Shown here: piece after piece, positions 1 to 64,000 of the stretch
Layout: each line of letters opens with the position of its first letter
Numbering within the stretch: position 1 is the first letter of the stretch
IMG/VR virus record: IMGVR_UViG_3300008108_000337
Coordinates: 4,139 to 68,138 of that record
Length of the DNA: 64,000 nt
Direction: 5' to 3' (one strand)
From: a virus
Notes under the pieces: generated by a model
Told to the model about the DNA's origin: nothing
Seen by the model: only the letters and a program-made list of their open reading frames with translations
The model's database searches: none
Program-made: the position numbers and the translations under genes

Positions 1-389
1 TGTTCTACTGAATCTGCTGATACATAAAGTAGTTTAGAAACATCCACACCGATTGCTTCTAAAAATTCTCTACTTACTGCAGTTTCAGTATCAATCAATA
101 CCGCAACACCACCTAGCTTTTGTGTTTCAGCTAGGAGGTGAGCGGATAGTAATGATTTACCTGATTGTTCTAAACCAGTTACCTCAACAATTCTACCTAC
201 TGGCAATCCACCATAAGGGCGGTTAGAAATTGCAACATCCAACATTGCACATCCAGTAGATACCCATCCATCAACATTGGTGGGTGCTTCATCTCCATCG
301 AGAAAGAAGGCTACCTTCTGATCTTTGGAATATTTATTTAGCTCATCCGCAAGGATATCCGCTAAATCCAATTCTTGTTTTTTTGCCAT
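1..389 (-). CDS. recA: RecA/UvsX-like recombinase (N-terminal part; runs off the window)
   Basis: Manual translation from the ATG at 389 gives MAKKQELDLADILA...VSTGCAMLDVAISNRPYGGLPVGRIVEVTGLEQSGKSLL...VLIDTETA. This carries the RecA STG..LD and GGLP.GRI.E motifs and a Walker A (GLEQSGKS). Confidence 0.95.
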   Translation of the reverse strand, partial: MAKKQELDLADILADELNKYSKDQKVAFFLDGDEAPTNVDGWVSTGCAMLDVAISNRPYGGLPVGRIVEVTGLEQSGKSLLSAHLLAETQKLGGVAVLIDTETAVSREFLEAIGVDVSKLLYVSADSVE

Positions 390-402
390 AAATAAGGTTT
401 AA

Positions 403-1218
403 TTAGGAATTAAATAAATCATCAAATGCTGCTTCAACATCAGTTAAAGAACTTGATACTTTTGGAGTTTCTACCGAACCACCCATATCATGGGATACCG
501 TCTTGGTAGTAGAAAGTGTTTCTTGTGCTACTGATTTTTCACTTGATGTAGTTTGAGCTGCCTTTGTAGGGTCTAACCAACTTTCCAATACATTCTTCAA
601 TTCATCGTAAGAAAGTTCTTGATACAATTCAGTAATAGCAGTTTGTTCATCAATGAACGCCTTTGCCTTTGCTGAATCTTCTGAAATTGGAGTTTGATTT
701 GGTTTAACTCGAAGTGTAGTTGTTGGATACGAAGTTCCTGCATCTTCAGCAGATACATATTCTACGGTCAAATCTCTACCCGCAGTTGGGTCGGTAATAT
801 CACCATAATCGGGGTCTGCAATGTATCCAAGAATTTCTTGATATACCGTTTTACCAAATCCCCAAAAACGAACTCCTTCACCTTCTTCACCACGAACGAT
901 GACAGGTACGAAAGTTCTCAACTTAGGTTCCATTGCCTTTGCTGCCTTCCAATCTTCCTTATCACCCATTCTTTTAAGTTTTTCTGCAAACTCCACAATT
1001 GGGTCAGGTCTACCGAAAGACATAGGGGAAAGATAAGTTTTGTTGTTGATATTGTAGTGGAAATAAAGTTCAATAAAAGGATTGTCTCTATTAAACTTGT
1101 AAGGAACGATTCTTACTTGATGCTTACCAGGAGTTGGTTTCCACAATGCATCGGTTTTCTTTTGAGTGTTTTGCAATTTGCCTAATCTAGCACGGATTGC
1201 GTTAATGTCTAATGCCAT
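403..1218 (-). CDS. single-stranded DNA-binding protein (T4 gp32-like)
   Basis: WKP..GKHQVRIVP, NPFIELYFHY and GVRFWGFGKTVY motifs; acidic C-terminal tail (AAFDDLFNS); adjacent to recA. Confidence 0.85.
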   Translation of the reverse strand: MALDINAIRARLGKLQNTQKKTDALWKPTPGKHQVRIVPYKFNRDNPFIELYFHYNINNKTYLSPMSFGRPDPIVEFAEKLKRMGDKEDWKAAKAMEPKLRTFVPVIVRGEEGEGVRFWGFGKTVYQEILGYIADPDYGDITDPTAGRDLTVEYVSAEDAGTSYPTTTLRVKPNQTPISEDSAKAKAFIDEQTAITELYQELSYDELKNVLESWLDPTKAAQTTSSEKSVAQETLSTTKTVSHDMGGSVETPKVSSSLTDVEAAFDDLFNS

Positions 1219-1354
1219 TTTCTTTTTGTTTTAAAGTTAATTAATTAATTTGTTTTATGGTTTTATTTACGAGTCTTTCCTACTCGCGGTGTGTACTTAT
1301 AAGTATAGAATTTACCGATTTTCTGATACTTTTTTTGGTGTTATTTTTGAATTA

Positions 1355-1385
1355 CAAAGATACGAAAAATAATTGACATTACCAA
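1355..1385 (-). promoter_or_regulatory. Bacteroidota sigma70-type promoter upstream of ssb-recA
   Basis: Minus strand reads TTGG...TTTTTCG-TATCTTTG. This matches the -7 element TAnnTTTG with a TTG(G) -33 element. Confidence 0.65.
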
Positions 1386-1817
1386 CTATTTTGCCCATTT
1401 TCCATTCTTTACAATCTGAGCAATGATACCATAAACTGATAAATCTTGGTAAGTGTCATTGATACTTTCACCAACGGTATCACTATATCCCAATACCACT
1501 AATTGTTTTAATCGTTGGATTTTATCATTCATTCTGAACCACAATCCAGTCAAGGATAATTTAACATCATCTTGGGTTTGTAATTGAGTTCCTACGGAAA
1601 TATTACTCGGGCCATAGTTTAATTGTTTTTTACAAAACAACTCATATTGAGTAAACATAATTGCTTTGAATTCATCCGTCATCTCGGGATACATTTGTTC
1701 AACTTGTTTTACCACAGCCGGTTCATCGTATTGTACTACTCGAATCTCATCTTCCTTTGGAAGGATATTCATTTGAATTTCTTTTTTTGCTTCTTGTTTT
1801 ATAACCTTTCTTTCCAT
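1386..1817 (-). CDS. nucleotide modification associated domain 1 (DUF1599-like) protein
   Basis: LFCKKQLNYG, GLWFRMNDKIQRL and ESINDTYQDLSVYGII pattern typical of this all-helical family. Confidence 0.75.
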   Translation of the reverse strand: MERKVIKQEAKKEIQMNILPKEDEIRVVQYDEPAVVKQVEQMYPEMTDEFKAIMFTQYELFCKKQLNYGPSNISVGTQLQTQDDVKLSLTGLWFRMNDKIQRLKQLVVLGYSDTVGESINDTYQDLSVYGIIAQIVKNGKWAK

Positions 1818-1820
1818 AAT

Positions 1821-1967
1821 TTATTTTTCTAATACCCATCTAAGAGTATCAATTTGAGTTTGTATTTTTAATATATTAATATCGTGCAGGATATCGAGTT
1901 TCATCTCTTTTGAGAGTGCAAGTTCTAATTCTGATATTTTTATTAGAATATCTGTTTCGTTTTTCAT
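1821..1967 (-). CDS. 48-aa hypothetical protein (paralogue C' of 3870..4019)
   Basis: Manual ORF MKNETDILIKISELELAL...LRWVLEK; ATGA overlap with the upstream gene; paralogue present in the window. Confidence 0.75.
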   Translation of the reverse strand: MKNETDILIKISELELALSKEMKLDILHDINILKIQTQIDTLRWVLEK

Positions 1968-2512
1968 GTTAAAAAATTTTCTTTATTCCATTTTCCAAAT
2001 TCGTCTCTTCGATATAATTCTATCAAATCTTTACATTCATCATAGGGAAGTTTGATAAAATATTTGTTTTTTTCCTCCCAACCATTAACATCTCGATAAA
2101 TGATGTTATTAATATATGGTTTAATGGACTCTGATTTGGTATAGAGTAAACTCATTCTATTATCAAAAAATTGAATATAATCTACTTTCCAATCTTTATA
2201 TTCATTATTCCATTTACCTTTTTTACCATCGCGAAGGGGAGATTCATTCCAATAATGTTTTTTTCGATTTGGTAATCTAAAACCACCTTCATTTTTGAAT
2301 GAATTTAATACATCAAATGTTAGAAATTCTACATCACACCCCTCACTATTTCCAAACATCAAATCGATTTGAACATCATTCCCAAATTTAATTTGAGTAT
2401 AGTTTTTATGTTTATACAAAAATTCTCGTGCAAGTTCTCTATCTAATATATCCGAGTACTTTTTTGACTCACTTTGAGTAAAACTACCATTTTTATTTTG
2501 ATATGCAAGCAT
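1964..2512 (-). CDS. hypothetical protein (possible nuclease-like fold)
   Basis: 182-aa ORF; ID-L...DVEF is only weakly reminiscent of PD-(D/E)xK enzymes. Confidence 0.6.
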   Translation of the reverse strand: MLAYQNKNGSFTQSESKKYSDILDRELAREFLYKHKNYTQIKFGNDVQIDLMFGNSEGCDVEFLTFDVLNSFKNEGGFRLPNRKKHYWNESPLRDGKKGKWNNEYKDWKVDYIQFFDNRMSLLYTKSESIKPYINNIIYRDVNGWEEKNKYFIKLPYDECKDLIELYRRDEFGKWNKENFLT

Positions 2513-2513
2513 A

Positions 2514-2774
2514 TTAAAACTTTTGAATCACCAACATTGCATCACTTACATCTTCTTCTCTTAAATAACCAACCACATCACCATTTGCAATAGGATTATC
2601 ATAATGAATTTCTCCATCTTTTAATACTGCTAATTCGTATAACCCTTGTTTACCACCATACGAAAAAGGAGTTCGGACTACACTAACACCATACCCATTA
2701 TCAAAATATTCTCTAGTCATCCACCCTATACCACCCGTATGGGGTTCAAAATTTAAATCTTTAAATGTTTTCAT
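2514..2774 (-). CDS. hypothetical protein (paralogue B' of 4022..4288)
   Basis: Shares MKTFKDL.FE, YFDNGYG.SVV and GLYELAVLKD.E.HYDNP.ANGDVVGYL with 4022..4288. Confidence 0.85.
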   Translation of the reverse strand: MKTFKDLNFEPHTGGIGWMTREYFDNGYGVSVVRTPFSYGGKQGLYELAVLKDGEIHYDNPIANGDVVGYLREEDVSDAMLVIQKF

Positions 2775-2785
2775 AAAAAATTAAT

Positions 2786-3271
2786 TTACCAAGATGCGGA
2801 ATAAAAATAATCACCACTATAATACTCTCTACCATTTTTATCTTTTACTTTTTCAGAAAGTTCTTGTTGGAGAATTTCAATCGTATGGTCAATATCATTC
2901 ATATAATGCTCATTATAATCAGTATCACCAAAAAAGAACCCACTTGTGGTTGGTAATAACTCTTCCCCTTTTGATGGATTTTCTTTAACTTGTTTACACA
3001 TATCTAACAAATTCATCAAATCATCAATATCAACATAATACGATTTACAATCATCTTCTCCATTTTGGACATTCTGAACGAACCAATTATGAATGTGATT
3101 TGCCTTTCTCCAATACCCAACTTGTTCTTCAATATAAGAAACTCTCTCGGGTTTAATACTTTCAACGAGTTTACCACCTCGTTTTACAATTACTTCGTGT
3201 CTTTCTTCGGGAGTGTGATGGTCCCAATTTTGCACATAAGTTTTCTTTGATAAATACATATCTAATCCCAT
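2786..3271 (-). CDS. conserved phage hypothetical protein (MGLDMYL...YWRKANHIHNWF type)
   Basis: Recognisable phage motifs MGLDMYL, YWRKANHIHNWFV, LLPTTSGFFFG and YSASW. Confidence 0.8.
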   Translation of the reverse strand: MGLDMYLSKKTYVQNWDHHTPEERHEVIVKRGGKLVESIKPERVSYIEEQVGYWRKANHIHNWFVQNVQNGEDDCKSYYVDIDDLMNLLDMCKQVKENPSKGEELLPTTSGFFFGDTDYNEHYMNDIDHTIEILQQELSEKVKDKNGREYYSGDYFYSASW

Positions 3272-3275
3272 AACT

Positions 3276-3440
3276 TTATTTTTGTTTATTTTTTAAAAAC
3301 TTATCAAGAGCATCCAGCATTCGTTGTACCGGATAAGTACCTTTTTCAGCAGGATCCCATAAATGATAATCTTCACAAGCAATGTAGTAGAATTCTTCCA
3401 ATTCACTTACTGGCATCATGTTTGTAGTTTTAGTTTTCAT
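3276..3440 (-). CDS. 54-aa hypothetical protein
   Basis: Manual ORF MKTKTTNMMPVSELEEFYYIACED...FLKNKQK that fills the gap between its neighbours. Confidence 0.65.
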   Translation of the reverse strand: MKTKTTNMMPVSELEEFYYIACEDYHLWDPAEKGTYPVQRMLDALDKFLKNKQK

Positions 3441-3454
3441 ATCTTTATTTTTAT

Positions 3455-3664
3455 TTATTTCTCCAAAACGTACTTCATCATCTCTTGCATCTTGATAATC
3501 ATAAGTTCCATTTCATCCTTACTAAGATACAACCTACCGTTTAATGTTTTATCATCCAACTCCCTAGTTTCAACTATGATACCATCAAACCCCTCAGTTG
3601 GATAAATTTCAACATTTTGTTCTTCAGTCGCAATAACTGTCTTATTCCAAACTTTATTTTTCAC
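3455..3664 (-). CDS. hypothetical protein
   Basis: 69-aa ORF in a tightly packed run. Confidence 0.7.
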   Translation of the reverse strand: MKNKVWNKTVIATEEQNVEIYPTEGFDGIIVETRELDDKTLNGRLYLSKDEMELMIIKMQEMMKYVLEK

Positions 3665-3671
3665 AACTTTT

Positions 3672-3866
3672 TTAATTTTTAGGTTTTACAATAATTTCTA
3701 AATTATTATCATCAAAACGAAGTCCAACAACTTCCCCACCATTTTCATTTTCATCGGCCTCAACCAACTCCAAAAACTTTTTGAGGTCAAATGCTCGGAT
3801 GAATATACCACCTTGTGCGTATTCACCATCATAACTATCTTTCCAAAATACTTGTTCGTTAAACAT
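3672..3866 (-). CDS. hypothetical protein (paralogue A' of 4296..4490)
   Basis: Highly similar to 4296..4490 (VFWKD.YDGEYA.GGIF.RA.DLKKFLELVEA). Confidence 0.85.
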   Translation of the reverse strand: MFNEQVFWKDSYDGEYAQGGIFIRAFDLKKFLELVEADENENGGEVVGLRFDDNNLEIIVKPKN

Positions 3867-3869
3867 ATC

Positions 3870-4019
3870 TTATTTTTCTAATACCCAATTTAATATTTTA
3901 ATTTTTTCGTTTGCTATGATGATGGAGTCATTTCCTTCAATCGGATTTTCTTTTTTAATATGAGATAGCCACATTTCTAATTCCGATATTTTTATTAAAA
4001 CATCTGTTTCGGTTTTCAT
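3870..4019 (-). CDS. 49-aa hypothetical protein (paralogue C)
   Basis: Manual ORF MKTETDVLIKISELEMWL...LNWVLEK. Confidence 0.75.
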   Translation of the reverse strand: MKTETDVLIKISELEMWLSHIKKENPIEGNDSIIIANEKIKILNWVLEK

Positions 4020-4021
4020 AT

Positions 4022-4288
4022 TTAGAGTTTTTGAACTTCAATCATTAATTCACTAACTTCATCTTCAGATAGGTATCCTACTACATCTCCATTTGCGACT
4101 GGATTATCATAGTGAAGTTCATCATCTTTCAAAACTGCTAATTCATATAATCCCAACTTACCACCATAAGAAAATGTGTGACTTACTACGGATGCACCAT
4201 ACCCATTATCAAAGTAAATTCTACTTTTTTTGCCAGGCATAAATGGGTCTGTCATAATTTCAAACTCCAAGTCTTTGAATGTTTTCAT
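4022..4288 (-). CDS. hypothetical protein (paralogue B)
   Basis: Paralogue of 2514..2774. Confidence 0.85.
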   Translation of the reverse strand: MKTFKDLEFEIMTDPFMPGKKSRIYFDNGYGASVVSHTFSYGGKLGLYELAVLKDDELHYDNPVANGDVVGYLSEDEVSELMIEVQKL

Positions 4289-4295
4289 AATTTTT

Positions 4296-4490
4296 TTAAT
4301 CTTTAGGTTTTACAATTACTTCTAAATTATTTCCATCAAAACGAAGTCCAACAACTTCGCCACCATTACCATTCTCGTTGGCTTCAACCAACTCCAAAAA
4401 TTTTTTAAGGTCTACTGCTCGGGTAAAAATACCACCTTCTGCATATTCACCATCATAGGTGTCTTTCCAAAAAACTACTTCATCAAACAT
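4296..4490 (-). CDS. hypothetical protein (paralogue A)
   Basis: Paralogue of 3672..3866; first gene after a host-type promoter. Confidence 0.85.
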   Translation of the reverse strand: MFDEVVFWKDTYDGEYAEGGIFTRAVDLKKFLELVEANENGNGGEVVGLRFDGNNLEVIVKPKD

Positions 4491-4512
4491 AACTTATTTA
4501 TTTTAGGTTTTA

Positions 4513-4544
4513 CAAATATACGAATAAATTTTTACAATTCCAAA
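4513..4544 (-). promoter_or_regulatory. Bacteroidota sigma70-type promoter
   Basis: Minus strand TTTG-N20-TATATTTG, an exact match to the -33/-7 consensus. Confidence 0.8.
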
Positions 4545-4561
4545 TGGGGTATCACTTATAG

Positions 4562-4936
4562 TTAAGTTCTAAAATGAGCACTGTATTGAGAATTTGCTCT
4601 CAATCGAGCAGTGTATTGTGGAGCCCATCCTTTGGAATGATTACTATATTGTCTTTGTCCAGTTACATTTCCAATAGAATCCCACTCACTTTCCCATTTA
4701 TTATCAGAAAGGAGGATTCCATCTTTAACTTTGATAAAAGGGCCAGTATCGGAATCACCGAATGATTCGATGTTCTTTTTATCTAATTTCCAAAAAATGT
4801 TTTTACGATTTGGTTTATCTACTTCAATGAATAGAACCGAATGAACTTTTACTTTACAAACTTTGATTGGTTTAGAACCAGTTTTTCCGTCCTTTGAAAC
4901 CAATACATTAACGATTTGACCAGTGAAATTTTCCAT
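4562..4936 (-). CDS. hypothetical protein
   Basis: The start is more likely MENFTGQ at 4936, preceded by the AAACCTTAAAACTCCT-type leader seen before other early genes, than 4972. Confidence 0.7.
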   Translation of the reverse strand: MENFTGQIVNVLVSKDGKTGSKPIKVCKVKVHSVLFIEVDKPNRKNIFWKLDKKNIESFGDSDTGPFIKVKDGILLSDNKWESEWDSIGNVTGQRQYSNHSKGWAPQYTARLRANSQYSAHFRT

Positions 4937-4956
4937 TTTATTAGGAGTTTTAAGGT

Positions 4957-5769
4957 TTATGATAATTGCCAATTATATTTAGATGATAGGTATTCTAAAT
5001 CATTCTCTTCTTCATCAGAAAGTGATTCATTAGAGTTGATTCTTCGTTGATACTCTTCAAAGGTATCATAATCGGTATTGTACTCTAGTATCTGAGCCTG
5101 TCTTATTAATTCTCTTTCTTCGTATGTCAACATAATTTCGGCATCTTCCCACGCAGCGTATAATACTTCCAATGCTTTCTTCTGATTATCAGATAATTTA
5201 TCCCCATGTACATCAATTATATCTGTAATATCTGAATAATCTTCTACATCATCTACTTTAATGGGGTTGGAGGATTTGAATTTAGGTTCTTTTTTAGTAA
5301 CTTTATCAGGAGTATTTCGAGTACCACCATATTTTGCTACAATTTCTTGCTCTTTGGAAGTTCCTGGAATTAATATAGCAGTTCCTAAATCTCTCGGATT
5401 TAATTTTCCAGATTCAATATCATTAGATATTTTTAATAAATCAACACCACTTCTATTAGCCCAATATTCTATTGATTTAGGACTCATACTTAATTTAGAT
5501 GAAAGTGATGTAGAAAGTTGGGTATTATCTACTGAAGGTTTATTAAAGATATTTACCTTTGGAGTATCGTTTTTCGAGTCACCACTACCTCCTTTATTAT
5601 CTTTTTTAGCAGTATGAGTTCCTGATTTAATTGCTGCATCTCGTGCATCTTTAGATTTGAATACGGCAGTTTTACCACTTTTTTTGTTTGTTGCAGTAAA
5701 GCTTTCTGCTTCTTGTATTGTTTTATCAATAGCAATATAAAATTTGTTTTCAGTTAAATACTTTTTCAT
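4957..5769 (-). CDS. hypothetical protein, probably a fusion of two genes
   Basis: The N-terminal part (LTE, IQEA, K-rich) changes abruptly at ...WEDAEI|MLTYEERELIR..., which reads like an independent small gene. Confidence 0.65.
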   Translation of the reverse strand: MKKYLTENKFYIAIDKTIQEAESFTATNKKSGKTAVFKSKDARDAAIKSGTHTAKKDNKGGSGDSKNDTPKVNIFNKPSVDNTQLSTSLSSKLSMSPKSIEYWANRSGVDLLKISNDIESGKLNPRDLGTAILIPGTSKEQEIVAKYGGTRNTPDKVTKKEPKFKSSNPIKVDDVEDYSDITDIIDVHGDKLSDNQKKALEVLYAAWEDAEIMLTYEERELIRQAQILEYNTDYDTFEEYQRRINSNESLSDEEENDLEYLSSKYNWQLS

Positions 5770-5802
5770 TTTCTTATATGTTTGTAATAATTATTATCTG
5801 AA

Positions 5803-6223
5803 TTATTTTTCAGAAAATTCGATTACTTCGTATACGCGAGTACTGATTTTCTTGACACCTTCAGTATTGGTGACAATAATACAATTTTTAAACATATCCC
5901 AATCAACCGTAAAGTTTTTATCCATCTTACCACCATTTAATTCTTTTACTAATTCATTCAAAGAATTTATAGTGTATCAAAGAATTTATAGTGTATAGGG
6001 TATTGGATTGTTTTTTTCTATGTACCAAAATCGTATCACGAAGTGGGTAAGTAGGTTTATACTGGGTATCTATATTGTATGTGACAAATAACTCCTCCAA
6101 ATTTGATTTATTTTGAAGGACATAAATGTAGTTATATACTAAATGATAAGTTTCTCTAATTCGTTGTAAACAGTTTTGTAACTCATCCTTTGATGTAAAG
6201 GTACACAAAAGTTGTGTTTGCAT
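5803..6223 (-). pseudogene. hypothetical gene frameshifted by a 19-bp tandem duplication
   Basis: Removing one copy of tcaaagaatttatagtgta (5958-5976 / 5977-5995) restores a 133-aa ORF ending ...NTLYTINSLNELVKELNGGKMDKNFTVDWDMFKNCIIVTNTEGVKKISTRVYEVIEFSEK*. Confidence 0.85.
5958..5995. repeat. perfect 19-bp tandem duplication
   Basis: tcaaagaatttatagtgta x2, read directly from the sequence. Confidence 0.95.
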
Positions 6224-6279
6224 GTAATCTCTCCTTAATTATATTTTATATAAATATAATTTTTTAGTTGGAAAGATTG

Positions 6280-8631
6280 TTATTTGGAACTTCTTCTTTT
6301 ATCTACATTAGAAGCAACACAATTTTGCATATCAGTACCGAATGAACTTGCAACTTTTTGAGAAGTACCCGCCGTTCTCCAACTATCTTGAGCTAGTTGA
6401 GTTTCTTGACCATTCTTTTTAGATTTAATTACAATTGCACCTGTTTCGGCATCAATAGTTGAAGTATTTCTTAAATATTCTTTTAAACCTTCACGAGTAC
6501 CGGGTGGAATATCTCCATAACCAGTTAAATCAGATAGACATTTTCTAATATCAGATGGTTTGGCTCCTCTAATTCCCATCTGTGCAATTAATTTATCATC
6601 ATCTTTATCATCAAAATCAATATAAGAAGTGAAATGTAGAGCATCAAGTACGGTATCTATATATGCTTTTGCAGCAGGGCCGTTTTCTACTACATTTCCA
6701 TTGGCATCTTTTTTTGGATAACCACTTTGTTTATCTGAATCATAAATGGTATTTACTACATTTTCGTGAGTTTCTTTAACAGCACTTTGTTCATTTCGTT
6801 TTATATCTCCTGCCTCTTGAATATTTATTGCATTTAAGTTTATTCCTTGTTTTTCTGCCTCTTGTCTTACTTTTAATAGTTGATTATGACCACCTGTATT
6901 AACTTCACCTACTTTGATAAATATTTTTGAAAATGGGTCATAAGCTGAATCATTGAATTCATTGTATTTTTGAACCAATTTCATTTTTTCCAAATCACCC
7001 ATTGATTCCCATTGTTGTACTGAAACATTTTCATTATCCAAAAAATGACCGAATTCGGCACCTCTAACAGGGTCTCCTTTTTTTGTTTTCTTTCTATTTA
7101 ATCCACGTTTATCGATTTCTTTGAAATATTTTGGTCCTGCAAGTCTTGCAAGTTTTACAAAATCATCATCCACATCTATATTAGCAGTATTTTTTCGTGT
7201 AGTTTGTGTTACGGTTGTTACTTTTGTAATACCCTCTTCTATAACTCCAATTACAGTTTCTTGAGTTTCCTTATCGTATTTACTTTTAAGAACTTTTAAT
7301 CTTTCTGCAGGAGTAGTATTATTATGTGGGTCTTTTAAATCACTTGCTGCCTTATTAGTAACACTTACGACTGTCATTTGACCTTTAGAGTTTTTACCAA
7401 CTATATAAGTATCATGATATTCTCCCGATTTTTTAAAGAAATAGATTTCTCTTTCGTAATGTTTTCTTTCTTCATCAGTTTTAGATTCATCTCTTCTTCT
7501 TTCTAATTCTGCCATAACTTGTTTATCAACTGAATTTTTTTCTGATTGAACACAAGTATAAGGTTGTTCTGTATCTATTTCATTACCATTCTCTAATAGT
7601 TGACGAGTTGAAAGGGCACCATCAAATGCAGCATTACACCATGTTTCAAATGGTTTTTCTTCTTTATTAAAACCAGGGTCTTTATGAAATACATGGTCTT
7701 CATCTTTCTTGGCAGCTTCTAATTGTTGATTAAAATATACTTTTCTTGCACCCAAATATTTCAAGCCATCTTCATCAGGTGGAGAAATACTATAACCCAT
7801 GTTTTTAAGAACTAATTTTTGTTCAGCATTTAATTTTTTCTTTTTAATATTTTCAACTTCAGTATTAATTTCTTTTTCATTTTCTTTAGAGAATTGAGAA
7901 AAATTAAAAGAGCTTACATTATCAGAATATAAACTTTCGCCAAAGGAAGCAACGGCACCACCGGCACCCGCAATACCTTTTCTTCTTTTTTCTCTTAATT
8001 CAGAAATTGAAGTATCAAAGGATTTGTTAAATTCTTCCTCACTTGGAGAACTTTCTTTAGTTTTATCAGTTTTACCATTTTTTTCAGCAGCAATTTTTTC
8101 TTGGGTCTCTTTTTCTTTTTTTACCAAATCCTGATATGAAGGGTCTTTTAATGAAGAGCCAGGTTCGGGTTCTTGTGCCACTTCTCCACCTTCTCCTCCA
8201 TCAACTCCTGCTTCAACATCTGCTTGTGCGGCAGTTTGAGCATTTTGTACTGCTGCAGCATCTTCTCCTTCTGCACCTTGAGTGGATTTCATAGTTTCAT
8301 AATCATCTTCAGATATTGGAGAAAATCTACCACTCTCATCTTGTGAGTATTTTTGTGCACCTGCTTTTGCCGTACCATCAGGACCAACATCACCACTTCG
8401 AACATAGACACCAGCACCAATGTGAGTATAACCAGTATCATCTGCTTCTTGAATTTTTGGTCCTTCAGTTAGAAAATTCATAATGATTTCTTTTGCACCA
8501 AAATCACCCCATTCGGTAAGAATTTCAGATATGATGGACTGATGTTCTTTTTTAGATAATATAGGGTAACCTTCGGTACTTCTATAAGAAAGTTCGTGTA
8601 GTAAATCGTCTATGAGTTTTTTGTAATACAT
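6280..8631 (-). CDS. large charged hypothetical protein (possible internal head protein)
   Basis: 783-aa ORF; ILTE/FLTE/IQEA motifs near the N-terminus; no catalytic motif recognised. Confidence 0.75.
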   Translation of the reverse strand: MYYKKLIDDLLHELSYRSTEGYPILSKKEHQSIISEILTEWGDFGAKEIIMNFLTEGPKIQEADDTGYTHIGAGVYVRSGDVGPDGTAKAGAQKYSQDESGRFSPISEDDYETMKSTQGAEGEDAAAVQNAQTAAQADVEAGVDGGEGGEVAQEPEPGSSLKDPSYQDLVKKEKETQEKIAAEKNGKTDKTKESSPSEEEFNKSFDTSISELREKRRKGIAGAGGAVASFGESLYSDNVSSFNFSQFSKENEKEINTEVENIKKKKLNAEQKLVLKNMGYSISPPDEDGLKYLGARKVYFNQQLEAAKKDEDHVFHKDPGFNKEEKPFETWCNAAFDGALSTRQLLENGNEIDTEQPYTCVQSEKNSVDKQVMAELERRRDESKTDEERKHYEREIYFFKKSGEYHDTYIVGKNSKGQMTVVSVTNKAASDLKDPHNNTTPAERLKVLKSKYDKETQETVIGVIEEGITKVTTVTQTTRKNTANIDVDDDFVKLARLAGPKYFKEIDKRGLNRKKTKKGDPVRGAEFGHFLDNENVSVQQWESMGDLEKMKLVQKYNEFNDSAYDPFSKIFIKVGEVNTGGHNQLLKVRQEAEKQGINLNAINIQEAGDIKRNEQSAVKETHENVVNTIYDSDKQSGYPKKDANGNVVENGPAAKAYIDTVLDALHFTSYIDFDDKDDDKLIAQMGIRGAKPSDIRKCLSDLTGYGDIPPGTREGLKEYLRNTSTIDAETGAIVIKSKKNGQETQLAQDSWRTAGTSQKVASSFGTDMQNCVASNVDKRRSSK

Positions 8632-8655
8632 AAATTTTTTTATTATTTAAATATT

Positions 8656-10488
8656 TTAAGCAATTTGGGTTATAGTTGCAATTACAGATGGTGTTGCTGG
8701 TCTTGTTGGATTTATCGCGGAACCAGATGATAGTAATATAATACTACCCCCACTTGAATTCCATTTTAATTCAACATATTGTGATGCAGATAGTGGTAAC
8801 ATATAATTCCAAGCTGCTACCGTTTTACCTTCATTACCTGCTTGTGCTTTATTAATTGCCACCGATGTGTTTGAATTTGAGACATTTGAACCAGTAACTG
8901 CAATCCATATATCCATTATTTCGTTTGTATTTGAAATATTATCTAACTGTGCTGAAAATTGTAGATTATATATTCCAGTATTATCTACGGTTATTCTACT
9001 TCCACTTACAACTGATATATTATGTGAGAAATCAGTAGTATTGAATTTCATTGAATACGCAGTATTTGCAGAACCACTTTGGGTTGTTGTATCACTAAAT
9101 TGTCCGTAATTAAATAGTTTATTACCATTTAAATAAATTTCGTTAGTTACATATAATGATTCACTTACATATAAAGAACCACTAATTCCTTGTGAACCAC
9201 TAAATATATTTGAACCAGTTATTGCATAAGAACCACTATCTAAATCGGTTAGAATTCTATGTGTATTGATGTATCCACTACCACTTATTCTTAATGACCC
9301 ACTAATGGTTTTATCACCAACCATTACATAATTACCTTGTTGAGTGTAATTACCAACTTGAGTCATACTTCCGGAAATATATTGGAATGAACCTGTTGCT
9401 GCAATAAATGATGCATCACCAACCAATCTCATACCACCGGCTGAAATCAATAAGTTTCCTTCAACGTTTGATATGGATGTGTTTGGTTCGCCGGTTATAT
9501 CTGATGCGATGTTGATTGAACCTGATGATACGAATATTTCTCTAAATGGTCTTTCTAATGTTCCTAATGTAGAGCCACTTGGGAACTTTGGTACTAAATT
9601 TCCACCAAATTCGGTTGTTCCACTTATGAATAAAGAACCACTTATTGTATAATCACCATTTAATGTTTTTGAATTAGTCCATACACTTCCACTTTTCACT
9701 AAAATATCACCATAAGATGCTGATGTGGAATTATCAACTACATCATGAGCCTCACCTAACTCTGAACCATTATCTACCCTCACATAGATGGAACCATTAT
9801 TTTGTTGTACTCTGAGGACTTCACCTAATCTAACACCATGATTTGGTGCAGTTGGAGGAGTTGTTGTAAATGAACCACCTTCCCCTAAATACAATAATTG
9901 GCCTGCACTCATTCCATTGGTATTTACACCCAATAAGACACCTTCAGTAATTACATAACCAAAATCATCATTTGGTATATTTTGAGTTGTAATTCCAAGT
10001 GTATTTGCAGATTGTCCTTCGGTTAAAAAACTTGCAGTTACTATTAGGGGATTATCACCAGTTGCACCACTAATTCTTACTACTTTTCCTTTATCAATTT
10101 GTGTACCACTTACATTTTTAACATAAACGGTTGTTCTTAATGTTGTTTCAGATAAAGATGATGTTACTGCAAAAGAAGTACTTACTGCATACGATGCTGT
10201 AATTGCATATAGTGATGAACTTACCGCCATAGAAGAAGTTTCACTTGCATTTACATATATTATATCGTATGAACTTGTTAATTGTGAAGAACCAGAAACT
10301 AATGTAGGTTTGTCAGTTATACCATTAAAAGATATTTGCTCTGAACCAGATACTACTCCATCTCGAATACCATAATAAAGAGAACCATAAGTTGTTTTTC
10401 TAGTTTCGTTATTACTAACAATAGGTATTACATCACTTAAAGTAAGTGATGTATGTAAACTTAGTTCGAGTATTCGCTTATCTGCCAT
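8656..10488 (-). CDS. fibre-like virion protein with a C-terminal C1q/TNF-like jelly-roll domain
   Basis: MADKRI.EL...DVIPIV N-terminus; KPTLVSGSSQ module; YVKNVSGTQIDKGKVVRISG cement-like domain; C-terminal SRITVDNTGIYNLQFSAQL...YVELKW. Confidence 0.7.
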   Translation of the reverse strand: MADKRILELSLHTSLTLSDVIPIVSNNETRKTTYGSLYYGIRDGVVSGSEQISFNGITDKPTLVSGSSQLTSSYDIIYVNASETSSMAVSSSLYAITASYAVSTSFAVTSSLSETTLRTTVYVKNVSGTQIDKGKVVRISGATGDNPLIVTASFLTEGQSANTLGITTQNIPNDDFGYVITEGVLLGVNTNGMSAGQLLYLGEGGSFTTTPPTAPNHGVRLGEVLRVQQNNGSIYVRVDNGSELGEAHDVVDNSTSASYGDILVKSGSVWTNSKTLNGDYTISGSLFISGTTEFGGNLVPKFPSGSTLGTLERPFREIFVSSGSINIASDITGEPNTSISNVEGNLLISAGGMRLVGDASFIAATGSFQYISGSMTQVGNYTQQGNYVMVGDKTISGSLRISGSGYINTHRILTDLDSGSYAITGSNIFSGSQGISGSLYVSESLYVTNEIYLNGNKLFNYGQFSDTTTQSGSANTAYSMKFNTTDFSHNISVVSGSRITVDNTGIYNLQFSAQLDNISNTNEIMDIWIAVTGSNVSNSNTSVAINKAQAGNEGKTVAAWNYMLPLSASQYVELKWNSSGGSIILLSSGSAINPTRPATPSVIATITQIA

Positions 10489-10490
10489 TA

Positions 10491-10751
10491 TTATAAATAT
10501 AATCTACTACCATCTTCTTGTAGTAAGTAATCACCATTTTCTTGTAATATAAAACCACTATATTCTTGTATTGGCTGTTCTTCTAAACTACCACCACCTT
10601 TTACATAATTATAAAAACTTAATAAAAATCCATAATCAGGTAATCCTGGAACTTCTTCTTGTTGCATATACAAATAGTAATCCCTTGTTAATTCACTATA
10701 AGGAGTTTTACCATCTGATTTTTCAACAAGAAATTCTTTCCAAGTTTTCAT
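10491..10751 (-). CDS. small structural/adaptor protein
   Basis: Ends in FILQENGDYLLQEDGSRLYL, a motif seen in phage fibre-associated proteins. Confidence 0.65.
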   Translation of the reverse strand: MKTWKEFLVEKSDGKTPYSELTRDYYLYMQQEEVPGLPDYGFLLSFYNYVKGGGSLEEQPIQEYSGFILQENGDYLLQEDGSRLYL

Positions 10752-10765
10752 AATTATAAATATCC

Positions 10766-11536
10766 TTATTTTATATAAACTGCCAGTGTGTTAAAAGTTG
10801 ATGTATTACTACTTTGAAGTGTTGTAACATTTGCCAAACCATACACCTGATTTGATGTTCTATTTGTCCAACCACCCGTTCCTAATGCATTACCATTTCT
10901 ACCATAAGGTGCATCAGGATAAACATTTGTAGGACCGTTTGTTGTCCACCAGTTTGCAGTATCATACAACCAATCACATGGTGCAGCTACAGGTAAAGAA
11001 CCCGTCATAAAGGTATATCCTTTTAATGCTGTCCAACTACCAGTTAATGGTGCTGATAATTTTAGAGTATTTGGAGATACAGTTGTTGATATATCTAATG
11101 CATTTGGATTGTTATAAACCGTTTGATGTGCAATACTACAATTTGATAAATGTGGTTGAACCGATGCAGTTGATGCCATTCTCATTACTGAATTACATTG
11201 TGCACTTCCACTTACATTGAACCAAAGATTTTCTGCGTTTCGTGAATGTTTTACAAAAGAAGTAGTTTGTAAACTTCCGGTATCAGTATTTGGATATAGG
11301 TAACCTTGTTGTGTTGAACCTGATGGATTATATGATATTAACATCCATCCACCACCATTATCAGTTTGGTTACAATAAACTTGTACCGAACTTGTCATCA
11401 TTCCAGTCTTTATCCAATACCAACCATTGGTTCTAACACCGGAATTATATAATTGAACTGCAGATATAGCAGGGTTTGATATTGTACCCAAATTTGCACC
11501 TATACTTAAACTACCTCCTATGAATGATATTGCCAT
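10766..11536 (-). CDS. fibrinogen-related (FReD/NEC-like) domain protein
   Basis: NGWYWIKT...VYCNQTDNGGGWMLIS matches the fibrinogen C-domain N-terminal signature. Confidence 0.75.
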   Translation of the reverse strand: MAISFIGGSLSIGANLGTISNPAISAVQLYNSGVRTNGWYWIKTGMMTSSVQVYCNQTDNGGGWMLISYNPSGSTQQGYLYPNTDTGSLQTTSFVKHSRNAENLWFNVSGSAQCNSVMRMASTASVQPHLSNCSIAHQTVYNNPNALDISTTVSPNTLKLSAPLTGSWTALKGYTFMTGSLPVAAPCDWLYDTANWWTTNGPTNVYPDAPYGRNGNALGTGGWTNRTSNQVYGLANVTTLQSSNTSTFNTLAVYIK

Positions 11537-11537
11537 A

Positions 11538-13654
11538 TTAGTGTAATCTTTCTATTGAAACTAAGTTGTTATTAAAAGAAGCACCGATTTGTATTATAAT
11601 ACGATAAGCTCTACTATTTGTAGTATCGGTTATGATATAATTTGCCATATCACCTGTGGCCGTAAATCCCCAACCAAATAGTGAAGTAGATGCGGATGTT
11701 GTTATTGATGCAGTACCTGATGACCCACCAACACCGACACCACTTCCTGCATAATTACCAGCCATATTAACCGCAATTGTTCCTGAAAGAGTAGCAAGAC
11801 TTAAACCACGTTGTCCACTTGTTGTGACGGTGGCTTTAATATTATCTAATTGAACAAAATCTCCTGCGTTTACTAATCCACTTGCTTTATATGTTATTTC
11901 ATTATTATTTCCAGTAGGTTTACTCAAATCAATAAAAACACCGTTAGCACCAGCACTACCTTCAAAAATTCTTAATCTATTTCGCCACACATCAACAGTT
12001 ACGCGATTTTGTAATGTAGTGTTAGTGGTCGGAATACCGAATTGAATTTCACCACCTTCATCTCCACCAGCTGATACAAACATCGTAGAACCACTTACTA
12101 TCAATGAACCTGTGATTTCTACTAATCCATTATTTTGAACATACATATTACTACCACTTGTCAAATAAAGTGATGCAGTGTTTGCAAGGATTTGTGATGC
12201 AACAAAACTACCCGTTGTTATAATTAAAGAACCCGTAATAGTTTGTGTTCCGTTGAACGAGTTCGAACCAGTTGTTACTGATTGTGCAGATGCGGTAAAT
12301 GAGTTAAATGATGCCGTTAAAGAATTGAATGAACCAGTCTGAACATATCTTCCATCAAATGAACTTGTCAATTGAGATGAACCACTTATAGTTCCAGTAG
12401 GAGTTGTTCCGCTTACTACACTACCACTTAATGTGTATCGTGTATCAAAGGAAGAAGTTAATTGGGATGAACCACTTATTAAGCCATTTGGTAAAGGTTG
12501 AACTGAACCACTTAAAGTATAACGAGTATCATAAGATGAAGTTAATTGAGATGAGGAACTTATTGCACCATTTAGAGATGTTAAGTAACTCGCCGATGTT
12601 GCGTATCTTGTATCAAATGAGGATGTAAGTTGTGATGACCCACTAATTACACCATTAGTTGCCAATATATCTCCTTGATTTAAAAATATAGAACCACTTA
12701 CCTTTAATGAACCAGTTATTTCCACATCATTTCCTGCAGCGTGTATAAGATTACTTCTATTAATATCATCAGTTCCATTACCTACAATAAAAGCGGAAGG
12801 TACAGATGATACAGCGTTATATTGTCCCTGTACGTGTTGATGATTGGCTAATTTTGATTACCATTAAATGAATTTGAACCAGTTGTTGCAAATGTACTAA
12901 AATCAACTGTCCCAACACTACCACTAATAACATTAAATGATTGTGATATTGAATTAAAAGATTGTGTTAAACTATTGAATGAATTTATTGTAGTGTATGA
13001 ACCTGTTACAAATCCTAAATCAGATATTTGTCCTGCTCCACTAATTGCACCATCTAAAGAAGTTAAATAAGATGAGGTTACTGCCTCTAAACTATCAACT
13101 CTACTATCAATACTCTCGGTGAATTGATTAAAAGAGGATGTTAATATAAAATGATCATCACCAAATTCTTTTAAATTTAAAGAATGAATTAGTGTTCCAA
13201 AAATATATGAATTATGACTTCCAGTAAAAGATACGGTCAATCTGTGATTATCAGCAGATTTCCACAATCTAGCAGTTTCATTTCCTCCTCCATCTTGAAA
13301 AATAAGGTCACCTGCCCCACTATATCCATCATCACCTGGTCCTCTTAATATTATATTTGAACTTGATACTAAAGTTATATCACCTGTAAATGTGTTTGAA
13401 CCAGTTGTGGCAAATCCTAATATAGATATTTGTGAACTGCCACTAACTAACCCACTACCAATAACTTGGTTGATTGTGTATATTGATTGAGAAATAGAAC
13501 TACTAACTGCAGCCAATTCCGAATCACTACTCATAGTTGTATCTAATTGAGTGACAAATGATGCATAATTAGATGCAGAAAGTATATCTACCTGACTAGA
13601 CGCAGAAAATATACCTTGCAGATCAATTTGTTTGATTCTTATTTTATTTCCCAT
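11538..13654 (-). pseudogene. SGSSQ-repeat fibre gene split by a frame break near 12851
   Basis: 12848..13654 ends at ATTGSNSFNGNQN*. The -1 frame opens at 12857 and reads LANHQHVQGQYNAVSSVPSAFIVGNGTDDINRSNLIHAAGNDVEITGS straight into the 11538..12725 ORF. Confidence 0.8.
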
Positions 13655-13676
13655 ATCGAACTATTGTCCTTATTTA

Positions 13677-14294
13677 TTATTTTTTATGTTTATCAGGAGT
13701 ACATATCATGCCTAAATCTTCCCATCCATATTTAGGTTTTTGATTTAAAAATACAAAACATTTCCATATCTTTTGTGTTTCAAAATAGATATGTTTTTCT
13801 AAATGTGAAGGAATTGCAGCATTAGTTGGGATTCTTTTTGCTGGATTATCAAAGTGAAGTGTAATCAGTACACTAAGATTTTCAGTATCATCCCATTTTC
13901 TTTCTTGTTCTTCCAACAATCTCCACTCACCACGATTCAAGTATTGGTCTTGAAGAATAGAATTTAAGTAAGAAAATGTTTGTTTAAGATTCTCCATATT
14001 ATCGGAGAATGTTGCAGCAGGAGCACCATGTCCTTTATCGTATATGTTTGCCTTGTAATCTTCGGCATCGGATGTTTTTACATCCTTTTCTTTGTAAAAA
14101 TCCATCGTACCTCTATTTACATTTGTCGGACGATTGGTTGAACGATACTTAATCCAAAGTGGTTGTTCTAAATCTTGCGAGTAAAGTGTTTCAAATACCC
14201 CATTTTTTATTCTAACATCACTTAATTTTTGAGAGTAAAGATTACCTACAAATAAAAAAACTGCCAAGAATGGCATTAATAAAAACTTTTTCAT
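13677..14294 (-). CDS. DNA/RNA non-specific endonuclease (NucA/Endonuclease_NS) with signal peptide
   Basis: YDKGHGAPAA (DRGH-type), TFSYLN..LQ...LNRGEWR.LE; N-terminal MKKFLLMPFLAVFLFVG signal-like segment. Confidence 0.88.
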   Translation of the reverse strand: MKKFLLMPFLAVFLFVGNLYSQKLSDVRIKNGVFETLYSQDLEQPLWIKYRSTNRPTNVNRGTMDFYKEKDVKTSDAEDYKANIYDKGHGAPAATFSDNMENLKQTFSYLNSILQDQYLNRGEWRLLEEQERKWDDTENLSVLITLHFDNPAKRIPTNAAIPSHLEKHIYFETQKIWKCFVFLNQKPKYGWEDLGMICTPDKHKK

Positions 14295-14326
14295 ACTAAA
14301 ATGTGTCTCCTTTTAGTATATAAATA

Positions 14327-15610
14327 TTAAACTTTTGAGTAATCCATACCCCAAGAGGCTTTTATTGGAAATCCAAAAGATTCAAGAACGGATTTAACCC
14401 CCTTAATGACATCCACTTCAGATGCATCAAACTCAAATAGAAACGAATCGTATGTATAAAGTAATGGTAATGGTAATCCACTATCCTTCAACTTTTTCAT
14501 TACCTCGATATTGAATTCAGTTTCAGTCGCTTGTAAAAGGTAATTAAAGTATTTTTGTGAAGTAGGTCCTTCTATCCATTCCAAAGGAATCTTTCTCCCC
14601 TTTGGAGTTTGTAAGTATCCCCTTTGAATCGAGTTTGTGTATAGTTGTCCAATAAATCCATCCACCTTATCAAAGAAAGGGATTTTTCTATCTTCTTCAC
14701 TTACACCCCCATAAAGGATTCGGAATGTTCTTCCTTTGGAATCCTCATACGAACACCCATATTCATCCGCCAACCATTGGTGAACCGAAGTTTTGGGTAA
14801 AGGGTATCCAATCAACTTACCGATGATACGAACGTGATACGCATCGTAATCAAATTGAAGAAACATCTTACCTTCTTGTGGAATAAAGATCTCTCGAGTT
14901 CCATCGGATTTGTTTAATGCACCGAAATTGATACCCCCATGACGATTGGATGGGCGGGAAGTAATGGTGTATGGATTGTACTCGGTATAGATTATATCAC
15001 CATGCAAGTTTTTGAGGGATTGTGGCCATCTATCAATAAATTTTTTCGTATCGACACGAATCCCCGATTGCTCGGTCTGAGAAAGAATAGGAATCATCGT
15101 ATCATCAATCCACGAATCTTTAGATTTTAATTTCCAATCATTTGTAATACTTCGTAGAACCTCTCCCCACTTCATTATAGGGATACTTTTACCCAATCCA
15201 TCTCTCATACCCAATCGGGTGTAAAAGTTCGTTAGAGCCTCTAATTTATCCCCAAAAGGGTATAGTTTGCCTTGTTCAAAAAATAAGTAGGTTTGTATAT
15301 CCTTTTGGTTTTGGATTTGGATTTTGGTTTGTAAAAATCCTTTTTTATTCCAAACAAATTTAGGTGTATTGGATTGGGAAAGGTCTATTTGTATATTATG
15401 GCAATCATTGTGATTGATTGGAATAATAAAATCAATTGGAAGATAACCGGCATCGGTTTCGGCATCATTGAACCGGACATAAAGAAAAGACAAACTATTA
15501 TTCATAGGATGTCTTTCTAAATCTTCCCAAATTGGAATAATGATTGATTCTTCACGATTCCAATAATTTAAAAATATTTCTTGTTCTTGTTGATTTTCTA
15601 CTACAATCAT
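14327..15610 (-). CDS. compact family A DNA polymerase-like protein
   Basis: TITSRPSN...INF; motif A FLQFDYDAYHVRI; motif B SKGRTFRILYG; FNYLLQATET; motif C LYTYDSFLFE. Confidence 0.82.
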   Translation of the reverse strand: MIVVENQQEQEIFLNYWNREESIIIPIWEDLERHPMNNSLSFLYVRFNDAETDAGYLPIDFIIPINHNDCHNIQIDLSQSNTPKFVWNKKGFLQTKIQIQNQKDIQTYLFFEQGKLYPFGDKLEALTNFYTRLGMRDGLGKSIPIMKWGEVLRSITNDWKLKSKDSWIDDTMIPILSQTEQSGIRVDTKKFIDRWPQSLKNLHGDIIYTEYNPYTITSRPSNRHGGINFGALNKSDGTREIFIPQEGKMFLQFDYDAYHVRIIGKLIGYPLPKTSVHQWLADEYGCSYEDSKGRTFRILYGGVSEEDRKIPFFDKVDGFIGQLYTNSIQRGYLQTPKGRKIPLEWIEGPTSQKYFNYLLQATETEFNIEVMKKLKDSGLPLPLLYTYDSFLFEFDASEVDVIKGVKSVLESFGFPIKASWGMDYSKV

Positions 15611-15894
15611 TTATTAAAGTTACTAAACTTCAAACCCCACATCAAAGAAACCATTCCCATTTCTTTTTCTGCTACGATTTTATTGTATTTGAATCTTTTT
15701 CTAAGTTCTGATACACCCCACTCTTTCCATTCATCACCTTGTTCTACGGTCATAGTCCATTCGGTATACCACGCATCTTCTCTACCTTGAATATCATCAA
15801 AAGTTACAGAATGACCTGCAATTTCAAACATCTTATTGATTGAATCTTTAATAAAACAATCAGTCTTTTCTTGTCTTGATAATCTCTTTTTCAT
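15607..15894 (-). CDS. hypothetical protein
   Basis: 95-aa ORF overlapping the start of the polymerase gene. Confidence 0.75.
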   Translation of the reverse strand: MKKRLSRQEKTDCFIKDSINKMFEIAGHSVTFDDIQGREDAWYTEWTMTVEQGDEWKEWGVSELRKRFKYNKIVAEKEMGMVSLMWGLKFSNFNK

Positions 15895-15895
15895 A

Positions 15896-16381
15896 TTAAT
15901 CCCACCAATATCTAATGTTGTGTCCTATAAACTCCCAAAGTAATTTCTCTGCTCTCTTTTGTTTTTCTCTGGATTGTTTTATCAGTTCCCTTTTTACTAA
16001 CTTAATTTCTTCAGCATTATCCCACTTTTCGTATTTGTTTGTAATAAAAGATGAACCAGTACCATCACCAGTATCTTCAAACTCCCATTCTAGTACTTCT
16101 TTACCAAATTGTTCTTCAAGTTTATCAACCCACTCTATTTCATAACTATCACTATAAACATTATCCATGAGTTGAATTGCAGTTCGGATTCGGGATGCAT
16201 TATGTTTTGCATCTGAAGCATATGATTTACCACTTTCGAAAAACTTTGCCTGTCTTTCAAGTTGTTTCTTGAAAAGTTGAATTGAATAGGTGTAATCAAA
16301 ATCAAATCCCTTCCAAATAATTGGTAGAAAATCGATTACTCTTTGAATTTGTTGATATTTTCTTCTAAACCAATACATCAT
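15896..16381 (-). CDS. hypothetical protein (ends YWWD)
   Basis: 161-aa ORF with W.DFDY and WWD motifs common in phage hypotheticals. Confidence 0.75.
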   Translation of the reverse strand: MMYWFRRKYQQIQRVIDFLPIIWKGFDFDYTYSIQLFKKQLERQAKFFESGKSYASDAKHNASRIRTAIQLMDNVYSDSYEIEWVDKLEEQFGKEVLEWEFEDTGDGTGSSFITNKYEKWDNAEEIKLVKRELIKQSREKQKRAEKLLWEFIGHNIRYWWD

Positions 16382-16791
16382 TGTGTTATTATTAAAAAGC
16401 CAGTTTCGTTGGATTTAAACTCTTTAATCATTTTACCCATAAATTCCATATCTTCAGTTAAGTAAGGACCTCCACTTGGGTCTACCATAGAAATTACATC
16501 AGGGTTTGATTTCACTAATGGACCATATACTCTAGCAATATCACAAGGACCAACATATCTATCATTTTCATCATAAATAGACCTATGTACTTCTTCTTTG
16601 AATTCTTTCAAATTCATTTCCCCACCGAAATTCAAATACGCAGTGTATGCTTTGGTATAATCGTTTGGCCAAGCCATTCTACAATGTCTAAATTCACCAT
16701 CCCATTGGATGTTCCCATCATCTAATAAGGTGAATGTGTATTTATCACCATACCGATTTGAGTAAGTTGTTTGTGTTATTTTGTTTTTCAT
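16378..16791 (-). CDS. hypothetical protein
   Basis: 137 aa; NRYGDKYTF and MVDPSGGPY motifs. Confidence 0.75.
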   Translation of the reverse strand: MKNKITQTTYSNRYGDKYTFTLLDDGNIQWDGEFRHCRMAWPNDYTKAYTAYLNFGGEMNLKEFKEEVHRSIYDENDRYVGPCDIARVYGPLVKSNPDVISMVDPSGGPYLTEDMEFMGKMIKEFKSNETGFLIITQ

Positions 16792-16820
16792 TTTCTTTTG
16801 ATTTAAGGTTTAAATTTTAA

Positions 16821-16851
16821 CAAAGATACGAAATTAATTTGATATTTCAAA
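16821..16851 (-). promoter_or_regulatory. Bacteroidota sigma70-type promoter
   Basis: Minus strand TTTG-N19-TATCTTTG. Confidence 0.8.
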
Positions 16852-16983
16852 CCATTCTTTTTTCTTTTCTTCAATTCTTTTTTTGTGAAGGATTCCTTCT
16901 CTTAATCTGACAAACTCTGAAAAATTAAGTGGTTTGCCTTTACATCTACTCAAATAACCTTGATATAATTCTTCCCAATTCAT
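16834..16983 (-). CDS. 49-aa hypothetical protein
   Basis: The likely start is MNWEELYQ at 16983, immediately after the stop of the 28-aa upstream ORF. Confidence 0.6.
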   Translation of the reverse strand: MNWEELYQGYLSRCKGKPLNFSEFVRLREGILHKKRIEEKKKEWFEISN

Positions 16984-16987
16984 TTCT

Positions 16988-17074
16988 TTACCATTTACCG
17001 AATTGTTGATGTTTGTTTCTAAACTCATTTGAGAGAGTAAATCCTAACCAAATTTCTTTTAGTATTTTTTTCAT
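16988..17074 (-). CDS. 28-aa mini-gene
   Basis: MKKILKEIWLGFTLSNEFRNKHQQFGKW*; its ATG is supplied by the 21-bp motif. Confidence 0.55.
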   Translation of the reverse strand: MKKILKEIWLGFTLSNEFRNKHQQFGKW

Positions 17075-17092
17075 TTTTCTTTGGTGTTAAAG

Positions 17093-17230
17093 TTATGATT
17101 GAATTGAGTCAATAAGTTCGTTAAGTATTGAATTCCTACCATTTATCATCATATCTCCAAGTAAAAAAATTATTGGTATAAATGTGATAATACTCCAAAA
17201 TATAATAAAGAATGCTGTAAATGATTTCAT
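17093..17230 (-). CDS. 45-aa membrane mini-protein
   Basis: MKSFTAFFIIFWSIITFIPIIFLLGDMMINGRNSILNELIDSIQS*; one hydrophobic segment. Confidence 0.6.
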   Translation of the reverse strand: MKSFTAFFIIFWSIITFIPIIFLLGDMMINGRNSILNELIDSIQS

Positions 17231-17397
17231 TTCTCTTTGGTGTTAAAGGTTGCAACAATAAACATAACTAATAAAAATGATGTTATCCCCCATCTATAAC
17301 CCTCAATAGGAGTATCAAACTTAAATTGTGAAACAGCATATGCACCGAGCATAAATGCCCAAATGTAACTTCCAATTGTAAATAGTGTCTTTTTCAT
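17227..17397 (-). CDS. 56-aa membrane mini-protein with two hydrophobic segments
   Basis: MKKTLFTIGSYIWAFMLGAYAVSQ...RWGITSFLLVMFIVATFNTKEK*. Confidence 0.65.
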   Translation of the reverse strand: MKKTLFTIGSYIWAFMLGAYAVSQFKFDTPIEGYRWGITSFLLVMFIVATFNTKEK

Positions 17398-17594
17398 TTC
17401 TCTTTGGTGTTAAAAGTTTCGTTATTACACAATCTATCTACATAAAAACTGACTGATTGACAATTATTTTTTGTAGAGCCTTCATCACCACCGTATGTTA
17501 TAGTAAATTCCTCTTTTGTGTGATGTGCTACAACTGACACTTCAGCATCAAGATTGTAATCTAATAGTTTCTGAATCAATTCTTTTACTTTCAT
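17394..17594 (-). CDS. hypothetical protein (MKVKELI type)
   Basis: 66 aa; ends TFNTKEK. Confidence 0.75.
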   Translation of the reverse strand: MKVKELIQKLLDYNLDAEVSVVAHHTKEEFTITYGGDEGSTKNNCQSVSFYVDRLCNNETFNTKEK

Positions 17595-17968
17595 TTCTCT
17601 TTAGTAATTAAATTCAATGCCTGTTCTTTCCAATCAACATTTCCAAATACTGATATACCCTTTACTTTACATTTTTCTTCCATTACTTTAATTTCAATCC
17701 AATCATCATCTAAATGGAATACGAAATTTGGATGTTTTAAAAAGTAATCTGCCTTATGTTCATAGCAAGTAAATACTATTCTTTCTCTGGAAATACCTAA
17801 TTCATCTGCTACTTCAAACAAATCATCGTTTAGTACTGGATGTTGAGGAGTATCTGGCCACCTTGAAGTGACTATCCATACTTCGATTCCTTGAGTTATT
17901 AATTCTTTGGCAAACTCTTGAATTCCAAATTTACTTAAAGTACCATCGAAATCAAAACTTACTTTCAT
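17591..17968 (-). CDS. HAD-superfamily hydrolase-like protein
   Basis: SFDFDGTL (motif I), WIVTSR (motif II) and FHLDDD (motif IV). Confidence 0.82.
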   Translation of the reverse strand: MKVSFDFDGTLSKFGIQEFAKELITQGIEVWIVTSRWPDTPQHPVLNDDLFEVADELGISRERIVFTCYEHKADYFLKHPNFVFHLDDDWIEIKVMEEKCKVKGISVFGNVDWKEQALNLITKEK

Positions 17969-18606
17969 TCTCCTCCAATAGTTGAATTTCCTGCAATTTT
18001 TTTAATCCTTAAATCACTCCACAATTTTTCCAAACTTTCTAAATTCGTATTAGTAATTTTAGCAGTAGGGTCTAATCTTTTAATCTCTTCCATCACTTCT
18101 TCAGTTCTACCTCTTTTGTAAAACCCTTCTTCAATAGCATCTGATAGTTCTTGTAAGTGTTTGGGTGCTGAAAGAGTAATTCTTAAATCATAATCACTCC
18201 ATTTGGTTTTGTAATCCCATATAAAAATACCTTTAGTTAGTTTTTTTTCTAAATTGTGTAATCTAAAGTTTCTGACTCTCACAACTGATTTATCACTACC
18301 AAAAGTGTGTAGAAAACGAAGGAACCATCTTGGACATCCTTTTGGTCTTGCCTCATAATCCATTGCGAGAATAAGTGGATACATTGCCTTAAATATCTCA
18401 CTATCCTCTCTGTATGGAACCGAACCCAAGTACCCATACTTTTCTTCAAACGATTGTGGAAAAAAGATTTCTCTAATATCATCCCATTCAATGTTTCTAG
18501 TGTATATCATACCTCTCTTTCTACCTCTCCAAAATAGGAGGGATTCCAAAAAATCTACTACCTTTTCTTTCAAAAGTCTAGTATCTTTGTATTCAAATTT
18601 GCTCAT
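17965..18606 (-). CDS. hypothetical protein
   Basis: 213-aa ORF overlapping both neighbours by 4 nt. Confidence 0.75.
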   Translation of the reverse strand: MSKFEYKDTRLLKEKVVDFLESLLFWRGRKRGMIYTRNIEWDDIREIFFPQSFEEKYGYLGSVPYREDSEIFKAMYPLILAMDYEARPKGCPRWFLRFLHTFGSDKSVVRVRNFRLHNLEKKLTKGIFIWDYKTKWSDYDLRITLSAPKHLQELSDAIEEGFYKRGRTEEVMEEIKRLDPTAKITNTNLESLEKLWSDLRIKKIAGNSTIGGE

Positions 18607-18962
18607 AACTTAAATAATTCATATACCGAATTTGTGGTTTTAAATTTCACATATTCATCTCGTTGTTCTAAAATTTCGGTGACGGTTGTAGTTTGCCAAG
18701 TAAAATAATCACTAAATGGAGACATGATAAGGGAACGATTCAAACCAATATCATCATACTTTTCTTTGAATCTACCATCATCGTTAAATTCAATCCACAT
18801 TACCTTTTCTGATTGTTTACTCAACCCATCTCGTTCTCTGACGAGTTTCCAATTAAATTTGTTTTCTACTAATCCCATTAGTTCTGCTTGTAGGGGGTCT
18901 AAATGAAAGTTTCCATTATCATCAATAGAAACTAATAATTTTGGTTGTACTCCAGTTATCAT
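18603..18962 (-). CDS. hypothetical protein
   Basis: 119 aa; WQTTTVTEI...FKTTNSVYEL. Confidence 0.75.
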   Translation of the reverse strand: MITGVQPKLLVSIDDNGNFHLDPLQAELMGLVENKFNWKLVRERDGLSKQSEKVMWIEFNDDGRFKEKYDDIGLNRSLIMSPFSDYFTWQTTTVTEILEQRDEYVKFKTTNSVYELFKL

Positions 18963-18964
18963 AA

Positions 18965-19294
18965 TTATATTCCACTTTCCATTCGTTGAATCCTTTCGTG
19001 ATGGTCTGCCTCTGAATACTCCACTACTGAAAGTCTTGGATTAAACTTGGTTTGGTATAAACCTCTGCCAAATACCGAAAGAATATTATCTATATAATCT
19101 TGAATCATATAGGTCATATCAGATGAACCAAACCCTTGGTCTTCTGGCCAATCACTTGTCCACTCACTTGTTGTATCAAGTGCGATTTGTAATAAATCCC
19201 AATTTGGAACTTTGAGTTCGTAAGTCATTTGGGCAAAACCATCAACTCGAAGAGAGTTAAACAATAAAGTTTGGGGGTCAACAAGGTAGTTCAT
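18965..19294 (-). CDS. hypothetical protein
   Basis: 109-aa ORF downstream of a host-type promoter. Confidence 0.7.
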   Translation of the reverse strand: MNYLVDPQTLLFNSLRVDGFAQMTYELKVPNWDLLQIALDTTSEWTSDWPEDQGFGSSDMTYMIQDYIDNILSVFGRGLYQTKFNPRLSVVEYSEADHHERIQRMESGI

Positions 19295-19332
19295 AAGTAA
19301 GGAGTTTTAAAGGTTATGTATCATTTATAAAG

Positions 19333-19364
19333 TAAATCTACGAAAAAAAGCCGAGATTTCCAAA
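19333..19364 (-). promoter_or_regulatory. Bacteroidota-type promoter (variant)
   Basis: Minus strand TTTG-N20-TAGATTTA, with the TTTTTCG preceding -7 that the other early promoters share. Confidence 0.6.
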
Positions 19365-19375
19365 TCTATCATCAA

Positions 19376-19639
19376 TTATTTTTGATTAATTTCAATAAAT
19401 CTGATTGTGTTTGCAATTCGTTGGAGAATGTGGGTAGGTAATCCATATTGTTTAGCTGATTCCAACATCTCTGTGTAAAGGTATCCATCCCATACACCAC
19501 ACAATTTGTTATACAAATCGTTAAACCAAGATTCATCATTGGCGATGTAGAAATCCTCTACCATTCGTAGGGTTTGGGAGTGATAGTCCATCCAATCTTG
19601 GTTGAATAATTCGTGGCGGTTAAATCTTACAGTGTTCAT
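19376..19639 (-). CDS. hypothetical protein
   Basis: 87-aa ORF between two host-type promoters. Confidence 0.7.
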   Translation of the reverse strand: MNTVRFNRHELFNQDWMDYHSQTLRMVEDFYIANDESWFNDLYNKLCGVWDGYLYTEMLESAKQYGLPTHILQRIANTIRFIEINQK

Positions 19640-19668
19640 ATTTTATCGTTTTAAGTATCTCTTATCTA

Positions 19669-19705
19669 CAAAGCTAATATATGAAAAAAAGTTGAGCTTT
19701 CCAAA
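19669..19705 (-). promoter_or_regulatory. Bacteroidota-type promoter (variant)
   Basis: Minus strand TTTG-N20-TATATTAG overlapping a TAGCTTTG. Confidence 0.55.
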
Positions 19706-19745
19706 TGAATACCCAACTTTTTTCAAAAAAATTTTAATTTTTTTT

Positions 19746-20525
19746 TTATTTTCCCCAATGTTTTTCTCGGAGTTCGTAAATATCAATTGGTTCTCGTTTC
19801 ATATGTGAACCCTGATTAAAATATGCACCCTTTTTCAAATAACCACCTAAAAGGTTTCTTCTAAATCTATTAGAGTTATTTGGTTCTGAACCATGAACGG
19901 TATGTGAATGAAGTAAAACTACTTCCCCTTTACGAAGGTAACCTTCTACCTTTTTAAAATCATGTCCTTCTGGCATTACACAAGGTTTACCTCTTTCGTT
20001 TCTCCAAAACTTGGGATTACTTTTAGTTCTTTCTTCATCCACTTCAATTGGTAGAACTGGTAATCGATGTGAACCTTCATAGTTCCACACTGCACCATTT
20101 TCGGGGTCATGATTATCTAATGCCAAAGCTGTATTGATAATTTCATTATGTCCACAACCAGTATAGAATGCGTTTTGATGCATATCTCTACCCAACTGTC
20201 CCGGTGGTTTGAAATATGACCAAGTTTGTAAACCTACCAATTCACCTTCCATCAAGAACTCCATTGCCTCGATAAGTTTTGGATGTGCAAAAATTGATTC
20301 TAATTTTGGTGATAATTTATGTGGATATGCAAACGGGTCCCATTCTCCCCACTCTTCACCATTTTCTTTGGTAGTTAGAGCTCGTTCTTGTCGTAATCGT
20401 TCTAATTCATTGTTGATTTCATCACATTGCTCCTCGGTAAGGAGTTGTAATACTGTCCAACCTCTGTATCTCCAATCGAAGGTCATTTGTTGGATTTCTT
20501 CTTGTGTAAGATGTTTAAATGTCAT
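19746..20525 (-). CDS. phytanoyl-CoA dioxygenase (PhyH)-family 2OG-Fe(II) oxygenase
   Basis: YFKPPG...MHQN, ALD...PENG....YEGSH, GEVVLLHSHTVHGSEPNNSNRFRR. Confidence 0.88.
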   Translation of the reverse strand: MTFKHLTQEEIQQMTFDWRYRGWTVLQLLTEEQCDEINNELERLRQERALTTKENGEEWGEWDPFAYPHKLSPKLESIFAHPKLIEAMEFLMEGELVGLQTWSYFKPPGQLGRDMHQNAFYTGCGHNEIINTALALDNHDPENGAVWNYEGSHRLPVLPIEVDEERTKSNPKFWRNERGKPCVMPEGHDFKKVEGYLRKGEVVLLHSHTVHGSEPNNSNRFRRNLLGGYLKKGAYFNQGSHMKREPIDIYELREKHWGK

Positions 20526-20555
20526 AACTTGTTATTAATTTTATATAAATATATA

Positions 20556-20945
20556 TTACTTGTGAAATTGTAAAAGATTTGGTAAATAAAATTTTAAATT
20601 TGGTATTGTGTTATTTACTAATGAAATTGCTATTCTATTTGATTCTCTAACACCTTTATCTAACACAGTACCACTTGAATCATATTGAGTTGTAATTGGA
20701 CCTGAAATTCTCCATCTTATCAAAACTCCTGTGTATAAAGCATTCGATAAAATTTTACTATATTCAGAATAATTTACTTCATATATAGTTGCACCTTTAT
20801 CATTAGTTTTTTGAATAAAATATCGTGTAATCCATCCTCTCCCATAATCACTATTAGTTGGACTTGGAAAATGGGTATCGATATCAGAATTCAATAAGAA
20901 TAATGAATTAATTTTTAAATTTGAATATTTTTTATTATTATCCAT
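20556..20945 (-). CDS. hypothetical protein at the end of the baseplate operon
   Basis: 129 aa; co-transcribed with the baseplate genes. Confidence 0.7.
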   Translation of the reverse strand: MDNNKKYSNLKINSLFLLNSDIDTHFPSPTNSDYGRGWITRYFIQKTNDKGATIYEVNYSEYSKILSNALYTGVLIRWRISGPITTQYDSSGTVLDKGVRESNRIAISLVNNTIPNLKFYLPNLLQFHK

Positions 20946-20946
20946 A

Positions 20947-23403
20947 TTATTTTAATTTCATTTTTCCACCCACCATAGTTGTCCACAATCCTTGATCTAA
21001 AGTGTGTGAAATACTAGTGACAGTAAATGCACATTTATCTCTATATTGAGCCGGTAAATCTGCTATTTCAAATAAATCACCAGTTTTAATACCAGAAACA
21101 CCATGTATTTTAAAATCAAATGCTATTTCTACTAGAATATTATTTGGAGTTGTGGAATTTCGTAGATTTAAATCTAATTTTCTAAATAAGGTTGCATCTT
21201 GCCATGCACCTACTGCTACGATTTGTTCTAAAGTTGGATCGGCGGTTGTTTCTGCACTTAACCCAAACCCAAAAACTCCAGCAAGTGCAGTAAATACGAA
21301 ATTACCAACTGCTTTAAAAAAATCACTAAATGTACTTTTTGCAACATCTCTATTAATATTTCTATCCTTTATAGTAGGAACAACCGTAGCGTGTTGCATG
21401 AAAAGTTCATAATTTTGTTTTCTTGCCTCCTTTTCCGCTTCTTCGGCATCAACTGCTTCTGCCGGTTCATTATTTGGGTCCTGATTGGGATCTTGGGTAG
21501 TACGGTCTTGGGTTTCTTTAATTAAAGCTTCTTTATAATTAGCTATTATTTCAACAACTGGGTCTGGTTTAGAAGCAAATAATGCACCTGATTCTATTGG
21601 TAAATTACCTTCAGGTGAAGAATCGACAGATATACTATTACCTTCTGCAGCAGTTCTTTCAGCAATAATCATGTTCTTCATTGCAGCAGGAATTTCAAAC
21701 GCAAATTGAGAATCTATAAAAGGACAATCTATACCACTTGAAAAAAATCCAGTTATACCATCTTTGTTGGGTTTTCCTTGAAAATTTAAATCAGCTATTT
21801 CAAGTTGGTATCTTCCTTTATTTTCAGATCTACGAGATGGTATTTGTACTATTTCAAAATACCAAATTGAGTTTGCTGCAACAGAAACACCATTTAGTAT
21901 TTCATAGTATATATCTTTAGCAACATAATTAGATTTTTCTAATACTTCAATAAAAAATTCAAAATTTACATACAAATCTTTTAAATACCCCCATTGACCA
22001 GATTCTGCAGTAAATGCAACTGCATCGGCTGGGAAAAGTGATGCATCTAATGCAGTTGTTTGTGGAAATTTAAATGAATTACCTGCCGGATCTTTTTGTT
22101 CTAAATTAACAGTTCTTTCTGGTTTTCCATCTGCATTCAATATAGGTCCTACTTGCTGAACGGTTGTTGCAGATAATGCTTGAGCCATTCCAAAATCAGG
22201 AGTTAAAGTATTAGGTATAATTAATTTACTACCATCAATAGAAAACATATGTGGATGTGCTCTACAAATAGTATCTCTATATTCTATTGCTAGTGGAAAT
22301 GTTGGTACATCTGAACCACAAACCGATGCAACTGATTTTGTTTCATACGCAACTTTGTTTAAAATTTCAAAAGCAAGTTCTAAACGAATGTATGAATTTT
22401 CACTAACCAATGGCATTCCTGCCGGTACGGCAGCCTCTCCAGATGTAGAATTTTCTCCTTCACCACCTTCTTGTTGTGTTGTTTCTACTGCAGTATCTTC
22501 TAATTCACCAATTAAATCTTTTCGAATTTCATCATCCATGTTGATAAAATTGGCTTCACTTATAAATGAAATTCCTCTACTATCTACCTCATTTATTAGT
22601 TGTTTGACCCTTTCGGTTTTCTTGGCCATTGGTAAACGATTATACATTTGCATAAATAGAGCCAATCCAACATTTGATTCGGCAGTAGATTCGATTGTTC
22701 TGTTATCATATCGTTCACCACCTTCATTTTTTTTATCATCTTTTTTACCACCACTTCTATGTTGTTGTAAATAAGCTGCAACTTCACCTATTGATGTCAA
22801 TTCAACTTTTAAAATATAAGTTTCACCAGTACTGGTAGTGAATCCACCATTTGTAATATACCCTAAAAATCCATCGTAGGTATAACCAGAAGCACTTTGT
22901 TTTTCTTTTAAGTGGTCATAACTGTTAAACTTTGCAATTTCACAAGGACTTAAATTAATTTTTTGTGAAATTGATTTTTCTATATTCCAACCAAATTCTA
23001 CTAAAACGGTATATCCTGGCTCAAGAAAATACTTGGATAATTCTTCAGCTTGTTTTAAACTAAAACATTTAATCTGAAATTGTGATTTTCGTGTTAATCC
23101 ACCATCACCGAAATCAATACCCATAGATTCAATGACAGGAGATGGTCTAAATCCTCTATCACCTTCTACAAATACTGGTGTTCCACTAAAAGTGGTACCA
23201 ATTCTACCTGATTTATTTGTATCACCGTATCTAAGTGAAAATGAATTATCTCCATCGGATGGAGTTGATTCTAATACCAACCCACTTGAAGATGAGATTC
23301 TCATCCAACCTTGTAATGAAGAAACACTTGCATTGTTTCCTGCTCTTGATTGAATAAGTTCTTTTATTTTTGGATTGAAATACGAATTAAAAGGAAATAA
23401 CAT
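20947..23403 (-). CDS. baseplate hub-like protein
   Basis: YFLEPGYTVLVEFGW; C-terminal IHGVSGIKTGDLF...FTVTSISHTL..GLWTT typical of gp27/gp44-type hub C-termini; position after the tape measure. Confidence 0.6.
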   Translation of the reverse strand: MLFPFNSYFNPKIKELIQSRAGNNASVSSLQGWMRISSSSGLVLESTPSDGDNSFSLRYGDTNKSGRIGTTFSGTPVFVEGDRGFRPSPVIESMGIDFGDGGLTRKSQFQIKCFSLKQAEELSKYFLEPGYTVLVEFGWNIEKSISQKINLSPCEIAKFNSYDHLKEKQSASGYTYDGFLGYITNGGFTTSTGETYILKVELTSIGEVAAYLQQHRSGGKKDDKKNEGGERYDNRTIESTAESNVGLALFMQMYNRLPMAKKTERVKQLINEVDSRGISFISEANFINMDDEIRKDLIGELEDTAVETTQQEGGEGENSTSGEAAVPAGMPLVSENSYIRLELAFEILNKVAYETKSVASVCGSDVPTFPLAIEYRDTICRAHPHMFSIDGSKLIIPNTLTPDFGMAQALSATTVQQVGPILNADGKPERTVNLEQKDPAGNSFKFPQTTALDASLFPADAVAFTAESGQWGYLKDLYVNFEFFIEVLEKSNYVAKDIYYEILNGVSVAANSIWYFEIVQIPSRRSENKGRYQLEIADLNFQGKPNKDGITGFFSSGIDCPFIDSQFAFEIPAAMKNMIIAERTAAEGNSISVDSSPEGNLPIESGALFASKPDPVVEIIANYKEALIKETQDRTTQDPNQDPNNEPAEAVDAEEAEKEARKQNYELFMQHATVVPTIKDRNINRDVAKSTFSDFFKAVGNFVFTALAGVFGFGLSAETTADPTLEQIVAVGAWQDATLFRKLDLNLRNSTTPNNILVEIAFDFKIHGVSGIKTGDLFEIADLPAQYRDKCAFTVTSISHTLDQGLWTTMVGGKMKLK

Positions 23404-23404
23404 A

Positions 23405-23692
23405 TTATCTGAAATTATTTAATATCTCTATATAATTTTTTGGAACTCTTAAAATAGTACCATCGGGTACTGCAAATGGTGCATCGTGAATGTTGTTTGC
23501 AGTTGCAATAATCCACCATAGGGATTGATCTCCATAGTATTGATATGCAAGAGTATCCAATCTATCACCGCCCTGAGTCACGATATATATATCACTATCT
23601 CTTAATGGTATATTTGGGTATATTTTAGTTCTATATACCTCTCTGCCATCTTTTAGTTTTTGTATCTGATTTCTTTCGTATCTACTTGCCAT
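23405..23692 (-). CDS. LysM-like baseplate wedge / tail X-type protein
   Basis: GDRLDTLAYQYYGDQSLWWIIATAN...GTILRVP. Confidence 0.82.
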   Translation of the reverse strand: MASRYERNQIQKLKDGREVYRTKIYPNIPLRDSDIYIVTQGGDRLDTLAYQYYGDQSLWWIIATANNIHDAPFAVPDGTILRVPKNYIEILNNFR

Positions 23693-23708
23693 GATTTATT
23701 TTGTTATA

Positions 23709-26318
23709 TTACCAACTACCCCCTGCACCACCACCACCAAAGGAACCGCCTCCGAATCCTTTGAAAGTACTTGGGGCTACATTTACTTTTCCTGCATTCT
23801 TTGTTCCTGCTACTTGAGAACCTCTTTTTTGTGTTTGCAATATATTTTCACTTGCAGTCTTATTGGTTTTCGGGGATGATTTTGTAACCGAACTTGTTGG
23901 TTTCGGTAATTCTTTATTTACATCAACACCATTCAATCTAGTTGCAACTGCATTTGGATAATTAACAACTGTTATTTGATCGGAATATACGGTAATAAAT
24001 TGTGTATAAGTAACTGATAAAGTACCTTTGTGTTTACTTGGTACAACTACTAAGTGTGAATAATTAGTTTCAGATATTTTCTTTACACTATTTATATCAT
24101 AAGTTGGGTCTGCCCAATACGAAAGAAGTACATCATCATCCACAAATGGGAATACCTTTTTAGCCTCGGTAAATCTTTGATCTAAATTAGCCAAAAATTC
24201 AGATGTAAATGCATCACTTGTTGTAATTGTACCACCTTGGTCTTGTTGTGGTGTAGATTCTGTTTTACCAGTTTCTAAATTAGTTTGTGGTTTATTTACA
24301 CCAGCCTCTCTTGGTGGAGTTACTGCATTACCATTTTTATCAATTTTAAGATTTTTTCCAAAATTTCCAGTTGCTGCTAATGCATCTGCTCTAGCCTGTG
24401 TTGCAATTGCATCATTTTGGAAAGGTGATGCATTAATAGTAGTACGAGCAGGTACAGCAGGTGTGGAAGTAGTGGAAGTAGGAGTTGGGGTTGTAGTGTT
24501 TGGAGAATCGGTATTTTGCACAGGTTCGGTTGCTACCGGAGTCACACCATTTGTAACTGATTCATTTATTTTATTAACAGCCTCATCCGAAAGACTAAAA
24601 TTGTATAAAGCAATTCCTGAACTTCTATCTTCAATAAATTTAATAGTCATAGATACTTCAATATATCTTGGTAATAATAAACCAGCACTGTCAGTTTCCC
24701 AACTATTATTATCAGGAATACTATAAGAAAGAGAATCAATAAATCCAGTTTTATTTAAATAAATATTTCCTAATCTAAATGTAATAATTGGAGGTTGCAC
24801 ATAATTTTTACCATCTACTGCTGCAAAGGATGGATATGTTTGTTGGGTTAAAAATTGTAATTTTTCCCAATTAGCTGCCAATTCTAATTTATTAAAACAT
24901 ACAACATTTAACACGAACTGAACACTTCGTTCAACACCAGTGTATGTATAAAATTTGTAAGGATTTCCAAAAAAATTACTTGATTCCCAACTAGGTGTAG
25001 TTGATTCAGATAATCCTGTGATATAACTTCTAAAATGTACCGTTTTTGAATCTCTTAACGATTTAAACCAAAGTGGAATTAAATCTCTTCCTTCCATTTC
25101 TGATAATTCTTCAGCAGAACGAATTTTTGCTGGGGATTGATTTATAAGGTCAAAACTATTATCCAATCCATATACAGTTTTCCAAGTATTTTTCTTTCCT
25201 GAAAGTACTCCATAAGTATTTCCTTCGGTTGGGTTATATGCAGAATATACACCAGTATTATTTTTTCTATCAGAAAATCCATATTCGGTTTTTCCATATC
25301 TACCACCATTATCTTTTCTATCTACACCAAAAACTGGTGATACTAATGATAAATCGATAATAGGAGTATTTGCTTCTCGATAATCTTCTCGATAATTACC
25401 AAGAGTTTCGGAATATTTAAAATCAGGATTTGGTTTTGGATTACGAGTTTGTTCCTCAACCGCTTTATCTAATGCATCTTTACTTGCGTTAGATGTTCCT
25501 TTTAATTTGTTTTTTATCTCTACAGCTTCAGCACCAAGTTTTCTTTTTAATCTTTCTTTCTCTAATGAAGCTTTTATCAAAAAATCATTTGTTGCCTCTA
25601 ATAATGGAGCCAAATCTTTTTGTTGTTGTGCTCTTTCTCTAGCTACACGAATTTTATCAGAATAACTAAATTGAGATGAATACTCATACGCTCCATTTGC
25701 AGGTTGTGCTGTGTTTGCACCCAATGCATATGGGTCTCCCAAGAAAAAATCTCGTACTTTATCTTTTACCAAGGATATACCTTGTCCTAAAAGTTGTTTT
25801 CCAATAGTTTGAGGGTTACCTCCCCCTGATTGTTTCAAAAATTGACCTAATAATGTTCCTGTTGCATCGTTTTTTATACGAGCGATGGTAATCATAGTAT
25901 CAGGTTCTATGTTTCGTTGTAGTTCACCTGTGTTCTTTACATAAGTTGGTATTGTGAGTTGTGGAATACCCAATCGTGTGTTTATACCATCTCTGGCTTG
26001 ATTTAATGAACTTACCTGTCCTCCAAATACAAATCTACCAAACCCACCACTAGTTATTTGTGCCAATCCTTGACCAACTACTCCACCATCCACCAACACT
26101 TGGTTGAGTCCGGTTGCTCGTTTCATTTGTTCTACTGCAGAAGTAGAACGGGTGGCAATACGAATAGATTGATTACCATATAGTAAAGGATTGTTTAATT
26201 CAACTGCAGAACGAGGTCTGATACCAGTTGTTTCAAATTCAACTAACGTATCTTTATCCGACTCTACAGCCGTATCAAAGGTTGATCCTTTAAATAAATC
26301 TAATATCGTTTTTCCCAT
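23709..26318 (-). CDS. baseplate / tube-initiator-like protein
   Basis: FRSYITGLSES..PSWE...FGNPYKFYTYTGVERSVQF...PPIITFRLGN domain; directly downstream of the tape measure. Confidence 0.6.
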   Translation of the reverse strand: MGKTILDLFKGSTFDTAVESDKDTLVEFETTGIRPRSAVELNNPLLYGNQSIRIATRSTSAVEQMKRATGLNQVLVDGGVVGQGLAQITSGGFGRFVFGGQVSSLNQARDGINTRLGIPQLTIPTYVKNTGELQRNIEPDTMITIARIKNDATGTLLGQFLKQSGGGNPQTIGKQLLGQGISLVKDKVRDFFLGDPYALGANTAQPANGAYEYSSQFSYSDKIRVARERAQQQKDLAPLLEATNDFLIKASLEKERLKRKLGAEAVEIKNKLKGTSNASKDALDKAVEEQTRNPKPNPDFKYSETLGNYREDYREANTPIIDLSLVSPVFGVDRKDNGGRYGKTEYGFSDRKNNTGVYSAYNPTEGNTYGVLSGKKNTWKTVYGLDNSFDLINQSPAKIRSAEELSEMEGRDLIPLWFKSLRDSKTVHFRSYITGLSESTTPSWESSNFFGNPYKFYTYTGVERSVQFVLNVVCFNKLELAANWEKLQFLTQQTYPSFAAVDGKNYVQPPIITFRLGNIYLNKTGFIDSLSYSIPDNNSWETDSAGLLLPRYIEVSMTIKFIEDRSSGIALYNFSLSDEAVNKINESVTNGVTPVATEPVQNTDSPNTTTPTPTSTTSTPAVPARTTINASPFQNDAIATQARADALAATGNFGKNLKIDKNGNAVTPPREAGVNKPQTNLETGKTESTPQQDQGGTITTSDAFTSEFLANLDQRFTEAKKVFPFVDDDVLLSYWADPTYDINSVKKISETNYSHLVVVPSKHKGTLSVTYTQFITVYSDQITVVNYPNAVATRLNGVDVNKELPKPTSSVTKSSPKTNKTASENILQTQKRGSQVAGTKNAGKVNVAPSTFKGFGGGSFGGGGAGGSW

Positions 26319-26322
26319 CTAA

Positions 26323-28863
26323 TTAAGCAAATTGAGTTCCAAATTTATTATCGGTACTCGTTTCAGTTTTTTTCCTTACAACACTTGTAACCTTTGCACT
26401 ATCCATATATACATCTTTATTTGCTAAAAATGCTGCTTTTAATTCTCGTAATTCTGCAATGACACCTTCCATAGAAACCATCGGAGCCCCACCTCCTCCA
26501 CTCATTGAATCTGCTAATCCTGCAGGATTTTTAGTTGCTATTAAGAAGTCATCAGGATGAGTTGATACAACTTGTCCGTTTTGGACTACACCATCATTTA
26601 TCGATTCACCTGATTCATTTGTTGGTGGAGCAGCTGAGCCAAGTGTACCAAATGAAACGGTATTAAGAAGGTCTCCTGCTTTAACTAATGGTTGGATAAG
26701 ATATTCATCTATAACACTTGATATGGATTGAATACCTTCTGTCAAAAACATTATAAAATCCATAACCGGAGTTAATACAAATGCTAAACCTTCTGCTATA
26801 AATCCAATAACTTCAAATATTTTTCCCATTCCCCAAACCATAAAATCTATAAAGTAACCCATTGGTCCAGCATCTACTTGTGCGGCAAATAAATCACCTA
26901 ACTTTCGAAATATCTCCATAATAGGTTCTATTGCTTCCATTGTTTTTGATTTTAATTCTTTAAATTTATCAAACAATGGTTGTAATCTTTCTACAACTCT
27001 TTGAATAGGTGTGATTAACATTTCTAATATCGCCCCACCTATTGCATATATTGGCCCAACTACTGCCTGAAATACATCATTCATAGCACCAAGAACACCA
27101 AAAATTATACTGAATAACGCTCCAAAAAATTTCATTATTGGTCTTACAATTACACCCATATTTTTCATTTGGTCTAACAAGTTATTCATAATAGTTGAAC
27201 CAAGAGGAGCCATCATGTCCATAAATCCAGTACTCAAAGAACTAACTTCATTTTTCAATGCATCGGTTACTGATTGCATCTCTTGTTGTTTTGCTAGTTT
27301 ATCGGTCTGTGCCTTTAAATCGGCCTCGGATAATTCGGATATATCTTTACCCGCATCAGCAAGAGCTAATGCAGCTGCTAAATTTTCTTTATCTAAAACT
27401 CCAAATCGTTCTCTAATTTTTTGTTGAGTTGCTAGAGATTCGATTGTCATATTACTTGCTTCTGCAATTTTTTCTTGTTCAAAGGAATTGAGTTTTGTTA
27501 CATCACCTAACTTCATCACCTCATCAACCACAGCTTGTTGAGCACCAAGTACATCTTTGGTTGCTGCTAGTTGTCTTGCTCTACCAAAATTTAAATTTTG
27601 GCCTAACATAGCAGATGCTTCTAATTCAGATGATATAGATTTTTCAAAATCTAATAAATTATCTGCTACTTTACCTGCTTCTCCAATAGAGGTTCCTAAT
27701 TTAGCTGCTTCAACTGCTGCATTTCTTAATTCTTCAGCCGAACCTCCAAAGTATTTGTAAGCATATTCGGAATTATCCGCCATATCCTTAATAACCTTAT
27801 CAGGTGAAACACCTGCCAATTTGGCCATTTCAACAGTTTGACCTATTAATGCTTGAGATTGTTCTGCAGTTAAATCTCCAATGTTTTGGAATACTTTATT
27901 TAATTTCGTTGCTTCGGTTATCGAAACTCCAAAGTTCTTGTTTAATACTAAAATAGAACCCATTACAGCTTCAGATGGTTGTTGTAATCCATCAAATGCA
28001 TTTGTAAATTCGGCTGCTGCTTTTGCTGCGTTTTCGGCACTTACACCTAAATTAGCGAAATCAACATTCGTATTACGAATGTTTTGTTGCATTCCTCTTG
28101 TTTGGGAAACTAATAAACCAGTTTCCTCTCTAAAAGCTTTTGCTGCTTGGTCAAGTTCCGAGAATCTCTTTATTGCCATAGCGATTGTTGCCACTACTGC
28201 AGCAACTACTATTAATACTGCACCAATTGCAATTGCAGTTGCAGCTGCACCAGTTGAAAGACCACCCATTGCACCTCTTAGAGCAGTTATAACACCTTGA
28301 CCTTGCCCTAAATTACTTGCAAAATTTGTAGTAAATTGTTTTGATGCAACTCCTAATTGTTGTTTAAAAACCGAAGAACCCATTTTACCAAGTTTGGATA
28401 GCATACCACCAACTAGGGGAATTTCATCGAACGTATCAACTAAACCATCAAAAGCATCACCCATGCTACTTCCTAACTTTTGTGCAGCATCATCTACCTT
28501 TTGTATAGTGGTTAATCTTTTTAAATCTAATTGTAATCCTTCATTTGTTATTTGTAAAGCAGCTACCCTTTGTTCAACATCTTTTCTATTTGCATCAGTA
28601 ATACCTCTTTGGAGATTATTTATTGCCTTATTATTTTTTATAATTTGTTTTTGAACATCTTCGGAATCTTCTAAACTTTTTACCGAACTTTGTAAATTTT
28701 GAATATATTTTTTTGTAGCACTACTTATATCATTTGTGTTATTAATTTGGTCTTCTAAATCTTGAACTATTGCACCAGCTATTGATTGAGATACTCTTAA
28801 TGCCTCATTATATTCATTTTGTAATTTTAGTATTTCTCTTTGTTGCTGGGAATTGTTTAACAT
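26323..28863 (-). CDS. tail tape measure protein
   Basis: 846 aa, Ala/Leu-rich helical coiled coil with hydrophobic stretches; canonical position after tube and chaperone. Confidence 0.8.
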   Translation of the reverse strand: MLNNSQQQREILKLQNEYNEALRVSQSIAGAIVQDLEDQINNTNDISSATKKYIQNLQSSVKSLEDSEDVQKQIIKNNKAINNLQRGITDANRKDVEQRVAALQITNEGLQLDLKRLTTIQKVDDAAQKLGSSMGDAFDGLVDTFDEIPLVGGMLSKLGKMGSSVFKQQLGVASKQFTTNFASNLGQGQGVITALRGAMGGLSTGAAATAIAIGAVLIVVAAVVATIAMAIKRFSELDQAAKAFREETGLLVSQTRGMQQNIRNTNVDFANLGVSAENAAKAAAEFTNAFDGLQQPSEAVMGSILVLNKNFGVSITEATKLNKVFQNIGDLTAEQSQALIGQTVEMAKLAGVSPDKVIKDMADNSEYAYKYFGGSAEELRNAAVEAAKLGTSIGEAGKVADNLLDFEKSISSELEASAMLGQNLNFGRARQLAATKDVLGAQQAVVDEVMKLGDVTKLNSFEQEKIAEASNMTIESLATQQKIRERFGVLDKENLAAALALADAGKDISELSEADLKAQTDKLAKQQEMQSVTDALKNEVSSLSTGFMDMMAPLGSTIMNNLLDQMKNMGVIVRPIMKFFGALFSIIFGVLGAMNDVFQAVVGPIYAIGGAILEMLITPIQRVVERLQPLFDKFKELKSKTMEAIEPIMEIFRKLGDLFAAQVDAGPMGYFIDFMVWGMGKIFEVIGFIAEGLAFVLTPVMDFIMFLTEGIQSISSVIDEYLIQPLVKAGDLLNTVSFGTLGSAAPPTNESGESINDGVVQNGQVVSTHPDDFLIATKNPAGLADSMSGGGGAPMVSMEGVIAELRELKAAFLANKDVYMDSAKVTSVVRKKTETSTDNKFGTQFA

Positions 28864-28874
28864 TTTTTAAAATC

Positions 28875-29126
28875 TTATCTAATGTTTAAAATAGCTTTGT
28901 ATGTATGAGGAATTCTTTCTCCGTTTTTTTGCATTCTTTCTACTTTTTTACGAAGGGTATCCATATCATTATCCAAACTTCTAGCAAGTTTCAAAAAATC
29001 GTCATCTTTTTCTAAATTTGAAACCATTTTTTTTCCAAAAATGTAATCAACAACACCTTCTTTCATATCGTGTTTTTTCGATATAAATTCTTTTATTTTA
29101 TTTTTTTTTGTTTCAGTAAGTTTCAT
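28875..29126 (-). CDS. hypothetical protein
   Basis: 83-aa ORF with its own upstream ATATTTAT motif. Confidence 0.7.
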   Translation of the reverse strand: MKLTETKKNKIKEFISKKHDMKEGVVDYIFGKKMVSNLEKDDDFLKLARSLDNDMDTLRKKVERMQKNGERIPHTYKAILNIR

Positions 29127-29165
29127 TTTAGTTTATCTCCAATTATACTCTAATAAATATTAAAT

Positions 29166-29201
29166 AAAAAAAAATGTGAGGAGTTTTACCTTCTCACATT
29201 T
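29166..29201 (-). terminator. rho-independent terminator
   Basis: AATGTGAGAAG...CTCCTCACATT hairpin followed by a U-run on the minus strand. Confidence 0.7.
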
Positions 29202-29410
29202 ACATTTGGGCCACTTACAGCTGATTTAGATTTCTGAGATTGTTTTACATCTTCTTGTTCTCTTTTTTTAGTATCTATCAATTGTTTGTAGTAGAAATTT
29301 CGTATGTGTATTGGTAATCGATAAACTCCTTCTTGAGTAAATCCATTACCAAAATAACATAATTCAAAAATTTGTTTATGAAGTATAATTGAATAATTAC
29401 TCGGAAGGCC
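29186..29410 (-). CDS. frameshift extension of the tail assembly chaperone (74 codons, no ATG)
   Basis: GLPSNYSIILHKQIFELCYFGNGFTQEGVYRLPIHIRNFYYKQLIDTKKREQE...; lies in the +1/-2 frame from the GGG TTT TTT TGG site of the upstream gene. Confidence 0.75.
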   Translation of the reverse strand, partial: GLPSNYSIILHKQIFELCYFGNGFTQEGVYRLPIHIRNFYYKQLIDTKKREQEDVKQSQKSKSAVSGPNVNVRR

Positions 29411-30152
29411 AAAAAAACCCTACGCCCATTGGAATCGAGCGTACCTCCTTTTCTCCCGTTTGGGGGTCTTCATATTCAAACTCCATTTTCACATCTGGTT
29501 GTATTTTTTTAATGTATTCTCTAAATGCTTTAGTATCTCTAGTTAAGAATTGGTTGTTGATAAAATTTGTGATAGCACCAGTATCAGTTTTACCATTTAC
29601 AGAAACAATCATGTATCTATATCTAGTTGTTAATTCAGCACCTAAAGCACCTTTATTTAATCTTTGTAGTGATTTTATATCGGCATCTATCTTTTTTTCA
29701 TCACCATGTGTCAATAATCTAAATTCTAATTGATTACCATTTGATGTTGTAAATTTATATTTATTTTCTCGAGTTAATAAAGTAGTATCAACTTCTTTTA
29801 CCTGAACTTTTGATAAATCAACAACTACATCTTCTTTTTCATCTAAATTGTTTGTAAGTTGAATATTATATTCAGGTCCATATCCCAAAATACGAGTTGC
29901 TAACATAATAGCATTTTTATCACCAAGTAAAATATCATCAACATTGATTTTACTATCTACTATAATAGATTCAAATAATTTATCTAAAACTATACCTTTT
30001 TTAATTAAATTTTGAGATGTTAAGATTTCTTCTTCTTTTGCAGTCATGTATTTAATTTCTATTTGACCAGAAGAGAGAGGATTTGATTCAGGATAACATA
30101 ATCCTTGAGATGGAAGTGAAATTACTTCGGTTGGAAAATCATAATTTGCCAT
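29397..30152 (-). CDS. tail/baseplate-hub assembly chaperone (T4 gp26-like)
   Basis: PTEVISLPSQG, IEIKYMTAKEEEIL and GDKNAIMLATRILGYG; ends GFFWP; lies between tube and tape measure. Confidence 0.75.
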   Translation of the reverse strand: MANYDFPTEVISLPSQGLCYPESNPLSSGQIEIKYMTAKEEEILTSQNLIKKGIVLDKLFESIIVDSKINVDDILLGDKNAIMLATRILGYGPEYNIQLTNNLDEKEDVVVDLSKVQVKEVDTTLLTRENKYKFTTSNGNQLEFRLLTHGDEKKIDADIKSLQRLNKGALGAELTTRYRYMIVSVNGKTDTGAITNFINNQFLTRDTKAFREYIKKIQPDVKMEFEYEDPQTGEKEVRSIPMGVGFFWPSE

Positions 30153-30205
30153 AATAAACCTTTATTTTGTTGTTTGTATATAAATATATAAATTAAAAAA
30201 AGTTG

Positions 30206-30238
30206 AAAAAAAAAGAGTTCTCATTTCGAGAACTCTCT
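30206..30238 (-). terminator. rho-independent terminator after the tail tube gene
   Basis: GAGTTCTC-GAAAT-GAGAACTC hairpin followed by U9. Confidence 0.85.
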
Positions 30239-30262
30239 TGTATAAGAAAATGAAATAATGTA

Positions 30263-30754
30263 TTAGAATTCCAAGATTGCGTAATCGTAAGAAATTGTTA
30301 ATTCGATTGTAGCAGGGTCGGTACCAGTTGCCCAATCCAAATCACCAAAGTTAGCTTGAGAAATGAAAGCTCCTTTTAGAGTCCATTGTTCGATTTTATC
30401 ACCCACAGGACCTAACATATAACATTGAATATCTTTTTTATACATATCAGCATATCCATTTCTACCAGTTAATGATTCGTGAGATAAACGTATCCACTCC
30501 ATTACCGCTTGTGCTCCTGAAGGAACAATTGGGTCATAAAGAGTCATTGTAATATCTTGCCACTCACCCTTGCCTTTAAGTTGTCTTTTTACGTTAATGT
30601 GATCCAGAGTAACCTTTTCAAATTGAATTGTAGGTCTTTGAGATGCTTTTATTAAATATGAAGGAATACCACCTACTTCGAAGATGAAGCGGTTCTTCAT
30701 CTTCGGTTCGAAATTGGTATAGAACATATCGTTAAATTCTAATACTTCTGCCAT
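30263..30754 (-). CDS. tail tube protein (gp19-like)
   Basis: FEPKMKNRF, WQDITMTLYDPI, EQWTLKGAF...FGDLDW, LTISYDYA; follows the sheath gene. Confidence 0.9.
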   Translation of the reverse strand: MAEVLEFNDMFYTNFEPKMKNRFIFEVGGIPSYLIKASQRPTIQFEKVTLDHINVKRQLKGKGEWQDITMTLYDPIVPSGAQAVMEWIRLSHESLTGRNGYADMYKKDIQCYMLGPVGDKIEQWTLKGAFISQANFGDLDWATGTDPATIELTISYDYAILEF

Positions 30755-30806
30755 TTTTTATTTTCTCCTATTATACTAATAAATATAATTTTTTTTATTT
30801 TTTAAA

Positions 30807-33131
30807 TTATGAACTGAATGATGCACCAGTTGGTAAGATGTTGAAATCCAACACGATGAATTCAGCAGTTCTTGTTGGTTGTAAGAAAATCTGTCCAGCC
30901 AAGATGTTTCTATCAATTACATCAGGTGTATTGTTAGTTTCATCCATTACAACTCTGAATGCGAATAAACCTTGTCTTTGTTGGATTCCTTCCAAGTAAG
31001 GATTTACTGTATTCAAGAATCTTGAACGAGTTTGTGATGTATTTTGTTCGAATACCAAGTATCTTGAAGTAGATGCAATGTATTTCTTAACTTTAATCAA
31101 CAATCTTCTTACATTGATTCTATCCAATGCAGATGCTCTATCTTGAAGAGTTTTCTGTCCAAATGCCACGATACCCTCTCCAGGGAATTGAGCGATTGGG
31201 TTTACTTTGTTCTCATATAGAGTATCTCTTTCAGCATGAGTTAATCTATTCAATACACTAACTGCTCCAGTGATACCACCTCTATTCAAACCAGCTGGTG
31301 CGAACCATTCTGCTGCAATAGCATCATTGGCTGCGTAAATTCCTGGCATTAATACTGATGGTGGAACAATTGTTAATTTATTTGTTCTTGAATCGATTGT
31401 TTTAACCCAAGGGTAGTATGCACCTACATAGTTAGAATCTACATTTTGTGCTTCCAATGTTACCAAATCAATTGAATCATCGTAATCACTCAATTCACCA
31501 ATGTAGAATGCATCTTCTCTAGCTTCTACCATATCAACAATCTTATCGAATACATAAGAGTGTAATCTTCTAACAACACCAGGTGCAGCTACCAAGTTGA
31601 TATCAAAATCATCAGGGTTAGATACTGCGTTAATAGCTTTTACATAAGCAATTGAACCACTTGTTGTAGGATTAGCTAAGTTAAATCCTTGTGAATTACC
31701 AGAACCCCATTCAGTATCATTATTTTTTGCCAAAGCGTGTTTTATAGTTGGAGATACTCCATCAAATCCACCTTGGAATGCTACTGTAAATTGTCTTTTT
31801 GCAACATCAGTAGTGTTTGAACCAGTCAATAAATAATTAAATGGTGCATTATCAAATGTGAAACTTGTATTTGAACCAGTACTAGCATTGTTTGGAATTG
31901 GTGCCAAGAAGTAGTTATTATCTACTCTTACAACTGCAGTTTCCAAATCTATACCCGAATATCTAAATGTAGATGATGCATTGTTATCTGCAGAACCAGT
32001 TGAGAAAACAACTGCAGGTGTGATTGAATCTAATCCTCTTATTGGAGAATAATATGGTTGGTGTCCGAAAGGTCCTGCCGTAACTGGGAAAGAACCTTCT
32101 TCGGAAACTTCTACTCTAACCAATCTTGAACGATTCGTATAATCACCATTCATTGTCATTTTACCATTCTCATCAATAGTGATGTTTTGGTCACCAATTA
32201 CTTTTAAGATGTAATTTGGAGATAATGGATCTAAATTTACATTGTTGTAAGTTTCTAAAATAGATTTTCTTCTATCAGTATCAGAGTAACCTCTAATTAC
32301 AATAGAGAAAGTTGCATAATCAGTTGCGTTTGATTCACCTGCTGCTTTTATATTAAAAATTGAAATTTTGTATTCAGTATTAGCATAAGTACCATCACCA
32401 ATAGTATGGAAACGGAATAGTTGATGTGTTTCACCTGAAATTTCTTGTGATATAATCCAAGGAGTGGAAGCATAAGAACAATCTTGGTCTACAAAACTTT
32501 GTTCTCCTAAACTTACCAATGAAACTTCTGAACCAGATGATATATTAAATGTTGATATAGCTGCATTTTCAAAAAATTGAGATACATAAACACCCTTGGA
32601 ACCTCTTGGATTTCCACCAAATACATCTGATAAATCATTTCCAGCAGTGTATAGGATAGATGCAGAGATTTCTGTGTTATATGCAGAATCAGAACCACTT
32701 AGTGTAATACTGAATGCAGAAGATGATTCTTGAGCATCAATAGAAGCAGTGATAGCATCACCGTTACCTGATGTTGTCCAGTGATGAGTTGATTTTAGAA
32801 CACCAACTAATTTTTCTCCGTTTGAACCTGATACTTTAATACCAACAGTTCCTCGTTGAGTATATCCACCGATATGACCAACACGAACAATAGTTACTGT
32901 TCCAGCTTCTCTTAAATAATTTTGAACCGCGTAACCAGTATAGTATGAACCATCTGGTGTACCGAAAATTGATTCAAATTCTGATTGGGTGTTTACTACG
33001 GTTGGAACGAAAGCAGGTCCTTTAGCAAAAGGTCCAATTATTGCTGCTCCGATTTCACCAATACCTTGAGATAAAAATGATTGGTCATTTTCTCTTGTAA
33101 ATACACCAGGTGATACAATCTTTTCTGCCAT
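30807..33131 (-). CDS. tail sheath protein (gp18-like)
   Basis: SPGVFTRENDQS, GPFAKGP, YYPWV, WFAPAGLNRG, GQKTLQ..ASALDRINVRRL and PTRTAEFI. Confidence 0.97.
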   Translation of the reverse strand: MAEKIVSPGVFTRENDQSFLSQGIGEIGAAIIGPFAKGPAFVPTVVNTQSEFESIFGTPDGSYYTGYAVQNYLREAGTVTIVRVGHIGGYTQRGTVGIKVSGSNGEKLVGVLKSTHHWTTSGNGDAITASIDAQESSSAFSITLSGSDSAYNTEISASILYTAGNDLSDVFGGNPRGSKGVYVSQFFENAAISTFNISSGSEVSLVSLGEQSFVDQDCSYASTPWIISQEISGETHQLFRFHTIGDGTYANTEYKISIFNIKAAGESNATDYATFSIVIRGYSDTDRRKSILETYNNVNLDPLSPNYILKVIGDQNITIDENGKMTMNGDYTNRSRLVRVEVSEEGSFPVTAGPFGHQPYYSPIRGLDSITPAVVFSTGSADNNASSTFRYSGIDLETAVVRVDNNYFLAPIPNNASTGSNTSFTFDNAPFNYLLTGSNTTDVAKRQFTVAFQGGFDGVSPTIKHALAKNNDTEWGSGNSQGFNLANPTTSGSIAYVKAINAVSNPDDFDINLVAAPGVVRRLHSYVFDKIVDMVEAREDAFYIGELSDYDDSIDLVTLEAQNVDSNYVGAYYPWVKTIDSRTNKLTIVPPSVLMPGIYAANDAIAAEWFAPAGLNRGGITGAVSVLNRLTHAERDTLYENKVNPIAQFPGEGIVAFGQKTLQDRASALDRINVRRLLIKVKKYIASTSRYLVFEQNTSQTRSRFLNTVNPYLEGIQQRQGLFAFRVVMDETNNTPDVIDRNILAGQIFLQPTRTAEFIVLDFNILPTGASFSS

Positions 33132-33210
33132 TTTATATTACTCCTTTATAATTTCAATTGTGTAATGATACGAATATAAATATTATTTACTTTTTGTAAA
33201 GAATATTTTT

Positions 33211-33492
33211 TTACTGATTAACCTGATTATTTATGGGAGTAAATATGCCAGTATTTGGGTCATAATTACCATCACCATACTTTTCATTCAAACTTTTAAA
33301 TAATTCTTGTTCTTTTTCTACTAAATCTTGATGTTGTTTGAATAGTTGAGTTTCAATTTCATCTACTTCATCGTTTCTTCTTTTTCTCTCAACTGAAAGT
33401 TGTCCTAATTGAGTAAAAACGAGTTCAACATCGGTTTTTAATTGATTAATTGAATTGATTTCTTCTTGTGTAAACTTGATTTGTTCCATCAT
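33211..33492 (-). CDS. small coiled-coil protein (possible fibre chaperone)
   Basis: Coiled coil ending LNEKYGDGNYDPNTGIF. Confidence 0.7.
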   Translation of the reverse strand: MMEQIKFTQEEINSINQLKTDVELVFTQLGQLSVERKRRNDEVDEIETQLFKQHQDLVEKEQELFKSLNEKYGDGNYDPNTGIFTPINNQVNQ

Positions 33493-33571
33493 TTTGATAT
33501 ATTTAGTTGTTATTTTTTATATATAAATATATGAGGTTTCTCCAAACAACAAAAATAATAATGATTATTTA

Positions 33572-34837
33572 TTAAGATGGAGTATCAATTTGAATAGTAG
33601 CAGACCATGCTCCTTTTAATCCTTGATCAATTGCCCTAACTCTGAAAAAACGAGTTCCTCCAAAAAGGCTAAGTACCTCTACAATATTTGTACTCCATTC
33701 ATCTGCACTATGTGTAATAGTAGTAAATGTGTTAGTTGTAGCTAATTGCCACTCATAAGCAGTAATACCAGTAGTTCCAGTCGATGCAGGAGCAGTCCAA
33801 GTTACATTTGGTTGGGTGTATGAAACACTAGTCGGAGCACCAGGTGCAGGTAAATCAGTATGTGTATTACCACCTTTGTTGTGAGTAATATATCCATTTA
33901 CCATATAGGTATCTTCTGATTCCACATCAATTGAGACAATTTCGGTTGTTTTTTCAACGATTTCTATTAAAGTAATATCAACTTCAGTTCCATCTCCTTT
34001 AACCAACTTATCACCTACCACTAAATTAAACATTTCTTTGAATAGATAATCACCACTTACTGAATCTTTTACCAACATTGGGTGTTCTGAAGTAGCAGTT
34101 ACTTCTCCATTATTAATATCATAATAACGAGATGCAAAAGAATAAGTTAAATTAACAATAGTTACATCTTTTGGGGTAGTAGAAAGCGAATTAGTGGACC
34201 AATCCAAGAAAGTTCCATCTGAATCTTCACTTAAACCACCGATTGAGAACCCTTTTAGTAAATCACCTTCATTTAAATCACCTGCTTCTACGATTGTTCC
34301 ATCTGCAAGGGTTACTGGTGAATCGATAGTTAAACATAAAGCAGTTGAGTTTCCATCATATGAATCCACCGAATAAACGGTCTTTGTTCTTGCAGTGTTA
34401 TATCTAACTGCGTGTTGATTGAATCCATCTGCGAAAGTTGCAGAAACTGTATGTAATAATACTGGTTGTAAAACAGTTTGGGTAGGTGCATTTGTCATAT
34501 TACCTACTGCTATAGTAGCAGAAACACCATTATTTGCAGAAACTGATAATTTATCACCACCGGTGATACCCCAAGTAACATTTGAACCTCTACCACTTAT
34601 TTGAGAAAATCTACTACCCCCTCCAGTAGTTCCTAATGTATATGTCTCGGAGGTGTTTTCTACTGCATAGGTAAATCCCGATACGTCATCTATTGAATCT
34701 ACAGCGTAGAACGAAAGACCGGTTGTAACTGCAGAACCACGAATATTACCAAGTGAAACATTGGAATTTTGTGTAAATCCAGTTGCTCCTGCTAAATTAT
34801 TGAGTGATAGAGTATCTCCTGAAGTAAGTGTTGGCAT
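33572..34837 (-). CDS. Hint (intein-like) domain protein with C-terminal FN3 domain
   Basis: Hint domain at 34336..33878: CLTIDSPV...ATSEHPMLV...LVVGDKL...VSIDVE..DTYMVNGYITHN|K. Followed by PGAPT...WTAP...YEWQ...FRVRA (FN3). Confidence 0.88.
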   Translation of the reverse strand: MPTLTSGDTLSLNNLAGATGFTQNSNVSLGNIRGSAVTTGLSFYAVDSIDDVSGFTYAVENTSETYTLGTTGGGSRFSQISGRGSNVTWGITGGDKLSVSANNGVSATIAVGNMTNAPTQTVLQPVLLHTVSATFADGFNQHAVRYNTARTKTVYSVDSYDGNSTALCLTIDSPVTLADGTIVEAGDLNEGDLLKGFSIGGLSEDSDGTFLDWSTNSLSTTPKDVTIVNLTYSFASRYYDINNGEVTATSEHPMLVKDSVSGDYLFKEMFNLVVGDKLVKGDGTEVDITLIEIVEKTTEIVSIDVESEDTYMVNGYITHNKGGNTHTDLPAPGAPTSVSYTQPNVTWTAPASTGTTGITAYEWQLATTNTFTTITHSADEWSTNIVEVLSLFGGTRFFRVRAIDQGLKGAWSATIQIDTPS

Positions 34838-34846
34838 ATTTGTTCC

Positions 34847-35845
34847 TTATGTATTATAAATATCAAGTAAATCATCTACCCACTTTTGTTTGTTTGAAAA
34901 ATTCATTATCATAAATGATTTGATTTTATTAAACCAAAAACATTTTTCATCGTAAGGGGTTTCCAATAACTTATTATAAATATCAAGAAACTCCTTTTTA
35001 GTTGAAACTCGATATGGATACTCCAATTCTTTACACCAATTTGTGTGTATTATTGGTAGTTTTCCTCTATCTACTGCTTCAAATATAGAATATCCAAATG
35101 GTTCAGATGAAAACGCAGAATGAGAAATTCCCCAATTCATATTATAGAATTTATCTTTAAAAGTTGAATCGTAATGATATAATTTGGATTTTGATGTATC
35201 TATTTTGGCACCATTTTTCCAAATTGAGTTAAATTCAACTGAATTGGTAAAAATATAAGATTTTAACCCATCTAAATAGTGTGGATTCTTTCTACCTTCA
35301 CATCTAGCAGCAAATCCTAAATTATTTGATTCTGAAAGTGGTAAATCCCATTTAAAATCATAAAAATTACGAATATTCTTGTTTGGAATCAAAATATCGT
35401 ATAATCCTATCCAAATTGAGTGAGTTGCCCACTCATTTACTTGTGTTTCCCATGCAGAATCCAAATAAGGGTGCCAACCAAGTGAAGCATCGGTTCCAAC
35501 TTGGGATTTTATGATATGGTCTACTGAATTATGAAGTATATTTGAGTGAATTTTGTGTTTATTCTCCTCGATTACCTTCATTGGGGTGTAATGACCATGT
35601 AAAATGTTGATTCTCCTTGCATTTCTACAAATTTCTTCAACTTTTTGGATATTATCACCATGCCAATACGCTTCTATTGGAAATTGATAATTTTCGTGTC
35701 CTTTTGGTCTATTTCTATGGAGAATAAGGATGGGTTTTACCTTTAATTTAGGTACAATTAATTCCATCCATAAGTTTACCCAAGTATCAGTTCCTGCATT
35801 TACCCAAGGACCTCCACCGGTTGTGTAATATACATCGTATATCAT
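34847..35845 (-). CDS. GT-B (GT4-like) glycosyltransferase
   Basis: GFAARCEGRKN and EPFGYSIFEA (E-x7-E) donor-binding motifs; N-terminal GG...AG. Confidence 0.8.
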   Translation of the reverse strand: MIYDVYYTTGGGPWVNAGTDTWVNLWMELIVPKLKVKPILILHRNRPKGHENYQFPIEAYWHGDNIQKVEEICRNARRINILHGHYTPMKVIEENKHKIHSNILHNSVDHIIKSQVGTDASLGWHPYLDSAWETQVNEWATHSIWIGLYDILIPNKNIRNFYDFKWDLPLSESNNLGFAARCEGRKNPHYLDGLKSYIFTNSVEFNSIWKNGAKIDTSKSKLYHYDSTFKDKFYNMNWGISHSAFSSEPFGYSIFEAVDRGKLPIIHTNWCKELEYPYRVSTKKEFLDIYNKLLETPYDEKCFWFNKIKSFMIMNFSNKQKWVDDLLDIYNT

Positions 35846-35851
35846 TTAACT

Positions 35852-38537
35852 TTATTTTTTTACTATAATTCTTCCTGAAAAATTACCTGAAAAAGTTATA
35901 TCAAGAGCATTTGCTGAAGTTGATTCTATAATTGAAGGTAATTCTTGTCTTTTTGTTGAAGTATTCCAAGCTTGAACTATTGGATATTCTTCGTTTAAGT
36001 TATGTGTTAAAATTGGTATAATCTAAATAATAAGAACCAGGTTGACCATTTAATGCAGATGAATCAGTTGCAGAACCTGAAACTATATGTCCACCTTTTG
36101 CAACTACAATATATCCACTATGATTTGCAGATAAAACTATTGTTGCAGTATTATTATTTGTAAGTGTGATTGAAGATGGTATAATTTGAGTATCATTATT
36201 TTCATATACTGAAATTATTACATTTTTAGTATTGAAATTATGTGTTACTGAAATTGTGGATTGATTATCAAATGAGGATGTTACTGTAGCAACCTGAGAT
36301 ACATCTGCAGCAGGTAAATTTGTAAGTTGTGAACCATCACCTTTGAAAAATGAAGCAGTTATTGCACCAGTTCCTAAATTAACTGATTGGCTTACAAGTG
36401 AATTAATAACTTGAGATGACCCAGATACTACTCCAGTTGGAAGTAAAGAAGTTATTTGTGATGAACCCGAAACAATACCCGCAGGTATATTTGAAAGTCC
36501 TATATAAGATACTTGGGATGAACCAGAAACTACGGTATTAGCATTCAGTTGACCCTTAATAGTTGTATTAATTGAACCAGTAAATGCTTCTAAATTAGCA
36601 GTTTCAACTTCTAATGCAGTTAATCTTGTAATAGCAGAACCACTGGCAGTTTCTAATGAAGTTAATCTATTATTTTGAGTTGTGTTAGTTGTATTGTTTG
36701 AACCAGTGTAAGTATTAAGAGATGATAAAATACTTATAACTTGTGATGAACCAGAAACTACTCCAGTTGGAAGTAATGGTGTTACTTGAGCAGAACCTGA
36801 GACAATTCCTACTGGGATAGAAGAAATTCCTGAATAAGTAATTTGAGATGAACCTGAAACTATTCCAGTTCCTTGTAATATAGTTGCAGTAGTGATAGAC
36901 CCACCCAATGCAGTTGATGTACCTGCAATTGTGATTGAACTATTTGTTAGGGATGAGTTACCAATGTTGGATATAGTATTATTTCCACCATTGATGGTTT
37001 TGTTGAAAAGACTTTGTGTAGAAGAAACATCTACTAAACTTACTTCAGAACCACTTAAACCAGCTTGCCATTGATCAATTGATTCGTTCCAAATCAATGA
37101 TGCATTTGTAGAGGTACCTCTTTCAATTTCAATACCACCGTTTTGAGAAGGAGTTCCTGTCTCATCGGAATTTAGAATAAGAATGTTATCTCCAATATTT
37201 ACGGTATTAGAATTTACGGTTGTTGTTGTACCATTTACCGTTAAGTTACCACTAATAGTAACATCATTTGAGAATGTTTTATTGCCATTTATTACTGAAC
37301 CTGATAAAACTCCATCTGCATCTAACTTTTCCTTTACATTTGAGTCAAAATTAGTGATTAAATCTGCGTTAACTTGAGATGAACCAGAAACTATTCCTGC
37401 AGGGATGGAAGAAAGTGAGGTATAAACTACTTGAGAAGAACCAGAAATTACTGTGTTAGCATTTAATTGGTCCTTAATAGTTGTATTAATTGAACCAGTA
37501 AATGCTTCTAAATTAGCAGTTTCAACTTCTAAAGTATTTAATCTACTGATTGCAGAACCACTTGCAGTTTCTAACGAAGTTAATCTACTATTTTGAGTAG
37601 TATTAGTTGTATCGTTTGATGCGGTGTATGAGTTCAATGAACCTAATATTCCAACTACTTGTGAACTACCACTAACAATTCCTACTGGAATCGAAGAAAG
37701 TGATGTGTAAACAACTTGAGAAGAGCCCGAAATTACACCATCACCGAGGGTGTTTAAATAACGAGTATCAAAAGATGCAGTTAATTGGGATGAACCGGAA
37801 ATTATACCGGTACCTCTGAGTTCATACGAAGATGTTGCTGTAATTAATGATGAAGTTATACTTTGTAATATACTCCATTTTGTATCATTAGAGGCAGTGT
37901 ATAACTCTAAATTTAAAGTTTCACCTAATAAACTTGCAGAAATTAATTCTAAATTATTTAATCTACCAATTGCACTACCACTTGCTGTTGAAAGTTGATC
38001 TAATCTAGTATTTTGAGTAGTATTGGTTGTATTATTTGAAGCGGTATATGAGTTGAGAGATGTTAAAATACCTACAACTTGAGATGAACCTGAAACTACT
38101 CCATCACCTAAAGTATTTAGATAACGAGTATCGTATGAAGCGGTTAATTGAGATGAACCAGAAATTATTCCTACTGGAATTGATGATATGCCTGAATAAG
38201 TAATTTGAGATGATCCCGAAACTACACCATCTCCACTGGTATTTAAATACCGAGTATCAAAAGATGCAGTTAATTGGGATGAACCAGATACTACACCATT
38301 AGTTGATTGTATATTGCCAAAAAATATAGAAGCAGTTACATTACCAATAATATTTATAGAGCCAGTAGTTTGAGAGTTAGTAGTAACGATTTGTTCAATA
38401 GATGATGCACCATTATCTTTTTCAAAGAAAATTCTACCATCGTATGTATTAATTGCTAATTCCCCCAACTCCAAATTGGAAGTAGATGGGACTTTACCTT
38501 CAACCGCTGTTCTTTTTAACTTTACTACTTGTGCCAT
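35852..38537 (-). CDS. SGSSQ-repeat fibre protein with its last domain out of frame (break near 36007)
   Basis: 845-aa ORF with an MAQVVKLKR N-terminus and ~15 SGS[SA]Q motifs. The +1 frame continues THNLNEEYPIVQAW...FSGRIIVKK* to 35852, homologous to the in-frame VTHNFNTKNVIISVY domain. Confidence 0.8.
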
Positions 38538-40429
38538 ATCTATGGTTTACCGATTCCATTATATAATTAAAAAAATAAGAAATACCTTATATAAGGTAAT
38601 TTTTTTTCTTATCCTAATTTTGATTTTAATTCATCAATTTGTTTTTGTTGTTCTTTTATCGCCTCGATTAATAAACCAGTAAGTTTGGCATAATCTACAC
38701 CCTTAAATCCATTCTCTCTATCGTGAACTAATTGTGGAAGAACTTTCTCTACATCTTGAGCAATTACACCAACATTTGGTAACGATTGTTGTAATTCATC
38801 TGCATTTTCATTCCATTCCCAAGTTACACCTTTTAATTGTTGTACCTTTTGGATTGGATTTGAAATTACTTCTATATTATCTTTTAATCGTTCATCTGAT
38901 GAAGCGTATGCAACAACATCACCACCCACATTCAAGGCTCCACTTACACCTACACCACCTGTTACTATAAGAGCACCAGTGGTTATTGTAGTTGATGCAG
39001 TGTTGTTTGTAATATTAACGGCAGAGGAGAATGTTTTAGCTCCACTAAATGTTTGAGTATCGGATAAGTGAGCAGTATCAGCATCTAAATATGCAGAAGC
39101 GATAACTGAACCTTGCCAAGTACCAGTTCCAATTGTACCTAAAGTTGTAATTGAAGTCTGTCCAACATAAGTTGAAGCAATATCAACTGCATCAGCAGAT
39201 ACAGAAATTCTATTTGCAGTACCAACAACATTGAGGTCTCTTGTTGCAGCAATTGTACCACCACCAGTTAAACCATTTCCAGCAGTAATTGATACGGTAG
39301 TATGATCAATGTGTTGGTTTGCAACATAGTTTGTTGTTGTATTGTGATTTACTTGAGATGAACCTGATATAACACCACCTCCCACAGAAATTGTGTGAGC
39401 TATACCTTCACCTGAAGTTGCACCACTTGAAACAATACCATTTCCTGCAGTAATTGTTGCTACATAATTACCCGAAGTTCTAGTTCCCAATTCTATATCA
39501 CCAGTTGTAGAAGCAACATTGATTTGTCCTGAACCTGAAACAGTACCACTTGGTAAAATTGCAGTTACACTACCAGCAGTCACAGTACCAATTGTAGTGA
39601 TTGAATCATCACCACTATATGTACCACCTGCAACTGTAGCAAGTGTTGCATTATATGCCTGAACATCAGTTCCAATTGCTACTCCCAAATTGGTTCTAGC
39701 AGTAGAAGTATTTGTTAAATCGGATAAGTTAGATGATTTTGATAATTTACCATCCACTAAGGTATTCAATGTAGAATCACCTGCTGCCAACGAAGCAGAA
39801 ATTTCAATTAAAGTATCAAATGCTGCATTAGCTCCACCAATTAAATCGGTTAATTCTTGTTGAACATATGCAGTTGTAGCGATTTGAGTTGAGTTTGTAT
39901 TCGCAACGGCAGTTGGTGCAGTTGGTGTTCCAGTAAGAGCTGCACTGGTAAACATTGTGGCCTTACTTTCATTTGTTACATTTCCTAAACCAACATGAGT
40001 TGCAGTTACACCACTTACTGTTCCAGTAAAGGTAGGTGAACTAAACATCGTTGCCTTACTTTCATTAGTTACATTATCTAATGATAAAAAAGTTTTAACT
40101 GAAGAAGCAGAACCACTAACTACTGCTAATGAATTATTGTAAGCAAGTACATTTGCATCAAAATTAGTTATTGTATCAGCATTTACTTGAGATGAACCAG
40201 AAATGACTGTGTTAGCATCAAGTTGTCCTTTGATGGTTGTGTTAATTGAACCAGTAAATGCTTCTAAATTAGCAGTTTCTCCTTCAAGGGCAGTTAATCG
40301 GGTAATTGCACTACCACTGGCAGTTTCTAATGAAGTTAATCTATTGTTTTGAGTAGTATTAGTTGTATCGTTAGAACCAGTGTAAGTATTAAGAGATGAT
40401 AAAATACTTATAACTTGTGATGAACCAGA
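36700..40429. repeat. identical 56-bp block shared by two different fibre genes (36700-36755 = 40374-40429)
   Basis: gaaccagtgtaagtattaagagatgataaaatacttataacttgtgatgaaccaga at both positions, within a ~215-bp similar module. A 61-bp identical block also occurs at 36554-36614 and 37472-37532. Confidence 0.9.
38583..38598. promoter_or_regulatory. perfect 16-bp palindrome TACCTTATATAAGGTA
   Basis: Intergenic, upstream of the 38537 fibre gene; function not established. Confidence 0.5.
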
Positions 40430-40981
40430 TACGATTCCTGCAGGAATAGAAGAAAGTGATGTATAAACAACTTGTGATGATCCCGAAACTACCCCATCAC
40501 CAAGTGTATTTAAGTATCGTGTATCGAAAGAAGATGTTAATTGAGATGAACCCGAAACTACACCACCACCTGCAGAAATTGTATGAGTTATACCTTCACC
40601 TGAAGTTGCCCCTGATGTAAGAATACCATTTCCTGCGGTGATTGTTGCAACATAATTACCTGAAGTTCTTGTTCCTAATGCAATATCACCAGTAGTTGAT
40701 GCTACGTTGATTTGAGCAGAACTCGATACAACGGTATTAGTGTCTAATTGAGTTTTAACGGCTGTTGCAAATCCAGTAGTTGAACCTGCAGTAATTTGTG
40801 ATGAACCCGAAACTACACCATTTGTAGAATTTATTATACCACTAAAAGTACCACCAGTAAATGATGCTCCTTGATATGATCCACTAAATGACCCACTATA
40901 TATACCACCCGGTGGTAATGTGAATGTTGCACCATCTGCAAATGTTAATGAACCTGAAATTACGGGACTATGTATTATCAT
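38609..40981 (-). CDS. fibre protein with C-terminal peptidase S74 intramolecular chaperone
   Basis: SGSSQ modules; LTGTPTAPTA..NTNSTQIATTAYV; SSDERLKDNI...GVIAQDVEKVLP...VDYAKLTGLLIEAIKE. Confidence 0.88.
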   Translation of the reverse strand: MIIHSPVISGSLTFADGATFTLPPGGIYSGSFSGSYQGASFTGGTFSGIINSTNGVVSGSSQITAGSTTGFATAVKTQLDTNTVVSSSAQINVASTTGDIALGTRTSGNYVATITAGNGILTSGATSGEGITHTISAGGGVVSGSSQLTSSFDTRYLNTLGDGVVSGSSQVVYTSLSSIPAGIVSGSSQVISILSSLNTYTGSNDTTNTTQNNRLTSLETASGSAITRLTALEGETANLEAFTGSINTTIKGQLDANTVISGSSQVNADTITNFDANVLAYNNSLAVVSGSASSVKTFLSLDNVTNESKATMFSSPTFTGTVSGVTATHVGLGNVTNESKATMFTSAALTGTPTAPTAVANTNSTQIATTAYVQQELTDLIGGANAAFDTLIEISASLAAGDSTLNTLVDGKLSKSSNLSDLTNTSTARTNLGVAIGTDVQAYNATLATVAGGTYSGDDSITTIGTVTAGSVTAILPSGTVSGSGQINVASTTGDIELGTRTSGNYVATITAGNGIVSSGATSGEGIAHTISVGGGVISGSSQVNHNTTTNYVANQHIDHTTVSITAGNGLTGGGTIAATRDLNVVGTANRISVSADAVDIASTYVGQTSITTLGTIGTGTWQGSVIASAYLDADTAHLSDTQTFSGAKTFSSAVNITNNTASTTITTGALIVTGGVGVSGALNVGGDVVAYASSDERLKDNIEVISNPIQKVQQLKGVTWEWNENADELQQSLPNVGVIAQDVEKVLPQLVHDRENGFKGVDYAKLTGLLIEAIKEQQKQIDELKSKLG

Positions 40982-41020
40982 CTCTATTTATCCTTTATTA
41001 TACTATATAAATATATCTTT

Positions 41021-41665
41021 TTAAATTGAACCACCATCTATTTGTGAAATTACGGTTGCATTTGCAGTACCCGTCACATCACCACTTAAAGTAATTTGTG
41101 CAGAACCACTAAATACGCCCAAACTATTAACTTGATTAGTAATAGTATTGGATAATCCAGTTACATTAGTAGAAGGAATTGAACCACTCACTATATGTCC
41201 ACCTTTTGCAACAACTACATACCCACTTCGAGGCGATTCAAAAGTTATTGTAATATTATTAGAATCAGTTATTCGTAAAGTTGATGGAATTATTTGATAA
41301 TTATCATTATCATAAACTTGTGCAATTGCGTTTTGAGTGTTAAGATTGTGGTCAACTATCCAGGTTGATTGATTTGTGAATGATTTTTGAATTGTTGCAG
41401 CTTGGTCAACTGTTATATTAGTTAGTTGTGAACCATCTCCAACAAAATAAGAAGCAGTAATAGAACCTGAAATATTTATATTTCCCACTACTGCAGTGTG
41501 AGTATTTGTAGTAACAAATTCTACTACTTCATCTACACTACCACTTTTACGAATAAAAGCTTTACCATCATACACATTTATTGCAATTTCACCAGTTTGT
41601 AATGAACCAGTTGTTGGTTTTGAACCAGATGAAGTTGATCTTTTTAATCGTATGATTTGTGCCAT
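41021..41665 (-). CDS. short fibre/adaptor protein
   Basis: MAQIIRLKRS...GEIAINVYDGK N-terminus; VDHNLNT domain; ends IDGGSI. Confidence 0.75.
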   Translation of the reverse strand: MAQIIRLKRSTSSGSKPTTGSLQTGEIAINVYDGKAFIRKSGSVDEVVEFVTTNTHTAVVGNINISGSITASYFVGDGSQLTNITVDQAATIQKSFTNQSTWIVDHNLNTQNAIAQVYDNDNYQIIPSTLRITDSNNITITFESPRSGYVVVAKGGHIVSGSIPSTNVTGLSNTITNQVNSLGVFSGSAQITLSGDVTGTANATVISQIDGGSI

Positions 41666-41670
41666 TTATA

Positions 41671-43455
41671 TTATTGGTTATTTACTTTTTCTTTTAATTC
41701 TTCAACTTGTTTTGATAAATCTTTAATACCTTCAATTAATAAGGAAACTAATTTATCATATTTTACGGCTTTGAATCCATTTTCACGAGTACCAACTAAT
41801 TCAGGAAGTATTTCTTCAATTTCTTGAGCAATTACACCATAATCCTTACCTTTATAAATATTTTGTTTTTCTTCGTTCCAAGTAAATGAATAACCACCTA
41901 TTTGATTAATTTTTTGCAAAGGTTCTGAAATTGGAGTGATTTCGTTTTTCAATCTTCTATCGGATGATGCATAAGCAACAACATCACCACCGGCGAATAC
42001 ATCACCACTCGTTCCAATACCACCTGTTACTATTAATGCTCCAGTTGTTTTTGAAGTTGAAGCAGTGTTATTTGTAATTGATATAGAAGTTGAAGTAGTA
42101 TTACCTACTGAAGTTACATCTTGTAATGATTTTGTAATTTGAGATGAACCCGAAACTACTGCATCTGCGTTTAACTTATCTTTTACATTCGTATCAAAGT
42201 TAGTGATTGAATCTGCATTAACTTGTGAAGAACCTGAAATTACACCATCTGCGTTTAATTTATCTTTTACATTTGAATCAAAGTTAGTGATTGAATCTGC
42301 ATTAACTTGTGAAGAACCCGATACTACACCACTTGGTAATAAAGGAGTTATTTGAGATGAACCAGATACGATTCCTGCAGGGATATTAGATAAGCCAACA
42401 TAAGAAACTTGTGATGAGCCCGATACTACTCCACTTGGTAGTAAGGGAGTTACTTGAGATGAACCTGATACGATTCCGGCAGGGATATTTGATAAATTAG
42501 GATACGAAATTTGTGATGAACCTGATACTAATGTAGTTCCAGTTGCATAGAATGTTCCATTTACAACCGAATTAGAACCAAGTGTTATTAAAGTTCCGGT
42601 ATCGGTAATATTAGAATCATTTAAGTGATGATTATCAACTGCTTTTGGAACTCTGTTCGAAGTTAAATAAGTTGGGGTTCCTTTTGTTGTATATTCAGGG
42701 CCAAATATAGTAACCGCATAATCTATGCCGGCTGAACCACTATATTCATATCCCCAATCATTAGTTTCGCCATCATAGTAGAATGAAGCAGTTGAAAGAG
42801 TAGAACCTGAATCATATACTGATAAACCAGCATATCGTGAGGTTGGAGTATCGGTGTTTACAACAATAAATGCATCACCGATAATTTTTGCAGCACCACT
42901 AACCGAAGTTATGTAAGCAAATGAACCAGTTCCATTAACAACTATATCGTTAAATGTTTTTGTGCCACTTATAGTTTGATCACCATCTAATGTAACATAC
43001 CTATTATCGTAAGATGATGTTAATTGTGATGAACCTGAAACTAAAGTATGTGTTCCACTTGCTTTTTCTTCAAATAAATTATTTAATGAAGATGAGTTTG
43101 ATTCTAATAAATCTAATCTATCATCTACCGATGAACTAAACTCCGTAAAGTCAGTTTCATTTACATATCTTGAATCATAAGATGATGTTAATTGAGATGA
43201 ACCCGAAACTACACCTGATGGTAGGTTTGAACTAACACTTCCTATTTGTAATTGAGTCCAACCATTTGAATTTCCAACATTTGAAGTATCGGTTAACACC
43301 CATATCGTATTATTATCTTGTTGAAAAACTATTAATCCTTCATAAACATTAGCAGATGATAGAGAATATCTAGCATTCTCATCCACTAATGTTAATCTAG
43401 CATCAACAGGTTCGTTGTTCGTTATGTTAAACCCACCAGGTAATATAATTGCCAT
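41671..43455 (-). CDS. fibre protein with C-terminal peptidase S74 chaperone
   Basis: EPVDARL...VYEGLIVF N-terminus; SGSSQ modules including an 84-bp tandem repeat; SSDRRLKNEI...YGVIAQEIEEILP...VKYDKLVSLLIE. Confidence 0.88.
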   Translation of the reverse strand: MAIILPGGFNITNNEPVDARLTLVDENARYSLSSANVYEGLIVFQQDNNTIWVLTDTSNVGNSNGWTQLQIGSVSSNLPSGVVSGSSQLTSSYDSRYVNETDFTEFSSSVDDRLDLLESNSSSLNNLFEEKASGTHTLVSGSSQLTSSYDNRYVTLDGDQTISGTKTFNDIVVNGTGSFAYITSVSGAAKIIGDAFIVVNTDTPTSRYAGLSVYDSGSTLSTASFYYDGETNDWGYEYSGSAGIDYAVTIFGPEYTTKGTPTYLTSNRVPKAVDNHHLNDSNITDTGTLITLGSNSVVNGTFYATGTTLVSGSSQISYPNLSNIPAGIVSGSSQVTPLLPSGVVSGSSQVSYVGLSNIPAGIVSGSSQITPLLPSGVVSGSSQVNADSITNFDSNVKDKLNADGVISGSSQVNADSITNFDTNVKDKLNADAVVSGSSQITKSLQDVTSVGNTTSTSISITNNTASTSKTTGALIVTGGIGTSGDVFAGGDVVAYASSDRRLKNEITPISEPLQKINQIGGYSFTWNEEKQNIYKGKDYGVIAQEIEEILPELVGTRENGFKAVKYDKLVSLLIEGIKDLSKQVEELKEKVNNQ

Positions 43456-43470
43456 TTTCTATTCTCTATT

Positions 43471-46400
43471 TTATGTTAATGTATATGTTATACTACTTCC
43501 AGCACCACCTGCTTGTAAAGTATTTGTTTTATAAACTTTATATTGTCCAACTGTTGTTACACTAAATTGGCCCAATACACCAAATCCACTCGTTGTTATG
43601 TTAGATAGATTAGATAAGGAACTATTGAATACAATATAATGGTATTTATCACCAGTCCAACTTATTGTTACCGATTGTCCACTTGCAGTAGTTGTTCCTT
43701 TTGCAATCGTTCCAATTGTTCCTCCCAAAGTTGTATCCCACAATGCCAAATTTTCCAATTCTCCGGCAGTAAATGAAGCTGCATCACTTGCACCATATCT
43801 TAAACTTCTAATTTTGTTATATGTTTGTGTAGTGGTTCTTATTATTGTTAGATCAGGATTATTATCACCGATTGGAGATTCATAGCTGGCACTTGCAATT
43901 ATACTAATTGATGAAGAACCAGTTGCAGAACCAGTAATAAGATACGGAGTACTAACATTTGTTGTAACTTCAACCAAATCCCAACCATTTGATGGGTCAG
44001 CAGATGAAGATGTAAATGAAATACTACCAGTTGCACCTTGCTCGATTTGATTCGAAGATGCACCTAATTGAACTGTCACCGATGGTGTTAATGTTGGAGA
44101 TGCTGGATTTGATTTGGAAATTGTACCAGTAGTTGTAGCAGAACTTGTAAATATACTACCATCTAATGGAGAACTTCCGGTTAATTCTAATCTATATGTA
44201 TGTGACCCACTTGTTGTGGTGGTAAACGATATTGATGTACCACTACCCACTTGATTTAATAGGGTAGATCCTTCATATAAGGATGCACTGATTAGTGTAT
44301 ACCCACCATTATTCCAAGTACCATTTAAAGTATACTCATCGTTTATACGATTGAATCTATCTGTCAAGAATCCACTTAAAGATGCTGCGATTGATGAAGG
44401 TACTGCAGGTGTACCGAAAATAAATTTCAAAGTTCCACCAATAAATGTCACCGCCACATTATTATCAAAATCTGCCACTTCTATTCCAGTTAATTGTTCT
44501 ATACTATTTGTTACATAATTGATATAACCAGAAGCTGATGCTAACCCAGCTAAAGATGCGGATACTGATGAACTAAAAGGTGTTATTGCTGAATCTACTC
44601 CATCGGTAAAATGACCAGATGCAGTATCAAGTGTCAATGTTACATCACCTGAATTACCACCCCCGTCTAAACCATCTCCTGCCGTAACAGAAGTAATGTC
44701 TGCCGGATTGATTACATTATCCAACACATGGACAATAAATCTTTTAGTTGCTCCTGCAGATAAAAGTATATTATCATTTAGACTAGCTGTATCCAAATTA
44801 ACATCCAATGAAGTTGTTACATTATACCATGCAGCAGAACCTAATGAACCAGAAACTTGGTAAATACCAACCAAATCAGCAACTGAACCTGATACTTCGT
44901 ATCTTGAATCCAAAGATTGTGTTACTTGTGATGACCCAGATATTACTCCACCGATTACATTACCACTAATTACACCATTTGTAATTGAGAAATCTATTGT
45001 GGATGTATCAGTTGATGATGATACTACACCTTCTACATTTAATTTATTTTTTATTGTAGAATCAATAGATTGTGAGAAAGATTGGTATTGAGATGCCGAA
45101 TTATATAAATTTGATATATTTGTATCATTTGATTGAGTATACAAATGTAAAGAATTTAAATCAGCATCAATCGATTGAGTGTAAGTTTGTAATACATCGA
45201 ATTTATCATCAACTGATGCAGTATATGATTCTAAATTACTAAATTTAGTATCTACTGATGCAGTATATGTACCTAATGCACTAAATTTGGCATCATTCGA
45301 TTGAGTATAAGAGTGCAAAGAACTTAAATCATCATTAATTGATTGTGTATAAGTTTGTAATACATCAAATTTATCATCAATAGAAGATGTATAAGTTCCT
45401 AATGCAGAATTTTTGGCATCTTGAGAAGATGTAAATGATTCTAAATTAGATAATCTAACATCTTGTGAACCACTTACTGTTTCTAAATTAGATATTCTAA
45501 TATCTTGGGATGCAGAATCTAATTCTAAACTTGTTAATCTATTTCCAAATGAACCTGAAAAAGTAGTATATCCGGTAGTTTGTGTAATATCAATTTGAGA
45601 TGAACCGCTAAAAACATTATCTCCATTAATTTCTAAATATCTAAAATCTAATGAAGATGTAACTTGTGATGAACCAGAAACTAAAGTTGGTTTATTTAGA
45701 ATGTTTTCAAACTCTACATCTGCCGCAGTTACACCGGTTAATTCAGAACCATCCCCTTTGAATCCTACTGAAGATGATACTTTTTGATTTATTTCTAATA
45801 AAGTTTGAGAATCATTCCATAAAATCGAAGCATTTGCACCCGAAATGTATAATCCAGCTCCATCTGCTTGTGCAGAAGTTGTGGAACCAGATGCAAGTGA
45901 TAAAACTTTATCTTCAATTATTAATTCGGTTGTATTTAATGTTGTTGTATTACCTTGTACCGTTAAATCACCATATATTGTTAAGTTTTGGCCAGTTACA
46001 TCAATAGCAGTTTTCAATGAAGATGTATATGCTTCAATACTATCTAAACGAGAATCTACTGATGTTGAGAATGAATTTTCTAAAGTATCTAATCTACCAT
46101 CTACTGAAGATGAAAAAGTTGTGAAATTTTGAGTATTATTTACATCAATTTGGGCTGAACCTGATACTAAAGTAGGTTTATTTAAAATGTTTTCAAATTC
46201 TACATCTCCTGCAGTAACATTTATCAAACCACTACCATCACCTACAAAATACGAAGCAGTTATAGATTGCGATGCCGTTATATCATTATCAAAATTTACA
46301 TTACCTGTGATTGTAGTATTAGAATTATTATTACCAATAAAAATATTATCAGTTATAGATGATTGACCAATACGAATTGTTGATGCAAATAAAAGAGCAG

Positions 46401-47895
46401 TAGATAATGAATCATCATTATCAATTAATGTTAGCGTACCGAAATTTAAGGAACCTGATGGTTGTACTGATAATTGGGCCGTACGATTTGATATTGTAAG
46501 TTCTGAACCAGAAGTGGATAATGTGTGATTTTTTGTATTAGCAAAAATACTACCAGTCACGGTTAAATTACCAACAATTCTTTCAGTACCAATAAAGATA
46601 TTTGAACCAGTAGTAGCGAAAGTTTGGTTTAAATCTTCTTGTGAAGATGTAAATAATTCCAGATTATCTAATCTTCCATCTTGTGAAGGCAATGTACCAA
46701 CAAATGAACCACTAAATACTGAAGCAGTTACACTACCAAATACATTAACATCACCACTAAAGTAAGTAGTACTTGAACTTACTATTAATTGGTCTGAATC
46801 TGCAGTTATTAAACGATTAGTTCCTCTTATTTGTAAATTATCTGCAATTACATCACCATTAACATCTATACTACCGGTTTGGAAAGTAGAACCACTCACA
46901 AGTGTAGAACCTGATAATACTGTCAGACCTATATTTGTAAAAGTGGATGAACCACTCACTGTTAGGGAACCACTTAGAAATACATTTCCAACTTGATGAG
47001 TAGAACCACTCATAAAAATGGAACCAGTTATAGTTTGGTCACCAATAAATGTGTTTGAACCAAGAGTTGCAAATTTATCATCTAAAGATGATGAAAAAGT
47101 ATCAAAATCGGTTGTAGATGATGATAATAAACCATCAGGAAGAGTTATTTTATCTAAAATTAGTAAACTACTATCGCCTTCAAGTGTCACACTACCATTA
47201 ATATCAACTGGCCCTACCAACATTGCGTTATGTCCATCAGGAACCGTGAATCCATTTAAAGTTTTTGGATTGATATATACTTGTGATTTAAGGGTTTCGG
47301 TTACGGTTATGGAACCAGTTATAGTTTGTGACCCACTAAATACATTTGAACCGGTAGTTGCAAAAGTTTGGTTTAAATCTTCTTGTGAAGAAGTAAATAA
47401 TTGTAAATTATCTAAACGAGAATCAACTGATTGCGAAAAAGTTGTAAAATTTTCATTTGAAGATGATAAAATACCACTTCCTGGTAAGGAAATACTATCT
47501 ATTGATGCAGAAACTACATGAAGTTCGTTAAATCGTTTAGTAATAGAACCTAAATCATCTTGTGCATCTTCTTGTGGTATAAGTGAACCAGTAAATGGTG
47601 CATTTACGGTAATAATATCGTTCGAACCAGTACCTAAAATAATATTTCCACCAATTTGAACATTACCATCTATTTTGGCGTTACCAGTAATATCAAGGGT
47701 TGACCCTGAAATACCGCCATTGATACTTAAATTTCCAGTTAATGTGATATTACCAGTATTTGAACCTAATTTTACAAGAGTTATTGTACTCGCACCAGTA
47801 CCGAGTTGCAAAGTATTTAAACTTGTATTAAAATATGGTTCGGATATGGTTGTACTTGGAGTTGTTCCTCTTCTTAATTGTAGTATTGCAGCCAT
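43471..47895 (-). CDS. very long fibre protein (1474 aa) with coiled-coil repeats
   Basis: MAAILQLRRG N-terminus; FATTGSN.F.G.Q.I.GS and RLDNLE.FTSS repeats; beta-rich C-terminal domains. Confidence 0.78.
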   Translation of the reverse strand: MAAILQLRRGTTPSTTISEPYFNTSLNTLQLGTGASTITLVKLGSNTGNITLTGNLSINGGISGSTLDITGNAKIDGNVQIGGNIILGTGSNDIITVNAPFTGSLIPQEDAQDDLGSITKRFNELHVVSASIDSISLPGSGILSSSNENFTTFSQSVDSRLDNLQLFTSSQEDLNQTFATTGSNVFSGSQTITGSITVTETLKSQVYINPKTLNGFTVPDGHNAMLVGPVDINGSVTLEGDSSLLILDKITLPDGLLSSSTTDFDTFSSSLDDKFATLGSNTFIGDQTITGSIFMSGSTHQVGNVFLSGSLTVSGSSTFTNIGLTVLSGSTLVSGSTFQTGSIDVNGDVIADNLQIRGTNRLITADSDQLIVSSSTTYFSGDVNVFGSVTASVFSGSFVGTLPSQDGRLDNLELFTSSQEDLNQTFATTGSNIFIGTERIVGNLTVTGSIFANTKNHTLSTSGSELTISNRTAQLSVQPSGSLNFGTLTLIDNDDSLSTALLFASTIRIGQSSITDNIFIGNNNSNTTITGNVNFDNDITASQSITASYFVGDGSGLINVTAGDVEFENILNKPTLVSGSAQIDVNNTQNFTTFSSSVDGRLDTLENSFSTSVDSRLDSIEAYTSSLKTAIDVTGQNLTIYGDLTVQGNTTTLNTTELIIEDKVLSLASGSTTSAQADGAGLYISGANASILWNDSQTLLEINQKVSSSVGFKGDGSELTGVTAADVEFENILNKPTLVSGSSQVTSSLDFRYLEINGDNVFSGSSQIDITQTTGYTTFSGSFGNRLTSLELDSASQDIRISNLETVSGSQDVRLSNLESFTSSQDAKNSALGTYTSSIDDKFDVLQTYTQSINDDLSSLHSYTQSNDAKFSALGTYTASVDTKFSNLESYTASVDDKFDVLQTYTQSIDADLNSLHLYTQSNDTNISNLYNSASQYQSFSQSIDSTIKNKLNVEGVVSSSTDTSTIDFSITNGVISGNVIGGVISGSSQVTQSLDSRYEVSGSVADLVGIYQVSGSLGSAAWYNVTTSLDVNLDTASLNDNILLSAGATKRFIVHVLDNVINPADITSVTAGDGLDGGGNSGDVTLTLDTASGHFTDGVDSAITPFSSSVSASLAGLASASGYINYVTNSIEQLTGIEVADFDNNVAVTFIGGTLKFIFGTPAVPSSIAASLSGFLTDRFNRINDEYTLNGTWNNGGYTLISASLYEGSTLLNQVGSGTSISFTTTTSGSHTYRLELTGSSPLDGSIFTSSATTTGTISKSNPASPTLTPSVTVQLGASSNQIEQGATGSISFTSSSADPSNGWDLVEVTTNVSTPYLITGSATGSSSISIIASASYESPIGDNNPDLTIIRTTTQTYNKIRSLRYGASDAASFTAGELENLALWDTTLGGTIGTIAKGTTTASGQSVTISWTGDKYHYIVFNSSLSNLSNITTSGFGVLGQFSVTTVGQYKVYKTNTLQAGGAGSSITYTLT

Positions 47896-48001
47896 CTATT
47901 TAGATTTCCATTTAATTTATCTATAAATATATGTTTATTTAATAATTTCTTTTGAAATGTGTATAACTTCTCTTATATAAGTATAAGAAAATAAAAAGTA
48001 T

Positions 48002-48035
48002 AAAAAAATCCCCAACCAAGAGGAAGGGGATTTTT
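48002..48035 (-). terminator. rho-independent terminator
   Basis: AAAAATCCCC...GGGGATTTTT inverted repeat with a U-run. Confidence 0.7.
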
Positions 48036-48054
48036 AAATTTAAATATATTCTAA

Positions 48055-50229
48055 TTAGAATGTACCACCATCGATAGTGTTTGATGCCACGAATGAAGAA
48101 CCATTCCATTGAATTAAATCACCTGTGTTTGAAGGTGCAACTGAAGTAAGTTCTTTAGTGCCATTTGCTACTAGGAATGAATTAGCAGTTAATCCATTAA
48201 TAATCAAATCAGTAGTTATTGTAACAACAACACCATCATCGGTAATATCAGAATCGACCAATAATCCATTTGCTCCGATTACTTGAACTGAAGCTGAAGT
48301 TGGAGTTGCGTTAAATCTTGCAAATTGTTTTTCTGAACCTAATGCTCCACCTTTCCAATAATCATTACTAGAATCCCACAATAATGAACCTGAAACTGTG
48401 TTAGGAATAGTTACATCTTTAACCAATAAACCACCATTTGCAGCACCTGAACCATTCAATTCAAGGATATTATCACCTAATTGGATTGTAGTTGAATCTA
48501 CCGTTGTAGTAGAACCTTGCACATACAAGTTACCAACAACTGTCAAGTTATTTCCAACAGATAAGTTATTTTGAATAGATGCAGTTGCTATTGTAACTGA
48601 ATCAGGTAATCCGATTGTTACTGTACCACCAGCACCTAAAGTTACTGAACCACTTGAGATTTGAATCTCGTTTGCAGTACCTTGAATAGTTAAGTTAGTG
48701 TTACCTTCTACTGCAGTTCCTGAAGTGGAACCATAATCAACTTCAAGTGAGTTATCAACACCATCCAAAGATAAACCAGTACCTGCAACATCGGCATTAA
48801 GGTTTGCAGCTCTTACACCATTAGCCTTGATAGAAACATTACCAGTTGAAACTGAAAAATCATCAGAATCGAATGATGCAACACCTTTTTGTGTTGTAGA
48901 TGAATTTACGGCAGAAAGGGTAAGTGTATTATTAGTTACAATAGCAGTTACAATACCACTACCAGTAATTGTTAATACATCAGTTAGTAAATCTACTGAA
49001 TCATTTGAACCATTAGAACCACTTATTTTAAGAGCAGTTACTAAACCTGTCAATTGAGAACCATTACCTACAAATGAACCAGTAATTGTAGAAGTTCCAT
49101 CTGCATTACCAATTGAATCGGCAGAAAGTCTACCAGTACCAAAATCAGTAGCTTGATTAAGTAATAAAGTTACAACTTGTGATGAACCCGATACAATTCC
49201 AGTTCCACCCAATACTTGAATTGAACCAGAGACAGTTCCTGCTGGTAATAAATTCTTTACTTGTGTAGAACCACTAACAATTCCCACCGGAATATTTGAT
49301 AATCCTACAAAAGATACTTGAGATGAACCCGATACTGAACCCGCAGGTAATAAATCTTTTACTTGAGCAGAAGATGAAACAACACCATCTAAATTAAATA
49401 ACGCATCAATTTGCGCAGATGATGAAACAATTCCAGTTCCACCCAATACTTGAATTGAACCAGAGACAGTTCCTGCTGGTAATAAATCTTTTACTTGAGC
49501 AGAAGATGAAACAACACCTTCAATATTAAATAGAGCATCAATTTGGGCTGATGATGAAACAATTCCTGCAGGGATGTTAGATAACCCAACATAAGATACT
49601 TGTGATGAACCAGAGACAGTTCCTGCTGGTAATAAATCTTTTACTTGAGCAGAAGATGAAACAACACCATCTAAATTAAATAACGCATCAATTTGGGCTG
49701 ATGAAGAAACAATTCCTGCAGGGATGTTAGATAACCCAACATAAGATACTTGTGATGAACCAGAGATTACACCATCTGCATTTAACTTATCTTTTACATT
49801 TGTATCAAAATTGGTAATCGAATCGGCATTAACTTGTGATGAACCTGAAACGGTTCCAGCCGGTAATAAAGCAGTTACTTGAGAAGAACCTGAAACAATT
49901 CCAGTTCCATTAGTTTGTGCTGTAGCTTTTACTTCTACATTACCACCTTTATTTAAAATATATAATTTTTGTGCAGAAGTATCGTAAAATGGAATACCAT
50001 CTACTGAAGTATCGTAAGAAGCACCAGTTAAATTTGGTACAGTAGTTCCTTGAAGAACTTTGTTAGCAGGAGTAGCAGTTGAACCATCGATACCAACGAA
50101 TAGAATTGAATTTCCATTTGCGGCAGTGATTCCTGATGAACCAGTAACAACTAACAATTCTCCAGCACGTTTGGTTGCTGCACCGATAGATTCTAACGAA
50201 CCTCTTCTGTGTTTAATAATTTGTGCCAT
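48055..50229 (-). CDS. fibre protein with 50-aa tandem repeats
   Basis: MAQIIKHRRG N-terminus; repeated VSYVGLSNIPAGIVSSSAQIDALFNLDGVVSSSAQVKDLLPAGTVSGSSQ; ends IDGGTF. Confidence 0.8.
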   Translation of the reverse strand: MAQIIKHRRGSLESIGAATKRAGELLVVTGSSGITAANGNSILFVGIDGSTATPANKVLQGTTVPNLTGASYDTSVDGIPFYDTSAQKLYILNKGGNVEVKATAQTNGTGIVSGSSQVTALLPAGTVSGSSQVNADSITNFDTNVKDKLNADGVISGSSQVSYVGLSNIPAGIVSSSAQIDALFNLDGVVSSSAQVKDLLPAGTVSGSSQVSYVGLSNIPAGIVSSSAQIDALFNIEGVVSSSAQVKDLLPAGTVSGSIQVLGGTGIVSSSAQIDALFNLDGVVSSSAQVKDLLPAGSVSGSSQVSFVGLSNIPVGIVSGSTQVKNLLPAGTVSGSIQVLGGTGIVSGSSQVVTLLLNQATDFGTGRLSADSIGNADGTSTITGSFVGNGSQLTGLVTALKISGSNGSNDSVDLLTDVLTITGSGIVTAIVTNNTLTLSAVNSSTTQKGVASFDSDDFSVSTGNVSIKANGVRAANLNADVAGTGLSLDGVDNSLEVDYGSTSGTAVEGNTNLTIQGTANEIQISSGSVTLGAGGTVTIGLPDSVTIATASIQNNLSVGNNLTVVGNLYVQGSTTTVDSTTIQLGDNILELNGSGAANGGLLVKDVTIPNTVSGSLLWDSSNDYWKGGALGSEKQFARFNATPTSASVQVIGANGLLVDSDITDDGVVVTITTDLIINGLTANSFLVANGTKELTSVAPSNTGDLIQWNGSSFVASNTIDGGTF
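49456..49765. repeat. near-perfect 150-bp coding tandem repeat
   Basis: ataagatacttgtgatgaaccagaga recurs at 49591 and 49741 (period 150); further partial copies at about 49190-49455. Boundaries approximate. Confidence 0.85.
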
Positions 50230-50354
50230 AGTTTGTTTTTTGTTTTTTTAGTTTGTTACAACGAAAACCTTTATTAGTTAAACAGGACATTTGCCTAATT
50301 TATAAGTACTATATAGTACCTAAATTTTCTATATAAATATTATCTTTAAAATGA

Positions 50355-51026
50355 TTAAATTAAACCCGAATCTATAATATAAGAACCTGATGAAATTACA
50401 AATTCAACTCCTCGTTGAAAATGATTAGAGCCAGTATCTAATGTTAAAGTTGTTACTCCTGATAATACTGATTTTGATAATCCATTTCCACCATCTACCG
50501 AAGAATCACCAATTGCAAATGTATAAGAATTCCAAACAATAGTATCGGTAAATGTTGTAATCATATCAGCGTATGTAATATCCGCTTGGTATAATGTATT
50601 ATTACTTACAACATAAACAATTTGTCCATCGGAGAAATTTGAAACCGATGATGATAATAATGTGTTATATGTTGAATATGTTCTAAATAAACCACCTTCT
50701 TCATACCCACTCTTAATACTAATTGATGCAGTATTCGAATTTATTGCAGAAATACTAATACCCGAACCACTAAAATCAAATTGAGTGGCAACGAAATCTA
50801 TGTTGCCACTCACTATATTGATACCAGTACCCTCTGCGGTAACACCAGTCAAACGAGAACCATCACCCTCAATAAATGCACCTTTTACTACTCCCGATGC
50901 GGTGATATCTCCATCTACAAATATAGAACCTGAAGTTACAAGTGAACCTGAAACTAAAAATTCACCTTCAATAACTGAAGCGGTTACTACACCTTGTATT
51001 TGTTTACTTTGAATTAATGTTGCCAT
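50355..51026 (-). CDS. short fibre/adaptor protein
   Basis: MATLIQSKQI N-terminus; GDGSRLTGV motif; TLTLDTGS.HF module shared with 43471..47895; ends IDSGLI. Confidence 0.72.
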   Translation of the reverse strand: MATLIQSKQIQGVVTASVIEGEFLVSGSLVTSGSIFVDGDITASGVVKGAFIEGDGSRLTGVTAEGTGINIVSGNIDFVATQFDFSGSGISISAINSNTASISIKSGYEEGGLFRTYSTYNTLLSSSVSNFSDGQIVYVVSNNTLYQADITYADMITTFTDTIVWNSYTFAIGDSSVDGGNGLSKSVLSGVTTLTLDTGSNHFQRGVEFVISSGSYIIDSGLI

Positions 51027-51072
51027 CTATTGTATTTCTATTTACTTTTATATAAATTATTTATTATATTTT

Positions 51073-54000
51073 TTATACTAGTCTAATTTTAACTGAACCA
51101 GATGTGTGATATAAACCTCCCAATGGAACTCCACCTGCTTGTGCAGCCGTATCATCAGCGTAATTGTAAGAAGCAGATACTTTAGATAATATTACATATC
51201 CATTACCACTCACATCAAGTGAACCGGTTATTTGTACTTTATTTCCTTGTGCAACTAATAAGTTACTTCTAGTATCAGGTTCATCACCAAAACTAGTTGT
51301 GCCATTACCAACTACAAACGCACCTTCTCCTGTATCATCTAATCTACTCGCGATACCAACGATGGTTTGTGCATAATTACTTGAACTATGGTGCATTCCA
51401 AAGGTTGCGTTTGCGTATGCAGTACTATTATCATTATACAAATCTCGTCCAACAGCAATTGAATAATCCGATGTTACATTCACATCAGTACCTGCAGCTA
51501 TACTATTACCGTAAATACCACCTAGAGTATTCACACCTGCACCAACTGAGATACTACCAGAACTTATGATACCTGCTCTAGTTGTCAGTATACCATATTG
51601 TTTGTACTATACCTTGTCTACTTGCAGGTTGGCCATATTCTTCATATCCAAGACTACTATTTGAAGTATCTATCTGAACACTTGTAACAACGCCACCTGA
51701 TATAAAACCTCTCAATCTTGCACCTCTACCTGCACCACTGGTTGTGGTAGTATTATCACTAAATGAACCATTGATTGTAGAACCAGATATATTTGAAGTG
51801 ATTGCTCCAGTCAAGTCACCTGTACCTATTTTGGATACGGTAAATGTCATATTACCATCTGATTGTTCTACTATGTTAAATAATCCTGCACCATTTCCTC
51901 TTATAGACCTCATGGTAGACGGGTTGGCTACAAAATTTACTAATGAACCTGAACCAGGTACTGTTATTGAACCAGTTACGGTAAGTGAACCACTTAATAC
52001 AGAATCACCTACTACTCTTAAATCTACTGAGTTAGAAGAAGAAAGTGTTAATGAACCAGTTACTATTTGGTTTCCAACAAATGTATTTGAACCGGTGGTT
52101 GCAAATCCAGTTCCAGTTACTATACTACCTATTCGTGTATCTACTGATTGTGAATAATCAGTAAAGTTTGTTACTGAAGAAGAAAGAATATCGCTCGGTA
52201 AACTTGAACCAACTCCTGTCAATCCACTACCATCTCCAACAAATGAACCAGTAAATGAACCAGAAATAGTTCCTTCACCACTTACATTTAGATAACGAGA
52301 ATCAAGAGATGTTGTTAATTGAGATGAACCAGAAATTACTCCACTTGGTAAAACAAGATTAGTTAATCCACTACCATCACCCATGAATGAACCACTAATT
52401 GTTGATGCAGTTATATCTCCACTAAAGTATGTATTAGATGAGCTAATCAATAGTTGATTGGTATCTGCAGTGATTGAGTAATCAGTTGTTGTTGTTACAT
52501 TACCGAATCCAGTTAGTTTTAAACTTGCCAATCCTTCTCTTGCAGTTTGAGGGGAACTAGCACTAGTAAATGTACCACCTACTAAAACATTATCATTTGG
52601 TAAAAGTGTTACCGAATTTACACTACCGGTATTTAAATTATATGTAGATGCACTACCAGAAGCAGCCCATCCACTTATGAGATTACCAGTATTTTGACTT
52701 ATTATTGCAAATCTGTTAGCGGATGTAGTAGAGTAGCCAGGAATACCAAAGGTGATAAAGTTACCACCTAATAGGATTTTATCACTATCGTAGAAATCAA
52801 AATCATTTACATACACAGATACACCCGGTAGATTTTGATCTGAACCACTTATATATGTTCTAAATCCACTATCAAATGCACCAACACCATCTCCTTCATC
52901 CGCGGTTGTTAATCTTGCAAATCCAGCATTCCTAACATTTGGTCCTGTTCTAGTATCTTTAAATCTACCAGCAATATAGATATAACCATTATCACCTGGG
53001 GAGTAAGCATCGGTTACTTTAATTTTTTTGATTTTATCTAAACTATCACCGGTAGTTATATCTAAATTAGTACCAGCAAATCCTGAATCTAAAGCACCAT
53101 TAGGGTTAAGTTTTACAAGAAAATCGTAATCAGCTAATGAACCCCATTGTGTAAATGAACCACCAATTAAAATTGCTTGCTCGGAACCACTATTCAATAA
53201 TGCAACTGAATGAAAATTATCAGTATTAAAAAAAGAAGGGTTATTGCTTCCAGTACTTACATTAAAAGAAGTATCAAGAGTACCATCAGTATTTATTCGT
53301 CTACTTCCTGATGTAAAATAACCTACACAAACTATTTTATCATCATTTTGAATTACAATATCCCTTACTTCCCCAAATGAACCCCAAGACTGAGCTGCAA
53401 ATGTAGTATCTAATGTACCATTAGCATTTAATCTTGCAATTCCTTCTCGTGTACTACCACTAACCTCTATAAAATTACCGCCTACTACAATTTTATTATC
53501 AGATTGAGTAACAAATGTATTTATATAACCATAATAATCTCCACCACCAAATACATCTCCAAAGATTGGAGAAGTAAATGATGTATCTATTGTACCATTT
53601 GAGTTTAATCTAGCTATATCATTTGTGGTATGTCCATCAATGCTTTGAAATCTACCAGCAATTAATATCTTACCATCACCCAACACCAATGTTTTCTTAA
53701 TAAAATTATCTCCACCATATTCACCTGAACCTGATAAATTTAAATTGAATGTAGAATTCAACGCAGGTATAGTTGATGTTGATGATGCTGCTAATTCATA
53801 TCCATCGGAATTAATACTTCCACTTATATCAACTGAACCTGATAGTATAGTTGGACCAATGTTTCTAAAAGTAGATGAACCACTAATGGTTAACGAACCA
53901 CTAATAACTTGGTTTCCAACAAATGTATTTGAACCAGTTGTTGCAAAGGTTACATTTAGGTCTTCTTGTGAAGAAGTAAATGAATTTAAAGAACTAACTT

Positions 54001-54367
54001 GTCCTTCTAAAGAAGCAGTTGCTAATTCTAAACTAACCAGTATTGCATCAGCAGATTGTGTAAATAATTTAATAGCGTTTACTTCAGTTTGTAAAGAAGA
54101 TGAAGTTAATTCTAAATTATCTAATCTACCATCGGCAGATTGAGTAAATGCATTTAGAGCAGTGATATCACTTCCACCACCACCTCCTCCAAATGAAGAA
54201 GTAGGGGCTAATGTAGATACATTACCACTACCACCTACCCATACATAACCTTGTTGTAGGGATGCTGTTAATGTTCCGTCAATTGTTAAATTTGTTATAT
54301 TTAACCCTTCGATTGCTACCGAACCTGATTGGTAAGGAGTAATTCTGTCTACTCTAATTGTGCTCAT
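51073..54367 (-). pseudogene. fibre protein with delta-60 (DUF5122-like) beta-propeller, split by a frame break at 51581-51606
   Basis: Repeats of QSDNKIVVGGNF...IARLNANGTLDTTF. The +1 frame opens at 51606 (YKQYGILTTRAGIISSGSISVGAG) and runs into 51073..51534 (AFVVGNGT...RSNLL...GGVPLGGLYH). Confidence 0.78.
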
Positions 54368-54398
54368 AATTTTTTTTCCTATGTTTTTTATTTTTTTG

Positions 54399-54764
54399 TT
54401 ATCTACTTACTATTTTTCCTTTTATAAAGAAATCTGATGCCGTTATCAAATCCGGTCTCAATGTTATTGGTTGGTTGAATGTTATTACTATATTGGAACC
54501 ATTATCTATAACACTATATTGGTCTGATGTTCTTTTTAATCCTTGTAAAAATACATCAACATAATCTGATAAACTATCAACTTTAATTTCTTCGAATACA
54601 AATTTTTTATCCAAAAAAGTTAATGTAAATATATCACCATTCAAAGAAATTGAATCAGGAGTATGTTGATAAATCCATGAATCATTAATAACTTCTAACA
54701 CTAAATTTTTTGCTCTCAATTTATCATTAAAAGGAACTATCACATTTGGTTTTCGTTTTATCAT
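54399..54764 (-). CDS. neck-associated adaptor-like protein
   Basis: VDVFLQG...FFIKGKI pattern resembles the C-terminal domain of 55084..56223. Confidence 0.65.
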   Translation of the reverse strand: MIKRKPNVIVPFNDKLRAKNLVLEVINDSWIYQHTPDSISLNGDIFTLTFLDKKFVFEEIKVDSLSDYVDVFLQGLKRTSDQYSVIDNGSNIVITFNQPITLRPDLITASDFFIKGKIVSR

Positions 54765-55087
54765 ATAGTATCAACGTCTCCCTCTAATTTTATATCATCA
54801 GTATCTTCCAATTGATATTCAAAATTTTCTTTTATGAAAAATACATGAAAATCATTATTAACTTGCTCAAATATATAATCTCTTTCTAATATAAATTGAC
54901 CATTAATAAATATATCAAAACGAGAGTGTTCTTTCCTAAATGGTCTTAAATTTATATTTAAATCTTTCATTTTTACATTTGGAAGTTTCCAAATCCAATA
55001 TGAAGGATGTGAAAGGTTATGTGGAATCAGAGTATATTCATCTGGTTCGTGAACTTGTTTTAATATTTTATTTAATTCATTTATCAT
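54761..55087 (-). CDS. neck-associated adaptor-like protein
   Basis: RFDIFINGQFI...YQLEDTDDIKLEG is paralogous to the C-terminal domain of the tail terminator. Confidence 0.68.
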   Translation of the reverse strand: MINELNKILKQVHEPDEYTLIPHNLSHPSYWIWKLPNVKMKDLNINLRPFRKEHSRFDIFINGQFILERDYIFEQVNNDFHVFFIKENFEYQLEDTDDIKLEGDVDTI

Positions 55088-56223
55088 AATTCAATAAACT
55101 TTCCAGTTACACCAATTTCATCAGTAGATTCCAAAATATAACCTAAATCATTAATTGTAGTAATCAAATCGGTTGGATATGTTCCACCTTCTTGCAATGA
55201 ACCGGTGTTAAAATTAAAATAAATTTCATCAGTATTGTACGAACCGGTATAAGAATATTTTGTAGGTGGAATTAATACACCATTTATATAAATTCTAAAC
55301 CACTGGTCATTATCAAATGAACCGATTAATTCAGGTGGTAATTTTGGTAATTCAACATTAGTTAATTTAATTGTATCTGCATCTACAAAAGTTGCCTCTT
55401 GTGAACCACGAATAGACATAAAATCAATAATATCAGAGTATTCAGTATACAAACTTTGTTTACTTAAATTCATATTAGTACCTGTCAAATCAGTTTCTCC
55501 TGCCCAGACAATCTTTTTTGGAGAAATTTCTTTTCGTGTAGTCGATTCATTATCAAATTTTTCAGGTAAAAGATATGCATCTACTAACATAGTAAACGTT
55601 GTTCGAACAATTCGTTGTGTACCTTCACCAACATCAGTAGTATTATCAAATGAATCGATTTTTACTCTAAATTTAAACCCATTTTTATCTCCCCAGTATT
55701 CATCAGTTGCATATTGAAATGCCTCTACAATTTTATTCATGTGTTCGGTAAAATCAGTCCAAACATTTACTTCATAAGTAATAGTAACATAATCAGGTAT
55801 TGTTACATTATACATATCCACTGGTCTTCTTGCCGAAGTCATTTGTGAAAACCTATCGTATTTGTGTTTTTTAGAGTATTGTGATACCGCTGTATAAAAT
55901 AAATTACGATTCATGGAAATTGCACCTGACTCATCTCTCGCTACCGAATTTCTTTTAAAAACACAAATTGGAATTTGAACTTGACCATTTCTATCTCTTA
56001 AAAATCCATCTTTTTTTATGGCTTTCCATCTTTCAGGATTACCATATACAACAGGTACCTTTACCTTTTCACCCATTACCTCAACCGTAGGCATGACAGT
56101 ATCTATCATGTGTTCAGCAATTGCAGAATCAATATCATACAACTTAATACCTTTATGATTTTTTGGTTCGGTTTTAAGTTGTTCTTCTCTTTTGGGGATT
56201 CTTTTTAACGGGTCTATACTCAT
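55084..56223 (-). CDS. tail terminator / sheath stabiliser (gp15-like) with extra C-terminal domain
   Basis: KVPVVYGNPERW, PDYVTITYEV..WTD..EHMNKIVE and RIVRTTFTM..DAYLLP; position after the neck genes. Confidence 0.7.
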   Translation of the reverse strand: MSIDPLKRIPKREEQLKTEPKNHKGIKLYDIDSAIAEHMIDTVMPTVEVMGEKVKVPVVYGNPERWKAIKKDGFLRDRNGQVQIPICVFKRNSVARDESGAISMNRNLFYTAVSQYSKKHKYDRFSQMTSARRPVDMYNVTIPDYVTITYEVNVWTDFTEHMNKIVEAFQYATDEYWGDKNGFKFRVKIDSFDNTTDVGEGTQRIVRTTFTMLVDAYLLPEKFDNESTTRKEISPKKIVWAGETDLTGTNMNLSKQSLYTEYSDIIDFMSIRGSQEATFVDADTIKLTNVELPKLPPELIGSFDNDQWFRIYINGVLIPPTKYSYTGSYNTDEIYFNFNTGSLQEGGTYPTDLITTINDLGYILESTDEIGVTGKFIEL

Positions 56224-56780
56224 TAGTAAATTCTATCCTCTATTTGTACTTGTGTTCTTCTTACCATGTGACATGATGCAATTAAAAACATTCTAGCATC
56301 TTCAAACTCATTTGTTGTTTTATTAAAAACGGTTGGAGAACCACCGATTAATGCAGTTCTTCGTATATTATCAATTTCATAATAACTCTGGTCAAATAAA
56401 ATAACATCACCGATTTCAGGATACCCGAATTGTGAGTTTTGAATTGCACCTACTGGAATTAAAGTTCCATTAATGTCTCTTAATCGTGGTAAGGTTTCGG
56501 TTCGTAATCTCATTATATTAAATCTAAATTCTGCAGTTTGAACCCTATCTGCACCGGCTTCTCCTTCGTAATTAACTCCGGGTAATTCTCTATCTACAAT
56601 AGCCATTAAATTAGCAGGTGCATGCCAAACTTTACCCAACGATTCTCCATATAGATTAGTTTTAGTTTCACCAACTGATACTTTGAATAAAGTAATAGCC
56701 TGTTCCACTACATAATCAACCACTTCTTCAGCGATTGATTTAATAAAATCTAAATCTCTTGCGTTTAAAAACTTTGGCAT
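56223..56780 (-). CDS. head completion / neck protein (gp14-like)
   Basis: TNLYGES..K and YPEIGDVI.FD..YYEI; position between the neck and terminator genes. Confidence 0.68.
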   Translation of the reverse strand: MPKFLNARDLDFIKSIAEEVVDYVVEQAITLFKVSVGETKTNLYGESLGKVWHAPANLMAIVDRELPGVNYEGEAGADRVQTAEFRFNIMRLRTETLPRLRDINGTLIPVGAIQNSQFGYPEIGDVILFDQSYYEIDNIRRTALIGGSPTVFNKTTNEFEDARMFLIASCHMVRRTQVQIEDRIY

Positions 56781-56786
56781 ATTTTA

Positions 56787-57935
56787 TTATCCTATATAAA
56801 TAGCTAATGGTACTTTACCTATAATTTTTTGTTGCTGTTCAACTATTTCTGCCTCATTAGACATTCTTGTTTTTCTACTTACCTCTTCCAAGTTTTCTCT
56901 TAATTGAGTAACCAAATTATCTTTTTCAGTTTGTGCTTCTGCTCTTAAAGCTGCACCATCTAAAGAAACTTCGGAACCAGGAATTGGAACTGTATTATAT
57001 TTCTCTCTAATTGCACCCAACATTTCTTTTGCAAGTGCAAGAGTGTATTTTCTAATCCATTGTTTACCGACATCGTTAATTTGTGAGTAAGTTGCAAAAT
57101 TATACTCAATGTTAGAGTAATCAGACATTACATTATTTCTAACAACGGTTGCACCTTCTCTAAATTCAGTATCTACATAATACTCAAACCAAAGTTCGTA
57201 ATTTGAAGTTGGTAGTGGGAATATTTTTAATTTATTATTTACAATATTAAATGTATGTGCAGATTTTCTGAATTGGTCATTGAATTCAATCGCTTGAATT
57301 CTCAACATATCTTCATAAAGAGGCATCAAAATGAATTGTGCTGCAGGTGAGAATGAACCAAATCCAAATTCATCAATTAAGTTTAGTGTACCTTGACCTG
57401 ATACTGAATACGGATCAAAGAATCTATTAATTGCTGGAGTTGCTTCATAAAATACTCTAGTTACTGATATTCTTTCACCACCTTCAACTTCATCAGCAAA
57501 AGCTTGTAAATCATAATCTTGCACCCCCTCGAACATACTGATAGAACCTGATTTTATATCACTTCTACCACCAACACCTGCTTGGTTTCCATACGCTTGG
57601 GAAATTTCAATTACATTATTTAATTCTGAGCCATTTACTTGTTTTCCAGTATAATTTGTACCAGTTGGTCTACCTTGTAATGCTCCGAGATTATTTCGGA
57701 TATTAAATTGATTTACTTGAGCAGAATATTCAGAAACAGCCTCTTCGAATACAGCAAAAAAGTTTTCACCCTCTAATTCAATATCAATAATAGGATAGCC
57801 TAATCTTTTAGCACACCAAGATGCAACTTTTGGTGCTTCAGTTCTAAATTCAGAATCAGAATCATAAATACCAAATGGAGTTGATGAACCAGTGATGAAT
57901 GTGGCCGAGCCTGTCCAAATTCTTGCTTGAGACAT
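56787..57935 (-). CDS. neck protein (gp13-like)
   Basis: WCAKRLGYPIIDIEL and QWIRKYTLALAKEMLGAIREKY...PG.EVSLDG.AL. Confidence 0.85.
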   Translation of the reverse strand: MSQARIWTGSATFITGSSTPFGIYDSDSEFRTEAPKVASWCAKRLGYPIIDIELEGENFFAVFEEAVSEYSAQVNQFNIRNNLGALQGRPTGTNYTGKQVNGSELNNVIEISQAYGNQAGVGGRSDIKSGSISMFEGVQDYDLQAFADEVEGGERISVTRVFYEATPAINRFFDPYSVSGQGTLNLIDEFGFGSFSPAAQFILMPLYEDMLRIQAIEFNDQFRKSAHTFNIVNNKLKIFPLPTSNYELWFEYYVDTEFREGATVVRNNVMSDYSNIEYNFATYSQINDVGKQWIRKYTLALAKEMLGAIREKYNTVPIPGSEVSLDGAALRAEAQTEKDNLVTQLRENLEEVSRKTRMSNEAEIVEQQQKIIGKVPLAIYIG

Positions 57936-57983
57936 ATTTACTTTCCTCTTTTATACAATTATACACCTATAAATATAAACAAC

Positions 57984-58012
57984 AAAAAAAGGGAGTGAAA
58001 ATCACTCCCTTT
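57984..58012 (-). terminator. rho-independent terminator
   Basis: AAAGGGAGTGA-TTT-TCACTCCCTTT followed by a U-run. Confidence 0.85.
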
Positions 58013-58040
58013 GTAAAAGTACCAAGATAAAAAAATGGTA

Positions 58041-58394
58041 TTAGTTTAAGTATTTTAGTTTATATAGGGTTGAATAAATTAGAGATTCAACTTCTTGAAC
58101 CGTATTATCTATAAACGCATCTTTTATTGGTCTTGTTTTTTCAATTATTTTTAGGATTTTATTAAAATATTCAATTACTTGTTCTTTGGATTCGTATTGT
58201 TCAATCTTTGAGACATTTTTATATTTTAGAATACCATATTTACCTTGATATGACTCTGCAAGTCCATCGGCTATTCCACCAATTGATTCGTAATATCCAC
58301 CTAATGCATTATGTTCTGCAAAAGATTTGGTTTGTAAGTGGAAAATGTGAACTTGATTAACTGAATGTAATAATACTGATATTAAATCTTCCAT
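58041..58394 (-). CDS. ferritin/Dps-like four-helix protein (DUF5856-like)
   Basis: HIFHLQT.SFAEH.AL..YYE.I...AD.LAESYQGKYG...YKLKYL. Confidence 0.75.
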   Translation of the reverse strand: MEDLISVLLHSVNQVHIFHLQTKSFAEHNALGGYYESIGGIADGLAESYQGKYGILKYKNVSKIEQYESKEQVIEYFNKILKIIEKTRPIKDAFIDNTVQEVESLIYSTLYKLKYLN

Positions 58395-58448
58395 TTGGTA
58401 TATTCCTATTAATTTACTAATAAATATATACCAAAAATGTTTTACGAA

Positions 58449-58712
58449 TTATTCAACCCATTCCATAAACCCATAATCGATTGCATGGAGATAATCGGTG
58501 ATATTTAAATTATCAAATCCACCTTTTAATTCGGAATCTACTTCCAAGTGTCTATGTGCAAACTCCATTACTTCGTATAAAACACCATTATCATCTGAAT
58601 TACTTACTATATAATCAAAAGTTCTATGATACTCGGGATATTCATCTACCATCTTGTATTTAAATAACCAAAACCATTTATTGAGATTAGATTCTGCAAC
58701 TTCGTTTGTCAT
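58449..58712 (-). CDS. hypothetical protein
   Basis: 87-aa ORF. Confidence 0.7.
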   Translation of the reverse strand: MTNEVAESNLNKWFWLFKYKMVDEYPEYHRTFDYIVSNSDDNGVLYEVMEFAHRHLEVDSELKGGFDNLNITDYLHAIDYGFMEWVE

Positions 58713-58718
58713 TTTTGA

Positions 58719-58970
58719 TTAATTAAGATAAGAATACTGATTTGCTGCCACAATTACTTGGAGATTATTCATACATTGATTATCTGCTCGTGAAATGGCA
58801 CCCCACAAGTCATTATCTACTACTGATTGTACGAAACTACCTCCTTGAAGGCCTTGACCATCTCTAGTCATCATTACTGATGCGATGATATTAATGATAT
58901 GAGGATTAGTTACCTCATATTCTAAAGCAAACTCTTTTGCTGCTGATTGATATTGATTAACAATTTCCAT
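58719..58970 (-). CDS. hypothetical protein
   Basis: Likely start MEIVNQY at 58970; GGSFVQSVVDNDL.GA.SRAD motif. Confidence 0.7.
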   Translation of the reverse strand: MEIVNQYQSAAKEFALEYEVTNPHIINIIASVMMTRDGQGLQGGSFVQSVVDNDLWGAISRADNQCMNNLQVIVAANQYSYLN

Positions 58971-58974
58971 ATTT

Positions 58975-59205
58975 TTATTTAGTATAAAATTTATAAGAGT
59001 ATAAAGTACCACAATCATCATCGTCTAAGTCATCTTCTACGATTACTACTTGATTACCAACGATTTCTTGAAGTTTGGAATGATTAACTCGTTTCCAATA
59101 ACCAAATCGTAAAAAATTAGCATTAGAACCACCCACCACTTGGTCGATGTTGAATGAACCGAATTCGGATTCGATTTTTGAGAGAGTTTCGGGAGAAAAA
59201 TTCAT
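58975..59205 (-). CDS. hypothetical protein
   Basis: 76-aa ORF after a host-type promoter variant (TATATTTA at 59236-59243). Confidence 0.7.
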   Translation of the reverse strand: MNFSPETLSKIESEFGSFNIDQVVGGSNANFLRFGYWKRVNHSKLQEIVGNQVVIVEDDLDDDDCGTLYSYKFYTK

Positions 59206-59278
59206 AATGTTAAGGGTTTAAGGTTTAATATAAAGTAAATATACGAAAAAGATTTCATATATCCTACTGTTTTATCAA

Positions 59279-59494
59279 TTATTTCGAACAATTTTTGTAA
59301 TCTTCAATCAAAGAAAGTACGGTTTTAACCGAACCTTTGAAATATCCAACTTCAAAAGCAAGTTGAGAAGGAATTTCGGTAGAATAGTTCTTAGCCTCTG
59401 ATTCGGCTGAGGTAATTGTTGAAGAAAGGGTAGATTCAATTCCATTTACCAATTCAATAAGTTGAGATTTGGTGAGGGTTCGGTAATTATACAT
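59279..59494 (-). CDS. hypothetical protein
   Basis: 71-aa ORF. Confidence 0.7.
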   Translation of the reverse strand: MYNYRTLTKSQLIELVNGIESTLSSTITSAESEAKNYSTEIPSQLAFEVGYFKGSVKTVLSLIEDYKNCSK

Positions 59495-59533
59495 AACATT
59501 TAAGGGGTTTAGGGTTGAATTCTTATTACAATA

Positions 59534-59565
59534 CTAATTTACAAAAAAGTTTTCGTAATTCCAAA
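59534..59565 (-). promoter_or_regulatory. Bacteroidota-type promoter (variant)
   Basis: Minus strand TTTG-N20-TAAATTAG. Confidence 0.5.
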
Positions 59566-59622
59566 TGATATGTAAAAAATATTAAAAAATTTTCTAACTG
59601 ATTATCAATAAGTTAGGGACAT

Positions 59623-59652
59623 AAAAAAACCCCTACTATTGTAGAGGTTTTT
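59623..59652 (-). terminator. rho-independent terminator
   Basis: AAAAACCTCTAC-AATA-GTAGGGGTTTTTTT on the minus strand. Confidence 0.75.
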
Positions 59653-59659
59653 ATTTTAT

Positions 59660-60523
59660 TTATACACAAGAACCAGATGCTACAATTAATCCGTTACTAC
59701 CGGATACTTGATAGTATAATCCATCATTAACATTTCCAATAAATCCATCTGTTACAGGGTAATGTAATCTACTATCGGTAAATATACGATTTCCAACTTC
59801 AACATTTGTTCCAGTATATACATATAAACCAATAGTTTGGTTATTTGTCAATGCAGTACATGCTTCACCTGATGTTCCATAAATATCTGTTGTAGTTTTT
59901 GTTTCGGAATATGACTCTGCCTGAAGAGACCATCCTTTATTATCAACCATAGTTGCCAATGCAGGAATTCCTCTTTCTAAACTTGGAAGGGCATTATTTC
60001 CTCCCCCATCTTGTGAAAAATCTATATACCCATTAGAAACCGAACTACTTGCTAATTGTTGTAGAATATTATCCAATGCAGTTTGAGTAAGTGAACATGC
60101 CGCAAAGTTTAAATTGTTTCCATCACCCAATGGTTGTGTTGATGATATAATTACTTCTGTCAATTCCCCATTGCCATATAAATCAAATCCTTTTAATGCA
60201 GGAAGGTTAGATAAATTAAGTGAACCTGATATCCCACATTGGTCAGCATCAAAATATTGTAATGATGTACAAGATGATAGGTCAGGAAATCCTGCTGAAA
60301 AATCATTATCATCAATGTAGAGTGATTCCAATGCAGTACAACCTGTTACGTTCATTGATTTTACACCAGTACTGCCCAATTCATCACAATCACTAACATC
60401 TAAATAAGTTAAGTTAGTTAATCCTGATAAATCAATTGTTTCCAATGCGTTCCAATCTGCACGAAAATCTTGTAAGTTTGTCAGGTTTTGTAAGCCTGTT
60501 ATGGCTGTTATTTGTGCTCCCAT
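59660..60523 (-). CDS. leucine-rich-repeat protein (internalin-like LRRs)
   Basis: GLQNLTNLQDF, DLSGLTNLTYLDVS, CTALESLYIDDN and LSNLPALKGFDLYGN repeats. Confidence 0.8.
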   Translation of the reverse strand: MGAQITAITGLQNLTNLQDFRADWNALETIDLSGLTNLTYLDVSDCDELGSTGVKSMNVTGCTALESLYIDDNDFSAGFPDLSSCTSLQYFDADQCGISGSLNLSNLPALKGFDLYGNGELTEVIISSTQPLGDGNNLNFAACSLTQTALDNILQQLASSSVSNGYIDFSQDGGGNNALPSLERGIPALATMVDNKGWSLQAESYSETKTTTDIYGTSGEACTALTNNQTIGLYVYTGTNVEVGNRIFTDSRLHYPVTDGFIGNVNDGLYYQVSGSNGLIVASGSCV

Positions 60524-60536
60524 ATTATTTTAATTT

Positions 60537-60992
60537 TTAATCGTTACCTTGGAAATCAAGTTCAATAACTTTGGTTGGATCACTAAATTCAACTCTTGCC
60601 GTATATTCTATTCCTGTGCCAGATGGACTATATGTGTGATAGTATGTATCATTACCGTTAAGTGTCACTTCTTCGGTCTGCTCATCTCCCCAATTGATTG
60701 TAATAGTTATTTCTGAATTAGTAGTTATATCTATTTGAAAATTATCGTAATCAGTAGTATCCACCACAAATTCAATGTGATTTTCAACGATTTGTTCTAC
60801 TAAACGTCCACCTGCACCTGCAGCACTTGGTACATTTGGATACAACAATTGTTGTTGTTGCTGAATCATCATTACCTCGTGTATCAAATTTTGATTATAA
60901 ATTTCATACTCGATTAATTGTCTATTGAGAGGTAATGAAGCGATATGTGGTAAGTTGGAAAACTGATGCCACGAAAGTCCATCTATTATCAT
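60537..60992 (-). CDS. PKD/Ig-like domain protein
   Basis: ITINWGD......YHTY...G.EYTARV is a PKD-type signature. Confidence 0.68.
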   Translation of the reverse strand: MIIDGLSWHQFSNLPHIASLPLNRQLIEYEIYNQNLIHEVMMIQQQQQLLYPNVPSAAGAGGRLVEQIVENHIEFVVDTTDYDNFQIDITTNSEITITINWGDEQTEEVTLNGNDTYYHTYSPSGTGIEYTARVEFSDPTKVIELDFQGND

Positions 60993-61033
60993 AGTTTTTA
61001 ATTATTATTTATGTATAAATATCAAATAGAAAT

Positions 61034-61059
61034 AAAAAAGGGAGAACTTTCGTTCTCCC
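61034..61059 (-). terminator. rho-independent terminator after the major capsid gene
   Basis: GGGAGAAC-GAAA-GTTCTCCC (GNRA loop) followed by U6. Confidence 0.9.
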
Positions 61060-61091
61060 AATTTTTACTCATACTCTTTACTCTAATTAGA

Positions 61092-62708
61092 TTATACTAA
61101 AGCTAAATCTTTAACATAAATCTTGCCATAGAATTCAGGACGAACCATCTTCTTAGCGTAACGAGTCATCACACCTCTACGTGGAGTAAAGTTAGTTGGA
61201 TCGTACACTAAAGGTGTCATAATCAATGGAACATAAGGAGCATATACAGCACCAGTCTCAAGGAAGTTAGAACCTTTGAAACCTAACAAGATTTCGTTAG
61301 ATGTCATGTATGGGTTCTTGTAAACAGTGTATCTGTTTGCCATAGCACCTACTTGAGAAACACCAGCTGCAAATTGTAAAGCATCTTTATCAGCATTTAC
61401 AACGAATCCTGGGATTGATTCCAAGATAGTAGCAACGTCTGGAGATACAACTACGAAGTTTGCACCACCTCTAAGAGTTAATTGGTGAATCTTGTTAGAT
61501 ACTTTGTTCAACTTAGCACCCAAAGTTTGGAACCAAGTGTTCTTAGTGTAAGCTGCAGCGTTAGTTCCAGCTACCCAAGTAGAACCATTCCACTCTTCAC
61601 CCAAAGTTGCTGACCAGTATTCAGTAGTCAATGCGTTAGCCTTCAACATATCAAGGATTTCAAGGTCGATTTCCAAAGAGATGTATTCAGACAACATTGA
61701 AGTCAATTCAGCTTCAGCATCGATTGAGTGGTAAGCGTTCAAATCTTGAGCCAATTCAGGAGTCCATACTGCCTTCAACTTACGAGTCTTAGCAACGATG
61801 GCTTCAGAACGAAGTTCCAAATCAACTTCAGGAATACCTAAATCGGTAGCTGGTTCAGTTGGATTAGCATCTTCGAAATCACCTCTTGTGTTAGCAGTTG
61901 GCTGCTTAGCATAAGTGATAGCAATTGAAGAAGTAGCGTTAGTCAAAGAAGTTACTTTTGCAAAGAATACTGCAGAAGTTCCAGAGATATCCGAGTGAGC
62001 TGGATAGAATGTATCAGCTGCAGAGAATGCAGATGAAGAGATGTAGAATGCTTTAACACCTTCTAAATCAGCAGAAGTAAAAGAACCACCTTGAGGGATA
62101 GTAATTTTAGCCAAAGTAGAGTTAGCTACTGAAGATGACAAAGAAGCATCAAATCCAACTTCTAACCAAGATGCAGTTGCAACAGTGTAAGAACCAGAAG
62201 CGATAGTTGCAGCGGATTCGTTGATAGTATAAGCGAATCTACCATCACCATAAAGACCGTTTACAGCAGCTTTAGTTCTACCGAAATCACTATTGAATGT
62301 AGAGATACCGTTACCACCGAACAATGACTTACCATTGAATGAAGGGTTACCGTTTACGGCAGTACCATATTTAAAGTCTAGATAGAAAATTAGACCAGAA
62401 GGAAGGTTCATTGGTTGAACTGAAACGAATTCTTTCGCTGCAATTTCACCAAAGATTCTTCTTACCAATGGAAGGGCTACACCACTCCATTCTTCAGAAC
62501 CTGCGGAGGTTCCGGTAGCAGTTGCTTCGTCAAGCAATTGTTTTGCTTGGTTTTCCAACAATACTGCGATTTGAGATTGCTCTCTGCTTTTTAAACCTTC
62601 AAGAAGACCAGTTTTAGCCCATTTGTTTTGTAATTGACGTGTTTCAGCCAACATTACCTGCTGTGGGTTTTTGCCTTCCATTAGTTTAGATAAATCAAAA
62701 TTTGCCAT
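61092..62708 (-). CDS. major capsid protein (T4 gp23-like)
   Basis: VSVQPMNLPSGLIFYL, AKTRKLKAVWTPELAQDLNAYH, GAVYAPYVPL and FTPRRGVMTRYA. Confidence 0.97.
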   Translation of the reverse strand: MANFDLSKLMEGKNPQQVMLAETRQLQNKWAKTGLLEGLKSREQSQIAVLLENQAKQLLDEATATGTSAGSEEWSGVALPLVRRIFGEIAAKEFVSVQPMNLPSGLIFYLDFKYGTAVNGNPSFNGKSLFGGNGISTFNSDFGRTKAAVNGLYGDGRFAYTINESAATIASGSYTVATASWLEVGFDASLSSSVANSTLAKITIPQGGSFTSADLEGVKAFYISSSAFSAADTFYPAHSDISGTSAVFFAKVTSLTNATSSIAITYAKQPTANTRGDFEDANPTEPATDLGIPEVDLELRSEAIVAKTRKLKAVWTPELAQDLNAYHSIDAEAELTSMLSEYISLEIDLEILDMLKANALTTEYWSATLGEEWNGSTWVAGTNAAAYTKNTWFQTLGAKLNKVSNKIHQLTLRGGANFVVVSPDVATILESIPGFVVNADKDALQFAAGVSQVGAMANRYTVYKNPYMTSNEILLGFKGSNFLETGAVYAPYVPLIMTPLVYDPTNFTPRRGVMTRYAKKMVRPEFYGKIYVKDLALV

Positions 62709-62732
62709 TTTATTTTTTCTCCTAATGTTTTG

Positions 62733-63830
62733 TTATTTAATATTTGCTAATTGTTTGAATCTTTCAGCTAATCCATTACTTTCTGCAATAATTTGTTTTT
62801 TAGGTGCAGTAGAAGCAGTTGGTTTAGATGCAAATGATTCGGTTAATTTGGTTTGTTTTACTTTTTTAGATGTACCACTCATTTTAAGTGATTCAGCTAA
62901 AGTAGAGAATACTAATTTTACTTCTCTAACATTACCAGTTCTGTCTAATGTTTCAACAACTTTGTGTTTTTGTTCGTTTGTTAAATCATAAGCACGGAAT
63001 AATTTGTTAGTGAAAAGTAATTTTGCATTCAACAAGTTTACTTCGTTAATAGTCTTCTTCAATGATTTGATTACGCTATAAGCTTCTTCTAATTCAGCTT
63101 CTTTTTCTTCCTTGTAGGCTTCGAATTTTTCTTCTTCTTCACCTTCTTCTTCAGAAACTTCTTCATCATCTCCGTATCCCATTTCTCTGAGGATTTCATC
63201 AAGATCTAATTCTTCTGAATTCATTTCGTCTTCAGACCCAATTTCTTCCTCTTCTTCTTCATACACGTCTTCCTCTTCTTCAGCTACTGGAGCTTCTTCT
63301 TCAGAATCTTCTTCGTGCATTTCGTCTTCACCATCTTCTTCTTCAAGTTCACCTTCAAGTTCTCTGATGATTGCTTCTAAATCCATCTCATCTTCGAGTT
63401 CTTCCTCTTCTTCGAGTTCTTCCTCTTCTTCGATGTAAGATGGTTCTTCACCTGGTACTTCTTCGTCTTCACCTTCTGAAACGACATCGACATTATCGTC
63501 TTCTTCGCCTACACTTGAGGTTTCAACATCAGTATCAGGGTTTGTTTTTGCTAAACCTGATGAGCTATTAGCTGAATCTGCTGGTTTTTTGTTTTCACCA
63601 CCACCGATATTAGATGCGTTTGTAGTTGGAGCTTCACTTCCATCTGAATACTCTTCGTTTACATCTGCTTCTTCCTCGTCTTCCATTTCTTGTTGGAGTC
63701 TCTTGGATAATACAGCTTGTAATTTTGGAGCAAATGCTTCTTCTAAGGCGATTTTGGCGTTTGCAATAGCAGTTTCTCTAACGGCTTTAGCATCAGCAAT
63801 AGCTTCTTTCAATAATTTTGAATTTGCCAT
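62733..63830 (-). CDS. prohead core scaffolding protein (gp22-like)
   Basis: Extremely acidic central region; NEVNLLNAKLLF; ends RFKQLANIK; immediately upstream of the capsid gene. Confidence 0.82.
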   Translation of the reverse strand: MANSKLLKEAIADAKAVRETAIANAKIALEEAFAPKLQAVLSKRLQQEMEDEEEADVNEEYSDGSEAPTTNASNIGGGENKKPADSANSSSGLAKTNPDTDVETSSVGEEDDNVDVVSEGEDEEVPGEEPSYIEEEEELEEEEELEDEMDLEAIIRELEGELEEEDGEDEMHEEDSEEEAPVAEEEEDVYEEEEEEIGSEDEMNSEELDLDEILREMGYGDDEEVSEEEGEEEEKFEAYKEEKEAELEEAYSVIKSLKKTINEVNLLNAKLLFTNKLFRAYDLTNEQKHKVVETLDRTGNVREVKLVFSTLAESLKMSGTSKKVKQTKLTESFASKPTASTAPKKQIIAESNGLAERFKQLANIK

Positions 63831-64000
63831 TTTTGACCTTCCTTTTGTTTTTTAATCCGTGAAATTATTAGGAGAATTCCAATGTGGGTTGTTAGTAGGT
63901 CGGTTGTTCGGTCACCACTTAATAAAGGGTATTCATTAACCAACTTTTTAATAAAAATTCACATTATAGGTGAATTAATTATAAATAAATATATAATATG

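What the first reader, a model, noticed from the sequence alone, without database searches (positions are those of the whole stretch)
16988..17968. Cassette-like array of mini-genes joined by a 21-bp motif containing the next start codon
Seen: TTTAACACCAAAGAGAAATGA recurs at 17071, 17227, 17394 and, degenerate, at 17591 (spacing 156, 167, 197 bp). It separates unrelated genes of 28-125 aa, two of them membrane proteins. In three copies it encodes a TKEK* C-terminus with an ATGA overlap. At 17071 it is non-coding because the upstream gene stops at 17093, so conservation is at the nucleic-acid level. Inference: a standard junction allowing single genes to be gained, lost or reordered by short-homology recombination while keeping translational coupling. 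It is integron-like but has no integrase in the window; the phage RecA is a candidate catalyst.
Basis: partly seen in the sequence, partly recalled or inferred. Interest (0 to 1): 0.75.

Follow-up and report, generated by a model that had tools for sequence, protein, structure and literature searches.

The report
Shared stop-start linker between phage mini-genes
A 25-base sequence that ends one tiny gene and starts the next is shared word for word by many uncultured phages, and related phages gain, lose and swap tiny genes at it, a short variant of a known way of shuffling phage genes.

Summary
TTTAACACCAAAGAGAAATGA lies on the minus strand at 17394 and 17227 (exact), 17071 (1 mismatch) and 17591 (4 mismatches); 0 copies are expected by chance.

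The element is much wider than this window. The exact 21-mer occurs in more than 122 uncultured viral contigs. It always sits in one small same-strand cluster per genome. It was not found in 50,697 isolated phage records.

It is a discrete 25-nt nucleotide element, AACC plus the 21-mer. It keeps its sequence whether the upstream gene reads through it (109 copies), stops at its TAA in another frame (52), or there is no upstream gene (48). It heads ORFs of median 57 aa, which fall into 78 unrelated clusters.

Similarity between contigs stops at it in about 90% of pairs, against 37-48% at other gene ends. The closest relative lacks four of the window's cassettes, and that junction lies in the motif.

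Best reading: a portable stop-restart leader that also serves as a short-homology recombination linker. It works like T4 PeSLs but has no promoter or hairpin. It is not an integron. The translational role and the catalyst are inferred, not shown.

The parts
17591..17611 (-). Degenerate junction copy (TTAATTACTAAAGAGAAATGA, 4 mismatches of 21). It is the stop of the 125-aa gene and the start of the 66-aa gene (ATGA overlap).
   Evidence: Sequence. The 14-nt core has 1 mismatch. One end of the X11 joint 17077->17600 lies here.
17394..17414 (-). Exact junction copy. It encodes FNTKEK* of the 66-aa gene and holds the ATG of the 56-aa gene.
17227..17251 (-). Exact junction copy with its AACC 5' extension (the 25-nt form). 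It encodes FNTKEK* of the 56-aa gene and holds the ATG of the 45-aa gene.
   Evidence: The AACC extension is conserved in all context classes.
17071..17091 (-). Junction copy with 1 mismatch. It is untranslated, lies 1 nt after the TAA of the 45-aa gene, and holds the ATG of the 28-aa gene. Homology with relative L135 resumes here.
   Evidence: The other end of the X11 joint lies here.
17591..17968 (-). Cassette gene of 125 aa. The N-terminus MKVSFDFDGTLS looks like the DxDxT motif of HAD phosphatases (recalled, no family hit above cut-off). Absent from L135.
   Evidence: weak PHROG hits of unknown function; no Pfam hit.
17394..17594 (-). Cassette gene of 66 aa. Only its last 11 residues (NNETFNTKEK) match the 'MKTPMQEL...YYNETFNTKEK' family. 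Absent from L135.
17227..17397 (-). Cassette gene of 56 aa, moderately hydrophobic. A motif-led homologue sits in locus L057 behind a different upstream neighbour. Absent from L135.
17093..17230 (-). Cassette gene of 45 aa with one strongly hydrophobic segment. Absent from L135.
16988..17074 (-). Motif-led 28-aa gene, kept in relatives (96% aa in L135, 74% in L138 and L139).
17965..18606 (-). Conserved 213-aa gene that flanks the array upstream. In L135 its C-terminus runs into a motif copy (..NRNTKEK*). In the window it ends ..STIGGE* on an ATGA overlap with GGAGGAG before it.
16378..16791 (-). Conserved 137-aa gene downstream of the array. Homologues flank other motif arrays (L016, L073, L083).
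1..308 (-). 3' part of a RecA/UvsX-type recombinase gene (record positions 3667-4446). It is a candidate catalyst of recombination between copies.
   Evidence: PF00154, E 3.2e-59.

Best explanation
The element is a 25-nt portable gene junction, AACC-TTTAACACCAAAGAGAAATGA, that does two jobs.

(1) On the mRNA it closes whatever gene lies upstream. It offers TAA at bases 3-5 in one frame and TGA at bases 19-21 in another. It also supplies an A-rich, poorly paired 17-nt leader and the ATG of the next mini-gene. A terminating ribosome can then restart at once, or a free one can load where there is no upstream gene. This job is inferred.

(2) On the DNA it is the only sequence shared by otherwise unrelated cassettes, and by different phages that meet in the same hosts. 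General homologous or single-strand-annealing recombination between two copies therefore deletes, inserts or swaps whole mini-genes without breaking a reading frame. The candidate enzymes are RecA/UvsX in this T4-like phage and Erf plus a RecE-like exonuclease in many of the others. That breakpoints lie on the element is shown. The enzyme is inferred.

The junction probably began as the 3' end of an abundant three-helix mini-protein family (MKTPMQEL...YYNETFNTKEK) joined to the start of its next tandem paralogue.
For: Discrete nucleotide element. There are 221 copies (up to 3 mismatches) in 121 sources.
- In 109 copies the upstream ORF reads through to the TGA.
- In 52 it stops at the TAA in another frame.
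- In 48 there is no upstream ORF.
- In all three classes information is about 1 bit per base at -4..-1 and 1.3-2 bits within the 21-mer. It falls to about 0 beyond -5.
- Three copies abut tRNA genes with zero spacing.

Register with translation. An ATG sits at bases 18-20 in 217 of 221 copies. The downstream ORF has a median of 57 aa (n=185). In 66 of 185 it ends inside the next copy. The region -17..+6 is more unpaired than at other ORF starts (0.62 vs 0.55, p=4.5e-9).

One array per genome. In 10 of 10 long viral records all copies lie on one strand within 0.3-2 kb, and the reversed-pattern control found none.

Unrelated cassettes. 150 motif-led ORFs fall into 78 clusters, 55 of them singletons.

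Breakpoints.
- 357 of 1645 internal HSP 5' ends fall at -10..+5, and 350 of 1577 3' ends fall at +17..+26.
- Similarity stops at the junction in 295/331 and 331/364 pairs.
- At all non-motif ORF ends it stops in 239/651 and 253/653 pairs.
- At small ORFs within 800 nt of arrays it stops in 223/467, and at the remaining non-motif ORF ends (farther from the arrays or larger than 120 aa) in 61/294.
- The commonest family has 8 different upstream neighbours and 16 different downstream families across the motif.

This phage's own lineage.
- L135 lacks four cassettes, and homology resumes in the motif.
- Arrays at the same syntenic place in L017, L057, L083 and L033 hold other genes.
- The X11 contig joins 17077 to 17600.

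Recombinases nearby. RecA/UvsX in this record. A PDDEXK exonuclease in 20 loci, and Erf.
Against: No experiment or RNA data bears on translation.
- The motif has G at -3 and C at -12, where F. johnsoniae favours A. Only A-6 and A-13 fit (PMC6847099, passages read).
- The gain in unpairedness is small.
- Other genes of the same phages do not use the motif, so it is not needed for translation as such.

Breakpoints could be a passive result of the motif being the only conserved stretch in a generally mosaic region. 48% of small non-motif junctions near arrays are breakpoints too.

The loci were ascertained by the exact 21-mer, so its invariance is partly by construction. Pairs of loci are also not independent.

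In the window, the left edge of the four-cassette difference from L135 lies in the diverged C-terminus of the 213-aa gene. It does not lie at a good motif copy.

The read evidence is one contig with 30 letters on its shorter side, laid at an 85% threshold.

27 of 29 relatives found through the 213-aa gene have no copy (up to 4 mismatches) within about 5 kb.
Confidence: 0.6

Rival explanations
1. The element is only a shared translational control site. It would be a leader or operator recognised by a trans-acting factor that switches a class of early mini-genes on or off together, as T4 RegA (a repressor) and RegB (an RNase) do (recalled). The breakpoints at it are then a by-product with no role in gene exchange.
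For: The register with the ATG is fixed in 217 of 221 copies. Each genome has one co-oriented array. The sequence is near-identical across phages of 29-47% G+C, which a sequence-specific binder would explain better than a generic A-rich leader. The window array has no promoter or terminator signal above chance, so it is one operon whose genes could be tuned at the RNA level.
Against: No protein is common to the loci. The most frequent neighbours are in 42, 20, 16 and 15 of 121 loci and are not RNA-binding families. The element spans T4-like and non-T4-like phages. This reading does not explain why cassette content differs among near relatives exactly at the element.
Confidence: 0.2
2. The element is the target of a dedicated enzyme that cuts or recombines at the AACC|TTTAAC border. 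Candidates are a homing-type HNH nuclease or an unrecognised recombinase. Cassette movement would then be site-specific, a true integron analogue.
For: The 5' border is sharp in every context, and the element abuts tRNA 3' ends exactly. Half-motif remnants are followed by inserted regulatory blocks (L059, L020, L013, L054). Small HNH genes lie inside or beside arrays in 16 of 121 loci.
Against: The 68-kb record has no HNH and no tyrosine integrase, though the record is only about 34% complete. The HNH genes are not motif-led and sit at variable distances. No recombinase family appeared among 40 cluster representatives apart from Erf and the PDDEXK exonuclease. The element has no inverted-repeat arm.
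Confidence: 0.1
3. The repeat is a conserved C-terminal peptide (..ETFNTKEK) of one paralogous protein family. The array would be a tandem duplication whose gene bodies have diverged.
For: The largest cassette family ends YYNETFNTKEK. 48 of the 120 best database hits end FNTKEK and 74 of 120 hold YYNETF. Tandem copies of this family occur.
Against: 100 of 221 copies are not translated in that frame (52 stop at the TAA, 48 are non-coding). The variants are not preferentially synonymous, and some hold an in-frame stop. The tail is disordered in the model (pLDDT below 50 for residues 76-78). The window cassettes share nothing but the tail.
Confidence: 0.04
4. The element is a DNA-level signal of another kind. 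It could be a phage-specific promoter giving very short leaders, or iterons of a replication origin near the replication genes.
For: The copies cluster in one place beside replication and recombination genes: a DnaA_C-like HTH, a primase/helicase-like protein, ParB_N. In some non-coding contexts a TAAAAT lies 7 nt before the element, so transcripts could start at its first base.
Against: Spacing is 84-949 nt and set by gene length, unlike iterons. Most copies lie inside or against coding sequence, with no conserved bases upstream where promoter elements would sit. The fixed ATG register is unexplained by either idea.
Confidence: 0.05

Closest known systems
PeSL (promoter-early stem-loop) regulatory cassettes in hyperplastic regions of T4-type phages. 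Arbiol et al. 2010, PMC2839356 (abstract and sections 13 and 16 read). Comeau et al. 2014, PMC4122927 (abstract read).
   Same: Repeated regulatory junctions sit just upstream of small orphan genes in variable regions of T4-type phages. Insertions, deletions and replacements between close relatives map to them. The proposed mechanism is homologous recombination between copies. The downstream gene's start signal is part of the unit.
   Different: PeSLs are about 100 bp and are defined by a sigma-70-type promoter plus a stem-loop terminator. They are intergenic, scattered (about 50 per genome) and lineage-specific. This element is 25 nt and has no promoter or hairpin. It usually overlaps the upstream coding sequence and acts as a stop-start junction. 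It occurs in one array per genome, and the same sequence is shared by T4-like and non-T4-like phages. Mini-circles were shown for PeSLs and were not tested here.
Integron gene-cassette arrays (IntI, attI, attC); recalled knowledge
   Same: A co-oriented array of single promoterless genes, each with a recombination-prone junction. Cassette content varies between relatives.
   Different: No IntI integrase was found, and there is no attC-type imperfect inverted repeat. The junction includes the start codon and stop codons. The exchange is most simply explained by general recombination.
Overlapping stop/start gene pairs (ATGA) translated by termination-reinitiation. Huber et al. 2019, PMC6728339, and 2023, PMC10666635 (search listing and start of abstracts only).
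   Same: 109 of 221 copies have the ATGA overlap, and 52 more have a stop 12 nt before the ATG. This is the geometry that gives tight coupling.
   Different: Ordinary overlapping pairs share no conserved 25-nt sequence and are not recombination breakpoints. Coupling was not measured here.
   Same: Short conserved sequences between exchangeable modules that would guide recombination to harmless places.
   Different: Those were proposed between large functional modules of temperate phages and are weakly conserved. Here the units are single mini-genes and the linker is near-identical across many phages.

Membership tests
Integron | IntI-type tyrosine recombinase next to the array | tested here: not met
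   PF00589 was not found in the 68-kb record. The record is about 34% complete, so absence from the whole genome is not shown. No integrase appeared among the 40 neighbour-cluster representatives of the other loci.
Integron | attC sites: imperfect inverted repeats that fold into a hairpin at the 3' end of each cassette | tested here: not met
   Conservation is confined to 25 nt, with about 0 bits beyond -5 and beyond +2 in 202 distinct copies. There is no second arm.
PeSL cassettes of T4-type phages | Sigma-70-type early promoter inside the repeat | tested here: not met
   The window array has 9 promoter-like matches against 12.7 expected. In 161 of 221 copies the upstream flank is coding sequence, and no conserved bases lie upstream of -5. 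Only some non-coding copies follow promoter-like repeat blocks.
PeSL cassettes of T4-type phages | Stem-loop terminator or attenuator inside the repeat | tested here: not met
   There are 0 terminator-like sites in 16300-18700. The element is more unpaired than other ORF starts. G+C-rich hairpins precede only a few non-coding copies (L015, L035, L105).
PeSL cassettes of T4-type phages | Sits upstream of orphan genes in variable regions, and indels between close relatives map to it | tested here: met
   (cassettes have no functional family). (breakpoints).
Termination-reinitiation gene pairs | Stop and start overlap (ATGA) or lie a few nt apart | tested here: met
   109 of 221 copies have ATGA. 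52 of 221 have TAA 12 nt before the ATG.
Termination-reinitiation gene pairs | Downstream translation depends on upstream translation | not testable with these tools
   This needs reporter constructs or ribosome profiling.
Bacteroidia-type SD-less initiation region (Baez et al. 2019) | Adenines at -3, -6, -12 and -13 and low structure | tested here: inconclusive
   The motif has G-3, A-6, C-12 and A-13 (sequence against PMC6847099 passages). It is somewhat more unpaired than other starts. It has no unusual complementarity to 16S rRNA.

The most novel reading that the evidence does not exclude
The 25-mer is the common 'plug' of an integrase-free cassette exchange network. Through it, unrelated phages of the same hosts (T4-like giants and 40-100-kb phages) draw on one shared, fast-turning pool of more than a thousand mini-gene variants. 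Exchange would be helped by dedicated machinery that acts at the sharp AACC|TTTAAC border, rather than only by chance homologous recombination.
Probability: 0.15. Interest if true: 0.85.

Novelty: new variant of a known kind. Interest (0 to 1): 0.6.

Why it matters
The modular theory of phage evolution predicted short linker sequences that steer recombination to safe places between genes. Few concrete examples exist beyond the roughly 100-bp PeSLs of T4-type coliphages.

This element differs from those in four ways:
- It is only 25 nt.
- It is defined to the base.
- It combines two stop codons, a leader and a start codon.
- It is shared, letter for letter, by many uncultured phages of different architecture.

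It therefore gives a directly testable system for two questions. How do orphan mini-genes move between phages? How are promoterless genes translated in hosts that ignore Shine-Dalgarno sequences?

It also has two practical uses. It marks where metagenome assemblies of these phages tend to break. It also marks a large uncharacterised mini-protein family (1059 database clusters).

Tried and rejected
- Pairing with 16S rRNA. In six 16S genes from the family of a MAG that carries an array, the motif's best duplex (-8.0 to -9.9 kcal/mol) was weaker than 241-300 of 300 shuffles. Pairing to the 3' tail was ordinary (81-109 of 300 shuffles as good). Rejected.
- Known RNA families. Only two sub-threshold eukaryotic snoRNA/snRNA matches appeared. 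Rejected.
- Promoters and terminators in the window array. None above chance.
- Isolated phages. Of 13 matches at E 1-4, the best on the motif part of the query was 23 nt at 91% in Flavobacterium phage FPSV-D35 (E=4). None of the 13 contains the 21-mer exactly.
- Function of the cassettes. Pfam and PHROGs gave no function for the window cassettes or for most cluster representatives.
- The commonest family. It models as three helices (pLDDT 79). It had no significant structural match (best PDB E=1.5; best viral E=0.093, an uncharacterised phage protein). It had no PDB sequence match.
- Weak read joints. X3 17251->17384, X4 17251->17390 and X4 17080->18176 have under 30 letters on the shorter side. 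They may come from other motif-bearing phages, so I do not count them.
- Depth dips over the cassettes in X7 are not evidence.
- Contig ends. 21 of 78 loci have a contig end within 150 nt of a copy, against 2.07 expected. This is real but ambiguous. It could reflect strain variation, or the roughly 80-90-nt repeats at junctions between tandem paralogues of the commonest family.
- HNH as a universal partner. Absent from this record.
- Literature. The strings TTTAACACCAAAGAG, FNTKEK and YYNETF occur in 0 papers.
- Earlier notes of this scan. Nothing by sequence or by place.
- Assembly chimeras as the cause of the mosaic. I consider this unlikely, because a 25-nt repeat is shorter than usual assembly word sizes and reads. 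It was not excluded here.
Full report
**1. Observation**

- With up to 3 mismatches it occurs three times in the window, all on the minus strand: 17394-17414 (exact), 17227-17247 (exact) and 17071-17091 (one mismatch). None of 100 shuffles had any copy.
- A fourth copy at 17591-17611 has 4 mismatches of 21 (sequence). Its 14-nt core has one mismatch.
- These are the only copies in the 68-kb viral record that holds the window.
- All genes of the window lie on the minus strand.
- The copies separate ORFs of 125, 66, 56, 45 and 28 aa.
- Three copies encode ..TKEK* and overlap the next start as ATGA.
- The copy at 17071 begins one base after the TAA of the 45-aa gene and is not translated.
- The cassette proteins share nothing but the motif-coded tail.
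- The 45-aa protein has a strongly hydrophobic segment. The 56-aa protein is only moderately hydrophobic.

**2. What phage this is**

The window encodes a Gp23-type major capsid protein, a gp19-type tail tube, a tail sheath and a gp32-like protein. It is therefore a T4-like myovirus. CheckV rates the record 34% complete. The only DNA-level kin among isolates are Flavobacterium phages of the 'immuto' group, over a 255-nt stretch. A RecA/UvsX gene straddles the window start. No tyrosine integrase and no HNH gene were found in the record.

**3. The element is far wider than this window**

- It was not found in 50,697 isolated phage records.
- It occurs in 9 stretches of 185,579 species genomes. 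All nine contigs are metagenome-assembled, and five are labelled Bacteroidota, Flavobacteriales, Flavobacteriaceae or Saprospiraceae. In the five of those genomes that I scanned whole, the exact and one-mismatch copies again lie in one small cluster or are single; two genomes each have one stray 3-mismatch copy on another contig, at the level of the reversed-pattern control.
- In 10 of 10 long viral records (35-212 kb) all copies (1-7, up to 3 mismatches) lie on one strand within 0.3-2 kb. The reversed-pattern control found none.
- It is therefore not the general start signal of these phages.
- The carriers differ in kind. G+C of 78 loci runs from 29 to 47%. A Gp23 capsid gene is present in this record and in 1 of 10 long records (G001). 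It is absent from all four records rated at least 97% complete.

**4. It is a discrete nucleotide element of 25 nt**

In 121 oriented sources I found 221 copies with up to 3 mismatches, 133 of them exact. Their contexts are as follows:

| Upstream context | Copies |
|---|---|
| Upstream ORF reads through the motif to the TGA (..FNTKEK*) | 109 |
| Upstream ORF is in another frame and stops at the TAA formed by bases 3-5 | 52 |
| No ORF of 25 or more codons upstream | 48 |
| Other | 12 |

The non-coding copies follow several kinds of sequence:
- tRNA genes that end at the base before the motif (L009, L079, L113);
- G+C-rich hairpins;
- blocks of promoter-like direct or inverted repeats.

In all three main classes the four bases before the 21-mer (AACC) carry about 1 bit each. 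Information falls to about 0 beyond -5 and after the second codon. Variant copies are not preferentially synonymous, and some carry an in-frame stop. This rules out a purely protein-level repeat.

**5. What it heads**

- An ATG sits at bases 18-20 in 217 of 221 copies.
- The ORF that follows has a median of 57 aa (quartiles 38-72, maximum 217, n=185). In 66 of 185 cases it ends inside the next copy.
- Spacings run from 84 to 949 nt.
- 150 motif-led ORFs of at least 30 aa fall into 78 sequence clusters, 55 of them singletons.
- Almost none has a Pfam or PHROG function.

The largest family (57 members in 42 loci) reads MKTPMQEL..EKEKE..YYNETFNTKEK.
- It has 1059 database clusters at E<=0.001, no Pfam domain and no name.
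- 48 of the 120 best hits end FNTKEK, and 74 of 120 contain YYNETF.
- It models as three helices with a disordered NTKEK tail. It has no informative structural match.
- Tandem copies are common.
- I infer that the junction arose as the 3' end of this family plus the start of the next paralogue. The window's 66-aa protein shares only its last 11 residues with the family.

**6. Breakpoints**

- All-against-all blastn of the loci. 357 of 1645 internal HSP 5' ends fall at -10..+5 of the motif start. 350 of 1577 3' ends fall at +17..+26.
- Pairs alike on one side of a motif junction. Likeness stops at the junction in 295 of 331 pairs (reading downstream) and 331 of 364 (reading upstream).
- Controls. 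At all non-motif ORF ends in the same loci it stops in 239 of 651 and 253 of 653 pairs. At small ORFs within 800 nt of the arrays it stops in 223 of 467, and at the remaining non-motif ORF ends in 61 of 294. The region is mosaic in general, but the motif junction stands out.
- The commonest family has 8 kinds of upstream neighbour and 16 downstream families across the motif.

Evidence within this phage's own lineage:
- Relatives were found without reference to the motif, through the 213-aa gene (29 loci).
- The closest is L135, whose flanking genes are 86-94% identical. It runs 213-aa gene, motif copy (2 mismatches), 28-aa gene, and lacks the 125-, 66-, 56- and 45-aa genes. Homology with the window resumes inside the motif.
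- 27 of the 29 have no copy within the locus, so the motif is not an old feature of the clade.
- Other loci have homologues of the same flanking genes (L017, L057, L083, L033) and carry arrays with different cassettes at that place.
- In the assembled contigs of one independent freshwater run (X11), one contig joins 17077 to 17600. That links the copy at 17071 to the copy at 17591 and skips the 66-, 56- and 45-aa genes, with one letter between. Its depth is 27, against 9-14 for the contigs that hold those genes. It has only 30 letters on its shorter side and was laid at an 85% threshold, so I treat it as weak support.

**7. How it most likely works**

Shown:
- The element is conserved as nucleic acid.
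- It is in fixed register with a start codon.
- It offers stops in two frames.
- It is confined to one array per genome.
- It is the preferred place where likeness between genomes begins and ends.

Inferred:
- On the RNA it acts as a stop-restart adaptor and short leader.
- The geometry is that of termination-reinitiation pairs (PMC6728339 and PMC10666635, listings only).
- The leader is A-rich and somewhat less paired than other starts.
- It fits two of the four favoured adenine positions reported for F. johnsoniae (PMC6847099 passages).
- It does not pair with 16S rRNA.
- The window array has no promoter or terminator signal above chance, so its genes are probably read from one transcript.

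Also inferred: exchange is by general recombination between copies. The candidates are RecA/UvsX here. In other carriers they are a RecE-like PDDEXK exonuclease (20 loci) and Erf. That such enzymes can use about 25 nt of homology is recalled knowledge of Red/Erf-type systems. It was not tested here.

**8. Caveats**

- The loci were picked by the exact 21-mer, so its invariance is partly by construction.
- Pairs of loci are not independent.
- Contigs come from metagenome assemblies. I think chimeras at a 25-nt repeat are unlikely, but I did not exclude them.
- In the window, the left edge of the difference from L135 lies in the diverged C-terminus of the 213-aa gene, next to a GGAGGAG-type start. 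It does not lie at a good copy.
- Breakpoints also occur inside the commonest family, at the end of its conserved N-terminus (secondary peak at +42..+61).

**9. Comparison with what is known**

- The closest known system is the PeSL of T4-type phages (PMC2839356, abstract and sections 13 and 16; PMC4122927, abstract).
- The logic is the same: a regulatory junction in front of orphan genes, with indels between relatives mapping to it and recombination between copies.
- The unit is different: 25 nt instead of about 100, no promoter and no hairpin, a coding-overlapping stop-start junction, one array per genome, and shared between unrelated phages.
- It is not an integron. No IntI was found and there is no attC-type hairpin.
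- Searches for the motif string and for the two peptide strings found no paper.
- Earlier AI notes of this scan describe comparable junction motifs in other phages. These lower the surprise. They are not evidence, and I did not check them.

**10. Verdict**

I rate the element a new variant of a known kind, with interest 0.6. The bold reading, a dedicated site-specific cassette system shared across phage lineages, is not excluded. I give it 0.15.

Noticed in passing
window 1300-4600 (minus-strand genes): A second block of mini-genes is a segmental duplication rather than a junction array. 3658-3875 and 4282-4499 are 85% identical over 218 nt. 2514-2715 and 4022-4223 are 72% identical over 202 nt. 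1815-1980 resembles 3864-4032. The paralogues end IVKPK[DN]* and [WY]VLEK*.
   Followed up: partly
window 16809-16842: A 34-nt intergenic piece lies upstream of the 137-aa gene. In all four laid runs, contigs match it and run on unlike the window on both sides (loose ends at 16809 and 16842). It may be another short element shared between different genomes.
   Followed up: no
L009:1925-2000, L079:1759-2000, L113:322-565: Phage tRNA genes (Arg-tct; Arg-tct, Leu-taa and Met-cat) end exactly at the base before a motif copy. The mini-gene's leader would therefore be released by tRNA 3' processing.
   Followed up: partly
L059, L020, L013, L054, L029, L071 and others (upstream of motif copies): Non-coding blocks lie between a half or whole motif and the next full motif. 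They contain tandem AAAGTGTAA[AG]AT repeats (with TAAAAT 7 nt before the motif), GTAAGG..CCTTAC inverted repeats and ATAGGCGCA repeats. They look like promoter or operator modules that are themselves inserted as cassettes.
   Followed up: no
family of L011:155-388 (P0001-P0120): The mini-protein family MKTPMQEL..EKEKE..YYNETF is very large (1059 clusters at 90% identity) and has no name. It is itself mosaic, with interchangeable N-terminal and middle parts, and lies mostly on short contigs.
   Followed up: partly
window 14327-15610: A 427-aa ORF matches only the C-terminal part of family-A DNA polymerase models (PHROG 17 positions 1121-1232 of 1445; Pfam DNA_pol_A below cut-off). It may be one piece of a split or very divergent polymerase in a T4-like phage.
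   Followed up: no
window 19746-20525 and 13677-14294: A PhyH-type dioxygenase (E 1.4e-20) and a non-specific DNA/RNA endonuclease (E 8.5e-18) flank the early-gene block.
   Followed up: no
16 motif loci, e.g. L076:1530-1781, L050: Small HNH endonuclease genes (81-108 aa) sit inside or beside the arrays. Several start 270-318 nt after a motif copy, behind a 51-aa motif-led gene.
   Followed up: partly
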